From positions 3,424,001-3,488,000 of the forward strand of contig CAVXRD010000002.1 of the NCBI GenBank assembly GCA_963764165.1: 64,000 bases of DNA, in the 5' to 3' direction. Both the position numbers and the translations under genes were made by a program. This DNA is from an uncultured Verrucomicrobiae bacterium. GTDB lineage: Bacteria; Verrucomicrobiota; Verrucomicrobiia; Limisphaerales; Palsa-1400. Shown one piece after another: positions 1 through 64,000 of the stretch; positions within the stretch are counted from its first letter, which is position 1; every line of letters starts with the position of its first letter. The notes under the pieces are model-generated. The model worked only from the letters and a program-made list of their open reading frames with translations. It had not been told where the DNA came from and did not search any database.

Positions 1-2473
1 GATCCTTAAAGAAGCTGACGCATCCCTCGATGGAAAGCTTTAACACTTCCGCGATGTTTCGGCCTTGCCATGTGACTTCCAGTGTTTCGTCCCGGTAGCG
101 CCGACCCTTGCATGCGGGGCAGGTCACCTCAACGTCGGGCATGAACGAAAGCTGCGTCACGATGGTGCCATCGCCGGCGCATTCTTCGCACCGGCCGCCT
201 TTCACATTGAAGCTGAAGGTGGCTGGACCGAAACCGCGCTTTTTTGCCTCGTCGGTTTGAGCGAATAATTCACGAATGGCGTCGTAAATGCCAACGTAGG
301 TCGCGGGATTGGAGCGCGGCGAACGCCCAATCGGCGATTGATCGATGTCGATTACGTCGTCGATGGCTTCGTGGCCTTCCAACGCATCGTGCGCTCCCGC
401 AAGGATTCGGCTGTCGTACCGAAGAGATGCCAGTTTTTTGTAAACGATTTCATGGACCAGCGAGCTTTTTCCCGAACCTGAGGCGCCGGTCACACAGACG
501 AGGATGCCGAGCGGGACATCCACGTCGATGTTCTGCAAGTTGTTCTGTCGCGCGCCGCGGACTCGCAGGGGGTTCGCATTTGGCGCGCGGCGCTTCGCTG
601 GAATTTCAATTTTCTTGTCGCCGCGAAGGTAAGCGCCGGTAAGCGACTTGGGATCGCCGAGCGCTTTCGCGGGCGGCCCATGCGCAACCAACTCTCCTCC
701 GTGAACACCCGGCCCCGGCCCGATCTCGATGAGCCAATCCGCGGCGCGAATTGTCTCTTCGTCGTGTTCCACCACGACCACCGTGTTTCCCAAATCGCGA
801 AGCCTTTCGAGCGTCGCGATCATTTTCACGTTGTCTTTCGGGTGCAGGCCGATGCTTGGTTCGTCCAGCACGTAGAGCATCCCCATGAGTCCCGAGCCAA
901 TTTGTGTCGAGAGGCGAATGCGCTGAGATTCCCCTCCTGACAATGTGCCCGAGCGGCGATTTAAATTGAGATAGTCGAGCCCAATTCCAATCAGCAACTC
1001 GACGCGGCCTCCGATCTCCTGCAGAACTGTCGCAGCGACGGCAGTCTTATCCGCGCGAAGATCCAGCGACGCCAGCCACTTCTGCAGCTCGCGCAAATGC
1101 AGATCGCCTGCCTCGGGCAGCGTCTTTGCGCCGACCCGCACAAGGCTTCGCGTTTTGCGCAGGCGCGCGCCGCCGCAGTCCGGGCAGTCGTAATCCACCA
1201 TGACCTTTTGCAGGTACTCCTCCATGCCGTCGCGGCTGCTCCCCTGCTTTTGATACCAGCGGTAGTTTCTCTCGATCTGAGGAATGATTCCCTGGAACGA
1301 CATCTTTTTGCCCGCGTGCTGTTCGCCTTGCCGCGCGCCGGGTGGCAATAAAATCTCGATTTTCTCGCTTTTGCTTCCGTAAAAAATCAAGTCTTTGACG
1401 GACTTTGGCAAATCGGAAAATGGCGCATCGAGGCGGAAGCCAAAATGTTTCGCGAGGCTGTAAAGCCATCGGCCGCCCCACGCATTTTTGTCGTGATTGA
1501 ACGCTTCCTTCACAATCGCGCCATCGCCCAAACTTCGGCTGGGATCAGGCACGAGGAGCGTGGGATGCACGCGCTTCGATGTTCCCAGGCCCGCGCAAGT
1601 GCGGCACGCGCCAGCAGGATCATTGAACGTAAAATTGCCGTGGTGCAGCGTGGTGGAAATGAGGTGATGTTCCGCGCAGCCGAAATCTTTCCAGAACTTT
1701 TTCAGTTGAGGGCCGGAAAGCCCTTCCGCATGAAATGAGAAGAATCCGTCGCCGACTTTGGAGCCGTGCTCAATGGCGGCGAGCACATGGCGATCAATTC
1801 CCGGCCCAACGACGAACCTGTCAAGGATTGCTTCGATGAAGGGATGCTCGTCCTCGCCTAATTCGAAGTTGCTTCCCAGGTCCCGCTCCACGCCATCGAC
1901 GCGCACGCGGCGATAGCCTTGCAAGCGCACCTGCTCGAATGCGTATTCCCAGCTCTCGCCGTAAATCTCGAACACCGGCGCGCGCAGTTCCACCCCTGTG
2001 CCGGGCGGCAATTGCAAGAGGCGCTCAAGCATTTGCCGCGGCGAACGCGTCGCCACCGCTTCCTGGCAGCGCGGGCAATGCGGCGTCCCCAGCGTCGCGT
2101 AGAGCATGCGCAGGTAATCCCAAAGATCGGTCATGGTGCCTATGGTCGAGCGCGGATTGCTGCCGACGGTTTTCTGGTCGATTGAAATGACGGGCGACAA
2201 GCCATGCACGAAATCGACATCCGGCTTGCGCAATTGATTCACGAACCGCTTGGCGTAAGCGGACATCGAGGCCAGCAAACGCCGCTGGCCTTCCGCATAA
2301 AGTGTATCGAAGGCCAATGAAGATTTGCCGGAACCGGAAACGCCGGTGATGACCACCAGCTTGTTCCGTGGGAATTCCACTGTGATGTTGCGGAGATTAT
2401 TTTCCCGCGCGCCCTGAATCAGGAGCGTCGAGCGCATCGCGTCATTTTGCGCCTGTTTCGCCTTGACCGTCAC
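1..2473 (-). CDS. uvrA: UvrA-family excinuclease ABC subunit A (partial, runs off the left edge)
   Basis: Not in the ORF track because there is no stop in the window. Manual translation from GTG at 2473 gives [49 protein letters not shown]. The same frame gives [36 protein letters not shown] near 940 and [11 protein letters not shown] near 58. Only these spots were checked. Confidence 0.93.
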
Positions 2474-3417
2474 TCTTCCTCCCAGACATAAGCCGGCTCC
2501 TCCACTTCAACCCGGCTTAGCTTGGTCAGCGTGAATGGCGCGGAGAATTTTCCAATGCGCCCGCGTTTCTCGAGCCATTCACAGGCCGATTCCAAATGCC
2601 AGGGGAACAATTGCGAATGCGCGAAGAAGTCCGACAGTTCGCTTAATGGCACCAGCCGCCTCTCCTTCTTCAGGTAGCGCAACGCTGGCTGCAATCGGGC
2701 TTCCGCGTGCTTTTCCAAGTACGCCTCGAAGCCCGCCAATTTCTTTTTGAGCTTTGGCGCTGTTCGCGCGCCCTTCAGCAAATCGGCATAAAGGTCTTTC
2801 ATCACCGCCGGCGCCAGTTGCAGCGCCCGATGAATCATCAATCCCTCGTAAACTTCACCGGAAGCAATGACTTCGGCCGCCGCCACGCAATGCGCGCAGC
2901 CGAGCAATTCCTGGAACGCAAGCTCAAGGTCTTTCTCATCCTCAATCAAGCGCTTGGCGTGGCGATGCGAATGAATCAGCCACGTCGTCGCAATGCACAG
3001 CTCGCGCTCCTGATCTTTGCGCGCCAGCGTGTCGGCTTCCTCAAACCATTTCGCGAGCGAGGTATCGCTGCTGTAAACTAATTTTCGGCGCGCGAAAAAG
3101 CTGAAGCGAAACGCAGTCCGCGCGGAACCCTCAACCATCCGCTTGAATCGTGTGCGCGGAATCAATTCCACATGAAGATTCACGCCTTCCTCGACAAGGG
3201 TGCGGAAAATGCGCGGGTCCTCGCCATCGGCGCGAAGCCGCTTGGTCACGCCGTCCTTTTCGATAAGCCAAAGAGAAATTGCGTCCTTCCGCCAAATCGT
3301 TTCATCGGTCAAACTGCCGACCAGCACCGCCGCCAATACGTTGGGATCTTTCCGGACGCGTTCCAGAAAGAGGGCCAGCGCCGCGTCGAAGCGCTTCAAT
3401 TTTTCGGTGCGATTCAT
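2470..3417 (-). CDS. Nucleotidyltransferase-fold-like protein, catalytic DxD apparently degenerate
   Basis: MNRTEK...VLAAVLVGSLTDETIWRKDAISLWLI resembles the hG[GS]x9-13DhD pol-beta NTase motif, followed by a helical region. Its TGA overlaps the uvrA GTG (GTGA). The longer track ORF (to 3696) runs through a REP and an IS end, so the start was moved. Confidence 0.6.
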   Translation of the reverse strand: MNRTEKLKRFDAALALFLERVRKDPNVLAAVLVGSLTDETIWRKDAISLWLIEKDGVTKRLRADGEDPRIFRTLVEEGVNLHVELIPRTRFKRMVEGSARTAFRFSFFARRKLVYSSDTSLAKWFEEADTLARKDQERELCIATTWLIHSHRHAKRLIEDEKDLELAFQELLGCAHCVAAAEVIASGEVYEGLMIHRALQLAPAVMKDLYADLLKGARTAPKLKKKLAGFEAYLEKHAEARLQPALRYLKKERRLVPLSELSDFFAHSQLFPWHLESACEWLEKRGRIGKFSAPFTLTKLSRVEVEEPAYVWEEE

Positions 3418-3629
3418 CGCATTCACAGAACTGATTTTAAGTGATTTGTAAAGAAAAGATGGAGACCGCAAAAAAAGGCAGGGACGCCTCGCCGAGGCGT
3501 CCGGGGATGTGGCGGTTTGCAGGCGTATAACTTCACTCAAAGATTTGGGCAGGCCAACAGACTTTTCCTCTGGAGCCTTTGAAAAGAAGATCACGCTTGT
3601 AAAATGCCGCAGCCTCGGACGCCTCGGCG

Positions 3630-5312
3630 GAGATTGTCTCAAAACTTCTGTTTTTTGAGGAATGTATTTGACAATATGTGAGCCTTTAGTTGACAATGCC
3701 GTTCAACAAATATGGCTCAACCGATTGCCCCTGATTACGGACAGCAGTTCCTCCTCCCGCCCGCCCTGGAGGACTGGGTGTCCGCCGACCATCCCGCCCG
3801 CTTCCTGCGCGAATTTGTCGACCAGTTGGATCTGCCCCAGCTTGGGTTTGTCATTCCCGCCGCCGCCGAAGGCCGTCCGCCCTATGCCCCCAGCCTCCTG
3901 CTCAAGATTTGGCTTTACGGTTATTTCCACCGCATTCGCTCCACCCGCAAGCTGGAAACCGCCTGCACGGAGCATGTCTCGCTGCTGTGGCTGACGGGGC
4001 TCAACGCCCCCGACCACAACAGCCTCTGGCGGTTCTGGGACGGAAACAAAAAGGCCCTGCGCCAGGTTTTCAAGCAAACCGTGCAGCTGGCCCTCCGCAC
4101 CGGGGCGGTGGGATTTGCCTTGCAAGCGTTGGACGGCACCAAGATTCAAGCCGCCTGCAGCGGGCCGCAGGGCTGGAGCAAGGTTTACATGGAGAAGCTC
4201 CTGGCCCAGCTGGATGGCGCCTTGGAGGAAATCGAGCTCAAAGTCGTGGCGGAGAACCAGGATTCCAGCGCACCGGGCTGCCGGCTGCCCGCCGGGTTGG
4301 CCCAGCGCCAGGCCCTGCGCGAGGAAATCAAAAAAGGCCTGGCCCAGCTGCAGGCCGACGGGCGCCACCATTACCATCCAGCCGAACCGGAGGCGCGCCG
4401 GATGAAAGTCGGCGACACCAACCGCTTTGCCTACAACGCCCAGGCGGTGGCCGACAGCCAGGAGGGCATCATGGTCGCCTGTCAAGCCACCCGCCAGGAA
4501 ACCGACGCCGGCCAGCTGGTCCCCATGATTGAAGAAGCGAGGCAAAACCTCGGTCCGGCGGCCATTCCAACCCTCACCGCCGCCGACGCCGGCTATGGGG
4601 GCGGGGCCGACTTGAAAGCGGCCGTGGAACAGCAGATGAATGTGCTGGCCCCGCCGGCGGAGGGCAAGCCAGCCCACGACAACGCCTACGCGACGCAGCA
4701 TTTTCATTATGACGAGGCGGCCCACACCGTCACCTGCCCGCAAGAGCGCCTTCTGGACCACGAAGGCCAGACCACCAAGAAAGGCCAGACCGTTGAGCGC
4801 TTCCGCTGCCATCACCGAGACTGTCCCGTGCGCGCCCTCTGCAGCCGCGATCCCAAAGGGCGGCAAGTCGAAGTGTGGCCGCACACCACGCTGGTGCAAG
4901 CCATGCGGGCCCGGCTGCAAGAGCCAGGACCCGCCGCGCTTTATGGAAAGCGCAAAGAGATCATCGAACGCCGGTTTGGGCAGCTCAAGCAACACGACGG
5001 CTTTCGGCGTTGGACAGTTTGGGGTCTGGAAGCCGTGCAAGCCCAATGGGCCTTGTTATGCGCCACCTTGAACCTGCGAATCCTCTATAAAAAGTGGCAG
5101 GCCCGGGTCCAGACGCCGAAAATGGAAGTCAAAACCGCCGCGGTTGAAGGAAATTTGGCGATGGCGGCCTAAAAAAGGAGGGAAAGGGAAGCTTGGCGTC
5201 ATCGCTGACGCCAGCCACGCTCTGACAACTAAAAGTTGACACCCGTTTCCACAGCCCCTATTGGTGCCCATATAACCAGATCGGCCAGACTAAAACGTTT
5301 TGAGACAGTCTC
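3630..5312 (+). mobile_element. IS1182-family insertion sequence, 16-bp IRs, 4-bp TSD GGCG
   Basis: IRL gagattgtctcaaaac (3630) and IRR gttttgagacagtctc (ends 5312) match 15/16. GGCG is present at 3626-3629 and 5313-5316. Confidence 0.92.
3712..5172 (+). CDS. IS1182-family DDE transposase
   Basis: N-terminal LPPALEDWV..DHPARF...GRPPYAP..LLKIWLYGY (DUF772-like), ALDGTKI, AADAGY, a Cys-rich insert and RKEIIERRFGQLK. Confidence 0.93.
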   Translation: MAQPIAPDYGQQFLLPPALEDWVSADHPARFLREFVDQLDLPQLGFVIPAAAEGRPPYAPSLLLKIWLYGYFHRIRSTRKLETACTEHVSLLWLTGLNAPDHNSLWRFWDGNKKALRQVFKQTVQLALRTGAVGFALQALDGTKIQAACSGPQGWSKVYMEKLLAQLDGALEEIELKVVAENQDSSAPGCRLPAGLAQRQALREEIKKGLAQLQADGRHHYHPAEPEARRMKVGDTNRFAYNAQAVADSQEGIMVACQATRQETDAGQLVPMIEEARQNLGPAAIPTLTAADAGYGGGADLKAAVEQQMNVLAPPAEGKPAHDNAYATQHFHYDEAAHTVTCPQERLLDHEGQTTKKGQTVERFRCHHRDCPVRALCSRDPKGRQVEVWPHTTLVQAMRARLQEPGPAALYGKRKEIIERRFGQLKQHDGFRRWTVWGLEAVQAQWALLCATLNLRILYKKWQARVQTPKMEVKTAAVEGNLAMAA

Positions 5313-5356
5313 GGCGAGGCGTCCCTACCTCGCTTCGCGACTGAGAGGCATTCGAT

Positions 5357-7813
5357 TTATTGCGCCTTCAAGCCCAGCATCCCGCCGGAGTAGCCGGGTT
5401 TGAGTTGGGCTTCGATGCGCAGGGCGGCTGTTTCAATTCCTGGAAAAGAAAACGTGTTCCATTTGTCCGTCGAGATGGGCGACACAGTTGGGTTGGGGAT
5501 TTCTTTCCATTCGAAGCCGTCAAGGCAAAGCACGCGCCATGATTCAGGGATTCGGCATTCGCCGACGCCAGTGTCGTCAAACCAATAGACTTTCACTTCG
5601 GAGACTTTCTTCGCCTGGGGGAAATCGATCTGCACCCATTCCGTGGTTCCGCGATGGTCCCACCATGTGAAGCGCGGAATATTGTGGTCGTTGGAATTGG
5701 CGGGTTCCATGCCGTCGTCCAAGGCCTCAAGCGTGTCACCGTCAAAACAATGCGAGGCGGTGGCTTTGTAGGCGGGGCCGCGCCATTCGTGTGCGTCAGA
5801 GCCCGAGCCGATCACGGGGAACATCGTGATTCGCAGGCGGGCGGCGCCCATCGGGATCAAGGTGACTTTTTCTTCCGGCTGATCGGAGACCACAGGGCTC
5901 GGCTGCAGTTTGCCGACGACGTTGTTGACATCCGCTTGCCAGCCAGGAATGCGTTTCGCGGTGACTTCCAACTTGATCGGAGCCGTTTCCGGCGTGAAAG
6001 GCTGGGCGGGCAGGGCGCCCTCGGATTGGACGAGCTTGAAGGAGGAGACAGGATTCTCCGGGTTAACCACCAATCCATAATTCCACGGCGAATCTGGAAA
6101 AACGTCCCATTCCGGCCAATTCGGATTTCGCGTGCCGTATTTGACAAAACGCTCCTTAATCGCGAGCGAGAAACTCAGCGGGCCGTAATCCACCGATTCG
6201 GCGTTCTCGTTCTTTTCCCATTTGCGGAGGGTGAGCTTCATGGGGAGGTGCAGGGTGACGTCATCGTGATCGCGCCATTCGCGCTCAATCCGAATATAGC
6301 CCGGCGCATGCCCGCGCAAATCCGCCACTTCGCCGTTGATGCTGACTTCCGCGGCATCGCACCAGCGGGGGACGCGCAAATAGAGCGGGAATTTGCCGGG
6401 TTTGCTTGTCTTGACTGTCAACTGCACCGTATCGCCAAAAGGATAATCCGTTTCCTCTGTAATTTTGACATCCTGAGCATCACCCGCTTTCGCGCTGACT
6501 TCCGACGAGGAGTAAAGAGACGCGCAAAGCCCGTTGTCTGGCGTGGCGAGCCAGAGTTCTTCCGCGTAATACGGCCAGCCGTGCGAAACATTATGCTGGC
6601 AGCAGCGGTAGACCTCGAACGGGCTGTAGGAAACCATCGTGCCGCTGTTCTGAATGTCCGGCGCCTTGTTTTTTTCGTCGAGTTGAATCTGGTTGGCGCA
6701 AGTGATGTAATGCAGAGCCTTTTGGTCGGCGGTCATGGCGGAAGGAAAACTGTTGAACGCAATTTCCTCGCAGCGATCCGCCCAAACCGGATTGCCGGTG
6801 ATTTTTGTCAGCATTTCAAAGCTGTGCATCAATTCGACGATGCCGCACGTTTCGATGCCGCCGCGCGGATCCGTGTAACCCGGCCGGGAATTCTCGTCGC
6901 CCACAAATCCGCCCCCAGGAAATTGCCCGTAGGTGTCGAAGACCTTGTCGTAATTTCGCTCCGCCGAAGCAACATCTGACGCGCTTTGTGAGAGCATCGA
7001 GAAAACCGTCCCAGCGCGAAAACCTTCGGCGATGTTGACATTGTGCCAATTAATCACATCCCCGTCCCAGCGCGCCATGCCCTTGTTTATCTTGCGGGCC
7101 AGATCAAGCAGCCATGGTTCGCCGATGCGATTGTAGAGCCAGAAGATGCTTTCCAGATTGTCGCCGAAGCGAAGCTTCGGCCAATAACCCTCGCCGAACG
7201 CGCTGACGGGCAGCGTATTTTCCCACTGAAAATAGCGCGTCATCAAATCGATCACACGCTTGTCGCTGCTCGCCTCATAAAAAGACTGCAAGACGTTCAG
7301 CATGACCATGTGCGGCCAGAGGTCAGGCTTGCCGTCGAGGCTGGTGAGCAATTCGCGGGGGCCGAAATATCCGTCCGGCCGCTGGGTGGCTATCGCGGCG
7401 TCGATCCATTTTTTCGCTTCCTCCTGGATGGTCGGGTCCTTGAGGACATAGCCAAGATCGCCGTAGCCCTTCAGCCAATACGGCAATTCCTCCCAGCCAA
7501 ATTTTCCGCGCCCCAATTTATCCGCCCACGAACTGCGATTGAAATCGAGCCAAGGCGAGATTTGTTCCAAATGGCCTGTCATGCCATCGCGCTCCAACTC
7601 GAGCTGATGCCGCAGCCAGCCGCGCGGCGTAATTGCGCCGATGGGCAATTTGAAAAAGGGCGAAGGCGACAGCGGCGCGCGATTGCCCACATAAAACGAG
7701 TTTGTAGAATTGAGCGCCGGCTGTTCTACCATGGTGACCTGGCCGAGAGCTGAGGAACCAAATGCGCAAAGGCAAATAACGGCAGCGCATTTGGCAAAAG
7801 CGATAGTCTTCAT
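5357..7813 (-). CDS. Secreted GH127/GH146-like beta-L-arabinofuranosidase with C-terminal F5/8-like beta-sandwich
   Basis: Signal peptide, ETCGIVE and YRCCQHN Zn-Cys motifs, ETDYPF, LRVPRW and LIPMGAARLRIT. The C-terminus carries a WWDHRGTTEWVQIDF discoidin-like module. Confidence 0.8.
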   Translation of the reverse strand: MKTIAFAKCAAVICLCAFGSSALGQVTMVEQPALNSTNSFYVGNRAPLSPSPFFKLPIGAITPRGWLRHQLELERDGMTGHLEQISPWLDFNRSSWADKLGRGKFGWEELPYWLKGYGDLGYVLKDPTIQEEAKKWIDAAIATQRPDGYFGPRELLTSLDGKPDLWPHMVMLNVLQSFYEASSDKRVIDLMTRYFQWENTLPVSAFGEGYWPKLRFGDNLESIFWLYNRIGEPWLLDLARKINKGMARWDGDVINWHNVNIAEGFRAGTVFSMLSQSASDVASAERNYDKVFDTYGQFPGGGFVGDENSRPGYTDPRGGIETCGIVELMHSFEMLTKITGNPVWADRCEEIAFNSFPSAMTADQKALHYITCANQIQLDEKNKAPDIQNSGTMVSYSPFEVYRCCQHNVSHGWPYYAEELWLATPDNGLCASLYSSSEVSAKAGDAQDVKITEETDYPFGDTVQLTVKTSKPGKFPLYLRVPRWCDAAEVSINGEVADLRGHAPGYIRIEREWRDHDDVTLHLPMKLTLRKWEKNENAESVDYGPLSFSLAIKERFVKYGTRNPNWPEWDVFPDSPWNYGLVVNPENPVSSFKLVQSEGALPAQPFTPETAPIKLEVTAKRIPGWQADVNNVVGKLQPSPVVSDQPEEKVTLIPMGAARLRITMFPVIGSGSDAHEWRGPAYKATASHCFDGDTLEALDDGMEPANSNDHNIPRFTWWDHRGTTEWVQIDFPQAKKVSEVKVYWFDDTGVGECRIPESWRVLCLDGFEWKEIPNPTVSPISTDKWNTFSFPGIETAALRIEAQLKPGYSGGMLGLKAQ

Positions 7814-7920
7814 GACGTGTTCCATGCAATATGCGGGGGATTACCAAGGCAATCAACCTGAAGGATCCGAAGCGCCTGCCAATCACAAAACATCGAGAAA
7901 AGTTACGATTCCTCGCCCCA

Positions 7921-8421
7921 TTAAACGACCAGATCCGTCGGCTTGAATACATCAATCTCCGGAATCCGATCAAAATGAGGATCGCTCGATGCGATGAGCG
8001 AGACGCCAGCGCGGATGCTAGCGGCGAGTTGGAGCGAGTCATTAGTCAGCAGACCATGCCGGAGCTGAAGCTCGACGGCCTATAATAAATCTCCCGCTTC
8101 AAGCGAAAGCAAAGTCAACTCACCCGAAAGCAAATCCTCTACATCCAGCCGATACTCCTTCAAGCGGGATAGCAATTCCCGGTCTTGGCCAAAGGCGCGC
8201 GCTGGATTGGAGCCCACCAACCCGAGACTTTGCGCTTCTTGCATCATGCGGCGATGGCAAAATTCCGCCGCAGCGATGGCCGCGACGAATCCTCGAACGT
8301 CCCCTCCCGCACATCGGGCAAGAAGGCGCCGGCACTGCTCGGAGGCGCCCTGTCGCGCGTAAATGACGATGTTGGCGTCCAGCATAACGCCAGCCCCTGC
8401 GGGGATTTCATCCAAGGTCAT
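7921..8421 (-). pseudogene. PIN-domain (VapC-like) toxin interrupted by an in-frame TAG at 8080-8082
   Basis: MTLDEIPAGAGVMLDANIVIY... stops at TAG. The same frame continues AVELQLRHGLLTNDSLQLAASIRAGVSLIASSDPHFDRIPEIDVFKPTDLVV* to 7921, which holds the remaining PIN acidic residues. Confidence 0.85.
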
Positions 8422-8657
8422 TGTTCCAAGCAATCCGATTCCATGGTCGCCTTGAATTGTTGCGGTGTAAGGGCGAAGCCAGGTTTCGCCAAAAACCTCC
8501 GCAGTCCGGCATGGCCGAGCGTGCGCGCGGTTCCTGCCCCGCTCTGCTCAGGCTCAAGAATCGTCAGCAAGGCGTTTGCCTTGAGCGGCAACTCCTCTGC
8601 GTTCCGCGTGCGCACACGACCACGTTCCAGTTCAACCTCAACTGTCCTGTAGTTCAT
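8418..8657 (-). CDS. Putative antitoxin of the PIN toxin
   Basis: Small ORF (MNYRTVEVELERGRV..) upstream of the PIN gene with an ATGA overlap. Confidence 0.6.
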   Translation of the reverse strand: MNYRTVEVELERGRVRTRNAEELPLKANALLTILEPEQSGAGTARTLGHAGLRRFLAKPGFALTPQQFKATMESDCLEQ

Positions 8658-8800
8658 GCCGAAAGTTACATCAGCCAACCTATGAAAACAAAAGCAAAAC
8701 TTGGGCGGGTGCCGTCATCATAATTGCGGCTTTTGTGTTCGCGACGCTCGTGCAACCGATTTTCCGCGCCTGTCCCACATCATGACGAATCTCAGCCCGG

Positions 8801-9406
8801 CTAGTTCCCAGCTAGGATGTATGGACGCAGCTTTCGTTTCAGGGCTTGGCGTCCCCGATGAATGATCATCTTCGTTGTAGACATTGATATGCCCTGGGCA
8901 ATTGAGATTTGCTCGTAGGACAATTCCTCCTCCAGCAATAAATGGAAGACGCACCGTTGCCGGTCTGGCAGAGCGGCCAGGGCCTGATGGACTTTTTCCT
9001 CCAATTCGCGCCGCATCACCTCGCGCGGCGTCGTGTCGTCGCGAAGATTTTCGCGGGGTGGCTCGATGGTTTCGCCCTGCTCGGTCTCAAGCGGCCGGGT
9101 CAAACCGCGCCAATGCCGCCACCGGCGGCGAAGCTCGTTGCGGCACAAATTGCGGGCGATGGTGAAGAGCCAGGCCGAGAACTGGCATTCAAACCGGAAA
9201 TGCGCGCAGTGTTGAAAGGCCTGGACGAAGACCTTTTGGGCCACATCCTGCGCTTCGTCCTGATCCTCCAGGAGGCGGGCGGCAAACCGCACGACTTGTT
9301 GCTTATATTTGGTGACAAGGATGTCAAACGCATTAAGATCGCCCCGCGCGCTTCTCATGAGGAGTGCATTTTCCAGATCGACGGCGGGCAAGGGATTCAT
9401 TTGCAT
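8801..9406 (-). CDS. ECF sigma-70 factor
   Basis: Region 2 DEAQDVAQKVFVQAF..FSAWLFTIARNLCRNELRR and region 4 LPDRQRCVF..LSYEQI. The start is uncertain (9400-9478). Confidence 0.88.
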   Translation of the reverse strand: MQMNPLPAVDLENALLMRSARGDLNAFDILVTKYKQQVVRFAARLLEDQDEAQDVAQKVFVQAFQHCAHFRFECQFSAWLFTIARNLCRNELRRRWRHWRGLTRPLETEQGETIEPPRENLRDDTTPREVMRRELEEKVHQALAALPDRQRCVFHLLLEEELSYEQISIAQGISMSTTKMIIHRGRQALKRKLRPYILAGN

Positions 9407-9589
9407 AAAGTATTCCTGATGTGAGGTGATACGCGGCGATCCGGAAAAACCACGAACCCGCGGCATTTTAATTTTCATGCAAATGCTTTCGTGGAAATCG
9501 GGCCAGCGAACGTATTACCTGATGAACATGGAATTGCGATGAATGGCATCTCGATTGAAAATACGCAGCCGAACCTGCATTCCGCGACG

Positions 9590-10228
9590 ATGGAGCCTAT
9601 GGGAAAATTGAGCCATCTGAGTTCGCTCTTTCGGATGACCGACGAACAGGCGATGTGGCGGGTCCAGAATAACGAGGACGACGCCGCGTTCACCTGCCTC
9701 GTCAAACGGTGGGAGGGGCCGATTGTCCGGCTTTGCGCCCGGATGACGGGCGACCTTCATCGCGGCGAGGACTTGAAGCAGGAAGCCTTCGCCCGCGTGT
9801 TTGCGCGGCGGAAGGATTTCCGGCCAGACGCGAAATTTTCCACCTGGCTTTGGCGCATTGCGCTGAATCTTTGCTATGACGAGCTTCGCCGCCGGGAATG
9901 CCGCCCGCAAACAACCGCGGCGTTCGATCCAGAATCCGAAGGAACCGCGCCGGAAGCGCCTTCGGAGACACTCGCGCCGGATGCTCAAATGACGGCCACC
10001 GAAGATCACGGGCTGGTTCGTCAAGCGCTGCTGCGTTTGCCGGAAACGCAGCGGGCCGCACTTGCCCTTCGGTATTGCGAAGGATTGAAACTGCGCGAAA
10101 TCGCCGAAATTCTGCAAGTGCCGGAGACAACGGCGAGTTCGCGCATCGCCGCCGGCCTGGCCCAAATCACGCGGCTCCTGGAACCCGACTTTAGTTCCCT
10201 GCCCACCTCAACGACTCGAAGATTATGA
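9590..10228 (+). CDS. ECF sigma-70 factor
   Basis: TDEQAM..GEDLKQEAFARVF..KFSTWLWRIALNLCYDELRR and LPETQRAALALRYCEGLKLREIAEIL. The start is uncertain. Confidence 0.9.
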   Translation: MEPMGKLSHLSSLFRMTDEQAMWRVQNNEDDAAFTCLVKRWEGPIVRLCARMTGDLHRGEDLKQEAFARVFARRKDFRPDAKFSTWLWRIALNLCYDELRRRECRPQTTAAFDPESEGTAPEAPSETLAPDAQMTATEDHGLVRQALLRLPETQRAALALRYCEGLKLREIAEILQVPETTASSRIAAGLAQITRLLEPDFSSLPTSTTRRL

Positions 10229-10785
10229 AACATCACGCACCTGAAGAATGGCTTTTGTATATGGACGGCGAGGCTTCGCCGGAACTTTCCTCCCGCCTTT
10301 CCGATCACCTGAAAACTTGCGCGGAATGCGCCGCGGAACTGGCCGCCTGGAAGCGCAGCGCCCGGAGGCTTCGCCAATTGAAATTTCCCTCCCAGCCACG
10401 CCCATTCGATGCGCCGGTTTTCGCCACAGTCAAGTGGGGGCTGGCGGCCGGGATTGCGCTTTTCATTGGCATCGCGGCCGGTCGCCTCTCCGCGCCGAAT
10501 GCGGATGAATTGCGCCAAGCCATCACGGCGCAGGCGCGCGTCGAAGTGCGTGACGAAATGCGCCGTCAACTCGCTGTTTTCTCTCAGCAATTGGATAAAC
10601 AGCGCAAAACCGACGAGCGGCGGATGATTGCGCTGGTCAACAATGTTCGCGATCAAAACCTCCGCGATTGCCTTGCGCTCAGGCAGGATTTGGAAACGGC
10701 CGTTTCAGTGGCCGATACCGATTTGCGCGCCAATAACCGGCGCATCAACGAAATCGCCGTGGCCGTGTCAGAAAATCAGAAATAA
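10225..10785 (+). CDS. Zinc-binding (HxxxCxxC) transmembrane anti-sigma factor
   Basis: HLKTCAEC motif, one TM segment (WGLAAGIALFIGIAAG), a coiled-coil tail and an ATGA overlap with the sigma gene. Confidence 0.8.
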   Translation: MKHHAPEEWLLYMDGEASPELSSRLSDHLKTCAECAAELAAWKRSARRLRQLKFPSQPRPFDAPVFATVKWGLAAGIALFIGIAAGRLSAPNADELRQAITAQARVEVRDEMRRQLAVFSQQLDKQRKTDERRMIALVNNVRDQNLRDCLALRQDLETAVSVADTDLRANNRRINEIAVAVSENQK

Positions 10786-10804
10786 CCGTCAGTTTGAAAA
10801 CATT

Positions 10805-11938
10805 ATGAAAAGATATCCACTTGTCATTATCATTGCCGCCGGGCTGGTGGCGTTTGCAGCCGCAGGCCAGGTGACCACGCAGCCCGCCGCGCCCACTCCC
10901 GCCCAAGACCAAGCGGCAGCCGCTCCCGACCGAGGTCAAGCCGCTGCAGCCCAAGCCCAAGCCGCTCGCGCCCTGGCCCAGGCAGCAGGCGGCCAGGAAT
11001 CTGGCTCCTCCGACGATCTGGGATCTGTCGGCGTCGCGGTGCCGGGTTATTATTCCGGCCCGGAGCTTGCGACTCCCAACTCTTATGCCATCTGGGACGG
11101 TGGCCGCGAAGCGGAAGGCTCCATCTCTGTCATTGATTTTAAGTCGCCAAATCAAAAGACGGTCGATGAAACGGGGGAAGATTTGAAAATCATGTCGATC
11201 CTGTTTGCGCATAATTTGCGGGATAAAACCGTCGCCAATGCCCAGGTGGATTACAAGCTGGGCATTCCGCTCCTCCTGAAAAACCATGGGCATTCTGTCG
11301 AGGCCAGCTACATCGAGGGCGTCGGTGCGCTGTTTTCTTTGCGAGTGCGTTTTCCGGTTGTGCCGCCTGCAGTCGAGGAAACCAATGCCACCCCCGCGCC
11401 AAAGGACTCGGCCTGGGCGCGGGCCCAGCGGGAATTGGCCGGCGAACCCGACAGAAATTTCCAATCGGGGCTTTTTCAGTCCAACCCGGAAGGCGCTGTG
11501 GAATTTCAGAGCAATCTGGTGGAAACTTTGAAAAAGCAGGTCATTGAAACGCTCGGCGAAGCATCCAATTTCCGCCACCTTGCGCCGAATGAAACCATCA
11601 TGGTCACAGTCACCGGCGCTCCCAACGCCACCGCCGCGGTAAGGGGCGCCGCCGTCTACAAGGTTGACAATGATCCCATGTCAGCGCAGCCGATGATCGG
11701 GACGACTTCGGCGAACACCTTTGGCAGTCCAGTCTCGGTGCGGTGGACCAGCAGCCACGGGCAAGGCCACCTTGGCTCCAATCGCGCTACGATCATGACC
11801 ATCCGCATCAAGCAATCCGACGCCCAGGCCCTGGCTGAACACAAAATGAGCCGCGAGGATTTTGTCAGGGCCGCGCAAGTGACGACCTATCTTGGTCCCT
11901 CCGCCCAACCGGAGGCTTCTGGCTTGCAGACACGATAA
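10805..11938 (+). CDS. Secreted hypothetical protein of the ECF cassette
   Basis: Signal peptide MKRYPLVIIIAAGLVAFAAAG and an Ala/Gln-rich linker. It follows the anti-sigma gene directly. Confidence 0.7.
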   Translation: MKRYPLVIIIAAGLVAFAAAGQVTTQPAAPTPAQDQAAAAPDRGQAAAAQAQAARALAQAAGGQESGSSDDLGSVGVAVPGYYSGPELATPNSYAIWDGGREAEGSISVIDFKSPNQKTVDETGEDLKIMSILFAHNLRDKTVANAQVDYKLGIPLLLKNHGHSVEASYIEGVGALFSLRVRFPVVPPAVEETNATPAPKDSAWARAQRELAGEPDRNFQSGLFQSNPEGAVEFQSNLVETLKKQVIETLGEASNFRHLAPNETIMVTVTGAPNATAAVRGAAVYKVDNDPMSAQPMIGTTSANTFGSPVSVRWTSSHGQGHLGSNRATIMTIRIKQSDAQALAEHKMSREDFVRAAQVTTYLGPSAQPEASGLQTR

Positions 11939-11976
11939 GACCCTTGTTCCCCATCCAACACAGCGCATGGCATAGG

Positions 11977-12015
11977 AAAAGCGGCCGCGACGAGGAATCG
12001 CGGCCGCTTCTCTTT
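11977..12015. terminator. Putative bidirectional rho-independent terminator
   Basis: 12-bp stem aagcggccgcga/tcgcggccgctt with A- and T-rich flanks, between convergent genes. Confidence 0.65.
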
Positions 12016-12052
12016 AGCAAATGGGCAACTGCGGTAGGCGGCTCGGCGCGGG

Positions 12053-12826
12053 CTACTGCCCGTTGGCGGCCCCCGGGTCACACCAAACCTGGTTTTTCTG
12101 ATTTGACCGGGCCAGGCGATCCCAAGTGTTGGTGGTGACGAAGGTGACTGATCCACACGCGGTAAGCACTAACCCGCCCGTCGCGTCGTGGCGGGTTCCC
12201 AAGGCAAAATCTGTGGCGGGATTGGGTGAGCTGGAACCATCATTGTAATTGTTAACTCCCAGAATCGGGCTGGTATCTCCCGGCTCCCACATGATGTAGG
12301 CATCCTGGCGAAAGTCAGCTTGGTGGAAAGTCTTTGGCGCGATGCCGCCAAAATCGCAGACCGCGCCATTCATGACGTAAGTTGAAAGCTTGTTGATGCG
12401 CATTTTGAAATCCGCAGTATTCGTAACATCCAGCGGGCAGCGGTAAACATTCACATTCTTGATGTATGGCCAGAACAGTCCTCCTTGATAGGCCAGAACC
12501 TGGTTTGAGGCATATGGCTGGGAAAAAATGTTCGGAGCGGCATCGCCCACAGGAGTGTAGAGCCACCCTGGAATCGGGTTTCCAGAACTATCCGTCCACG
12601 GCGGATTCCAATTTGGATACGCCATGTAACCCTTGTAATCGCCCACATACATAACCATGGCAAGGCCAAGTTGCTTATTATTATTGGCGCACTGGGTTTT
12701 AATCGCCTGGCCCTTTGCGGAGGCAAGCGCTGGCAGAAGCAACGCCGCCAGGATGGCAATGATGGCGACGACTACGAGCAGTTCGATGAGAGTGAATCCC
12801 GCATGCCGCTTTTGGTTCCTATCCAT
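12053..12826 (-). CDS. Prepilin-type N-methylation domain protein (PVC-type pseudopilin)
   Basis: [29 protein letters not shown]...[17 protein letters not shown] and a C-terminal RH..G......GSV motif. Confidence 0.88.
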
Positions 12827-13224
12827 GCAGCCCCGACAGTGGCAACTTGCCCTGATCATGTCAATTAGATAAGCTCTGAAAAGGCATACCACAAACGGGG
12901 GATGCGGCGGGGGCGGGAGAAATTTGTGATAACGCCGGACCGGGAATAAGACGGAACTTTGAACAGGAAACCCGAGAGCGCAGACAAAAATGCCCTTCCC
13001 CTCAAACGATTTTCCATCCTCTCCGCGCCCTCGGTCTTCCTCTCGTGAAAATGCAATTCGGGCAGAAAAACAAAACCGGTTGGGTATTGCCCAACCGCCG
13101 CCGCAGCGGCTTTTTCATCCTGGGTGGCGGACGCAGTCCTTGAAAACTCCTGATAAAATGATTGTGTCGCAACCTCTTCTTTTTTTCTGTCGCAGGGCTG
13201 CTTCTGTGGCATACTCACCAAACC

Positions 13225-14100
13225 ATGAGTGCCTTGCGTCTGGACGTTCGCAAAACGTACAAGCTCTACATCGGCGGCAGTTTCGTCCGCAGCGAAAGCG
13301 GGCGCGTCCTTCCTGCCCGCGCTCCCGCCGGGCAATTGCTTGACAACGCGAGCCATGCTTCCCGCAAGGATTTGCGCGATGCTGTTTCCGCGGCGCGTCC
13401 CGCCGCCGATGGCTGGGCGAAGAAATCCGCCTATCTGCGCGGGCAAATTCTTTACCGCGCGGCGGAAATGCTCGAGGACCGGGCGGGGGCCATGATCGAA
13501 GAGATTTCGCGATCAACGGGCGCGGCGGAGGCCGAAGCCCGCGCGGAAGTGGGCCTGGCCATCGACCGCCTGGTTTATTTTGCGGGATGGACGGATAAGT
13601 ATTCCCAGGTTTTTGGCGCGGTGAATCCGGTGGCGTCGTCGCATTTCAACTTCACGGTTCCCGAGGCAACCGGCGTCGTGGCCGCGCTGGCGCCGGATGA
13701 ACCGTCGTTCGTGCCGCTGATTTCGCTGATGGCGCCGGCGATTCTCACTGGCAACAGTGTTGTTCTGGTGGCTTCGGACAAATATCCGCTGCCGGCTTTG
13801 AGCTTCGCGGAAATTCTGGCCACGAGCGATTTGCCCGGCGGCGTTGTCAACATATTGGCGGGGAAACGCGCGGAGCTTTTGTCGCATCTGGCCAGCCACA
13901 TGGATGTAAACGCTATTGTTGACGCCACCGGTTCGGCGGAAACGCAGCGGGTTTTGCAGGCCGGCACGGCCATCAACATGAAGCGTTACGCGGCGCGAAA
14001 ATTGACGGCGGAGGAGTGGTTTTCCGACGTCGCGGAAAATGCCTATTGGATTGCCGACACCACCGAATTCAAAACCGCCTGGCATCCCATCGGTTTGTAA
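13225..14100 (+). CDS. Aldehyde dehydrogenase family protein (short, deoC-associated)
   Basis: KTYKLYIGGSFVRSESGR, RGQILYRAAEMLE, DLPGGVVNIL and KTAWHPIG. It ends 2 nt before deoC. Confidence 0.85.
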   Translation: MSALRLDVRKTYKLYIGGSFVRSESGRVLPARAPAGQLLDNASHASRKDLRDAVSAARPAADGWAKKSAYLRGQILYRAAEMLEDRAGAMIEEISRSTGAAEAEARAEVGLAIDRLVYFAGWTDKYSQVFGAVNPVASSHFNFTVPEATGVVAALAPDEPSFVPLISLMAPAILTGNSVVLVASDKYPLPALSFAEILATSDLPGGVVNILAGKRAELLSHLASHMDVNAIVDATGSAETQRVLQAGTAINMKRYAARKLTAEEWFSDVAENAYWIADTTEFKTAWHPIGL

Positions 14101-14102
14101 TT

Positions 14103-15032
14103 ATGGCCACGACGCTCGCATCTGCACGCCGTTTTCAATCCATTCGCGAAACTGTTCCGACGGTTGATCAGGTGACCATCGAGGAGCGCGCCGCCGCCTT
14201 TGCCAAGCGCAGCATCAAAACCGGCGCGAAGCTGGCTGGCTTGAAAATGGCCGTTTCGATGATGGATCTCACCACGCTCGAGGGCAAGGATACGCCGGGC
14301 AAAGTCGCTTATTTGTGCCGCAAGGCGGTGCAACCCATCGAGGCTAAATACGAGACACCGAACTGCGCGGCGGTTTGCGTTTATCCAAGCATGGTGGCGT
14401 GCGCGCGAAAATTTCTCAGAGAAGGCTCGCCAGTGAAAGTCGCCTCGGTCGCCACCGGGTTTCCCAGCGGGCAGTATCCCTTGCGCACACGCCTTGAGGA
14501 AACACGCCGGGCTGTGGCGGATGGCGCGGATGAGATCGACATGGTCATCAATCGCGGCGCTTTTTTGGCGGGCGAATACGGGCTGATGTTTGATGAAATC
14601 GCCGCCATCAAAGAGGCGAGCGGCCCGGCCCATCTCAAAGTCATTCTCGAAACGGGCGAACTCGTCACCTGCGACAACGTCCGCCTGGCCAGCCAGATTT
14701 CCATGGAAGCCGGCGCGGATTTTATCAAAACCTCGACCGGCAAAGTCCAACCCGCCGCGACCATTCCCGTCACACTCGTGATGCTGGAGGCGATTCGCGA
14801 TTATTTCTTCGCGACGGGGATTCGCATCGGAATGAAGCCGGCCGGCGGCATTCGCAATTCCAAGCAGGCGCTCGCGTATCTGGTGATGGTGAAGGAAACT
14901 TTGGGCGACGATTGGCTGACGCCCGACCTATTCCGCTTCGGGGCCAGCACACTTCTCAATGACGTGTTGATGCAAATTGTGAAGACTGTCGATGGCAACT
15001 ACCAAAGCGCCGATTATTTTTCCCTTTCGTGA
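14103..15032 (+). CDS. deoC: Deoxyribose-phosphate aldolase
   Basis: MDLTTLEG, AAVCVYP, ASVATGFPSG, GADEIDMVI, LKVILETGEL, GADFIKTSTGK, KPAGGIR and FRFGAS. Confidence 0.95.
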   Translation: MATTLASARRFQSIRETVPTVDQVTIEERAAAFAKRSIKTGAKLAGLKMAVSMMDLTTLEGKDTPGKVAYLCRKAVQPIEAKYETPNCAAVCVYPSMVACARKFLREGSPVKVASVATGFPSGQYPLRTRLEETRRAVADGADEIDMVINRGAFLAGEYGLMFDEIAAIKEASGPAHLKVILETGELVTCDNVRLASQISMEAGADFIKTSTGKVQPAATIPVTLVMLEAIRDYFFATGIRIGMKPAGGIRNSKQALAYLVMVKETLGDDWLTPDLFRFGASTLLNDVLMQIVKTVDGNYQSADYFSLS

Positions 15033-15069
15033 GGCGGGCGGCAGGAGCAAAAATTGCACCCGCTGTTCC

Positions 15070-15275
15070 TTTCGTTAACCTCGCTTCAGCGAGGTCGGGC
15101 GCGGAGGAAGCCACAAGAGCCGTTTTAACGGCTTTCATAGCGCCCGTTCACCCCGTAACGATCAAGCAGCCATTTCGTCTCGGGCGGCGCAGACGAAGCC
15201 AAGGCTTGAAACCGTTAAAACGGTTTCTCCTCTCTCAGCCTCGGACCACCTCGCTGAAGCGAGATGTTAATGAAA
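15070..15275. repeat. MITE/REP-like four-hairpin element (TTAAC..GCTTCAGC family)
   Basis: Arms ttcgttaacctcgcttcagcgagg and cctcgctgaagcgagatgttaatgaa, with inner hairpins agccgttttaacggct and aaaccgttaaaacggttt. Related to 21700-23377. Confidence 0.75.
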
Positions 15276-15405
15276 AGAAGGCAAGAAAATTTCAGTCCCT
15301 CACCCAACGGAGGCAGCGCGCAAATTTTTTTATTCCTAATCAAAGTTGGCGGCGTCATCTTAGGCGCTTATCGGACCTCGCGTTTCGGTTGAAATTAAAA
15401 AAAGA

Positions 15406-16032
15406 ATGGCCGCTGGCGCATACATTTTTATTATTGTCGTTTCCTATATTTTAGGAGCGACACCCTCCGGCTTTTTAGTCGGCAAAGCCCGCGGCATTGA
15501 TGTGAGGACGGCTGGCAGTGGGAACATCGGCGCGACCAACGTCATGCGCGTGCTGGGGCGGGGGGCGGGAATCACGGTGTTCGTGGCGGATGGACTCAAG
15601 GGATTCATCGCCGCCCGCTGGCTGCCGCTGCTCGCGCTGGTTCTTTTTCCTTCTCCCACCACGCCCGCGGAATATCTCGCAGTGGCGGGAGGGGCGGCGG
15701 CGATTGTCGGCCATATCTATACTTTTTGGCTGCACTTCAAAGGCGGCAAAGGCGTGGCCACCACGGCGGGCGTTGTGATGGCGTGGGCGCCCGCTGCGTG
15801 TTTGACAGCCCTGGCGACATGGATTTTTCTAGTGGCACTGACTCGCTTTGTTTCGGTCGGGTCCATTGCGGCGGCGATCGTTTTGCCGTTTGCGGTATGG
15901 GGCTGGGGCGGCGGGCCGACCATGACTGGCGTAATGACGTGTGTGAGCATTCTCGCGATTTACAAACATAAGGGCAATATCCAGCGCCTGCTTAAGGGCG
16001 AGGAAAGCCGGATTGGAAAGGGCAAGAAGTGA
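15406..16032 (+). CDS. plsY: Glycerol-3-phosphate acyltransferase PlsY
   Basis: SYILGATPSG, GSGNIGATNVMR, GHIY..FKGGKGVAT and HKGNIQRLLKGEE. Confidence 0.95.
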   Translation: MAAGAYIFIIVVSYILGATPSGFLVGKARGIDVRTAGSGNIGATNVMRVLGRGAGITVFVADGLKGFIAARWLPLLALVLFPSPTTPAEYLAVAGGAAAIVGHIYTFWLHFKGGKGVATTAGVVMAWAPAACLTALATWIFLVALTRFVSVGSIAAAIVLPFAVWGWGGGPTMTGVMTCVSILAIYKHKGNIQRLLKGEESRIGKGKK

Positions 16033-17009
16033 ACGTGACCGTCCTCGGGGCCGGCGCGTGGGGCACCGCGCTGGCCAACGTGCTGCGCCAAAACGAACAC
16101 GCCGTCACCCTTTGGGGCCACGACCGCGAGCGCCTTGAGCAGCTTCGCGAGGCGGGCGAAAACAACCGCTACCTTCCGGGAATCGCGCTGTCAAAAGGAA
16201 TTATATTTCAACCGGACGCGGCGCGAGCCGTCCAGGGCGCCGAATGCGTGGTCATTGCGGTGCCTTCGAAATTTCTGCGCGAAGTGACGGGCCAGTTGCC
16301 GCAATTCAGCGGCCTGGCGGTCAGTGTGACGAAAGGGATCGAGTACGAAACCGGCCTGACCATGTGCGGCATTCTTGAGCAGACGATGCCGGAGGCAAAC
16401 GCCGCCGCGCTCTCGGGCCCGACACTCGCCTTGGAAGTCGCCAAGGGAATTCCCGCAGCCTCGGTCGCGGCGCATCCGGATGCCGAAACCGCCAGACAGG
16501 TGCAGGCGCTTTTCGGACGGCCCACCTTTCGCGTCTATACCAGCCAGGACGTGGCTGGCGTTGAGTTTGGCGGCGCGATTAAAAATGTCGTCGCGCTGGC
16601 CGCCGGCGTATGCGATGGCCTTGGTTTTGGCGACAACGCGAAGGCGGGATTAATCACGCGCGGATTGGCGGAGATGCGCCGCCTGGGCGTGGCACAAGGC
16701 GCGCTGGCGGAGACATTTTCCGGGCTGAGCGGCCTGGGTGATTTGGCTGCGACCTGTTATTCGCGCCTCAGCCGCAATCGCGCGTTTGGCGAGCGCGTCG
16801 GGCGCGGAGAAAAAATTGAATCGATCCTCGCCGCCACACCGAGCGTGGCCGAGGGCTATCCGACGGCGCGCTCGGCTTATCATCTTGCGCGAAAACTTCA
16901 GATCGGCACTCCTATTATTGACGCCGTCCACGCCATTCTTTACGAAGGCAGGAACGTCAGCCGCGCCGTGCAGGATTTGATGGGCCGCGAGCAAAAAGCC
17001 GAAGACTAA
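16029..17009 (+). CDS. gpsA: NAD(P)H-dependent glycerol-3-phosphate dehydrogenase
   Basis: VLGAGAWGTALA, TKGIE, LSGPTLALEVA, GGAIKNVVALAAG and GLGDLAATCYSRLSRNR. Confidence 0.95.
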   Translation: MNVTVLGAGAWGTALANVLRQNEHAVTLWGHDRERLEQLREAGENNRYLPGIALSKGIIFQPDAARAVQGAECVVIAVPSKFLREVTGQLPQFSGLAVSVTKGIEYETGLTMCGILEQTMPEANAAALSGPTLALEVAKGIPAASVAAHPDAETARQVQALFGRPTFRVYTSQDVAGVEFGGAIKNVVALAAGVCDGLGFGDNAKAGLITRGLAEMRRLGVAQGALAETFSGLSGLGDLAATCYSRLSRNRAFGERVGRGEKIESILAATPSVAEGYPTARSAYHLARKLQIGTPIIDAVHAILYEGRNVSRAVQDLMGREQKAED

Positions 17010-17133
17010 GCCCGCCCAGGTGCTCGGCAACGCCTCGCGTGGCGGGAAGCAGCAAGGGCTGATATGACCAGCTAACGCACCCTGAGCTTCCCCCGATTTA
17101 GTGGTCACGCCGTGGATTGGCGAACTTGAGTTT

Positions 17134-17988
17134 TCAGTGTTTGCTGGCTGAGGCCCGGCGCTGCCATGTTGACTCCGGCACAAAGCTTTGGGAAGACGTG
17201 CTCCAGGAAAAAGTGGTTCTCTTGTACAGTGGCAGCAAATCCCGCTCAGTGATCTCCTCAAATGCCCGCCTGTTGCCGCTTGTGGTATATACCCGGAGCA
17301 CGTTCTTCTTTCCGGAGATCAATCCTGAGAAATCCACGTTGCTGTATGAATACCCCTTGCTCGTGCTGGTCGTTTGTCCGTCCCCGTCCCACTTCAAACA
17401 ACGCAGGTCGCCATCTTCGACTCGATACATCTCACAGGAAAAATCTCGCGTGTTTCCTCCTTCGTCGCGGAACAGAAGCAGCGATGGATTCCTTTCAAAG
17501 CGACTTTGAATCAGCGTCAGCGAATATTGGTTGCCCAGACCATTTCCAAGGCAATGGGCCGCGAGCAAGGCGCCGTTTCCCGCGAGCACTAATCTGGCCT
17601 CAGTCTCGGTTGGCTCCTCGTCCGATTGGCTCACCAGCACCGCCACTGTGTTCGTGCCGTGCCAGGAGCCAGTTTTGCCTATTTTTCTTATGACGGGAAT
17701 ATGCGCGCAGGCTTGAATTTCCAAATTGCTGAAGACGTCGCTCCGCGCGGACTTTTCCTTGGAATTCATCCCGAAGCATAGAATTGGCAGAAGCTCATCA
17801 CGGGCTTTCGTCGGATCAAATGGATTGCTCGGCGGGATCGTCCATTCCGTCCTTTGTTCCAAAGGCGCCACCTCAGAGAAGCCAGAGCTGGGATACAGTC
17901 CAAGCTGAGATGAGCCTGGCATCGCGCAGCCGCAGCAGAGCCAAAGCTGGAGCATCACGGCCAGATAAATTCTCGTTTTAAGCATCAT
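17134..17988 (-). CDS. Hypothetical exported protein or possible lipoprotein
   Basis: 284-aa ORF with a hydrophobic N-terminus ending LCCGC. No recognisable domain. Confidence 0.5.
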   Translation of the reverse strand: MMLKTRIYLAVMLQLWLCCGCAMPGSSQLGLYPSSGFSEVAPLEQRTEWTIPPSNPFDPTKARDELLPILCFGMNSKEKSARSDVFSNLEIQACAHIPVIRKIGKTGSWHGTNTVAVLVSQSDEEPTETEARLVLAGNGALLAAHCLGNGLGNQYSLTLIQSRFERNPSLLLFRDEGGNTRDFSCEMYRVEDGDLRCLKWDGDGQTTSTSKGYSYSNVDFSGLISGKKNVLRVYTTSGNRRAFEEITERDLLPLYKRTTFSWSTSSQSFVPESTWQRRASASKH

Positions 17989-18027
17989 CCACCTCAGCCA
18001 CGACCGTGTGCAGAAGCCAGCGCAACA

Positions 18028-19179
18028 TCACTTCACCGAGGTTTCGGGCAGTGGCTTTGTCGAAAGCGTGATGGGGATCCAATTCAGCTTATACAACTGG
18101 CGGTTCTGATAATTGCCGGTCGGAAACAGAATGCAGTCCACTGAATCGGCGCCGGCTTTTTTCTGAAATTTCTGCGAAACAATCGGGACGTACCATCCGA
18201 TTTTATCCGTATCGATGGTTTTGAATGGCGTCCACGGGCCCCACGGTTTCGGCGCCTCGTACCAGATGTTGATGGTGCGGGGATCGTCGCGCAAATTGTA
18301 AGTGGTGTAATGCCATACCACCATCACGTAGCGGCCGAGCGCTGGAATATAGGTCATCCCGGTCATGCTGCAATTAGTCGGATTTTGCAAAATCGGCGCG
18401 GCTTGATCGACGCTCGATTTCCAACTCGCGGCTTTCATGCCGTCGCCGCCTGCAAAGAATTGCCAATCGGCCGCGTTGAGGTTTGGCAGCTTTTTCCGCG
18501 AGACGCGGCCGAGAATATAATAATCGCCGTCCTCAAAATGGCCGTTGTTGGCCACGGCATAGACGTAAGATTTGGCGTTGTCGACCTTGCCTTCTCCGTC
18601 CTTCCCGTACCAAACGAAATACGGCGAGCCGAATTTTTCGCCGGGAAACATGGGATGGGCCATGCTTTCCTCCGCGGTGCGCGTCCACGTTTTGCCTTTG
18701 TCGGTGGATTTGATGATGCTCGAGTTTTTGAAGATGTGCCGATAGTGCGGGTCGTGCGCTTCCTCTGGATACAAACAGCGCGTGACAAACATATAGAGAA
18801 CGCCGTCAACGCAATACGAATTCATCGTTTTCCAATTGGCGTGATCCGCCGCCAATCCAGTGGTGCCGTAGCCGGCCATGTCACTGATCGAGACGCCGTG
18901 AAATTGGGTGGGGTCATCTCCGAGGAGTTTTCCGAAAGCGACGCTGCGGTCGGGAATTCCGCCGAAACTCGATCCATCGTCATTGCCGGAATAAAGCGCG
19001 TCGTCGTCCGCCCAGGTGGGCGCCCATTCGTCGCCGAAACTATTCGTGACTTGGGAGTAATGGGCGTTGAATCGAACGTCAACAATCGGTTTGCTGCCCG
19101 AGGCGAATGCGGAGATCGTTGAAGCCAGTGCCATAACAAGCGCCACCGGCCGCGTGTAAAGATAATTTGCGGAAGCCAT
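18028..19179 (-). CDS. Secreted putative beta-propeller or carbohydrate-active protein (DUF4185-like)
   Basis: Signal peptide, GDEWAPTWADD, Asp-box STDKGKTW and YEAPKPWGPW. Confidence 0.6.
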   Translation of the reverse strand: MASANYLYTRPVALVMALASTISAFASGSKPIVDVRFNAHYSQVTNSFGDEWAPTWADDDALYSGNDDGSSFGGIPDRSVAFGKLLGDDPTQFHGVSISDMAGYGTTGLAADHANWKTMNSYCVDGVLYMFVTRCLYPEEAHDPHYRHIFKNSSIIKSTDKGKTWTRTAEESMAHPMFPGEKFGSPYFVWYGKDGEGKVDNAKSYVYAVANNGHFEDGDYYILGRVSRKKLPNLNAADWQFFAGGDGMKAASWKSSVDQAAPILQNPTNCSMTGMTYIPALGRYVMVVWHYTTYNLRDDPRTINIWYEAPKPWGPWTPFKTIDTDKIGWYVPIVSQKFQKKAGADSVDCILFPTGNYQNRQLYKLNWIPITLSTKPLPETSVK

Positions 19180-19215
19180 TCTGGAGTTTGTCAGAATGTC
19201 TCCCGCAAAAGCAAA

Positions 19216-20694
19216 TCAATCGGGATATTGAAATACCCAGTCGCCTTGCTCCCGATCCTGTGCGCCTTCGATGCCCTTGGCAGATTTGGTGAAAACTGTT
19301 TTCCCGCCGTCATCCGTTCCATTCCAGCCGACCGAATATAAAATGAAATTCCCACCCGCGGTGGTGCGGTATACCAGCGGTCGGCCGGTGATGACGTCGT
19401 GCGGGAGCGTTGCTGCGTAACGCGGAACAAGCGCAGCCAGCGACTCGGGGTATTTGCCCTCGGCCAATTTGCATCGCTCAAGCGCCACCGCGACCAACAC
19501 TTCTGAAACGCTGGTCTGTGTATAGGCGGTCTTCACAAAAACGCGCGGGTAACTTCGAGTTGAAGAGGAGGCGACAAAAGTGTGATGAACAACTACTATG
19601 CTGACGGGTCCGGCGTTAGTCAGATTCTGGAGCAATTGCTGGCAGGATCGGACTGCGCTCAGATCGATTCTTTGCGCGGTCGGATTGATGCACGGCATCA
19701 CCGAATCCTCAAGGACATGATTAAGATTGACCTCCTCCATTCGATCCCACCCGCGCAGCGGCAGAAAGTGGCTATTGAAATAGGGACCTGTGCAAATGTT
19801 TCGTTCGCCGCGAATGGACTTCGTGGATGAGGCGAGCAAGTCGAATTGGCCAAGCAACTCCTGCAATTGCTTGAGCTGCGCATCCGTCCAACGGTGTTCG
19901 ATCAAACCCTGCGCCACAGGTTGCAGCGTAATCTCCACGCAAGCGAATCCAACGAGTTGCGAGATCAGCAGCGGCCCATCGAGAAGCCCTTTGTCGCCCC
20001 TGCACAAAAGCCCGATGTCCTCCAAAGCCTGATCTGTTTGACCCGCAGCCAGTTCCGCTTCGGCCTTCAGAGATAACACTCTTGTAAACTGCTTCGCGCG
20101 GCCAAATGTCTCCAAAATAAGGGACTGCACGTTGGTATTATCCGCCCAATGGTCATAATCGAAATCAAGCCGGAATTGCGTCCGATTTCCTGCCGTTTTG
20201 AGCTCGGCCAACAAGGGTTCCTGCGTGTTTAACTCCTCGAGCACGATGTCGGCGGCTTTGGCTGGATCGGATGTGGGTTTTCCGTAGGCCTGAGCCCAGT
20301 TTGTGAGATCCGAGGAGAAACCAAATCTCCACTTTGTCCGGCGAGGCAGCTCAACATCCGCAGGAAGGTGGCTTGCATCATCCACTTGTTGTGCGTGCAG
20401 AACCTGAGGGCCGTGGCGAACGACCACGTTGCTGAGTATGAAGTTCTCGGTAAAAAATGGGATCTTGGCGAGGTTGTGCTCGTCAGGCACGCTTCGCGGA
20501 ACGACACTCGCTATGTCAAAATGTTCGCCTTTGGCTTCCAGTTCCTTTTTGTAGTTCGTCCACGCGTGAACGCCGCGCCAATTTTCCTCGGCGACAATTA
20601 AAGCGCCGAGCGTAACCAGGGCAACAAGCAGAAAGACTGTGCGGCGAATGTATTTGACAATTCGGGACGATTTCTTGGGTGCGGGAGTTTCCAT
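19216..20694 (-). CDS. Membrane-anchored hypothetical protein with GspG-like C-terminal motif
   Basis: N-terminal TM segment. C-terminal ALERCKLAEGKYPESLAALVP...ILYSVGWNGTDDGG. Third gene of an ECF cassette. Confidence 0.7.
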   Translation of the reverse strand: METPAPKKSSRIVKYIRRTVFLLVALVTLGALIVAEENWRGVHAWTNYKKELEAKGEHFDIASVVPRSVPDEHNLAKIPFFTENFILSNVVVRHGPQVLHAQQVDDASHLPADVELPRRTKWRFGFSSDLTNWAQAYGKPTSDPAKAADIVLEELNTQEPLLAELKTAGNRTQFRLDFDYDHWADNTNVQSLILETFGRAKQFTRVLSLKAEAELAAGQTDQALEDIGLLCRGDKGLLDGPLLISQLVGFACVEITLQPVAQGLIEHRWTDAQLKQLQELLGQFDLLASSTKSIRGERNICTGPYFNSHFLPLRGWDRMEEVNLNHVLEDSVMPCINPTAQRIDLSAVRSCQQLLQNLTNAGPVSIVVVHHTFVASSSTRSYPRVFVKTAYTQTSVSEVLVAVALERCKLAEGKYPESLAALVPRYAATLPHDVITGRPLVYRTTAGGNFILYSVGWNGTDDGGKTVFTKSAKGIEGAQDREQGDWVFQYPD

Positions 20695-20697
20695 AAA

Positions 20698-21096
20698 TTA
20701 TCCAATCTTCATTCTAATGCTGCGGCTGGTGCGCGGGCGCAGGGCGGGGGCAGGTTCGTTTGCACGGGGCGGTTCGACGGCTTCGCCTGACAGCGAGAAA
20801 TCGTCAGCCTTCTGTTGAAGCAGCGCCATGGACTGCCAGTTGACTTGAACGGGTTTCGTGGAAATCGCTGTATCGGGCGAGGTCAGTTGGAGTAGAAAAA
20901 TGACAACCCACGCCGCCGCCAGCCCCAGCCATGCCTGGGGATTCGGCCAGAACCACTCGTGCCACCAGGGAACTCGCGAAGTGACCGGCTGCGCTTCTGC
21001 TTGCGCTTGCGCGGCGCGCAGGATTTCACTTCGCCATTCCGCAGGAATGGGCCGGACACTTAACCGGCCAAGACGTTTTTCAAAATCTGATTTCAT
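20698..21096 (-). CDS. Putative transmembrane anti-sigma factor
   Basis: DFEKRL..RPIPAEWRSEIL and one TM segment (AWLGLAAAWVVIFLL). ATGA overlap with the ECF sigma gene. Confidence 0.7.
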   Translation of the reverse strand: MKSDFEKRLGRLSVRPIPAEWRSEILRAAQAQAEAQPVTSRVPWWHEWFWPNPQAWLGLAAAWVVIFLLQLTSPDTAISTKPVQVNWQSMALLQQKADDFSLSGEAVEPPRANEPAPALRPRTSRSIRMKIG

Positions 21097-21605
21097 TGAA
21101 TTTCGTCATAGATGAGACGCAGACGCTCGCGCAATTTGTCTATCGCGTAGCGGTAGCGGCTGGCGGCTGTGTTGAAAGAAATGCCCAGGGTATCGCCAAT
21201 CTCCTCGAAGGTGAGCTTTTCCCAAAGTTTCAGATGCGCCACCGCCCGCTGATCTGGCGGCAATTCTCCGAGCGCCTTGGAAAGCTCTGCTGCGAATTCA
21301 GTTTCATCCGGATCCCCGGGCGGCGCAAATAGATCACAGCGGTCCTCCGCGAATGCGTCATGATTTCGCTCCCGCGACTCGCGGCGGCGCATCAGGTCGA
21401 TGGCCAGATTATGGGCTTGGCGCAGGAAGTAACCGCGTGGATTTCGGAGGTTTTCCAGAATCGAAGGCTGGCGCGCCAGTTTGACAAAGACATCCTGCAA
21501 CACGTCGCGCGCGTCGGCCTCGTTGCGCAGGAGGTTCAGCGAGAAACTGAAAATTGCCTGCGCATGCTCGTCATAGAGGCGTTCCAAATTCGGTTCGGAT
21601 GCCAT
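21093..21605 (-). CDS. ECF sigma-70 factor
   Basis: LYDEHA..DARDVLQDVFVKL..NLAIDLMRRR and LPPDQRAVAHLKLWEKLTFEEIG..NTAASRYRYAIDKLR. Confidence 0.9.
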   Translation of the reverse strand: MASEPNLERLYDEHAQAIFSFSLNLLRNEADARDVLQDVFVKLARQPSILENLRNPRGYFLRQAHNLAIDLMRRRESRERNHDAFAEDRCDLFAPPGDPDETEFAAELSKALGELPPDQRAVAHLKLWEKLTFEEIGDTLGISFNTAASRYRYAIDKLRERLRLIYDEIQ

Positions 21606-21721
21606 ATCCTGCTTCAAAGACGCGCCCCGGCAATTTAATTGTCTAGAGAAATAAGATGTTTTGGAACAGTGCGCCAGATGGGCGCGGCGGACCTCCGTTT
21701 CATTAACACCCGGCTTCAGCC

Positions 21722-23244
21722 CTTGTCATTACCCATAAGTTCAACGGGCGTTTATTAGTTCAACTCCTTCTGCCATCCACATGAGCCGCTGCCAACCACG
21801 CCAGATGTTTTGCCAGCCCGGCTCTCCGTCGCTGCGGCGGCCGATGAATCCCCCCAGCCGCGCGACGGCTCGCAATAGCTCTCGATAGGTCCAGCATCCC
21901 GGCTTGGGCGCACCAAACCGTTTCTCCAGCAGCTTGATGGCCGCCGTCCCAAATGACTTCTCCTCCACCGGTTCATCGGGCTGTGCGCGCGCCAGCAATT
22001 TGAGGTTGAGCAAACGCACGGCCACCACCGCCAGAACCGCCACTAACGACTCGATGCGATTCTGCTTCTCCATTTGACTGGCCTCCGCGCCCGCTCCGCT
22101 CTTGAGGGCTTTGTGATATTCCTCGACCCACCACCGGGCGCAGTAGCGCCCAACGATTCTTTGGATTTCCGACCAGCGCTCACAAGGCAAGGAGGTCAGC
22201 AAAACCCAATGCAGCCCCTCTACTCCCTCCGGCGGCGCTGCTTCCCGCACCTCGATCGCATGGACGGTCAAACTTTCCATTCTCTGCCCGCCCCGGTAGG
22301 GCCCCTGCAAGGTGACCTTTAAGCAACGCCCCTCGACCACCGCCGTGCGCGCCGCCCTTCCAGGTCTGGCTCGCAGTTCCACCGCCATGCGTCCGCGGAC
22401 GGATCCTTGCGCCAGCTTTTCCAAATAATGCTCGGGGCTTCCAGCCAGACGGCGGTCATGAAAGGCCCGAATGACAAAATCAACCCCCGCCATCAAGCAA
22501 CGCTGGACCGGCTCATAAAAGTCCGCTTCCCGATCGGCCAGGTAGATCCATCGGCAGTCCGCACTGCGGGCCGGGGGAATTTCCCGCAGCACGCTGGCCC
22601 ACCGGTCTGACTCGCGCTGGCGGTCCTGCGTCTGCCGCCGGGTCAGGTCCCGGTGGCGATACAATTGTTGACGGTTCCAGCACTGCTGATCCAGCAATCC
22701 GATGGCCACGCCCTCGGGCCGCTGATTCAAGTCCCAGCCTTCCACGCGCACCGCCAGAGTGGTGTGCAGAAAAAAGCCTCGCCCATCCTGGCTGGTCAGG
22801 CCCATGTCCTCGCAGCAACGCCCTGTAAAATCCAATGGGGTCGTGTCCTCCACTAGCAAATACTCTCCGGGGCGGCAGCATTCCTGGCGCACGCGCTGGC
22901 GATGGGGACTCTGGATTTGTTCAAAGCCGTTGCGCGGATCGGCGAAAAACCGATACGCGCCTTTTAAATCGGCCCACTCTGGAAAGGCCTGAGGCAGCGT
23001 GCCGCCAGGGTGGGCGGCTAGATGATCACCAATACTCACCAGGCGCTTAGAGTAGCGGGCATCGTGAAGGGGCGCACCTGCAAATTCCAGTTGCGCCCAC
23101 TGTGCGGACGGAAGCAAATGTGTATGCATAAGCTGCCACCGTACAGAAATCTACTTGACGTACAAGCCCTAAGTCGTTGTTTGCGAAGGAATTAGAAATT
23201 AGACAACCTAATACATGCTCGCTTTACTTGTGGGTAATGACAAG
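21722..23244 (-). mobile_element. IS4-family (IS50/Tn5-like) insertion sequence, 19-bp IRs, probable 10-bp TSD GGCTTCAGCC
   Basis: Ends cttgtcattacccataagt and acttgtgggtaatgacaag match 18/19 and resemble the IS50 end CTGACTCTTATACACAAGT. ggcttcagcc is at 21712-21721 and 23245-23254. The TSD could also be read as 6 or 8 bp because the target is palindromic. Confidence 0.92.
21741..23129 (-). CDS. IS4-family transposase
   Basis: WAQLEF..L.DARYSKRL, LVEDTT, LADREADFY, the YREK motif YCARWWVEEYHKALKSG and ARLGGFIGRRSDGEPGW. Confidence 0.95.
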   Translation of the reverse strand: MHTHLLPSAQWAQLEFAGAPLHDARYSKRLVSIGDHLAAHPGGTLPQAFPEWADLKGAYRFFADPRNGFEQIQSPHRQRVRQECCRPGEYLLVEDTTPLDFTGRCCEDMGLTSQDGRGFFLHTTLAVRVEGWDLNQRPEGVAIGLLDQQCWNRQQLYRHRDLTRRQTQDRQRESDRWASVLREIPPARSADCRWIYLADREADFYEPVQRCLMAGVDFVIRAFHDRRLAGSPEHYLEKLAQGSVRGRMAVELRARPGRAARTAVVEGRCLKVTLQGPYRGGQRMESLTVHAIEVREAAPPEGVEGLHWVLLTSLPCERWSEIQRIVGRYCARWWVEEYHKALKSGAGAEASQMEKQNRIESLVAVLAVVAVRLLNLKLLARAQPDEPVEEKSFGTAAIKLLEKRFGAPKPGCWTYRELLRAVARLGGFIGRRSDGEPGWQNIWRGWQRLMWMAEGVELINAR

Positions 23245-23570
23245 GGCTTCAGCCGGGTGTTCGGCCACGCCGAGGTTTCTAAACCGCTTCAGCGGTTTTC
23301 CGGCGCGCCTGTAAGCGGTCAAAACCGCTCACATCCTTTCAGTGCCCCTGGCACCCGGCTGAAGCGGGTGTTAATGAGAGGAACGAAGAATTCGCGGACC
23401 GTTTGCGCCGCCGATTAAACACACCGGAAGGCGGCAACGCACATATCCCGAAGCGCGTTCCAACTGTTCTGAATGTCCGACCTCCGGATTCGGTCAAATA
23501 TGAACCGCCGGTGGTTCAGCCGGCTTGTTTTTGGTTGGATTATTAAGCGACAACTTATTAGATTTCTTTT

Positions 23571-24983
23571 ATGGCAGAGAAAACGATGGGCCAAATCCCG
23601 CGGCCAGTGCGGGAACAGTACCAAAAGGGGATGACCGCGTTTGAACGGAAAAACTTCGAATACGCGATCGCCATTTTTACCGCAGTCTTAGCGCAGGAGC
23701 CGGGATTTTTTGAATGCCGCCAGGCTCTTCGTGTTTGCCAGCACAAACAGTCTGGCGGCGGCAGCACGTTTTTCAAAAAAATGCTGAGCGGCGCCGGTTC
23801 CCAGCCGTTGCTGGCCAAGGCACAGATGCAAAAAGACCCTTTGGAGGCCATCAAAACAGCGGAACAAGTTCTCAATTCCGACGCCAACAACACGGCCGCC
23901 CACAAGCTGCTGGCTGAAAATGCGCTTGAAGCCGATTTGCCCAAAACGGCTGTTCTGTCCCTGGAAATTGTCACCAAGAACGCGCCGAAAGACGAGGACG
24001 CGCAGAAGAAACTCGCTCGCGCTTATTCGGCAGCCGGCATGGGCGAAAAGGCCGAAGCGATCATGGCGGAATTGATGCGATTGCATCCGGGTGATTTGAA
24101 GCTGGCGGACGAATTGAAGGACATTTCGGCTCGCAAGACTTTGGCCGAAGGCGGTTATGAAGCTTTGTCCGGCGGCACCGGCTCTTACCGCGATATTTTG
24201 AAGGACAAGGAAAAGTCCGTGGCGATCGAGCAGGAAAACCGGCAGGTGAAATCCGAGGATGTCGCCCAGCGCCAAATCGACAAGCTTGAAGCCGAATTGG
24301 TGCAGACGCCGAACGATTTAAAGAAGCTGCGCACGATTGCGGAACTTTACGTGCAGCAAAAAAATTATGATCGAGCGCTGGAAACGTACCAGCGCATGAG
24401 AGCGCAGGATGCCTCCGACCCATCTCTTCTCAAGGCGATTTCCGATGCGACCCTCAAGAAGCTCGACGCGCAAATGGCGGCGCTGGATCCGCAATCTCCC
24501 AATTACGCGGCAACCAGCGCGCAGTTGCAGGCGGAGAAGGCGAATTTCATGATGGCCGAGGCGAAAGATCGCGTCGAACGCTATCCGAACGACCTGGTCA
24601 TCCGCTTCGAGTATGCCGAGCTTCTTTTCAAAGTCGGCAAGTTCTCCGAGGCGATGCCGGAGTTTCAAAAGGCCAAGAGCAATCCCAACAAACGCCTTGC
24701 GGCGATGTCGTATCTTGGGCAGTGCTTTGCCGCCCGCGGCATGAACGACATGGCGGCGCGGCAATTGCAGGAAGCCATCAAGGAAAAGCCGGTTTTTGAT
24801 GACGAGAAGAAGGAAATGGTCTACGCGCTGGCCGTCATCTACGAAAAAATGCGCAAGCAGCATCAGGCGGACGAATTATTCAAGCAGATCTACGAAATCG
24901 ACATGGGTTTTAAGGACGTCATGGCGAAAGTCGAGGAGTCCTACAATCGGCCGCCGCCGGAAGATCCGCCGCCTGCGGCGTAA
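23571..24983 (+). CDS. Tetratricopeptide repeat protein
   Basis: Multiple TPR-like helical repeats (YQKGMTAFERKNFEYAIAIF, IAELYVQQKNYDRALETYQ, YLGQCFAARGMNDMA). Confidence 0.85.
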   Translation: MAEKTMGQIPRPVREQYQKGMTAFERKNFEYAIAIFTAVLAQEPGFFECRQALRVCQHKQSGGGSTFFKKMLSGAGSQPLLAKAQMQKDPLEAIKTAEQVLNSDANNTAAHKLLAENALEADLPKTAVLSLEIVTKNAPKDEDAQKKLARAYSAAGMGEKAEAIMAELMRLHPGDLKLADELKDISARKTLAEGGYEALSGGTGSYRDILKDKEKSVAIEQENRQVKSEDVAQRQIDKLEAELVQTPNDLKKLRTIAELYVQQKNYDRALETYQRMRAQDASDPSLLKAISDATLKKLDAQMAALDPQSPNYAATSAQLQAEKANFMMAEAKDRVERYPNDLVIRFEYAELLFKVGKFSEAMPEFQKAKSNPNKRLAAMSYLGQCFAARGMNDMAARQLQEAIKEKPVFDDEKKEMVYALAVIYEKMRKQHQADELFKQIYEIDMGFKDVMAKVEESYNRPPPEDPPPAA

Positions 24984-24992
24984 TGTTATTAA

Positions 24993-25156
24993 GGCAGGGA
25001 CGCCTCGCCGAGGCGTCCGGGGAGGTGGCGTTTTGTGGGCGCATAATTCGCGCAGAGATTTGGCCAACCCGAGCGCTTTTCCTGCGGAGCTTTTAAGAAA
25101 AAGATCGCGCTCGAAAACTCCCACGGCATCGGACGCCTCGGCGAGGCGTCCCTACC
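24993..25156. repeat. Intact REPIN/MITE-like element (about 164 bp) between convergent genes
   Basis: Inverted arms ggcagggacgcctcgccgaggcgtcc and ggacgcctcggcgaggcgtccctacc. The internal spacer is recognisably homologous to 3503-3616. Confidence 0.88.
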
Positions 25157-25183
25157 GTGCAATGCGTCGCTGCGCGACGGACA

Positions 25184-26104
25184 TTATTTATCGCGCTTCA
25201 GCAAGTATTCCGCCAAGGCAGCCAGTGCGGGGGCTTTCCCTTTGAACGCTTTCAGCGCGGCGAAGGCTTTGTTCGTTAATTGCGTGGCAATCGCGCGGGA
25301 CTTTTCCATTCCCAAAATCGAAGGGTAAGTCGCTTTCTCCGCGGCTGTGTCTTTGCCCGCTGTCTTGCCCAATTGCGCGCTCGTCTGGGTGACGTCAAGA
25401 ATGTCGTCAATAATTTGAAACGCGAGGCCGACGTTGTATCCAAAATCCGTCAAGGCGCGCAGATGGCTCGGAGTGGCGTTCGCGCTCATGCCGCCAAGGC
25501 GAACCGAACAGCAGAGCAGCGCGGAAGTTTTTCGCTCGTGGATGAATTTCAGTTCGTCCGCGGAAAGTTTTTTTCCTTCGCCTTCGAGATCGGCGACCTG
25601 GCCGGCGATGAGCTGTTTCGAGCCGGAAGCTTCCGCCAATTCCGCCACGAGATCGCGATGCGAATAGCGGGGCCAGCTTTTGCTCGTGGCAATAATGGCG
25701 AAGGCTTCTGTCAACAATCCATCGCCCGCCAAAATCGCAATGCCTTCGCCAAAAACTTTGTGGTTGGTCGGTTTGCCGCGGCGCAAATCATCGTCATCCA
25801 TCGCCGGCAAATCGTCGTGGATAAGCGAGTAAGTGTGAATGCACTCAACTGCGCAGGCGAGAGGCAGGGCGTCAGCGATTTTTCCCCCGCAAGCCTCGGC
25901 GGCCGCCAGGCAAAGCGCGGGACGCAGGCGCTTTCCACCGGCGAAAATCGAATAGCGCATAGCCTTGTGAATGGTGGCAGGCTTGAGTTTTTCCGGCGGC
26001 AGAAAATGGTCGAGCGCGCGATCCACCGCCGCGGTGCGGTCGGCCAGATAGGCGCTCAGGTCGAAAGGTTTGGCGATTGGCTTCGTCCCGTTGTTTTTTC
26101 CCAT
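25184..26104 (-). CDS. ispA: Farnesyl/geranylgeranyl diphosphate synthase
   Basis: GGKRLRP, YSLIHDDLPAMDDDDLRRGKPT and FQIIDDILDV..GKTAGKD...KATYP. Confidence 0.93.
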   Translation of the reverse strand: MGKNNGTKPIAKPFDLSAYLADRTAAVDRALDHFLPPEKLKPATIHKAMRYSIFAGGKRLRPALCLAAAEACGGKIADALPLACAVECIHTYSLIHDDLPAMDDDDLRRGKPTNHKVFGEGIAILAGDGLLTEAFAIIATSKSWPRYSHRDLVAELAEASGSKQLIAGQVADLEGEGKKLSADELKFIHERKTSALLCCSVRLGGMSANATPSHLRALTDFGYNVGLAFQIIDDILDVTQTSAQLGKTAGKDTAAEKATYPSILGMEKSRAIATQLTNKAFAALKAFKGKAPALAALAEYLLKRDK

Positions 26105-26105
26105 A

Positions 26106-28307
<2,202 letters not shown>

Positions 28308-28322
28308 AATCTGAACTGTAAC

Positions 28323-28541
28323 TCAGCTATGACGGAATGTAATGCGAGCTTTGCCTAAATCGTATGGGGACATTTCCACGTTGACCTTGTCGCCCACACT
28401 TATGCGAATGAAGTTTTTACGCATCTTGCCCGAGATATGGGCAAGCACTTCATGACCGTTCGGCAGAGCCACTCGAAACATTGTGCCCGGGAGCACTTGG
28501 GTGACAGTACCTTCCAATTCAATAGGCTCTTCTTTCGGCAC
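28323..28541 (-). CDS. infA: Translation initiation factor IF-1
   Basis: [59 protein letters not shown]. Confidence 0.97.
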
Positions 28542-28561
28542 AGGACTGCTTTCTCTTCGGG

Positions 28562-30469
28562 TTAGGCGGTGGGTGTAACTGGCACCTCCTCGGCGGCAAC
28601 CGGCTCGGCTGGCGGCGCCGCTTGGGTGGCGACGGGCGCGACCAGCGAGTTCACCGGGTATGCGACGATGGAATCAATGCGATAACGCTTCCGGGCATTC
28701 TCGGTGGCAACTTCGACTTCTTCCTGAACCTTGCGATTGAGAATCGACTGGGCCACGGGTGTCAAATAACTGATAATGCCCTTGTCGGGATCCGAATCCC
28801 AGGCGCCGGCGATGATGAAGTGCTCCGGGCCTTGCGTCTCAAGATCGGTCAGCTTCACTTCCGTGCCAATGCTCACCACGTCGACGCGCGGATTGGAAAA
28901 GTCCGTGCCGCGGGCGCGCAAAATCTGGGCTTCCAGCTCGCTCTTGCGGCGCATCAAAATTTTCTGCATTTCCTTGGCCGCTTTATATTCGTGGTTCTCG
29001 CGCAAATCGCCGTAGCTGCGGGCGATCGCGATTTCCTTGGAATTCGCCGGGATGGATTTCTGCACCAGCTCGGCGTATTCGTTTTTGCGCCGCTCCAAAC
29101 TGTCCCACGAAACGAGGAAGGTGACGTCCTGATTGGTCTTTTCCCCGGAGATCATGGACTGCATGGCCGGATACGTCTTGACGATGCGGGCCAGCAGCGA
29201 GCGCTTGTCCATGTCGTCGAAGCACGGTGACAATTGCAGGGCGCGGGTCAAATCCTTGATGATCTCCAAGTCCGCCGAGCCGATCAATTCCACCAGCAGC
29301 GAAGGATCGTCGATGATGAAGTCGCGAAGCTTATTGGAGCGTTTCTCGTTGAACTGGTCGCGTTCCATCGCTGTCAGCATGGCGCGGAATACTTCCGGCC
29401 CAAGAATATCGGCGTAGGAATCGGAGCGCTCACGGGCGAGCCACAGGAGCAATTCGCTGCTCGCCTGATGCTGGCTGATGAGGCGGGCCAGAAGGTCTTT
29501 GAGCGAATCGGGCTTCCCTCCGGTAATAAGCGCGTGCGCCACTTCCCCGGCCAACTTGGCGGAGACGTGGTTGAGCGACGAAAGCAAGGCGTCAGCCCAA
29601 TGCGCGGGATTGTTTTCCTTAAACGATTGCAGCGCCCGCCGGTGCTTGGCGGCCGGCATGAGTTCCAGCACGGCGCCGATGTGCGACATCTCCTGATACC
29701 AGACCGCCTGCGCCAGGATTTCGGTTTCGCCCGGTTTTGTTCCGGCGGCTTCGTGCAATTCGTCGCGGATAAAAATGGCTTCCAGCGCGATGGACGGCTG
29801 GGTGCGTTGATGCGTCGCAATTTCCGCATTGAGCGCGGTGATGGCTTCCTTGGCCATGGCCGCGCCATTCGTCAAATCAGCGTAATTGCGGAGAAGCTCC
29901 TGCGCGACGGCGGTGCGGGCCTTCAGGCCTTTGGCGGCCCGGAATTCGCCCATCAGCCGGTCCTGCATCGAAACTTCCTTCACCTGGTAAATGATCGGAT
30001 CGGACTTCTTGGCAGGGACATTGAAGTGGCCGTCCTTTTTGAGTTCGCGCTTGGCGCCTTCCCACCATTTCTTCCAGTCGTCTTTGATGACATCCGGCAC
30101 CAGAACATGCTGGATTTGATCAATGGTGGCGCGATTGCCAAAGCTCTGCAGCACCAGTTTGATCAAATCCAAATGATGCAATGCCGCCATCTGGCGCAAA
30201 TTCTCGATATCCGATACTTTGCGGGCGTAAATGTGGTCTTTGGAAATCGGTTTGAGCGATTCCGCCGCGAACGTCAGATCCATCGTGTGTCCCGCTTTGC
30301 CGGTGAAATCGATCACGCAACGGCTGAAAACGGGGTCAATCGACATGATCTTACCAAAGCCCCAGCTGCGATGGTAACAATACCCATTGTCGTTCAAGGC
30401 CACCAGCGCCTCGACGTGTTGTCTCGTCAGTTTGCCGGTTGCCGCAAGTTTTTCTAATTCTTCTTTCAT
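28562..30469 (-). CDS. greA: Long-form transcription elongation factor GreA (N-terminal extension)
   Basis: C-terminal [28 protein letters not shown] and [12 protein letters not shown], preceded by about 450 aa of helical extension. Confidence 0.85.
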
Positions 30470-30515
30470 CGCTAAATTCTCCGCGTCCCACTAGTTTCCC
30501 TTCCAATATAAATCT

Positions 30516-31790
30516 GTGACGAATCAGAAACCAAGACAAATTGCGGTGCGTATTTTGCGCCAGCGCCAGAACTCTGGGGATTTTGTGGAAAAGCTGCTGG
30601 AGCTGGAGCTGGCCACCCAAGCGCTTTCCGGCCCCGACCGCGCCCTCTGCCAGGAATTGGTCTACGGCATGGTGCGCTGGCAGGGAACTCTCGACTGGCT
30701 GGTGGCGCGGAAAACGGCGGGGCGCGAGCAAGCTGCCGCGCTGCGAGCGCTGCTGCACCTCGGCTTGTATCAAATTTTCTGGCTGGAACGGATTCCCGAC
30801 CACGCGGCGGTGCATGAGACGGTGGAATTGGCCAAGGAACTGGGCTTTGGCCAGCGGGCGGGATTCTTGAATGCGGTGTTGCGCGGCTACATTCGCGAAC
30901 GCGACCAAACGCGCGGGTTGCTGGAGTCGTTGAAGGAAACGGACCCAGCCGTTGGTTTCTCGCACCCGGCCTGGCTGGTCGAGCGTTGGCAAGCCCGCTG
31001 GGGCAAGGACAAGACGGCTCTTCTGCTGGCGTGGGACAACAGTCCGCCGCCAACCTATGCGCGGCTGAACGAATTGAAAACCGACGGCGCCCGCCTGCCG
31101 ATCCGATGGGCGGGGGAAGGCGTGTCGTTTGAGGAGCGTCGATTCGATTGGGCGCCAGCGCGTTCTGTTTTCGAAATGTCGAAGCACCCGCCGCTGACGA
31201 CGATGGGAAGTTTTCAGGACGGCTGGTTTTACATTCAGGACCCGAGCACGCTCCTTTCGACCCGGCAGGTCGATCCGCAACCCGGCGAGACGATTCTCGA
31301 TATGTGCGCCGCACCCGGCGGCAAAACAACGGACATGGCCGCGCGCATGGGCAACCGCGGGCTCATCGTTGCGGAGGACGTCCAGCCGGCGCGATTGAAA
31401 TTGCTCGAGGACAATTGCCGCCGCCTCGGAGCGACCTGTGTTGAACTCAAATCGGAGGCGAAACTTTACGACCGCATTCTCGTTGACGCTCCCTGCTCCA
31501 ACACTGGCGTCTTGCGGCGGCGCGTTGATGTGCGCTGGCGTGTCCAACCGACGGAACTTTCGCGCCTCAGCGCCACGCAGTCGGCGCTGTTGGGCCGCGC
31601 CGTTGGAGAATTGAAGCCGCGTGGCACGCTGGTTTATAGCACGTGCAGTCTCGAGGAGGATGAAAACGAAAATGTCATTAAACAATTCTTGACGGAGCAT
31701 CCCGATTTCCATTTGGAGAACGAGCGCCAGTTGCTTCCCTTCGTCGATGGCGTGGATGGGGCCTACGTTGCGACGATGCGCCGCAAGTAG
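30516..31790 (+). CDS. rsmB: 16S rRNA m5C967 methyltransferase
   Basis: NusB-like N-terminus, SHPAWLV, LDMCAAPGGKT, ILVDAPCSNTG and VYSTCS. Confidence 0.93.
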   Translation: MTNQKPRQIAVRILRQRQNSGDFVEKLLELELATQALSGPDRALCQELVYGMVRWQGTLDWLVARKTAGREQAAALRALLHLGLYQIFWLERIPDHAAVHETVELAKELGFGQRAGFLNAVLRGYIRERDQTRGLLESLKETDPAVGFSHPAWLVERWQARWGKDKTALLLAWDNSPPPTYARLNELKTDGARLPIRWAGEGVSFEERRFDWAPARSVFEMSKHPPLTTMGSFQDGWFYIQDPSTLLSTRQVDPQPGETILDMCAAPGGKTTDMAARMGNRGLIVAEDVQPARLKLLEDNCRRLGATCVELKSEAKLYDRILVDAPCSNTGVLRRRVDVRWRVQPTELSRLSATQSALLGRAVGELKPRGTLVYSTCSLEEDENENVIKQFLTEHPDFHLENERQLLPFVDGVDGAYVATMRRK

Positions 31791-31816
31791 GTTGCGCTTC
31801 CAGCATTAGCAAACCG

Positions 31817-31943
31817 CGGTAGGGCGAGGCTCCTGCCGAGCCGCTCCCATGACTCCCATGATTCCCATTCCTCTCATAAAAATGGGACTGATGGGAGAAA
31901 TGGGAATAATGGGAAACGGCTCGGCAGGAGCCTCGCCCTACCG
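31817..31943. repeat. GTAG-type REP doublet enclosing a 9-nt-period inverted repeat
   Basis: Perfect 27-bp IR cggtagggcgaggctcctgccgagccg. Inside are TCCCAT at 31845/31854/31863 and ATGGGA at 31882/31891/31900/31909. Confidence 0.9.
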
Positions 31944-31957
31944 AGAGTCAATAATAA

Positions 31958-33070
31958 TTACAACGTCCTGCGGAACAGCAACGTCGCCGCAGTGATCGAC
32001 ACCAGCGTAAACAGCCCGAGGTAAACAATGTCGCCGCCGATGGAAAGCAGGCTGCTGTTTTTCAAAATCAATTGCTTGAATCCGTGAACCGCGTAAGTGA
32101 ACGGGTCAATCGTGGTGATGACTTTCATCCAAGCAGGGAAGGCCTGGATCGGATACACTGCGCCGCTGGGGAAAAACAGCACGGTGTTCAAGACGCCGAA
32201 AATCGCGCGCGGCACCAGCGGATCGCTCACCCGCACCATCAGCAGGAACATCAAGCTGATCAGCGCCATCGACGTCACGACGACCAGCGCCATCATGCGC
32301 AAGAGGCGCAGCGGGTTCAACGGATCGGGAATTCCGGCGATGACGGAACCCAAAGTGACCAGCACAAAGCCCGTGAGAATTGCTTTGACAGCACCCGCCA
32401 GATTGAAGCCGAGGATGAGTTCCAATTTGCGAATCGGCGTCACGAGATAGCCCTCATGCAATCCGCGGGCCTTGTCATCAATAAAAATAATGCCACCGCC
32501 GATCATCGCCGAGACAAAGATCGCCAGCACGATGGTTCCTGGCAGCAAATATTGGATGTAAGGAACATAAGGATACACTTCCACCACCGACAGCGTGGCA
32601 TTCGGGCTGAGCCTCTGGTCGATGCCTTTGTCATTGTAGGGAACTAGCATTTGCGTCAATGCGCCTTCCAGTGCGGAAGCGGCAAACTGATCCGTGTTAT
32701 CTTCCACCAGCGCGATTTTCGGGTTCGTGCCAGAAAGAACTTTGCGCGAAAAATCCGGCGGAATGTTCAGCAGCCCGCTGATCTTGCCGACCTTCAAGTC
32801 GTGCAGCGCAGTGGCCTGATCGTTGTAATACGTGCTCTGGAAAGTCTGCGCGTTGGCGGCCACGGCCTGCGCCATCTCGCGAACTTTAATGGCGGGCATG
32901 CCGCGATCCTGGTCGAGGATGCCGACCTGCAAATTCTTCACCTTTCCGCCGAAGGCATAACCGAGCACGATCAATTGCACGAGCGGCATGACCATCGAGA
33001 CAATAATAAGCGTTGGACTGCGGCGAAATCGCCGCAGATCGCGCTCGATGATGGCCCAAATGCGGTTCAT
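31958..33070 (-). CDS. ABC-2 type transporter permease
   Basis: N-terminal TM, extracytoplasmic domain and 5 C-terminal TMs; YIQYLLPG, EGYLVTP and SGAVYPIQAFPAW. Confidence 0.9.
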   Translation of the reverse strand: MNRIWAIIERDLRRFRRSPTLIIVSMVMPLVQLIVLGYAFGGKVKNLQVGILDQDRGMPAIKVREMAQAVAANAQTFQSTYYNDQATALHDLKVGKISGLLNIPPDFSRKVLSGTNPKIALVEDNTDQFAASALEGALTQMLVPYNDKGIDQRLSPNATLSVVEVYPYVPYIQYLLPGTIVLAIFVSAMIGGGIIFIDDKARGLHEGYLVTPIRKLELILGFNLAGAVKAILTGFVLVTLGSVIAGIPDPLNPLRLLRMMALVVVTSMALISLMFLLMVRVSDPLVPRAIFGVLNTVLFFPSGAVYPIQAFPAWMKVITTIDPFTYAVHGFKQLILKNSSLLSIGGDIVYLGLFTLVSITAATLLFRRTL

Positions 33071-34062
33071 CAGTTCTTGGCCTCGTACATGAATTCCGTG
33101 TTGTAGCCTGCCGACTCCTTCAATGAATCGCGCAACTGATGCCCGGTATAGTGGGCAAAAACGTCGTCCAGAGTCGTGCTCTGAAGAGAAAGCGATGTGA
33201 CGGAGATCCCGGCGTTTCGGGCCGCTTCCAGCAGCGCCGCCATCGTGGCCGGCCCGTTGTGCGATGAGATGCGGAACACCGTGTCCACCGACTTGACCTC
33301 CACGACGAACGGCAGTTTCCTAATAGTTTCCTCCCAACCCGGCGGCACGCGCGAAAATCCGCCCTCCAACACGTTTTTTCCCGGTATCGACGCCTTCAAT
33401 TTCAGCGGCGAATCCAGCGCCATCATTTTGCCGTGATCGACAATCGCGATGCGGTCGCACAATTTGTCCGCTTCATCCATGTAATGCGTTGTCACTAAAA
33501 TAGTCAGATCGCGCTCGCTCTTCAACCGGCTCAGCATTTCCCAAACCGCCACGCGCGAAACCGGGTCGAGGCCGGTCGTGGGCTCGTCGAGCACGAATAA
33601 TTTCGGCTCATGGACGAGGCCGCGGGCGATTTCCAGCCGCCGCCGCATGCCGCCGGAAAACATCTTTACCGGCTTGTCTGCCCATTGCACCAAATCCACC
33701 GCCTTCAACAAATCAGCGATGGTCTGCTTCCGCTTTTCGCGGCCGATGCCGTAAAGCTTGGCGAAAATGATCATGTTCTCCGTCGCGCTCAAGTCCAGGT
33801 CCGACGTCATCGCCTGCGGGATGACGCCGATGCACTGCCGCACTTCGTTCGCCTGCGTGACTACGTCGAAGCCGTTGATGGTCGCCGTTCCTTCCGTCGG
33901 CGGGACGAGCGTCGTCAACATCCGAATGAGCGTTGATTTCCCCGCCCCATTGGGTCCAAGCAAGCCAAAAATTTCGCCCTGCTGGACCTGGAAATTCAAA
34001 TGATCCACGGCCGTGAAATTGCCAAAACGCTTGGCGAGATTTTTGACATCAATGGCTAGCAT
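33070..34062 (-). CDS. ABC transporter ATP-binding protein (DrrA-like)
   Basis: GPNGAGKST, FSGGMRRRL, LDEPTTGLD and TTHYMDEA. Confidence 0.95.
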   Translation of the reverse strand: MLAIDVKNLAKRFGNFTAVDHLNFQVQQGEIFGLLGPNGAGKSTLIRMLTTLVPPTEGTATINGFDVVTQANEVRQCIGVIPQAMTSDLDLSATENMIIFAKLYGIGREKRKQTIADLLKAVDLVQWADKPVKMFSGGMRRRLEIARGLVHEPKLFVLDEPTTGLDPVSRVAVWEMLSRLKSERDLTILVTTHYMDEADKLCDRIAIVDHGKMMALDSPLKLKASIPGKNVLEGGFSRVPPGWEETIRKLPFVVEVKSVDTVFRISSHNGPATMAALLEAARNAGISVTSLSLQSTTLDDVFAHYTGHQLRDSLKESAGYNTEFMYEAKN

Positions 34063-34074
34063 GGAGTCTTGCGC

Positions 34075-35127
34075 TTACTTCGGCGACTGCGGCTTGAGAT
34101 CCACGTAAGCCGTCATGCCCACGGCCAGCCCGCCATCGGCATTGTCGCAGCGCAGGCGAATTTCGAACGTCTTGATGTCCCGTTTGCTGCGGCTGACATC
34201 GCGCTGGGTGGCGTAATCCGCATCTTTGCCGCGATAGAATACGGTGCCGGTCCTGCTCCAACCGCCCGGAAGTGTGACTTGCAATTGATCCCCGTCGTGA
34301 ATCCCGCTGATATATGTTTCTTCCACGTCGGCCCGAATCCACAATTGGTTCGGATCAATCAGCGTGACGATGCCCTGCCCGGGATTCACGACTTCGCCCT
34401 GCAAGGCCGCGCGAACATCCACAAAACCCGAAATGGGCGCGCGAATCTGCGTGTAATCCAATTGCACCTGGGCGCGATCCGATTGGGCGGACATCGCCGC
34501 CTGCTGCTCGCGGCTGGCATCGAGCGCGGCGCGCCGGGCAGCAATTTGGCCGCTGGTCGATTTCGCCAGCGCCACCGCCGCTTCCGCCGCTTTCACCTGA
34601 TGCTGCAGACTCGCCACTCGCGCCTTGGCGCCGTCCAAAGCCGTCCGCGCGGCGTCGAATTCACTGGGCGAATTGACGCCCTGTTTGTTGAGTTCCTGTT
34701 GACGCTTGTAGGTCAATTCCACATTCTCCGCATCCGCCTGCGCCTGGGCCACCTGATCTTTGGCCGCCGAAAGATTTGCTTCGCTTTGCGCGATCAAATT
34801 GCTCGATTGCGATTCCTGGTATTCCAGGTCAGCCGCTGCTTGCGCCACCTGGGCGGCGGATTGCTGGACGGATTTGGTGTAAAAATTGAGGGCAGCCTTC
34901 AATTCCTGCGGCTGAATCACCGCCAGCAGTTGGCCGTTGGTCACCTTGTCGCCCTGCTGCACCAGCAGCTTCTCGATGCGACCCTGGATTTCCGAAGCCA
35001 CAATGACTTCATCGGTGGTGACGATGCCGGTTAAAGTGATCGAACGGTGGCGTGTGACCTCGAAATAATAAAGGCCCGCCGCGGCAATCGCGATTATCAA
35101 CAATAGGATTCGAATACTGCTCTTCAT
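34075..35127 (-). CDS. HlyD-family membrane fusion protein
   Basis: N-terminal TM, VASEIQGRIEKLLVQQGDKV lipoyl half-motif, coiled coil and IRAPISG. Confidence 0.9.
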   Translation of the reverse strand: MKSSIRILLLIIAIAAAGLYYFEVTRHRSITLTGIVTTDEVIVASEIQGRIEKLLVQQGDKVTNGQLLAVIQPQELKAALNFYTKSVQQSAAQVAQAAADLEYQESQSSNLIAQSEANLSAAKDQVAQAQADAENVELTYKRQQELNKQGVNSPSEFDAARTALDGAKARVASLQHQVKAAEAAVALAKSTSGQIAARRAALDASREQQAAMSAQSDRAQVQLDYTQIRAPISGFVDVRAALQGEVVNPGQGIVTLIDPNQLWIRADVEETYISGIHDGDQLQVTLPGGWSRTGTVFYRGKDADYATQRDVSRSKRDIKTFEIRLRCDNADGGLAVGMTAYVDLKPQSPK

Positions 35128-35225
35128 TTTTCAGCGGCAGGCAGATTGGCGGCTCCGCCCAAACGAGGCAAGCCATTCTGCGGGTTCAGAATGTGAATTT
35201 CGCGGCAACAGCCAAGCAGGAAATA

Positions 35226-35362
35226 GCCACAGATTCACACAGATCAACACAGATTTTGGAAAAGCGATTTGTATTCCAAGCGTCTGCAAGTGGCGTTCGC
35301 TCTGACCGTTTCCTGTTTGCCAGCGCAATTCTTATCTGTGTTGATCTGTGTCCGTCTGTGGC
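35226..35362. repeat. Inverted repeat element with 10-nt-period arms
   Basis: CACAGAT at 35228/35238/35248 and (A/G)TCTGTG at 35334/35344/35354. Confidence 0.8.
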
Positions 35363-35422
35363 TTCCCTGCCATTCCGGCGTTCTTGCGCCGAGCCCGTTG
35401 CTGGGCTTAGCATTGATCTTCC

Positions 35423-36733
35423 ATGAATGTTCGTGTTCGTTTTGCTCCGAGTCCGACCGGCATGCTGCACATTGGCGGCGCCCGGACGGCGTTGTTCAAT
35501 TGGCTTTACGCCCGCCACACTGGCGGGACGTTCATCCTGCGCATCGAGGATACCGACACCGCCCGCAACACCCAGGAAGCCACCGATGTCATCTTGAGCG
35601 GATTGCGCTGGCTCGGACTCGATTGGGACGAAGGCCCCGGCAAGGGGGATTTCGGCCCGTATTTTCAATCGCAGCGCAACGACATTTACCGCAAGCGCGT
35701 CCAGGAATTGAAGGACAAGGGGATGGCTTACGATCACGAAGGCGCGGTGAAATTCAAGATGCAGCGCGAGCCGATCGTCATGGAGGACATAATCGTTGGC
35801 AACGTCGTGCGCGAATTGACCGACCGCGAACAGGCCGATCCCGATTTCGTCATCGTCCGCTCCGACGGCCAGCCGGTGTTTCACTTTGTCAACGTGATCG
35901 ACGATTTGGAAATGAAGATCACCCACGTCATTCGCGGCGAAGATCACCTTTCCAACACCGCCAAACACATCGCGCTCTTCCGCGCCTTCGGCGTCGAGCC
36001 GCCGCGTTACGGGCACATCCCGCTCATCCTCAATCCCGACGGCGCCAAGATGAGCAAACGCGACAAGGGCGCTTCGCTGCAAACTTACATCGACGAAGGC
36101 TGCGTTCCCGAGGCGGTCGTGAATTATCTGTGCCTCCTCGGCTGGTCGCCCAAGGAAAATCGCGAGAAAATCAGCGTGCAGGATGTCATTAAGATTTTCG
36201 ACCTGCCGCAAATTCTCCGGCACAACGCCCGTTTCGACATCGGCAAACTCGAATGGCTCAACGGCGAATATTTGCGCGAGTTGAATCCAGATCGTTTCCG
36301 CGAACTCGGCATTGCCGCGCTCAAACGCGCCGGCTGCAATCTCGGCGCTTATCCCGAGCGCTACGTCGCCGCCGCCCTCGCCACCTGCCACGGAAAAATC
36401 AAACGCTTTGGCGATCTTGCCGCGTATGCCGGCTTTTATTTCAGCGAGGAAGTGAAAATCGACCCAGCCGCCGCCGCAGAATTCACACCCGAAGCCAAAG
36501 CGCGCCTGAAAAAGTTGCGTGATGCCTTGATTCCGCTCGACAATTTTGTCGCCGCCGAAATCGAGAAAACGTTGAAATCCGTCGCGGCGGAATTGGGCGC
36601 AAAAGTCGGCCTGCTGGTCCATCCGACGCGGCTCGCCTGCACGGGCGCGACTTCTGGCCCCAGCCTTTACCATTTGATGGAAATTCTGGGCAAAGCAAAA
36701 GTTCTGGCGCGATTGGAAGCTCAGGCGGCGTAG
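35423..36733 (+). CDS. gltX: Glutamate--tRNA ligase
   Basis: RFAPSPTGMLHIGG, LRIEDTD, HVIRGEDH, KMSKR and an anticodon-binding domain ending GPSL. Confidence 0.96.
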   Translation: MNVRVRFAPSPTGMLHIGGARTALFNWLYARHTGGTFILRIEDTDTARNTQEATDVILSGLRWLGLDWDEGPGKGDFGPYFQSQRNDIYRKRVQELKDKGMAYDHEGAVKFKMQREPIVMEDIIVGNVVRELTDREQADPDFVIVRSDGQPVFHFVNVIDDLEMKITHVIRGEDHLSNTAKHIALFRAFGVEPPRYGHIPLILNPDGAKMSKRDKGASLQTYIDEGCVPEAVVNYLCLLGWSPKENREKISVQDVIKIFDLPQILRHNARFDIGKLEWLNGEYLRELNPDRFRELGIAALKRAGCNLGAYPERYVAAALATCHGKIKRFGDLAAYAGFYFSEEVKIDPAAAAEFTPEAKARLKKLRDALIPLDNFVAAEIEKTLKSVAAELGAKVGLLVHPTRLACTGATSGPSLYHLMEILGKAKVLARLEAQAA

Positions 36734-36806
36734 CAATTGTTGAGCACAAAACCCGCGCGGCCTTTTCCTTCTTTACGCCGCATTTCTGCCAGCTATCTAC
36801 TTAGCC

Positions 36807-38585
36807 ATGAAAATTTCGACTCTGCTTCGCCCGATGGCATTAGCGCTAGCGCCGCTGCTTTTGTCCGCCTTCCCCATTTTTGCGCAGGCCGACTCTGACT
36901 CTACCGCTAATCCTTACGCTCACGAAACTCCCGCCCAGCACGATGCCCGGATGAAATGGTGGCGCGAGGCGCGCTTCGGGATGTTCATCCACTGGGGCGT
37001 TTATTCGGTGCCGGCCGGAACTTACGACGGAAAGAAGATCCCCGACATTGGCGAATGGATCATGAACCACGCGAAAATTCCCGTCGCGCGCTACACCAAT
37101 TACGCCAAGGAATTCAATCCCACCAAATTTGACGCTGATCGCTGGGTCGAGCTGGCCAAGTCCGCCGGCATGAAATACATCATCATCACCGCCAAGCATC
37201 ACGATGGCTTTGCCATGTTCAATTCCAAGGCCAGCGATTGGAATATCGTGAAGGCGACGCCTTACGCGCACGATCCGCTGGTCGATCTGGCTTCAGCGTG
37301 CAAGCGGCATGGCATGCGGTTTGGCCTTTATTATTCGCAAGCGCAGGATTGGGTGAACCCAGGCGGCGCGGTGGCGGGCGGACGCTGGGATACAGCACAG
37401 GATGGGAGCATGGATGATTACATCCGCAAGATTTGCGTGCCGCAAATGAAGGAGATTCTGTCCCATTACGGAAAGATCTCCGTTCTTTGGTTTGACACGC
37501 CGTTCGACATGAATCGCGAGCGCGCCGAGGAAGTCCTGGCCACGCTGAAATTGCAGCCGGGCATCATTTTCAATGATCGCCTCGGCGGCGGATTCAAGGG
37601 CGACACGCAAACGCCCGAGCAGCGCATTCCCGCCACCGGCTATCCCGGGCGCGATTGGGAAACGTGCATGACCATGAACGACACGTGGGGCTACAAAAGC
37701 TACGACGACCATTGGAAAAGCACGGAGACGCTGTTGCGCAATTTGATTGACATCGCCAGCAAGGGCGGCAACTACCTGTTGAATGTCGGCCCCACTTCGG
37801 GAGGGCTTATTCCCGAGGCGTCGGTGGAGCGCTTGCAAGCGGTCGGAAAATGGATGCATGTGAATGGCGTCGGCATTTACGACACGACCGCCAGCCCGTT
37901 CAAGCATCTGGCATGGGGGCGCTGCACCAAGCAACTCACGGCCAAAGGGGCCACGCTTTACTTGCATGTCTTCAATTGGCCGCAGGACGGCAAACTGGTG
38001 GTGCCGGGTTTGCGCAACCAGGTGGCCGCGAGTTATATGTTGACCAGCTCTGGCGGCAAGAAATTGGCAACGGCTTCCAGTGCCGAGGGCGTCGTGGTTT
38101 TGCTGCCCAGCCAGGCTCCGGATCCGATTTCCTCGACGGTTGTGCTGAAGGTCGGCGGGCCGTTGGATATTGAGGCGCAGTTGCTTTCGCAGGGACAGGA
38201 TTTGTCGCTGACCCTTCCAGCCAGCGAAGCGGAGTTGCACGGCAGCGATATTCAGGTCGAGTCGCAGGATGGCCATGACGACATCGGCTATTGGACGAAC
38301 CCGGGCGATTGGGCGGAATGGCAATTCAATTGGAAGCAACCCGGCAAGTATGTCGTGAGCGCCGAGGTTTCATCCGAGGGCGGTGCCAATGTTAATTTAT
38401 CGCTCGGCGAATTAAAAGTTCACTGCACCATTCCCGACACGGGAGATTACCACAAATATCAGAAAGTCCAGTTTGGCGTCTTCCTCATTGAAAAAGCAGG
38501 CCGACTGACGCTGACCATGAATGCCGTCGGCAACAACTGGCACCCCGTCAATGTTCGCTCCATCCAGTTGACCTCCAACAATTGA
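36807..38585 (+). CDS. Secreted alpha-L-fucosidase (GH29) with C-terminal CBM-like domain
   Basis: WWREARFGMFIHWG, TAKHHDGF, LWFD, WETCMT..WGY and LLNVGP. C-terminal IGYWTNPGDWAEW beta-sandwich. Confidence 0.92.
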   Translation: MKISTLLRPMALALAPLLLSAFPIFAQADSDSTANPYAHETPAQHDARMKWWREARFGMFIHWGVYSVPAGTYDGKKIPDIGEWIMNHAKIPVARYTNYAKEFNPTKFDADRWVELAKSAGMKYIIITAKHHDGFAMFNSKASDWNIVKATPYAHDPLVDLASACKRHGMRFGLYYSQAQDWVNPGGAVAGGRWDTAQDGSMDDYIRKICVPQMKEILSHYGKISVLWFDTPFDMNRERAEEVLATLKLQPGIIFNDRLGGGFKGDTQTPEQRIPATGYPGRDWETCMTMNDTWGYKSYDDHWKSTETLLRNLIDIASKGGNYLLNVGPTSGGLIPEASVERLQAVGKWMHVNGVGIYDTTASPFKHLAWGRCTKQLTAKGATLYLHVFNWPQDGKLVVPGLRNQVAASYMLTSSGGKKLATASSAEGVVVLLPSQAPDPISSTVVLKVGGPLDIEAQLLSQGQDLSLTLPASEAELHGSDIQVESQDGHDDIGYWTNPGDWAEWQFNWKQPGKYVVSAEVSSEGGANVNLSLGELKVHCTIPDTGDYHKYQKVQFGVFLIEKAGRLTLTMNAVGNNWHPVNVRSIQLTSNN

Positions 38586-38715
38586 TTGAGGATATCCACG
38601 GCGTCCTGCCTGAAAGGCAGGGGCATCTCGCCAAAGGGCACCCGGCCAAGAAACGCGACGGCAGCGCGCATCGGATCGATCGATGGAAAGTGAACACGCC
38701 TCATGTTTCGGAGTT

Positions 38716-39219
38716 TCATTCGTCCAGCGAGCGGAACATCACATGCGCGTCCACAAAACCGAGTTGCGCATGGCGGAATACTCCCGGCAGTGTCCCGATG
38801 ATGCGGAAACCAAGCTCCTGCCATAGATGAACCGCGGGCGCATTCGTCGCAACGACTATGTTGAATTGCATCGCGCGAAACCCCATTCTGCGCGCCTCCG
38901 CCAGGCAATGCTCGCCCATCCGCCGGCCAATCCCAAGGCCGCGGGCCTCGGGCGAAACAATAAAACCCGCATTGGCCACATGACTTCCAAGTCCCGGCTG
39001 GTTCGCTCGGATAAAATAGCTTCCGGCTATTTGCGCGTTGATTTCAGCAACATAAGCATGCGTGTCCGCCCGAAACCAAAACGCAAGCCCGTCTTCGCGC
39101 GACATCGCGGGATCAAACGCCAGCGTATCGCCGGGCTTGATGACGGCATGAAATATCTTCCAGACACCGTCGTCGTCAGAGCGCGTTGCAGGGCGGATAT
39201 GAATTTTGGGATGGGCCAT
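38716..39219 (-). CDS. GNAT-family N-acetyltransferase
   Basis: HVANAGFIVSPEARGLGIGR and QFNIVVATNAPAVHLWQELGF. Confidence 0.92.
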   Translation of the reverse strand: MAHPKIHIRPATRSDDDGVWKIFHAVIKPGDTLAFDPAMSREDGLAFWFRADTHAYVAEINAQIAGSYFIRANQPGLGSHVANAGFIVSPEARGLGIGRRMGEHCLAEARRMGFRAMQFNIVVATNAPAVHLWQELGFRIIGTLPGVFRHAQLGFVDAHVMFRSLDE

Positions 39220-39286
39220 TTACTGCTGCGTATCGTAGCCGAACTCTCTCAATTTGCCGACCAATTCTCGAACTGTTCGACAATCT

Positions 39287-40849
39287 TCATTTTGGGATAA
39301 GGTTGGAACTCTTGGGCAGATAAATGGTGATCCCGCAAACCTCATTCGTTTTCCGGTAATCCGCATGCACATAATCCAGAACAATCGGGGCAAATTGCGC
39401 CAATTGCGCCTCGTCGCCGATCAGCACGACGGCTGGCGGATCGCGCCTGGCTTCCGCAACCAGCGTTTGGAATTCTGCGGTCGATTGATCGCCCGGCCAG
39501 AGGTAATTCCAGCGGGTGGGATTGCGCCGCTCGCAGAGGAAATACAATAGAGGCTCGTATGACAAACAGAGAATAGATCGCTCCGGCGGCGCGTATTCCT
39601 GCACTTGTTTCACCAATTCGGCCACGTCCGCCGCGCCTTGGAACCGCACACCGGCCCGCGCCAGCGGCGCGTCCTGCTCCGGTCCTTTGTCACCCATGAA
39701 GACCACCCTTCCCCATGCCAAAAAACCGGCCAGAAGGGCTGTTGCCAGCACGGCAACCGGCACCCTCGCTGGCGCATAATCCAAAGCAGCGGCCAGCAGA
39801 CATGCGCTCAAAATAAAAAATGGAATTTGCGTAATGAGCAGATGGTAAATGTCCGATCGCCCCAGCACCTGGCAATAAAACAGCCCTGCCCATGTGAGGA
39901 TGAGAGTCATATTGGCCTCGCGCCAACCAAAAATTTGGCGGCGGTATTGCCGCCAGAGCCACAACGCGGCGAGGAGGCCCACCACGGGCGGCAGGTAGAA
40001 GAGGCTTACCGCGGCGTTCTGCGTCGCCGTGTATTTGACGTTGAAAAACGGCAGCGGAACGGAATTCGTTTTGACATAGGTCCTGAAAAAATAGAGAACC
40101 AATTGCTGGAACATCGCGGGAATGGCCCCCTCGCGCCACCAATAGATCGTCCAGGGCAGAAGCCCCGCGGCAATGCCAATCCCCCATCCGCCAAAGACGC
40201 GCGCGAATTTTTCCTTTGGAACGAGCGTGCCGCCAAGTTTCAGCGCCAGCGTGTAAGCCAAGATCGAGACTGCGATGTAGAAACCTTGATCGTGCCGGCA
40301 TAGCATGGCTGCCGCCGTCATCAAGCCCGCCAAACCCCCGCAAAAACCGGAACCGCCGCGTGTCGCGCGCAAATACAGAAACACCGCGGCCGCCGAGGCC
40401 GTGGCGCCCTGCCAAGGGGCGAAGGGAACGAAGTTAAAAAAGGGAATGCCTAAAACGGCAGCCGGCAGGGCGGCCGCAAGGGAGAGCAGCGGGCCCATCA
40501 TCGTCCGCGCAATGCCGAAAATCAGCAGCGGAATCGCGAGGTAAAGCGCGAAACCCAAGATCCGCAAAGACAACAGCGAGGTTCCCAATAATTTATACAT
40601 GACTGCCGCCGTGTAAAACGACAAGGGAGGCTGGAGGCTGATGAAATCGCGATTGGGCAATTGCCCCTGCGTGACGCGCTCGGCGCCGTAAGCCAGGATG
40701 CCCTCATCGGTCATGTCCAATCCAGAGCGAAGGCGACCGCATCCCAATGCTAAACAGAGAATCACCAGCAGCAGCGGAAAGCACCGATCCGCCATAGGTT
40801 CAAACCAGATTCTCGGTTGCTCTAAAGTTGGTGCGTCGGTGGAGTGCAT
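39287..40849 (-). CDS. Polytopic membrane protein, GT-C (ArnT/PMT-like) glycosyltransferase-like
   Basis: About 11 TM segments; DEG in the first loop followed by PNRDF...PPLSFY. The start is uncertain. Confidence 0.65.
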   Translation of the reverse strand: MHSTDAPTLEQPRIWFEPMADRCFPLLLVILCLALGCGRLRSGLDMTDEGILAYGAERVTQGQLPNRDFISLQPPLSFYTAAVMYKLLGTSLLSLRILGFALYLAIPLLIFGIARTMMGPLLSLAAALPAAVLGIPFFNFVPFAPWQGATASAAAVFLYLRATRGGSGFCGGLAGLMTAAAMLCRHDQGFYIAVSILAYTLALKLGGTLVPKEKFARVFGGWGIGIAAGLLPWTIYWWREGAIPAMFQQLVLYFFRTYVKTNSVPLPFFNVKYTATQNAAVSLFYLPPVVGLLAALWLWRQYRRQIFGWREANMTLILTWAGLFYCQVLGRSDIYHLLITQIPFFILSACLLAAALDYAPARVPVAVLATALLAGFLAWGRVVFMGDKGPEQDAPLARAGVRFQGAADVAELVKQVQEYAPPERSILCLSYEPLLYFLCERRNPTRWNYLWPGDQSTAEFQTLVAEARRDPPAVVLIGDEAQLAQFAPIVLDYVHADYRKTNEVCGITIYLPKSSNLIPK

Positions 40850-40897
40850 TATGTTGGTCCCTATTTGACCGGGATTGGAAGTCAGCCGGCGACAGGC

Positions 40898-41278
40898 TCA
40901 AACGACATGCAGCGAGTCTTCGTCGATAAACAGATTTCGAGTTCGAAATGGGGCCGGGCTGCTGATGAGCAGATAATTTCGGATCGCAGTCCCCGGCGAT
41001 GCAAACCATGGTTCTGGAAGTTGCATGGGTGGCCAGGTCCAGGGGGGAGGTTCAGCATTCACTCGGACAGCCAGGTAAACGGCCAAAGCCTGCAAAAACG
41101 CATTTAATCGCGGCCCATCTGCGTGCCCATTCAAACTTGGCGGTTGCTCGATTAGCATCTCAATGCTGCCTCGATCATGGAACTCGTGGAGAAAGTCCTT
41201 AATTTCGTAACCTGGCGTTCCGCCGCCAAGAATGCGATAACCGACCTCACTTAATGTTTGGGGCCGCTGAAAGTTCAT
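40898..41278 (-). CDS. Hypothetical partner of the nucleotidyltransferase (putative antitoxin-like)
   Basis: PP..G..RLNAFLQALAVYLA...PPPW...PWF...SPAPFRTRNLFI. Overlaps the 3' end of the upstream NTase gene. Confidence 0.6.
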   Translation of the reverse strand: MNFQRPQTLSEVGYRILGGGTPGYEIKDFLHEFHDRGSIEMLIEQPPSLNGHADGPRLNAFLQALAVYLAVRVNAEPPPWTWPPMQLPEPWFASPGTAIRNYLLISSPAPFRTRNLFIDEDSLHVV

Positions 41279-41807
41279 TGCAAATTTCCTCGACGAAGTA
41301 TTGGGTTTTGGCTGGGATTCGTTTTTCTTCATAATACTTCCCGACGGTTGCGAGAACTGCGGTGCTGTCCGGAAGCCTAAGGCGCTGAATCAAAAACTTG
41401 GCGTCTGCCTTGTCGTGTTCATCCACACCCACCCGGGCGGAAATGCATTTCATCGCAAGTATATATTCCGCCGGTGGAGATACCACCCTGAGATGACTCA
41501 TCTTGAGCAACTCCTCGCTTTCAAATGATTGAGCGGACGCGAAGCCTTTTGCCCCATCGTTGAGCCATGACGCCGGGATTTTTTCCTGCTCAGCAACTCG
41601 TTGGACAGCGTCGCGGACACTCCTTGGCGTCACCAGCAAAGCGTCGATGTCCCGGGTGCTATTTCTGCTTCCAAAGCCCAACACCATTGCCGCTCCGCCA
41701 ACGATGCAGATTTCTCCCGTGACCTTCTCTTTTTGAAGTTCATCATTCAGCTTTTCCAGCAATGCCTGCAACTGCTCTCTGTTGAAGTGGGGCGCTTCGA
41801 TCTTCAT
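41247..41807 (-). CDS. DUF6036-like nucleotidyltransferase
   Basis: ICIVGGAAM....RNSTRDIDAL, WLNDGAKGF and YILAMK...R...DKAD. Confidence 0.8.
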   Translation of the reverse strand: MKIEAPHFNREQLQALLEKLNDELQKEKVTGEICIVGGAAMVLGFGSRNSTRDIDALLVTPRSVRDAVQRVAEQEKIPASWLNDGAKGFASAQSFESEELLKMSHLRVVSPPAEYILAMKCISARVGVDEHDKADAKFLIQRLRLPDSTAVLATVGKYYEEKRIPAKTQYFVEEICNELSAAPNIK

Positions 41808-42021
41808 CTGCCATGCAGCTTAAATCGTTTTGCGTCGTCCCACAACGAGCTTTTGCCCACCCAATGGAAAGGGGCCGAACCAAAATACCCGCATATTTCG
41901 GCTGAATCCGCTGTCAACCGAAATAGCCAAACAATGTGTCGCCGATGCCAAAACAGGCTGTCAAGCTATGATTGCCATGAGCTTGTTCATGCGGTGCGTG
42001 ATTCAAAGACAATGACGGGAG

Positions 42022-43161
42022 CTAATCCGCCGCCGCCTCTTTCCGCGCCCAAGCATCCGCTTCTAGGATTTTTTCGAGATTCGGATGCTCGACGACTTTG
42101 TGCGCATCCATGACCCGTCCGACGAGTTCGCTGATTTGCGGGAAATTGATTTTGCGATCCACGAAGGCGCTCACGGCGATTTCGTTGGCGGCGTTCAGGA
42201 CGGCGGGGAGCGTGCCGCCGATTTCACCGGCTTTGCGGGCGTAGTTGATGGCGGGAAAGCGGCCGCAATCCGGCTCCTCGAAGGTGAGTTGGCCGAGCTT
42301 GGCGAGGTTGGTCTGGACGCGCTGGCTGGCGGCGCGTGCGGGATAGGTCAGGGCGTATTGGATCGGCAGGCACATGTCCGGCGAGGAGAGTTGCGCCAGC
42401 ATGCAGCCGTCGACAAATTCCACCATCGAATGGACGATGCTTTGCGGATGCACCACGACCTGCACCCGTCCCATTTCAATATCAAACAGCCACCGGGCCT
42501 CAATCATTTCCAGGCCCTTGTTGAAAAGCGTGGCCGAATCGATGGTGATTTTCCGGCCCATCACCCACGAAGGATGTTTCAGCGCCCGCTCAACCGTGAT
42601 GGAGGCGAATTCTTCCTTGGGCGTCTTGCGGAACGGCCCGCCGGAAGCCGTCAACCAAAGCGCGCGAACGGATTCAGGCGGCTTGCCGTCGAGGCATTGA
42701 AAAATCGCCGAGTGCTCGCTGTCGACCGCCAGGACGCGGACGCCGTGTTCCCGGGCCTCGCGCATGACGATTTCCCCCGCCATGACCAAAATTTCCTTCG
42801 ACGCCACCGCAATGTCCTTCCCGGCCCGAATCGCGGCCAGGGCTGGTTGCAACCCGGCAGTTCCCACAATCGCGATCAGAACGATATCGGCTTCGGGCAT
42901 CGTGGCCAATTTGATCAACCCCTCGTCTCCCGCATAAACGCGCATCGACTTGGGAAGAACCTTCTCCAATTCCCGGGCCTTGGCGGGATCAGTCAGGGAG
43001 ACCGCCTGCGGCCGATGTTTGAGGGCTTGTTTGAGGAGGAGATTGGAATTGCCCCCGGCGGCAAGGCCGATGAGTTGGATTTGCTCTGGCAAATCCTCCG
43101 CAACCATGACCGTGCTGGTGCCGATGGAGCCGGTTGACCCCAGGAGAACGACTTTTTTCAT
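42022..43161 (-). CDS. dxr: 1-deoxy-D-xylulose-5-phosphate reductoisomerase
   Basis: LGSTGSIG, VDSEHSAIFQC, LTASGGPFR, HPSWVMGRKITIDSAT.FNKGLE and NAANE. Confidence 0.97.
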   Translation of the reverse strand: MKKVVLLGSTGSIGTSTVMVAEDLPEQIQLIGLAAGGNSNLLLKQALKHRPQAVSLTDPAKARELEKVLPKSMRVYAGDEGLIKLATMPEADIVLIAIVGTAGLQPALAAIRAGKDIAVASKEILVMAGEIVMREAREHGVRVLAVDSEHSAIFQCLDGKPPESVRALWLTASGGPFRKTPKEEFASITVERALKHPSWVMGRKITIDSATLFNKGLEMIEARWLFDIEMGRVQVVVHPQSIVHSMVEFVDGCMLAQLSSPDMCLPIQYALTYPARAASQRVQTNLAKLGQLTFEEPDCGRFPAINYARKAGEIGGTLPAVLNAANEIAVSAFVDRKINFPQISELVGRVMDAHKVVEHPNLEKILEADAWARKEAAAD

Positions 43162-43271
43162 CAAGTTTTAGAATGGAAAGTGGTGCTCCGGCATCGTCTG
43201 GAAGTCAAGCCAGATGGTTCACGCGTGACGACCAAATCACCAATGGCCGTGATCGAAAGTGGGTAAGAATG

Positions 43272-43335
43272 TTTGGGCGGATACGCAGGTCCGCCCTACC
43301 AAATTATGGTAGGGCGGCGCTGCGTCGCCGCCCAA
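43272..43335. repeat. GTAG-type REP doublet (copy 1)
   Basis: tttgggcggatacgcaggtccgccctacc-aaattat-ggtagggcggcgctgcgtcgccgcccaaa. Confidence 0.88.
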
Positions 43336-43447
43336 ATATTATCGAGAGCTTCACCCACCTTCAATGATACCCTTCACCATTGACGGCTAAGCGTTCGCAT
43401 GTGCGAGCCGACCGCATTCAGAATTGCAACTATGCTGGCGACCCCTT

Positions 43448-43633
43448 TTACGATACTTTTCGCGCGCTTCGCTTTGGCGCGCGCTTCGCTTGCTGAGTCT
43501 TGACAGCGAACTTGCCTCCTGATTCTGCTTCGCAACGGCGAATGTCTTCGCCGATGGCGTGAACGTCAAAATTGAATCGCTTCGCGTAATCCGTGCGGCG
43601 GCGGTGGATTTCTTGAACAATTGGATCTTTCAT
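43448..43633 (-). CDS. Small hypothetical protein, antitoxin-like
   Basis: MKDPIVQEIHRRRTDYAKRFNFDVHAIGEDIR resembles small ORFs usually found beside PIN genes. This is from recall, not a search. Confidence 0.6.
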   Translation of the reverse strand: MKDPIVQEIHRRRTDYAKRFNFDVHAIGEDIRRCEAESGGKFAVKTQQAKRAPKRSARKVS

Positions 43634-43636
43634 ACT

Positions 43637-43888
43637 TCACAGCCGGAAGGGTTTTACTAGATCGTCGGGCATCCGGGGCGGTTCCCAATCAGTGGTGCCA
43701 CGAACAGACTCGTGCCAGTCTTTGAACTTCTGTTTGCGGCGGGCCAACGCGCTCTGACGGGACGTGGGGCGCGGGCGGACAGGGGACTTGACATTTGCGT
43801 GTCGTTTATCCAGCCAGCCCAACAATTCCCGCGCCTGCTCAGCAGACAATTTCTTGACCTTTTTAACTGCGAGTTCAACCGCGCTCAT
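43637..43888 (-). CDS. Small hypothetical protein, DUF2281-like antitoxin
   Basis: MSAVELAVKKVKKLSAEQARELLGWL. It ends 3 nt before the next small ORF. Confidence 0.55.
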   Translation of the reverse strand: MSAVELAVKKVKKLSAEQARELLGWLDKRHANVKSPVRPRPTSRQSALARRKQKFKDWHESVRGTTDWEPPRMPDDLVKPFRL

Positions 43889-44051
43889 CACAATAATGCG
43901 TTACCCTTGACCGTCGTAATGATTGCCCGCAAGCAAGTCTAAATCCAGCGCGGACGCGCCACGACTCCAGGATAGAATGTGATCGAAAGTGAATGATGGA
44001 CGCAGGCCGACAGGCGGAGCCATGCGAAAGCATGCGCTCAGATGCTCGGCC

Positions 44052-45671
44052 TCAAGTTCGCCTACGCCATCCTTCTACAACTCTCACTATGCCCTCGGCA
44101 ACGTTGTGCCAAGCCTCGGAACGTCGCGTCCAGTTCGCTACCGGCTTTCCGTCTCGCGGGAGCGCTTGCAGCTTTCCGAAAGGCGCCCTTTTCCAGAGGC
44201 AGTTCTTTAAGATAATTGGAATCACGCATGCCTCGCCCCTTTTATCTCGCTTTAATGCTGTCTTCATCTCGATCTCATAGCAGTAGTCGGAGGCCAAAAA
44301 ATCAGCGCTAACCAAAAGTAATATTACATCTGCGCTAGCGAACCTCTCGTCGATTACGTCCTTCCACCTATCGCCCGGCATGATCTTACGATCATGCCAC
44401 GGCGTAATAAGGCCGTTGCGATGTAGTGTCTTAAGGTGAACTGCTAAACTGTCCCTCAACTTCTCGTCGTTGTGTGAATAACTGAACACCAAATTAATCG
44501 CTTCTTCGCGTTTCTTCGTTGCTGGGCGCCGTCGTCGCCCTCGGCTTGCTGCTTTGGAAACTTTCTCGGTCAAAAATCCGGAAATAAATGCCCAATAAAG
44601 ACTACCGACTCGCCTTAGCGCCTTGTCTTCCCAAGAGGCGATTCCGGTAAACTGGAGCTCCTCACCGACACGGTCAGCATTAAACTCATCAAGGCCTTCT
44701 TTCTTTAAATGCCGCACTATATCACCAAAAGACAGCGTCTTCTTGGTTGCTAAAAGTCCGTGAATATGCCTTGCCTCCTCGGATAAAGAATTATACCAAA
44801 GCCTAAAGAGTTCTGCATGCTGTCTAACAAAGACCTCCGCAATTTGATTCAGAGGGGCGTCGCTTTCGGTATTATACGGCAATCTCCTAAGTAGGCCAGA
44901 TGTTAATCCCGCATGCCCACCAGTTTGCGCCAACAGCCATAATCCTAGGCGGTCAATAGGCGTCTTGGCTTGCCCCAATTTCAAAGCCTTGATTAATTGA
45001 TTAGTTCCGTCCTTGGAAAGGCTCCCTAAGAAGTGTTTGGAAGCCCGACTGCCTATAGGCGACGTGTCGTCTATACAAAGTCGATAAAGTTCCTGCGCTC
45101 CCGAAAAGAGCATCGTCACTCTTCCGCTCACGCCCAGATCGAGACCATAAAGCAGAGAAAACAAGTTGTCCTGGAATCCCCTAGGAAATCTCTCACCCAA
45201 TATCCTTTTCGACTCATCGAGCAAGTAAAGCAGTCGTATATGTCTAACTTTCGTCGCGTGAAGAATCCGCATCACTGCGTCCGCAAAAAATTCGACCGAG
45301 CTAGCGCCCTTTTTTATATTAAATGTTCGAATTTCAAGCAGAAATCCAGGCGCTATTCTCCTACATACGTCTACAGTTGCAGACACCAGCTTCTCAAAGA
45401 AGACCACGGGTGTTGCATCTTCTTGCAGTTCGAGCAAGTTTACGTAGATTGCAACGTCCCGATCTACGTTTTCTGGCGATGCAAAGCGCTCATTCACATC
45501 CCTTTGCAATTTGAGTAGAAACGTCGTCTTGCCCGACTGCCTCCCGCCAAATAGCAGAGCCGACTTGTTTTGCGTCAACGCGTATAAAACCTCGCTCGCA
45601 AATAAGTCCCTTCCAAAGCAAAAACCGGCGCTTGGAAGAATGCTGGGGCCTTTACTAGGACCGTGTCGCAT
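44052..45671 (-). CDS. STAND/AAA-like P-loop ATPase with C-terminal TIR domain
   Basis: FCFGR, Walker A GGRQSGKTT, Walker B LLYLLDE and TGGHA. TIR region VFSYSHND..WHDRKIMPG..LLLVSADFLASDYCYEIE..VIPIILK. Confidence 0.9.
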   Translation of the reverse strand: MRHGPSKGPSILPSAGFCFGRDLFASEVLYALTQNKSALLFGGRQSGKTTFLLKLQRDVNERFASPENVDRDVAIYVNLLELQEDATPVVFFEKLVSATVDVCRRIAPGFLLEIRTFNIKKGASSVEFFADAVMRILHATKVRHIRLLYLLDESKRILGERFPRGFQDNLFSLLYGLDLGVSGRVTMLFSGAQELYRLCIDDTSPIGSRASKHFLGSLSKDGTNQLIKALKLGQAKTPIDRLGLWLLAQTGGHAGLTSGLLRRLPYNTESDAPLNQIAEVFVRQHAELFRLWYNSLSEEARHIHGLLATKKTLSFGDIVRHLKKEGLDEFNADRVGEELQFTGIASWEDKALRRVGSLYWAFISGFLTEKVSKAASRGRRRRPATKKREEAINLVFSYSHNDEKLRDSLAVHLKTLHRNGLITPWHDRKIMPGDRWKDVIDERFASADVILLLVSADFLASDYCYEIEMKTALKRDKRGEACVIPIILKNCLWKRAPFGKLQALPRDGKPVANWTRRSEAWHNVAEGIVRVVEGWRRRT

Positions 45672-48228
45672 AAGTGCGATGTAGCCATCGGTTAAGCAGC
45701 TCCATTGTTAACGAAGCCCGTTGATTCCGGACCGTGATGATTTGATACCCTTCCAAATGGCGCAAGCTCGTATGAAGCTTCTGCGAGCCTTGCATTAGCT
45801 GATTGATCGGCAGTGATCCGCCATTTCTCGATAACTTGAGGCAGGACTCACGTTCCTCGGGGTAGTCGCGTGTGAGTCTGGCAAAAATCTCCGCAAAATC
45901 CTTTTCGCCGACTGCATCGATATACCGATCAAGGACGTCTTCGACCATTGAGTGCGTAACGTGCAACGGACGGTCGGAGTACTGCTTCGCTATGAAACTG
46001 CACAGCTGGCGAGTGAAAAATGGGTGCCCGCCTGTTAGTTCGAAGATATAGTTACAGACCAAATCGTCATGATATCGAATTCCCATCCCACGACCAAGTG
46101 TGCGGATCATCTCTGTGCATTCCGCCGTATCGAAAAACTGCAGGTAAACCTCGCGAAAAAAATTGAACACGGGATTGTCTCGTTCGTCAAACTGGGGAAT
46201 CTCGCCGATTGAGGCGTTTGCGGCGGTTACCAGCATCGTGAATTGCTTAGTCTCTTGGCAAACTCCACGAAGGTATCCAAAAAAATCAAAAAAGCCCTTA
46301 AATCCCCGACCTAGCCTTGTGGGAAGAAGGCTTTCAACTTCATCGAGCAGAAGCACGACCTTTGGAGCGGGTGTCAAACTGCTCTTCTCAATCGCATGAA
46401 TCACCCGGCTGAGATCAGAGTCAAAGGCTGTTCCGACAGGTAGATCTTGGGGTACGTCTAGGTAGTCGGAATACTTTCCACCCAACCGCCATTGAAAATT
46501 AGAGAGCGGAAGCTGGCTGAAGCGTTGATTGAGGAGATTGGCCATGCGCCAATAAAGCCACCTTGCATCCGAAATTTCGGTTGGAACGCGTAAGAGATCG
46601 ACGTAAATTACGATATCCCCATTTTCGGACGAGCGAATTTGCGCCTCCTGCAGGAGTGATGTCTTCCCGACCTTGCGAAGTCCGAACAGCCCCGTAGGAG
46701 TGCTAGTGTGAATTGCGTCACGGATGTCAGCAAGTGCTTTTCCTCTACCAAAGAACCGGCGGCCTTTTACCGGCGAATTCAAAGCATAAAGATCGCGACG
46801 AAATAGCCAGTTATCTAAAATAGCTAATAACGTGCCGATCGGCTCCGCGGAGTTTTCGATTTCCTGTTGAGGAATGGGAACGATTGCCGTCCGTAATTCG
46901 CCTCTGTCCTCTATCCTGCTAAATAAGGCTCTTTGTACGGGCTCTGGTAGAGAGCCTACAACGAGCAACGCAACTTGATCATCTGCAACTCCATCGGGCA
47001 GTTGGCCCAGTCGTGTGTCCAGTGATTCTAGGTCAGCGATCGTTATGTTTGATTTGAACATACAGCGTATGAGCAACTGGCCCGTAAGACCATAGCTTTC
47101 GATCAACTCCACGCTATCTGTGCGAACAATAAAGTCTGCACCGACAGTTCCCGAAAAGACTTCGGCCTCAAGTATGTCTATGCCCCCATTGCGTAAAAAG
47201 TTAAAGACTAGATTGCCCCTATAATGTCCTCGGATTTTCGCTAAGTTGTGTGCTAGCAAATGCTGATGTAGTGGCCCCCCTGAACGGCCAAGCTGCGTGA
47301 ATCGTTCGATGCCTCCGTACGCGCGTATTGCATCTTCGTAGAATAATACTGATTCTCGTAGAGAGTCGGGCGTTCCCATGCGATAGTATGTATATCCTAG
47401 GGATGTAAGTATTCCCTTTTCACCTGCGCGATCTCCGCCTAGACAAAGCTGGAGAGCTGATCTCAAGTACTTAATGGCGTTATCGTATCTCTCAAGCGAT
47501 GCGGCCAACACTCCTGCCTCCTCCAAAATTTTCGTGCTGTGGGGAAACAAACGTATCCCCTCTTGGTATATCTTCAGAGCTTGTTCCTTTGAGTTGCGAT
47601 TCTTGTTGAATGCGGCATAACTCGATATTACGTGCTCCGTGGGAAACTCGAGCAAGGCTCGTCTATATAACCTATCGGCGTCGGGATATCGACGTTCTTC
47701 TCTGGCAAGAACGGCTTGCGCGAGCAAGTCGCGCGCGGGCCTTAGCACCGTATTTGGAAGGGAGATAATGACAACGTCCTGGGCCTGCGGTCCTTTGTCC
47801 GAATTGACTGGGCGGCAGCTGACCCTGTCCCCAACCGCCGGTAATACTGAGAGATCGGCGAGAAAACTGTAATGAAAGAAGAAGTCGCCACGTCTCGCTA
47901 TGCGAATGAAGCCAAAATGGCGTTCTGGACGTACCATTATAACTTCGCCTAAAACCATTTCGGTAATCTCTAAAGGTTCTGTACGCGAATCTAATTCTGG
48001 ATGCACATCTGTCGCCAACGTTCCGTTCTGCACTGCTTTTGTCGTGAAGATCACGCGATCGCCAGACTGCAACACTAACGTTGGGTCGCGAAGAGACTTT
48101 CGATGAACGAGAAATAGATCGGACGTCGCACCTTCTTCGTCTTCGGCCCGAATGTACCCGTATCCGCCTTTAGGCTCATACGTTTCGACCTGACCTCTTA
48201 AGTAATTTGGACTGTCTGTGTGAGGCAT
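45655..48228 (-). CDS. Multidomain protein: 2x cold-shock domain - TPR - REase-like region - STAND ATPase
   Basis: CSD RNP1/RNP2 motifs GGYGYI/LFLVH and HFGFI/FFFHYS, TPR repeats, GADFIV..LLIRC, FFGR, Walker A GLRKVGKTS, Walker B VVLLLDEVE and TGGHPFF. Confidence 0.85.
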   Translation of the reverse strand: MPHTDSPNYLRGQVETYEPKGGYGYIRAEDEEGATSDLFLVHRKSLRDPTLVLQSGDRVIFTTKAVQNGTLATDVHPELDSRTEPLEITEMVLGEVIMVRPERHFGFIRIARRGDFFFHYSFLADLSVLPAVGDRVSCRPVNSDKGPQAQDVVIISLPNTVLRPARDLLAQAVLAREERRYPDADRLYRRALLEFPTEHVISSYAAFNKNRNSKEQALKIYQEGIRLFPHSTKILEEAGVLAASLERYDNAIKYLRSALQLCLGGDRAGEKGILTSLGYTYYRMGTPDSLRESVLFYEDAIRAYGGIERFTQLGRSGGPLHQHLLAHNLAKIRGHYRGNLVFNFLRNGGIDILEAEVFSGTVGADFIVRTDSVELIESYGLTGQLLIRCMFKSNITIADLESLDTRLGQLPDGVADDQVALLVVGSLPEPVQRALFSRIEDRGELRTAIVPIPQQEIENSAEPIGTLLAILDNWLFRRDLYALNSPVKGRRFFGRGKALADIRDAIHTSTPTGLFGLRKVGKTSLLQEAQIRSSENGDIVIYVDLLRVPTEISDARWLYWRMANLLNQRFSQLPLSNFQWRLGGKYSDYLDVPQDLPVGTAFDSDLSRVIHAIEKSSLTPAPKVVLLLDEVESLLPTRLGRGFKGFFDFFGYLRGVCQETKQFTMLVTAANASIGEIPQFDERDNPVFNFFREVYLQFFDTAECTEMIRTLGRGMGIRYHDDLVCNYIFELTGGHPFFTRQLCSFIAKQYSDRPLHVTHSMVEDVLDRYIDAVGEKDFAEIFARLTRDYPEERESCLKLSRNGGSLPINQLMQGSQKLHTSLRHLEGYQIITVRNQRASLTMELLNRWLHRTYATRS

Positions 48229-48516
48229 GGATGCACGAACTGTGTTGCAAATTGCAAGCTTCGTCAAGGGCAAAGGTATCACCCCGGTTCCCGGTGTCAA
48301 TTCAATTGATCGTGCTAACCACATATTTCACATGTGATGTGATTATGCGGGAGTGACCTCTTTTTCGGAGCCTTTTATACAAGACTAAAACCGCAGACAG
48401 CGGCTTTGAAAAACGGTTGAGGAATATAGGATTGACACGCCTCAGCGCCGACATTTGGTCCTCGAACCGTGAACAATATGTGAATAACTGTGAATAATGT
48501 CAACTTGTATCGCGGG

Positions 48517-48603
48517 CTAAAGCGCCTGCAAACCGAAATCGCCGCCGAATTGGACGCCTTGCTTCCCGCCATCCTCGACCGCGCCTTCAAGGGAGAGATT
48601 TGA
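48517..48603 (+). pseudogene. hsdS: 3'-terminal remnant of a type I restriction-modification specificity subunit
   Basis: Translates as LKRLQTEIAAELDALLPAILDRAFKGEI*, the characteristic HsdS C-terminus. No upstream gene body. Confidence 0.75.
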
Positions 48604-48615
48604 TGGCTGTCCGAA

Positions 48616-48850
48616 AATCCCGAAGGGATTTTATCATTCAGCCCAGCGTTGACCCGATTCTGAGAGGGCCTACGCTGGGTCATTGCGGTTAATGTTTACC
48701 AACCCTGCAAGGGTTGAATCAAACTCGAAGCGAAGCGCGGGTGGAATTGATGCAACCCATTCAGGGTTGGGGCCTTCGAATGCAGTTACCCAGGGTAGGC
48801 CTCTTTGAATCGGCCAACCCTGGGCTAAATGATCCAATTCCTTTGGAATT
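48616..48850. repeat. Long imperfect inverted repeat (AGCCCAGGGTTG-type REP/MITE)
   Basis: atcattcagcccagcgttgacccgattc (48633) against gaatcggccaaccctgggctaaatgat (48807), with inner caaccc..gggttg hairpins. Confidence 0.75.
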
Positions 48851-49040
48851 GTTGGCTGGCTGCCGTTGCACTGCGGGTGAAAGCCCCGGCGCGAAGGGGA
48901 GGGTGCAGGTTGATTTCAATCACCTCCCACCGGAACGAAATGTTGCAGTACCTGTTGCACTCTTGTAGCAGTAAATGTTGCACTTTATCTCATTGAGGCT
49001 CAACGATGTAGCGGATGTTGCAGTCTTCTGGAGATTATAT

Positions 49041-49329
49041 AATCTGGAACTCAAGAAATCAGGAACGGAGGGCACTGTCGTGTTGGGCGGAATGTGGTTG
49101 GACCTGCGCTAGACGTGGGTTGAATTGGCGGAAATTTGGGCGGACACGCAGGTCCGCCCTACCAAATTGAGGTAGGGCGGTGCTGCGTCGCCGCCCAATA
49201 ATTTTCCCTGTTTCACGCCCGCATTTCATCGCAATTGCCAAGCCAGGAATTCTCCCGCGTCGGTCGCGTTCTCCAGCCCGCTTGCATGGTTTCGGAACCC
49301 TCATTTCCTGCGTTAGGTCGTTCCAGATT
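49041..49329. repeat. Degenerate copy of the AATCTGGAACTCAGGAA inverted-repeat element with a nested REP doublet
   Basis: aatctggaactcaagaaatcaggaa at 49041 and tttcctg...gttccagatt ending at 49329. Compare 52015-52190. Confidence 0.65.
49135..49198. repeat. GTAG-type REP doublet (copy 2)
   Basis: Direct repeat of 43272-43334 with 4 mismatches over 63 nt. Confidence 0.88.
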
Positions 49330-49685
49330 CAATTTTTCGCATTTTTTTCCAAAAATCGCGCCGAAAACACTCTGGTAGGTTTTTCATCCGGCCCATGCCG
49401 TGTCAAAGTGCGGTCATGTGCATGGAGCAGATGTCGCCTCTACGAGGCTTTAATTCTAAAGGGATCGCCGACTACAAAGATGTCGCGCCTCTGGCGCTGC
49501 TGAGTAATGATATGCGCCCTCAACCGGATTTGGTCGGAAAGAACCGTTACACTCTATTGCACCCTCTTGCACCCTTGATTTTTAGTGAATCGAATTGCAC
49601 CCAGCATTCCTCGCTTTCGCCCCACCCGGCGGGGAGAGAGAATTGTATGGTTGCGGGCTTTTCAAAATCGTCCCATCATGCGCGG

Positions 49686-50348
49686 ATGAACAAGCGGCAG
49701 GCTGCCATCAAACGGGGCACGAACGAGACGAACATCGTCGCCACGCTGAATCTGGACGGGACTGGGAAGGCGTCCATCCGCACCCGCGTGCCTTTCTTCG
49801 ATCATATGCTGACGCTTTTTGCCAAGCATGCGACGATGGATCTCTCCTTGACCTGCAAGGGCGACATCGAAGTGGATGCCCACCATACCGTGGAGGACTG
49901 CGGGATTGTGCTGGGCCAGGCGTTTCTCCAAGCGCTCGGGGATAAGAAAGGGTTGAAGCGTTATGGGACGGGTTTTGATCCTCGAAACCCTTTCACCGGA
50001 GAGGCGTATGTGCCTATGGATGAGTGCCTTGCGCGTTGCGTGGTGGATTTTGGCGGGCGTCCGTATCTAGTCTGGCGCGGGTTGGATTCGGCGGCGCACA
50101 AGAAGATCACTTTGGCGGAAAAGACGCAGGACGCTTCGTCTGCCTTCCGGTTCGGTCTGGCGCGGGAGTTTTTCCAGGCCTTTGCCAACGAGGCGCGGTG
50201 CAATCTTCATTTGGAATTGCTTTATGGGGATGAACCCCATCACATTGTGGAAGCGATTTTCAAAGCGTTCGCTCGTGCGGTAGACGTTGCCTGCCAACGA
50301 GATGCACGAATTCTGGGACAACTGCCAAGCACCAAGGGAAGGTTGTGA
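49686..50348 (+). CDS. hisB: Imidazoleglycerol-phosphate dehydratase
   Basis: RGTNETNI, FFDHML, DAHHTVED, VPMDE, HHIVEAIFKAFARA and PSTKG. Confidence 0.96.
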   Translation: MNKRQAAIKRGTNETNIVATLNLDGTGKASIRTRVPFFDHMLTLFAKHATMDLSLTCKGDIEVDAHHTVEDCGIVLGQAFLQALGDKKGLKRYGTGFDPRNPFTGEAYVPMDECLARCVVDFGGRPYLVWRGLDSAAHKKITLAEKTQDASSAFRFGLAREFFQAFANEARCNLHLELLYGDEPHHIVEAIFKAFARAVDVACQRDARILGQLPSTKGRL

Positions 50349-50356
50349 GGCGCACT

Positions 50357-50383
50357 GAATAAATTGCAATCGGCCACGTCAAA
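50357..50383 (+). promoter_or_regulatory. Possible ECF-type autoregulatory promoter
   Basis: GAAT-N17-GTCAAA ends 4 nt before the ECF sigma ATG, which implies an almost leaderless transcript. Confidence 0.35.
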
Positions 50384-50387
50384 CACT

Positions 50388-50987
50388 ATGTCAACGGAAC
50401 CTGATAAGTCAGCCATCCCGGAGGCGGACTTGGTCAGAATGTCCCAGCGAGGCGACTTGCAGGCGTTCGAGGAACTGGTGGCGCGGTATCGGGATAAAGT
50501 ATACGCGCGAGCGTATAGCATGATGCGCAATGAAGAGGAAGCGCTTGATCTTTCACAGGATGCATGGGTAAAGGGCTGGCAGCGGTTGGCGCAGTTTCAG
50601 GGTGATTCGAGTTTTATCACATGGATGACGAGGATTGTCATCAACCTGTGCTTGGATCAGTTGCGGAAGCACAAACGCCAGCGGGCGGAATCCATCGAGG
50701 CGATGGAGGAGGAAGGCGGGGTCGAGCGGCATTTGCCGGTGGAAAACCCGAACCCGACGAGCGGATTGGAGCGGGCGGAATTGCGGGAGCGGATTGACCG
50801 GGCATTGGCCCAGTTGTCGCATGAACACCGCACCGTGCTGGTCTTGCATGAATTTGAGGAAATGGAATATAAGGAAATCGCAAAGCGGATGAAGTGTTCG
50901 ATAGGGACGGTGATGTCCCGGTTATTTTACGCGCGGCGCAGAATGGCGTCGCTCTTGGCAGGTTTGAAACGAGAAAGTTCGGAATGA
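50388..50987 (+). CDS. ECF sigma-70 factor (RpoE-like)
   Basis: GDLQAFEELVARY, FQGDSSFITWMTRIVINLCLD and YKEIAKRMKCSIGTVMSRLFYAR. Confidence 0.92.
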   Translation: MSTEPDKSAIPEADLVRMSQRGDLQAFEELVARYRDKVYARAYSMMRNEEEALDLSQDAWVKGWQRLAQFQGDSSFITWMTRIVINLCLDQLRKHKRQRAESIEAMEEEGGVERHLPVENPNPTSGLERAELRERIDRALAQLSHEHRTVLVLHEFEEMEYKEIAKRMKCSIGTVMSRLFYARRRMASLLAGLKRESSE

Positions 50988-51514
50988 AAGAAGATTTACA
51001 GTTAAAGGTTCAGGCATGGCTCGACGGCGAGTTGCCGGATCACGAAGCCCGGCAGCTTGGCGAGTGGATCGCCACGGATGCCGAGGCGTCAGCTTTAGTG
51101 GCGGAATTGGGCTCGGTTCATCGTGCTCTTTCGGGCAATGAGACCCACGCTGTCCTCACCGACAGCCGAGATTTTTATTGGAGCAAAATCGAGCGCCAGA
51201 TTCGGCGCGAGGCGGCGCAAGCGCCAGTCTACGCATCGATTCCGTGGTATGCGCGGCTGCGGCGTTACATGGCGCCGCTGGCGGGCGTGGCGGTTTTGGC
51301 CTGCGCCTTGCTGATGGCTGTGGTGCAACGTTCTTCGGCCCCGGTTGACGAGACTTCCTCGACCGGCGGCGGAATGGAGGCCCTTACTTTTCACGACCAA
51401 TCCGCGGGGATGACGGTTGTCTGGCTGCAGGATAACAGCGCGCCCGCGGAGGAAAAACCGCTCTTTAATAACGCACTTTTCGAGGACGAGCCGGGCACGG
51501 TTATCGACCTGTGA
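50984..51514 (+). CDS. Transmembrane anti-sigma factor
   Basis: VQAWLDGEL and one TM segment. ATGA overlap with the sigma gene. Confidence 0.8.
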   Translation: MKEDLQLKVQAWLDGELPDHEARQLGEWIATDAEASALVAELGSVHRALSGNETHAVLTDSRDFYWSKIERQIRREAAQAPVYASIPWYARLRRYMAPLAGVAVLACALLMAVVQRSSAPVDETSSTGGGMEALTFHDQSAGMTVVWLQDNSAPAEEKPLFNNALFEDEPGTVIDL

Positions 51515-51996
51515 TGAGCACATTCAAATTCCCCCTTTCTATGCGTTACGTTGTGCGACTCCTTCTGGCCGCGCTCCTTTTTGCCACAACCGCGGCGCGG
51601 GCTGGTGATCTCAAATTGGAGGCCCGCCTGGTGTGGGGCACCAATGAGGAAAAGGCCGGCCCAAACTGCAAGCCCGTCGACGCTGGCTTGGCTGAAAAAC
51701 TCCACGGCACTTTCAAGTGGAAGAATTATTACGAAATCACCAATCAACTGGCCGCGATTCCGGTTGGCAAAAGCAGCGATATAAAAATGAGCGGCAAATG
51801 CATGCTGCGGGTGAAGAACCTGGGCGAGTCGCGCATTGAAGTGAGTTGCATTGGTGACGGAAAAGAAGTCCACAAAGGCGCCTACACACTCACGCCCCCG
51901 AAATGGCTGGTTCTAGGCGGCAACGACAAGGACAACACCGCCTGGTTCGTCGGCGTCCGCGCCAGCGACGATGCGAAATCTATCAGCAAGAACTGA
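51514..51996 (+). CDS. Secreted hypothetical protein of the ECF cassette
   Basis: Signal peptide ending ARA; LEARLVWGTN..FKWKNYYEI. Confidence 0.7.
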   Translation: MSTFKFPLSMRYVVRLLLAALLFATTAARAGDLKLEARLVWGTNEEKAGPNCKPVDAGLAEKLHGTFKWKNYYEITNQLAAIPVGKSSDIKMSGKCMLRVKNLGESRIEVSCIGDGKEVHKGAYTLTPPKWLVLGGNDKDNTAWFVGVRASDDAKSISKN

Positions 51997-52014
51997 ATCC
52001 GGAACGGGGATTTT

Positions 52015-52190
52015 AATCTGGAACTCAGGAAATCAGGAAAAAACTGACATCGGTTTTCATGCGAATCTTGAATTCGCATCCATTTGATTGAATAGCTGTG
52101 CAAATTCTTTTCAACCTCCAGCTCTCGGAAATCACTTTCAAGGCGAGAGCGATCGAGAGCCTCTTTTCCTGAATTCCTGAGTTCCAGATT
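52015..52190. repeat. MITE-like element with 27-bp IRs built from 8-nt-period units
   Basis: aatctggaactcaggaaatcaggaaaa and ttttcctgaattcctgagttccagatt match 26/27. Confidence 0.85.
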
Positions 52191-52265
52191 CAATCCATTT
52201 CCCCACCCCCACTTGCCTTGCGGCGCGGCGGAAGGCATCTTGTGGGGACAGGTTGCAACTGTCGT

Positions 52266-53315
52266 ATGAATTCCGCGGATATCCTAACTAACCGCTCCCA
52301 TCCGTATTATCGGACCTTCTGGCTGGCGGCCAGCTTGGTGATTGTGGCCATTGTCGGGGTGGCGGATTATCTGACCGGGTTCGAGCGGAACTTCTTCGCC
52401 TTTTATTTGATACCGATCATCATCGCGGTCTGGTGCGTGAGCCGTGGATACGGGATTTTTGTTTCGGCTTTGTGCGCGGTCGTCTCGCTGGCGGGCGATA
52501 TCAAGGCGGGTGCGCATTACTCCAGCCCGTTTGTGCCCATGTGGAATCTGGCCATCGCGCTGATTCTGTTTTTTGTGGTCATCTGGATTTCAGCGCGGCT
52601 GCGGACATTGCATTACGATCTAGAAGAAAGGGTGCGCCAGCGAACTTCCGCCCTGCACGACGAAATGCAGCGCCGGGTGAAGCTCGAGGAGGAAATCTTG
52701 AGCATCAGCGAACGCGAGCAGCAGCGCATTGGCCGCGATTTGCACGACAGCCTTTGCCAGCATCTGACCGGCGTCGCGCTGGCGGGCGAGGTGCTGAGCG
52801 AACAAATGGCGGCCAAATCCTTGCCGGAGGTGAAGGCGATGGGCCATATCGTCAAAATGGTGGAAGGCGCCATTGAGTTGACACGAACTTTGGCCCGCGG
52901 CCTGCACCCGATGGAATTAAAGGGCGAGGGATTCGTGGACGCGCTGCGGGAATTGACCTCCTCAATGGACGATGGATTGAACCGGCATTGCGTCTTTGAG
53001 TGCGAAAGTCCGGTCGAGATTTGCGAAGCCGGCGTGGCGACGCATCTGTATCGAATCGCCCAGGAAGCGCTTAACAATGCTGTCAAACATAGCCGCGCCA
53101 GGGAGGTTGCCGTCCGGCTGGAAACCGGCGAGGACGGCCTGACGCTCCAGATTTGCGATGATGGCATTGGATTGGGCGCGAACGCGGCACCCGGCATGGG
53201 CCTCCGCACGATGGCCTATCGCGCCAGCGTCATCGGCGCCGACTTCAAAATAGAGCGGCGCGAAAACAACGGCACGTGCGTCTCTTGCAAATTGCCGAAT
53301 GACTGCTTTAATTAA
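52266..53315 (+). CDS. Membrane sensor histidine kinase (HisKA_3, NarX/UhpB type)
   Basis: 4 TM segments, EQQRIGRDLHDSLCQHL, YRIAQEALNNAVKH, DDGIG and GMGL. Confidence 0.93.
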   Translation: MNSADILTNRSHPYYRTFWLAASLVIVAIVGVADYLTGFERNFFAFYLIPIIIAVWCVSRGYGIFVSALCAVVSLAGDIKAGAHYSSPFVPMWNLAIALILFFVVIWISARLRTLHYDLEERVRQRTSALHDEMQRRVKLEEEILSISEREQQRIGRDLHDSLCQHLTGVALAGEVLSEQMAAKSLPEVKAMGHIVKMVEGAIELTRTLARGLHPMELKGEGFVDALRELTSSMDDGLNRHCVFECESPVEICEAGVATHLYRIAQEALNNAVKHSRAREVAVRLETGEDGLTLQICDDGIGLGANAAPGMGLRTMAYRASVIGADFKIERRENNGTCVSCKLPNDCFN

Positions 53316-53322
53316 TTGACCC

Positions 53323-53979
53323 ATGGCACTGAAGGCGAAAATTCTGCTGGTTGACGATCATCCCATGGTGCGCGAATGGCTTGGCACCTTGATCAACCAG
53401 CAAGCAGACATGGAGGTTTGCGGCGAAGCGGACACGGCCCCGAAAGCCTTGCAGCTCGTTGCTTCCTTGAAACCGCGAGTCGCCGTGGTGGATATTTCCA
53501 TGGAAGGCGGCTCGGGGCTGGAGTTGATCAAGAACGTCAAGGCAGCCCATCCCGAAACCACCGTCATCGTCCTCTCGATGCACGATGAAACGCTTTATGC
53601 CGAACGCGCCCTTCGGGCCGGCGCCCGCGGCTACATCATGAAACGCGAAGCCACCAAGGGTGTGCTGCAAGGCATCCGGACGGTTCTTAACGGGAAACTC
53701 TACGTCAGCGAAAAGCTGGCCATGATCATTGCTGAAAAATTTGTTGACGCAAAGCCCAAGCCAGCCGGCTCCATTGTCGATCAACTGAGCGACCGCGAAC
53801 TGGAGGTTTTCGATTTGCTCGGGCGCGGCCTCGGCACGCGCCGGATCGCGGAAGAGCTTCACATCAGTGTCAAAACCGTCCAGGCATTTTGCGCGCGCAT
53901 CAAGGAAAAGCTGCAGTTGGCGGACGCGACGGAATTGCTGCATGAAGCCCTCCGCTGGCACGAGGCGCAGCAAAGATAG
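53323..53979 (+). CDS. NarL/LuxR-family response regulator
   Basis: LLVDDHPMVR, VDISM and the LSDRELEVF..IAEELHISVKTV HTH. Confidence 0.95.
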   Translation: MALKAKILLVDDHPMVREWLGTLINQQADMEVCGEADTAPKALQLVASLKPRVAVVDISMEGGSGLELIKNVKAAHPETTVIVLSMHDETLYAERALRAGARGYIMKREATKGVLQGIRTVLNGKLYVSEKLAMIIAEKFVDAKPKPAGSIVDQLSDRELEVFDLLGRGLGTRRIAEELHISVKTVQAFCARIKEKLQLADATELLHEALRWHEAQQR

Positions 53980-54453
53980 CGCGCAACCCGTTCAGGCCCG
54001 ACGCATCCAAACGACTCCCGGTTTGAAATCCCGATGGATGAACCCGCTTTCGCGCGCCGCCGTGTTAAGAAGTTTTTAACGCCCCCGCGCCGCCTTTTAA
54101 CTACCGCCCTCGCCCTGCCAGTGTCACGTTGACAACAGCAGTCGGCGCATTACCCGCGCAACTTTATGAACGAATTTATTATTGCCGGCGCGATCATCGC
54201 ATTCTTTGCCATCGCAGCGGCGCACACGCGATGCCCGCGCTGTACTATGGCATCCTACAGCAACTTTAGGTCGCATCCTACAGACGTAGAAACTTTCCAC
54301 ATTTACTCTAAGGCAAGCTAAGCGTAATAAAGCGCGAGTTGACAGGGAAGGGTGTGCTCGCTCCGGTCTTACGCGGTGCCCAAATTCGCGGGCCGAAGCG
54401 AGTCTGACTCGTTGCCAAAAGGGCCACCCCGGACGTCGGCAATTCGTCCAGCG

Positions 54454-55819
54454 ATGAAGCAAAAACTTTCGATACTTGACAAAAGTTTCGCCGCGTTCAA
54501 ACGCGGCGCGATGATGCTTTGTCTGGCACTGCCCGCATTGATCTCAGACCCGGCTTCCGCCGAGCCGGACACCAACAATGGCCCTGCCACGATCTCGCTC
54601 GCCGAAGCCCGCGAACTCGCCTTCACGAAAAATTGGGATTTGCTGGCCGCCAAGGCTGGCATTGACGCCGCCGCCGCGCAATTGATCGTGGCCAAGGAAT
54701 ATCCCAATCCCACGGCGTCGCTTTCGACTTTTTACATCGGCGCCGGCCAGGCTGGAACCGCGGTGGGCAACGGCTTGTGGCAGCGGAGTTACGACACGAT
54801 TTTTTCTGTCAATCAATTGGTTGAAATCGCGGGCAAGCGCCATGACCGCCAGACCGCCGCCCGCGAAGGCATCATCGGCGCGAAGGCGCGATTCTATGAC
54901 GCCAAGCGAATGCTTGAGCAGGGCGTGACCAAGGCCTACATCGCCGCTCAACTGGCGCAGGAAAACGTCCGCATCTTGAATGAATCTTCGCGCTTATTGC
55001 AGCACGAGGCGGACATTGCGGGCGCCCGATTCAAGGCCGGCGATTTGTCGGATTCAGACAAGAAACAAATTGAGATCACCGCCGAGCAATTCGCGTTGCA
55101 GGCGAAATCGGCTGAGGCAACCGCCATCCAGGCGCGCATCGCGCTCGAAGTCTTGATGGGGATTCCCAAGCCCACGGCAAACGTGACTCTATCCGATTCG
55201 CTGACAAATCTCGTTGCCGCGCCCCTTCCCGAGACGACCAACGCGAGCCCCGACACCGCCCGCCCGGACGTCCTCGCGGCGGAGGCGGATTTAAGAAGCG
55301 CGCGAGCCAATCTCAAACTGCAGAGGGCCATTCGCATTCCCGATCCGACGATCGAACTCGCCTACCAGCATCAGCCGCCCACGGGCGGAGGCGGTCCGCC
55401 GGATGACACGCTGGGCGTGGGAGTCAGCTTTCCGCTGCCGATTTGGAACTTGAACGGCGGCAACATCAAATCCGCCCAAGCCAGCGTCGATCAGGTACTG
55501 GACGGCGGCCGGCAAAGCGCGCATGCAAGTGCAAGCCGACATCTCCAACGCTGAAAGCGAATACGACGAAGCGCGCGCGCGCTGGCGAAGTTACGTTGAG
55601 AAGACGGCGCCCAAGTCCACCAGTGTCCGCCAGTCGGTGGCGTTTGCGTATGAAAAAGGCGGCTCTTCGCTCGTCGATTTGCTGGACGCCGAACGGACGG
55701 ACAACGACGTCCGCCTGGCGACCGTCCAGGCGATGGCGGACACGGCCAGCGCCATGGCGGACCTCTCCGCCGCGCGCAACGTCGTCAGCCAATCGAAATT
55801 GAACGCCAGAAAAGAATGA
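54454..55819 (+). pseudogene. czcC: CzcC/TolC-family outer-membrane efflux protein with a +1 frameshift near 55494
   Basis: First part: PNPT, RPDVLAA and GVSFPLPIWN. The C-terminus (YEKGGSSLVDLLDAER) is in another frame. Deleting one G of cagg (55494-55495) restores ..VDQYWTAAGKARMQVQADI.. Confidence 0.85.
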
Positions 55820-56982
55820 CCATGAATATTTTGAAAGCCTTGCTGTGCGCGGGAATCGTGGTTCTCGCCGCTGGCTGCAAGAAGGAGAAAGTCGAAAGCT
55901 TTCCACGCCCGCCGGAACCGAAGATTCAAGGCGAGAAAGTTGTGTTTGACACCAACGCGCCGCAATTGGCCTTCGTTTCAGTGCAGGCGGCGCAGCCGCG
56001 CACGAATTCGGTTTCTCACGTCACGGGCCGGCTGGGTTGGGATGAAGACACGACAGTCGGCGTGTTCTCGCCGGTGGCGGGCCGGGTCGTCCGCATTAAG
56101 GCTGACTTAGGGGAACACGTTTCAGTTGGAACGCCGCTGGCGGAAATTGATTCGCCGGATTTTGCCCAAGCCGTCGCCAACGCCCGCACGTCCGCTGGAA
56201 GCCTTGCAGCGGCCGACAAGGCTTACTCGCGCAGCAAAGAACTTCTGGCCCACGGCGCCGCGGCTGCGAAAGACGTCGAGGCTGCCGAGGCCGCTTACAT
56301 TGCGGCCCTGGCGGAAAAGGACCGCGCCCGGGCGGTGCTGGCCAATTATGGGGGGACGGACAAGTGCACCAATGGCGTTTACATTTTGCGCAGCCCGATT
56401 GCCGGCGTGCTGGTGGAAAAAAACATCAGCCTCGGCCAGGAACTTCGGGCGGACCAGATGCTCGCCAACGCGCCCAATCTCTTCGCCCCGAATTTCATTG
56501 TCAGTGATCCGAGCAAGCTGTGGCTGCAATTGGATGTGTCGGAATCCGACCTGTCGACGCTGAAAATTGGCCAGCATCTCAAAATTCATTCCCGCTCCTT
56601 TCCAGACAAGGTCTTCGATGGAACGCTGGAACGCATCGGCGAAACGATGGACGCCAGCACCCGCACCGTCAAGGTGCGCGGCTCTGTCAACAATTCCGAG
56701 AACTTGCTAAAGGCGGAGATGTATGTCCTGGCCGATATTGTCGATGACGCCTCCAAAAATGGCTCGCTGGGAGTGGAGATTTCCTCGAAGGCGCTCTTCA
56801 TGAAAGGCGACGATTCCTACGTTTTCCTCGAAGACGCCCCGGGAACTTACGAGCGCAAACAAGTCAAAGTCGGCTTGGAAAAAGACGGCAAGGTTCCCGT
56901 TTTCGACGGCGTCAGCGCCGGGCAGAAAGTGGTCGTTGAAGGCGCGCTGCTCTTGCAGGCGCTGGTGGAGCCTTCGACATAA
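55816..56982 (+). CDS. czcB: CzcB/CusB-family RND periplasmic adaptor
   Basis: Lipobox LAAGC, VFSPVAGRV, LRSPIAG, TRTVKVR and LKAEMY. Confidence 0.88.
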   Translation: MTMNILKALLCAGIVVLAAGCKKEKVESFPRPPEPKIQGEKVVFDTNAPQLAFVSVQAAQPRTNSVSHVTGRLGWDEDTTVGVFSPVAGRVVRIKADLGEHVSVGTPLAEIDSPDFAQAVANARTSAGSLAAADKAYSRSKELLAHGAAAAKDVEAAEAAYIAALAEKDRARAVLANYGGTDKCTNGVYILRSPIAGVLVEKNISLGQELRADQMLANAPNLFAPNFIVSDPSKLWLQLDVSESDLSTLKIGQHLKIHSRSFPDKVFDGTLERIGETMDASTRTVKVRGSVNNSENLLKAEMYVLADIVDDASKNGSLGVEISSKALFMKGDDSYVFLEDAPGTYERKQVKVGLEKDGKVPVFDGVSAGQKVVVEGALLLQALVEPST

Positions 56983-57012
56983 TTTTGCGACTGATTTGAC
57001 CCCGCTCGCCTC

Positions 57013-60000
57013 ATGATCAACGTCCTGACAACAAAAGCCCTGCACAATCGCGCCATCGTGATCGCGCTGATGTGCGTGTTTATCTTTTGCGGGGCGATGG
57101 CCTTCCACGAAATTCCCGTCGAGGCTTACCCGGACGTGACCAACGTGAGCGTCCAGGTGCTGACTCTGTTTCCCGGACACGCCGCGGAGGAAGTCGAGCG
57201 GCTCATCACGATCCCCATAGAAAACGTGATGAATGGAATTCCCAAGCGCGTGTCGATGCGCTCGATTTCGGAATTCGGCCTGTCGCAAATCACGATCGTT
57301 TTCGAGGATGACGCGGAGAATGCCTACGTCCGCAATCTGGCCAGTCAATTATTGGGAACGGTGACGCTTCCCTCCGGCGCGCAGGCGTCCCTTTCGCCGG
57401 ACGCGACTCCGATCGGCGAGGTCTATCGCTACACGATGCGCGCCGTGCCAGGCTTCCCGGCCGAGGAAGTTCGCGCGCTGGAAGATTGGGTGGTGGAGAA
57501 GAAAATGCGCTCGGTCCCGGGCGTGGTGGATGTGAATCCGTTCGGCGGATTGACCAAGCAATACCAGGTGCTGGTCGATCCGCTGAAGCTGCGATCGTAC
57601 GGATTGAATTTGTCGCAAGTTTTCACCGCGCTCTCGAACGGCAACGCCAACGCTGGCGGCTCCTATGTCGAGCACGGGACGGAACTTTACATTGTGCGCG
57701 GGCTCGGGCTGATCAACAGCGTTTCCGATATTGAAAAAATCACCGTTGCAACAGTCAACGGCACACCGATTCACATTAGCGACGTGGGGCGCGTCATCAT
57801 CGGCCATGCCAACCGCCTCGGGCGGGTCGGCCGGACGGAAGGCGCCAAAGATGAAGATGATGTGCCGGAAGACATTGTCGTGATGCGAAAAGGGGAGAAT
57901 CCGTTGGAAGTCTGCCGCCGCATCGACAAAATGGCCGACGAGGTCAACGAGAAATACCTGCCGCCCGGCGTGCGCTTGGTCAAGTATTATGACCGCACCG
58001 GCCTGACGGAGCGCACGCTTCATACCGTCGGCCACAACATGATCGAAGGCATCGCTCTGGTGCTCTTCGTGCTCTTTCTGTTTCTGGGTCTTGGCAATTG
58101 GCGCTCAGCGCTGGTGGTGGCGCTGGCGGTGCCATTCGCACTGCTCGGAGCATTTCTCCTGCTGGATCTGCGCGGCATTCCCGCCAACCTCATTTCGATG
58201 GGCGCCATTGATTTTGGGATCATCGTCGATTCCGCCGTCGTGGTGATGGAAAACCTCCTCCGCATCCTCGAGGAGAGGCGCGGAAAAATTCATTCGCTCA
58301 ACGCCGCCATTCTCGAAGCCACCACTGAAATGGGCCGCCCGATCATCTTTTCCAAGGTCATTTTGCTGACCGCATTTATTCCGCTTTTCACCATGCAGCG
58401 CGTCGAGGGCCGCATTTTCAAACCCATGGCGCTGACACTGACGTTCGCGCTGATTACCGGGACGATTTTTGCGATTCTCATCGTGCCACCGCTGGCCAGC
58501 GTGGCGCTGCGCCGCCTGAAAATCGCGGCGCATGAAGCGTGGATCGTGCGCAAGCTTGTGGGCGGCTACCGCCCCTCTTTGAATTACGCGCTCCGCGTTC
58601 CGAAACTCGTGTATATCATCTCCGCCATCGCTTTGTTGCTTGGCGCTTTTGTTTACACGCGTCTGGGAAGCGAGTTCCTGCCGAAACTAGATGAGGGCGA
58701 TTTGTGGGTGCGGACGTTTGTGCCGCAATCCATCTCGCCCTCCGAATCGGCCAAGATCACGCAGCAGGTTCGCAAGATCATGGCTTCGTTCCCGGAGGTG
58801 CGATACGTCGTCAGCCAGATCGGGCGGCCGGACGACGGCACGGACGTCAACGGCTGGGATATTTCCGAATACAGCGTCGGCCTGAAACCGCGCCAGGAAT
58901 GGAAGACCGCGCATTCGCGGGAAAAATTGTGCGAGGCGATGGATGCCAAAATCCGCGCCATTCCCGGGATCGACACGCAGTTCAGCCAATACATCGAAGA
59001 CAACGTCAACGAAGCGGTGTCCGGCATTAAAAGCGAGCTGGCCATCAAAATTTTCGGGCCGGACACGACGAAGCTTCAGGAAATCGCCGACCAGATTGTG
59101 GATATTGTCAAAAATGTGCCCGGCGCATCTGATGTCGGCACGGATCGCCTGCTCGGCCAGCCGCAAATTCAAATCACGATCGACCGCGCCGCCATTGGCC
59201 GCTACGGGCTGGCGGTGGCGGACATTCAAACCGTGGTCGCCACAGCCATCGGCGGCCAGGCTGCCACGCAAGTGCTGGAGGGTGAGCGCTCGTTCGATCT
59301 TGTCGTGCGCTTGAATCCCCAGTCGGTGGCGGATTTGGAGTCAATTCGGAACATTCCCATCTTCGGTTCCAACGGCGAACGGATCACGCTTGGGACGCTG
59401 GCTTCGGTGGATGCGCGGCCCGGCTTGAACCTTATTGACCGCGAGGAAAATGAGCGCCGCACCGCCGTGAAAATTTCCGTGCGCGACCGCGACCTTGGCT
59501 CGCTCGTCGCGGAAGCGGAGCAGAAAGTCAACGCCAAGGTGCATTTGCCAACGGGCTACCGGCTGGTTTGGACGGGCGCATTCGAGAATGAAAAACGGGC
59601 GGAGCGCCGCCTGGCGGTGGTGGTGCCGATCACGATTGCGGCGATTTTCTTTTTGCTCTTCATCGCGTTTGATTCGGGAAAATTTGCTTCATTGATATTA
59701 TTGACAGTTCCCTTCGCGGCCGTTGGCGGATTGATCGCGCTGCTGGCGGCGGATTTGAATATGTCGGTGGCGGCGCTGGTGGGCTTTGTGGCGCTGTTCG
59801 GCGTTTCGATTCAGAACAGCGTCATCCTCGTCACCCGCATCCGTGAACTGCGCAGGGATGGCTTGGACATGGGGGTGGCCATTCGCGAAGGCGCGACCTC
59901 GCGTGTGCGGCCGATGGTGATGACGGCGCTGATGGCGCTGCTGGGATTGCTACCGATGGCGCTTTCCAGTGGCGTTGGCGCAGAAACGGCGCGGCCATTC

Positions 60001-60162
60001 GCGGTGGTTATCATTGGCGGCTTGATCACCGGAACGGTTTTGACGCTTTTCCTGTTGCCTCTTCTCTATCCCTCGTTCGAATCCGATGAAGACCGGGCAG
60101 CGCATTCGGCAAACGCGGACGAATTGCGCCGCAGCCAAGGCGGTTCGCCCGCCTCGGCGTAA
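57013..60162 (+). CDS. czcA: CzcA/CusA-family heavy-metal-type RND permease
   Basis: VEAYPDVTN, GAIDFGIIVD, EGRIFKPMA, EFLPKLDEG and RVRPMVMTA. Confidence 0.93.
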   Translation: MINVLTTKALHNRAIVIALMCVFIFCGAMAFHEIPVEAYPDVTNVSVQVLTLFPGHAAEEVERLITIPIENVMNGIPKRVSMRSISEFGLSQITIVFEDDAENAYVRNLASQLLGTVTLPSGAQASLSPDATPIGEVYRYTMRAVPGFPAEEVRALEDWVVEKKMRSVPGVVDVNPFGGLTKQYQVLVDPLKLRSYGLNLSQVFTALSNGNANAGGSYVEHGTELYIVRGLGLINSVSDIEKITVATVNGTPIHISDVGRVIIGHANRLGRVGRTEGAKDEDDVPEDIVVMRKGENPLEVCRRIDKMADEVNEKYLPPGVRLVKYYDRTGLTERTLHTVGHNMIEGIALVLFVLFLFLGLGNWRSALVVALAVPFALLGAFLLLDLRGIPANLISMGAIDFGIIVDSAVVVMENLLRILEERRGKIHSLNAAILEATTEMGRPIIFSKVILLTAFIPLFTMQRVEGRIFKPMALTLTFALITGTIFAILIVPPLASVALRRLKIAAHEAWIVRKLVGGYRPSLNYALRVPKLVYIISAIALLLGAFVYTRLGSEFLPKLDEGDLWVRTFVPQSISPSESAKITQQVRKIMASFPEVRYVVSQIGRPDDGTDVNGWDISEYSVGLKPRQEWKTAHSREKLCEAMDAKIRAIPGIDTQFSQYIEDNVNEAVSGIKSELAIKIFGPDTTKLQEIADQIVDIVKNVPGASDVGTDRLLGQPQIQITIDRAAIGRYGLAVADIQTVVATAIGGQAATQVLEGERSFDLVVRLNPQSVADLESIRNIPIFGSNGERITLGTLASVDARPGLNLIDREENERRTAVKISVRDRDLGSLVAEAEQKVNAKVHLPTGYRLVWTGAFENEKRAERRLAVVVPITIAAIFFLLFIAFDSGKFASLILLTVPFAAVGGLIALLAADLNMSVAALVGFVALFGVSIQNSVILVTRIRELRRDGLDMGVAIREGATSRVRPMVMTALMALLGLLPMALSSGVGAETARPFAVVIIGGLITGTVLTLFLLPLLYPSFESDEDRAAHSANADELRRSQGGSPASA

Positions 60163-60270
60163 CGCAGCCGAACCTCGCCCGGATGCCGGAGGCATCACAG
60201 CTTGCATCCTGCCGGGATGCGGACCGCCGCACTCAACGGCCAAGTCCATCGCTCGCCCTATCATCCGCCA

Positions 60271-63200
60271 CTACGGCGCCAGGATCACGCGATAGTATTG
60301 CGCCTTGTTGGTGGCGTTTTTGTCAACTATAATGAACGAATTGGTGGCCGTGCTGTTGGTGACAAAGAGCGCGGTCCAATTTGCCGCCAGCAAATTCGTG
60401 CTCGTTTCCACAAGGTAGTCCTGGTTGGCGGAGCCGGTGAGGCGCAATTGGAACTGGCCGTTAGACAATTTAATCGCCGCCAATCCCGGGTGGAGCACCG
60501 GGCTTGTGACCAGCTTGAAGGTGCGCGTCAGCGTCAGCGCATTATGATCTGTCAAGCGCACGACGAAACTGTTTGTCCCGGCTGCCGAGGGCACGCCGGA
60601 AAGAAGGCCGTTGGTCGAAAGCGTGATGGAAGCTGGCGGCTGCTGTGATCCGTTGGCGATGGTCCAAGCATAGGGCGGCGTGCCGCCGGATGCTTGAAGC
60701 TGGTTCGAAATAATAAACTCCCGCAGTGGCGCTGGGCAGGGTGGATGCGGTGGTGATCTGCAGGTTCGCCGCGCCAACTGTGATGGTAAAATCGGCCTGC
60801 GCCTCAAACTGCTCGTCGTAAAGAATGAAGGTGAATGTGAATGATCCGCTGTTGGTGGGCGTGCCGGAAATCAGAAAAACTTGGTTAGAGCTGGTCGTCA
60901 AGCCGTAAGAGATATTCAGTCCCGGCGGAAAGTTCCCAAGCAACTGGTAACCGTTGTAGTAGCCGGTGCCGCCGGAGCCCGCGAATTGCGCATTGTAAGG
61001 AGTGCCAACGGTTCCGCTCGGCAGGGCATTGCTGGAAAGGAGCAGAGGAGGAAAAACAGCCATCGATAAAAATTGGCTGGTGGCATTTCCCAAGTTGTCA
61101 GTCACGTCCAACAGGAAATAATTGGTGCCAAGATCCGCCGCCGTGACCGAGCCATAAACAACCCCGCCGGGAAAAAGATTGATTCCGGGCGGCAACGGCA
61201 GCGAGCCGGAGTCCAGCGACCAAACGTAGGGCGCCTGCCCCCCGGAAGCTATCACTGGCTGGAAGTAGGGCATGCCGACAAGCACATCCGGCAGGGAAGC
61301 CGTCAGGATTTCGAGGGCGCTGGAGGAGCTGCCAGGCTGCACCGTGAAATCCACCTCCGCGCTATCCGCGTTGATGTTGGTGATTCCGTCGCTGATGCAG
61401 GCGTAGCCCCGCGAGTTTAGCCCTGGGCATGAGAGGCTGACCTCCCAGTAGCCGTTTGTCACAACAAAGGCATAGTATCCGTTCTGATCGGTCGTCGTGG
61501 AATAGCTGGCTCCGCCGCCGGCGTTGGTGGCAGTCACCGCCAAGCCCCCCACGGCGTTGCCGAATGCATCATCCACCCAGCCGAAAAGGTTGCCCGAGCC
61601 GCCGCCGTTCGATTGCGCGGCGAAGTCCAGTTCAGCCGAACCGCTTGAAAGAGTTACATTCGCGTCATTGACGCATTGATAGTTTAGCGAATTCAAACCG
61701 CCGCAATCCACATTCACGTTATAGGTTCCGTAGGGAACGGTAATCGAGTAATAGCCATTGCCGCCCGTGGTGGTGGAATAACCCTGCCCGCTGCATTGAT
61801 CCTGCAAATTGACCGATATCCCACTGATTCCCGCCCCGCTGGAAGCATCGGTTAGGTAGCCAAAAATCTGTCCCGATCCGCCGGATGTTACTTGTATGTT
61901 TACGCCGGTGGCGTTGTTGTTGGAAATGGTGACGTTCGGACCGCACGGGCACACGAAGTTGTTATTGCCGAGAATGCTTTGCAGGCTGTTGTTATTACCA
62001 TGGCAATTCACGTTGACGCTCCAGACGCCGTTGCCAACAAGCAGTGAATAATCGCCGTTGTTGTCCGTGATCGTCTGGGCCTGGAAACCGTTTGTATCCT
62101 GCGTGTTGGCGTTGATCGTCAAGCCGGCGAGGTTGGCGCCGTCGTACTGGACGTTGCCGGAAATATAATTCTCCGCTGGCTCAGCCGAGATATTCACCTC
62201 GATGGCCTGGCCAACGCCGATATTGGTGCTGCCGTTGGAATCAGACAGCGGTTGCGAAAAATTGTAGTCAGGAAATGCCCCGGCGTTCTCCACATTCACC
62301 TGCCATTGATCGTTCAGCCCCAGACCGCCGACCACCGCGATGACGAAGCTTCCGTTTGTAAACGTATAGCCATCCGATTGATAGGTATTATTGTAGTTGG
62401 TGAAGTTCTGGTCTTCCGCATAAAACTGAGCCACTCCCGGAATAGGATTGCCGGAAACGTCCTTAAGCGTTCCGTAAACGAGCGCCGTGGCTTTAGGAAG
62501 GGAGATGGTTACATTTGACACGCTTCCGTTGGTCGTGCTGAGGGCGGGTTTGTTTGCGAGTCCCACATAGCCGGCAAAGGCCTCGGCAGCGCTGTCGCCA
62601 CCAATTTGCCACTGGCTGGCAGTCACTCCCACGCTGAAACCGCCGTTGGTGTCGGTGTGCGTGATGGCCAGCAATCCAAGGCTTTTGTTCTGCGCCGCCA
62701 AAAGAAACCCCGGCAATCCCGCGCCGGTATTGGCGTCGACAACGCGGCCGGAAATTGTTTGCGTGGCGGGAATCAGGGTTAAATTGGTGGTGATCGTAGC
62801 GCCGCCGCCCAAGACCAAGCCGGAAACCGCCGCGGCGGAAGCCACAAAGCTGCTCTGAAAAGACACGAGGCCATACGTTCCCGGAGGCGCGGAAATCGAG
62901 TAAACGCCCGAACTATTGGCCACCGTCCCGCCGACTGGATTGACGGAATCACTGCCGCCCTGCGGCTGCAATAAGAGCACCGCCGCGTATGGAACAGGCA
63001 CGCCATTGCTCAGCACTGTGCCGGTGAGCTTTTGGGGATAGGAAACATTCGTTACCGCGAACGCATTTGTAATCGGTGTGAACGCGTTGGACGGGCTGGA
63101 AAGCCGAAATAAATAATTCCCGATAATGAGCTGGGAAAAGTCCATTTGCAGAAACAGTTTTGCGGTAATTTGACCGGCCACGGTGTCCGTGTCGCCCGGC

Positions 63201-63502
63201 ACATTGAAATTCGTGACCCCGCCGATGACCATGCCCGCTTGCCCATCGGTCAAATTAAACTGTTGCAACAGCGTGTCCCCAGCGTCGATAACGCCATTGT
63301 TATTGGCATCCAGATACTTCTGAACAATGACGCTGGCGCCAGTGGGCAATCCGCTGACGACCAGAGCAATAACTCCGGGATAGGTGTTGCCGACCGCAGC
63401 CGGAGTCTCGGCAAAACCGACGGCTGCCCAACCGCTCTGACAAATCAAAAGCAGCGCGCTCAAAAGGGCGAGCTGCGAACGGAATCTGGATCGTGCCATC
63501 AT
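60271..63502 (-). pseudogene. Large secreted surface protein (carboxypeptidase-regulatory-like and putative Ig repeats) with a +1 frameshift near 60709
   Basis: Signal peptide, repeated TTD.NG.Y beta-sandwiches and ASGG.APY.W..G.LPPG Ig repeats. Deleting one base of aaa (60708-60710) joins ..ATAGVYY to SNQLQASGGTPPYAW.. ending at 60271. The start is uncertain. Confidence 0.82.
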
Positions 63503-63708
63503 GCGGGCGATCATCACGAAGCTTTCTTGCGCGTACATACGTCTTCTCTGTTGCGTTATTTTTGCTCTAAGAGACACACGTCTCCAATCTTAAGAAGCGG
63601 CGTTTTCAGGGAAATCGTGTCAAAAAAGTGAAAATATCTTTTCAGCCGGCCAGTTCGCGCGCGAACCTTCGAAAAGGTTCGCCACGGCCATCTCATGCAA
63701 CCTCTTCC

Positions 63709-64000
63709 TTACGACTCCACGAATTTCGCGAAGCTGTCCAGGCACCTGCCCCACCCTTCGGCGTGATTGTCGCGGCTTTGCACCGAGGCGAACCGGGAAT
63801 GCGTCATCACGAACTCGGTCTTGCTGCCGCGCTTGAGAAATTCCACGGTGATCAGCGTCTCTTTGCCGTCCAATTCGCCGAACTCGGTGCCGCTGCCGTC
63901 CTTTTCCCAATCCCACGTGTACACCAAACGCTCAGGCGGCGTGACCTCGCGGAATTCTCCGGCGGCGGTGAAATACTCGCCGTCCGGTTTCCGCATTTGG
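63709..64000 (-). CDS. SRPBCC/AHSA1-domain protein (partial, 5' end outside the window)
   Basis: GEFREVTPPERLVYTWDW..TLITVEF..TEFVMTH..HAEGWGRCLD. Confidence 0.88.
   Translation of the reverse strand, partial: QMRKPDGEYFTAAGEFREVTPPERLVYTWDWEKDGSGTEFGELDGKETLITVEFLKRGSKTEFVMTHSRFASVQSRDNHAEGWGRCLDSFAKFVES

What the first reader, a model, noticed from the sequence alone, without database searches (positions are those of the whole stretch)
44052..48228. Candidate undescribed anti-phage system: cold-shock/TPR/STAND sensor coupled to a STAND-TIR effector
Seen in sequence: two overlapping (17 nt) minus-strand genes. Gene 1 (857 aa) has two tandem cold-shock domains with RNP1/RNP2 aromatics, a TPR block, an REase-like segment and a C-terminal P-loop ATPase (GLRKVGKTS, LLLDEVE, GGHP). 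Gene 2 (539 aa) has a second ATPase (GGRQSGKTT, YLLDE, GGHA) and a C-terminal TIR domain with the DYCYEIE glutamate motif. GC is visibly low: 25/60 in line 44701 against 42/60 in dxr line 42301. Established: STAND ATPases (Avs, NLR-like) oligomerise on sensing phage, TIR domains act as NADase or signal effectors (Thoeris, CBASS, SPARTA), and CSDs bind ssRNA/ssDNA. Inference: a split sensor/executor pair that senses single-stranded nucleic acid and/or a phage protein, then hetero-oligomerises to activate TIR. The domain order is reversed from Avs (effector-STAND-TPR). I do not recognise this architecture as a named system.
Basis: partly seen in the sequence, partly recalled or inferred. Interest (0 to 1): 0.92.

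Follow-up and report, generated by a model that had tools for sequence, protein, structure and literature searches.

The report
Paired STAND ATPases with swappable effector
Two overlapping, foreign-looking genes encode a pair of related ATPase switch proteins that sit side by side across many bacterial phyla and differ mainly in the enzyme at the end of the second one (here a TIR domain, usually an RNase-type HEPN domain), which makes them a likely but untested two-part anti-phage suicide switch.

Summary
Gene 1 (857 aa) is CSD-CSD-TPR-(probably inactive REase-like domain)-STAND ATPase-wHTH. Gene 2 (539 aa) is STAND ATPase-wHTH-TIR; they overlap by 17 nt. The pair is a conserved mobile cassette: the gene-2 ATPase follows gene 1 in 49 of 49 scorable close loci and 29 of 29 sister-clade loci, it is GC-poorer than its flanks in 27 of 27 loci, and it was not found in 60 relatives of the host. 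TIR is not the family's core. The tail of gene 2 is a swappable slot: HEPN in 32 of 42 non-redundant close loci, otherwise Schlafen or HTH-like tails, and cyclase, phosphoesterase or CAP12-TIR in the sister clade. No PADLOC or NCBIfam model covers either gene. The layout has a predicted precedent, the two-gene nSTAND2 system (Kaur 2021), from which this family differs: both ATPases keep their Walker motifs and gene 1 has a CSD/TPR head. Defence-island enrichment was not significant. Nucleic-acid sensing, hetero-oligomer formation and NAD+ cleavage are inferred. Verdict: an undescribed family of a predicted kind, worth testing.

The parts
45655..48228 (-). Gene 1, 857 aa: CSD-CSD-TPR-inactive REase-like domain-STAND ATPase-wHTH; predicted sensor subunit
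48001..48198 (-). CSD1 (aa 11-76): RNP1 GYGYI kept, RNP2 reads LVHR
47767..47958 (-). CSD2 (aa 91-154): canonical RNP1 FGFI and RNP2 FFH
47230..47742 (-). TPR/HAT-like helical block (aa 163-333)
46801..47223 (-). Alpha/beta domain (aa 336-476), probably an inactivated PD-(D/E)xK fold: D/E at 365 in 117 of 120, K at 392 in 110 of 120, position 390 never acidic among the residues listed
   Evidence: NA-iREase1 in 3 of 58 members, best E 0.015; fold search could not be run
45658..46800 (-). STAND ATPase + winged helix of gene 1 (aa 477-857); Walker A K522/T523 and Walker B D629/E630 invariant in 120 of 120
44052..45671 (-). Gene 2, 539 aa: STAND ATPase-wHTH-TIR; predicted executor subunit; overlaps gene 1 by 17 nt
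44562..45629 (-). STAND ATPase + winged helix of gene 2 (aa 15-370); K48 130 of 132, D152/E153 and candidate arginine finger R209 132 of 132
44070..44495 (-). TIR domain (aa 393-534) with Glu468, in the slot held by HEPN in most homologues
43272..43343 (.). 72-nt palindromic repeat downstream of the pair; multicopy in the genome, so REP-like rather than a specific attachment site
49135..49206 (.). Second copy (90% identical, same orientation) upstream of the pair

Best explanation
The two genes encode homologous STAND-type ATPases that always lie in tandem and likely act as a two-subunit abortive-infection switch, in which the gene-1 protein is predicted to sense infection and to co-assemble with the gene-2 protein, whose clustered TIR domains would then cleave NAD+ and arrest the cell. 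Shown: the domain order, the fixed linkage, intact Walker motifs in both ATPases, mobility, and exchange of the gene-2 tail among HEPN, Schlafen, TIR, CAP12-TIR, cyclase and phosphoesterase domains. Inferred: the head of gene 1 (CSDs, TPR, inactive REase-like domain) binds the trigger, most likely a phage protein or a phage RNA-protein complex; binding frees its ATPase; gene-2 subunits join it in a ring, with the invariant R209 of gene 2 completing a neighbour's ATP site (gene 1 has F/Y at that aligned position); the ring brings the tails together, which would dimerise HEPN RNases in most homologues and stack TIR domains here.
For: Partner directly downstream in 49 of 49 scorable close loci and 29 of 29 sister loci (42 and 23 non-redundant). 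Effector slot: 32 HEPN, 5 uncharacterised, 1 Schlafen, 1 HTH-like, 3 truncated among 42; sister clade 11 HEPN, 5 cyclase, 2 metallophosphoesterase, 1 CAP12-TIR, 1 membrane tail, 3 truncated among 23. HEPN tails keep R(N/T)xxAH in 115 of 126. The window's gene-2 ATPase groups (SH-aLRT 99, quick tree) with one TIR-bearing fragment and one protein with an unrelated tail, inside a mostly HEPN clade. The two ATPases are homologous (hhalign 99%, E 7.8e-18) and closest in fold to archaeal ATPases 2qen and 2fna, with Avs3 and RPP1 further down. TIR Glu468 aligns with the matching Glu of the filament-forming TIR of Cat1. Low GC in 27 of 27 loci; not found in 60 relatives. A two-STAND operon with variable effector is predicted to be counter-invader and a hetero-multimer in PMC8195603.
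Against: No experiment. PADLOC hits within 5 kb: 14 of 27 loci against 5 of 16 control stretches (p 0.22); by my stricter hand count 7 of 27 against 1 of 16 (p 0.22). No homologue in 72,556 plasmid or 50,697 phage records. CSD number varies (4 in 2, 2 in 97, 1 in 18, 0 in 3 N-terminally incomplete-looking proteins, of 120) and is degenerate in L017, L104 and L105, so the CSDs may be accessory; in SAMD9 the OB fold is needed for oligomerisation, not DNA binding (PMC12015307). Gene 1 has other conserved basic residues (R654 120 of 120; R/K683 119 of 120), so it may have its own arginine finger. The closest TIR relatives are fused to ROCO GTPases, histidine kinases and cyclases, so the TIR could be an adaptor or signal maker.
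Confidence: 0.6

Rival explanations
1. Guard or addiction module: gene 1 binds gene 2 constitutively and holds it off; the CSD and inactive REase-like domains are decoys for phage or plasmid inhibitors, and loss or capture of gene 1 releases the effector.
For: Sensor gene first, toxic-type gene second, translationally coupled. A conserved but apparently inactive nuclease-like domain fits a decoy. The cassette sits among REP-like repeats and near an AbiE-like pair.
Against: Both ATPases keep invariant Walker motifs, which suits an active switch. Remnants with a broken gene 1 exist (L015, L020, L029), though gene 2 is also broken in these, which does not discriminate.
Confidence: 0.17
2. Stress or RNA-surveillance switch unrelated to phage: the CSDs read damaged or stalled RNA and the pair triggers dormancy or signalling.
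For: CSD head plus HEPN or Schlafen tails point to RNA. Some homologues carry class III cyclase or HTH-like tails. No significant defence-island enrichment.
Against: Sporadic spread over many phyla, low GC in 27 of 27 loci, absence from 60 relatives searched and free effector exchange are typical of conflict systems.
Confidence: 0.12
3. Defence pair as proposed, but this TIR makes a signal or serves as an adaptor for a separate effector instead of depleting NAD+.
For: Best PADLOC hit is ThsB1 (193.8 bits over the TIR only). Close TIRs occur on signalling proteins. Cyclase tails in the sister clade show that the slot can hold signal makers.
Against: No other TIR similar to it in the genome at E 1e-4. 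No ThsA-like hit among the neighbours scanned. The slot's default occupant is a direct-acting RNase-type domain.
Confidence: 0.11

Closest known systems
nSTAND2 two-gene counter-invader system (Kaur et al. 2021, PMC8195603, Fig. 6C; Pfam PF20702); prediction only
   Same: Mobile two-gene operon, unknown head+STAND+wHTH followed by STAND+wHTH+variable effector, HEPN common, MNS-like ATPases, predicted hetero-multimer.
   Different: There the effector-bearing ATPase is eroded and carries TPRs before HEPN, or GT4; here it keeps Walker A/B and has no PF20702 hit. No CSD or TIR appears in the rows I saw. The head here is CSD-CSD-TPR-iREase-like.
Avs / antiviral STAND receptors (PMC13581612)
   Same: STAND ATPase, TPR sensor, enzymatic effector, activation by oligomerisation; Avs3 is a Foldseek hit.
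   Different: Avs are single proteins, effector-STAND-sensor; here the sensor is N-terminal and the effector C-terminal on a second STAND protein. That paper's sensor survey used only C-terminal regions of 400 aa or more, so it would not have sampled this head.
Single-protein HEPN-STAND-TPR-S1/CSD proteins (Anantharaman 2013, PMC3710099) and SAMD9
   Same: Same parts list: HEPN or AlbA_2 effector, STAND, TPR, cold-shock-like OB fold.
   Different: One chain, opposite order, one ATPase.
MNS-clade STAND ATPases, including the Npun2340/2341 family (Leipe 2004; recalled, named in PMC8195603)
   Same: Fold closest to archaeal ATPases Pab2304 (2qen) and SSO1545 (2fna); weak ATPase_2, AAA_35 and nSTAND hits.
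   Different: Family assignment within the clade not tested; I could not read the 2004 paper.
Thoeris ThsB
   Same: TIR domain scores 193.8 bits on ThsB1.
   Different: Match covers the TIR only (profile 3-144 of 319); fused to a STAND ATPase; no ThsA among neighbours scanned.

Membership tests
nSTAND2 two-gene system | Two adjacent genes, each with a STAND module; head+STAND+wHTH then STAND+wHTH+effector | tested here: met
nSTAND2 two-gene system | Effector-bearing protein belongs to the nSTAND2 family (PF20702) | tested here: not met
   No PF20702 hit for P0002 at E 0.1 or for 18 gene-2 proteins at E 0.01; only gene-1 ATPases score weakly (14 bits here; 23.7 bits in L006's genome)
nSTAND2 two-gene system | NTP-binding motifs of the effector-bearing ATPase eroded | tested here: not met
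   K48 130 of 132, D152/E153 132 of 132; eroded Walker B only in the small subclade with non-enzymatic-looking tails (L006, L010, L093)
nSTAND2 two-gene system | Arginine finger conserved in both proteins | tested here: inconclusive
   R209 132 of 132 in gene 2; aligned position F/Y 120 of 120 in gene 1, but R654 and R/K683 are alternatives
nSTAND2 two-gene system | Effector is GT4 or TPRs+HEPN | tested here: not met
   TIR in the window; HEPN follows the wHTH directly in homologues, tails about 150-170 aa
nSTAND2 two-gene system | Direct sequence comparison with the listed members | not testable with these tools
   No intact nSTAND2 pair was retrieved from 301, 55 and 401 genomes
Avs | Single protein, N-terminal effector-STAND-C-terminal sensor | tested here: not met
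Avs | Matches an Avs/NLR-like profile | tested here: not met
   No such hit in PADLOC 2.0 or NCBIfam 20.0
Avs | Activated by a phage protein | not testable with these tools
   needs experiment
STAND ATPases (MNS-like) | P-loop core with GR motif, Walker A/B, GxP-type motif and winged helix; fold like archaeal ATPases | tested here: met
   motif names recalled
Thoeris | Stand-alone ThsB TIR with a ThsA effector gene | tested here: not met
   TIR fused to an ATPase; no ThsA hit in the pair or the 2-3 neighbours scanned; rest of the window not scanned
PD-(D/E)xK nuclease fold (aa 336-476) | Fold match to solved REases | tested here: inconclusive
PD-(D/E)xK nuclease fold (aa 336-476) | Catalytic D...(D/E)xK | tested here: not met
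   Position 390 is M/F/I/L/V/Y

The most novel reading that the evidence does not exclude
A widespread bacterial 'paired NLR': a sensor STAND with an N-terminal cold-shock/TPR head reads phage RNA or an RNA-protein complex and must borrow the arginine finger of a second, fully active STAND that carries a plug-in effector (HEPN, Schlafen, TIR, cyclase). It would be an obligate sensor-helper resistosome with the domain order of Avs reversed.
Probability: 0.3. Interest if true: 0.85.

Novelty: new variant of a known kind. Interest (0 to 1): 0.6.

Why it matters
The tested bacterial STAND receptors I could find in print are single proteins with C-terminal sensors that read phage proteins. Paired sensor/helper NLRs are a major theme in plants and animals (recalled), and a two-STAND bacterial operon has so far only been predicted. 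This family gives a clean test case: a conserved pair with members in culturable Pseudomonas, Stenotrophomonas and Paraburkholderia, natural effector swaps that allow RNase and NAD+ read-outs on one chassis, and an asymmetry (R209 in gene 2, F/Y in gene 1) that predicts which subunit drives which.

Tried and rejected
Complex prediction of the two ATPase domains: no verdict, score 0.00 in two runs; not used either way. Fold search of the 336-476 domain could not be run, so the REase reading stays open; PDB sequence search with its profile gave nothing below E 0.25, the Atlas gave one lead at 0.82, and hhalign to REase-like, HEPN, TIR and uncharacterised tails gave no match. Defence-island enrichment not shown (controls came from only two genomes). 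Empty-site test failed: four relatives share dxr but nothing else with window 39-54 kb in the stretches fetched. The flanking 72-nt repeat was rejected as an attachment site because it is multicopy. No plasmid or phage carriers. No nSTAND2 pair could be fetched. The gene-2 tree is the quick version; the careful search did not finish. Paper search was swamped by unrelated uses of 'stand' and says nothing. Retron type V and Thoeris readings rejected: the hits cover single domains only.
Full report
OBSERVATION. Both genes are as described: 45655-48228 (857 aa) and 44052-45671 (539 aa), minus strand, 17-nt overlap. Pfam gives two CSDs, TPR hits and weak STAND-type ATPase hits for gene 1, and AAA_22 plus TIR_2 (E 6.6e-14) for gene 2. 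An AlphaFold model of gene 1 (40 sequences, pLDDT 83.6, pTM 0.53) shows two beta units, a helical block, an alpha/beta domain and a P-loop ATPase with winged helix; its best Foldseek matches are the archaeal ATPases 2qen and 2fna. The quoted GC lines are right but extreme; the pair is 49.4% GC against 56.8% for the genome, lowest 1% of 3491 windows, with third-position GC 51% against 73-75%.

FAMILY. Gene 1 has 186 hits among 8000 scored candidates; the 119 listed besides itself are 42-66% identical. Scans of genome and metagenome contigs returned 77 and 79 loci, from Acidobacteriota, Pseudomonadota, Verrucomicrobiota, Planctomycetota and Spirochaetota for the close clade and Chloroflexota and Cyanobacteriota for a sister clade. 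A locus was scorable if gene 1 was complete at its C-terminus with 500 bp or more downstream. The gene-2 ATPase then followed within 400 bp in 49 of 49 close loci and 29 of 29 sister loci; 10 close and 5 sister loci were not scorable, among them one truncated gene-1 remnant without partner (L032/L138); among distant loci 17 of 37 had such a partner. The pair is GC-poorer than its flanks in 27 of 27 loci examined (one marginally), and full-length gene 1 was not found in 60 relatives of the host, 38 of them at least 90% complete and at most 5% contaminated. No match in plasmid or phage collections.

THE EFFECTOR SLOT. Among 42 non-redundant close loci the tail of gene 2 is HEPN in 32, an uncharacterised tail with a coiled-coil-like stretch in 5, Schlafen AlbA_2 in 1, HTH-like in 1 and truncated in 3; none has TIR. 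Among 23 sister loci: 11 HEPN, 5 class III cyclase, 2 metallophosphoesterase, 1 CAP12-TIR, 1 membrane tail, 3 truncated (HEPN by a profile built here, other labels by hand; Pfam HEPN_Swt1 hits are below the curated cut-off). Of 132 close gene-2 proteins from two top-120 lists, a sample biased towards HEPN, 126 are HEPN (115 with R(N/T)xxAH), 2 TIR including the window's, 4 other or truncated; one more TIR protein is a fragment. In a quick tree of 79 ATPase domains the window's protein groups with that fragment and with P0390, which has an unrelated tail (support 99), within the mostly HEPN clade; TIR also occurs on distant branches. So TIR is a replacement, and the constant part is the ATPase pair with the gene-1 head.

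CATALYTIC ANATOMY. Gene 1 Walker A and B are invariant in 120 of 120 proteins (the search by shared words favours this); gene 2 has K48 in 130 and D152/E153 in 132 of 132. The two ATPases are homologous (hhalign probability 99). R209 of gene 2 (132 of 132) lies where AAA+ arginine fingers lie (recalled) and aligns with F/Y690 of gene 1; gene 1 has other conserved arginines, so the asymmetry is a lead, not a result. TIR Glu468 aligns with the corresponding Glu of Cat1. The 336-476 domain folds confidently (pLDDT 90), keeps an acidic residue at 365 and Lys392 but has a hydrophobic residue at 390; the only library hint is NA-iREase1 in 3 of 58 members, best E 0.015. I read it as an inactive REase-like domain, unconfirmed. 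It travels with the ATPase in many distant proteins (88 domain hits among 146 representatives). CSD number is 2 in 97 of 120, 1 in 18, 4 in 2, 0 in 3.

CONTEXT. PADLOC hits (E 1e-10) within 5 kb occur in 14 of 27 loci and in 5 of 16 control stretches from two genomes (p 0.22). By my hand count of clear defence genes (MADS-like cluster L010, DruE-like L012, methyltransferase L013, TmtA pieces L015, AriA-like and PDC-S39 L017, AbiEi L020, REase L079) it is 7 of 27 against 1 of 16 (p 0.22). Enrichment is therefore not shown. In the window the pair lies between dxr and hisB (named from sequence, recalled), flanked by multicopy palindromes, 2.2 kb from a DUF6036 nucleotidyltransferase pair.

MECHANISM. 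Best reading (0.6): a two-subunit abortive-infection switch. Gene 1 senses, recruits gene 2 into a mixed ring, and the clustered tails act: NAD+ cleavage here, RNA cleavage in most homologues. Architecture, linkage, mobility and tail exchange are shown; trigger, assembly and chemistry are inferred from STAND, TIR and HEPN biology. The CSDs need not be the sensor: in SAMD9 the OB fold is required for oligomerisation but not DNA binding (PMC12015307, passages). Rivals: guard or addiction module (0.17), stress/RNA surveillance (0.12), TIR as signal maker or adaptor (0.11).

WHAT IS KNOWN. PMC8195603 (section 15 in full, passages, and the nSTAND2 table of supplement 6, rows seen; 12 of 13 supplements searched) predicts a mobile two-gene system of two MNS-like STANDs with HEPN or GT4 on an inactive second ATPase. 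This family works like it but fails its tested features: no PF20702 match for gene 2, intact Walker motifs, no TPR before the effector. PMC13581612 (abstract, sections 5, 15, 44; 7 supplements searched) surveys 589 STAND clades but only C-terminal sensors; three large supplementary files could not be read and may list this family's ATPases. PMC3710099 (passages; its supplement is held as only 4,325 characters) lists single-chain HEPN-STAND-TPR-S1 proteins. PMC7159879 and PMC11090510 (passages) show CSDs in other conflict systems. Leipe 2004 is recalled only. Searches found no paper on this architecture; the library lacks most subscription journals, and I read only five of the listed hits. PADLOC 2.0 and NCBIfam 20.0 have no model covering the window's genes, and NCBIfam none for 14 homologous proteins or tails; the Atlas files the family as 'hypothetical protein'. 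Earlier notes of this scan held nothing by sequence.

VERDICT. A real, intact, mobile two-gene cassette from an apparently undescribed family of paired STAND ATPases with an exchangeable effector; a new variant of a predicted kind rather than a new category. Interest 0.6.

Noticed in passing
window 40898-41807 (-): Two-gene AbiE-like pair: DUF6036 nucleotidyltransferase (Pfam 27.8 bits, above cut-off) and a 144-aa partner without family hit.
   Followed up: partly
window 43451-43891 (-): Two small ORFs (84 and 60 aa) without Pfam hit just downstream of the pair; similar DNA occurs at two other places in the genome.
   Followed up: partly
window 43272-43343, 43880-44050, 48330-49215: Several families of multicopy palindromic intergenic repeats crowd both sides of the pair.
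   Followed up: partly
L006:12594-14309, L010:12549-14282, L014:12630-14504, L093, L094, L137: Subclade (Verrucomicrobiota where named) in which gene 2 has an eroded Walker B and an uncharacterised 220-250 aa tail with no Pfam family; P0390 and L093 have short HTH-like tails. Possibly regulatory versions.
   Followed up: partly
L035, L043, L045-L047, L049, L050, L064 (myxobacteria): A distant, compact two-ATPase operon (about 520 + 530 aa) whose second gene ends in a tail with a D...ExK nuclease-like motif and no Pfam hit.
   Followed up: no
L021:2428-5181: Sister-clade gene 1 starts with an excisionase/MAD1-like HTH before the CSD; the Atlas cluster of this clade has HTH_17 in 55% of members.
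   Followed up: no
L010:1-9355: The pair lies directly beside a MADS-like cluster (mad2, mad3, mad5 hits).
   Followed up: no
P0006, P0012: Gene-1 homologues with four tandem CSDs.
   Followed up: no
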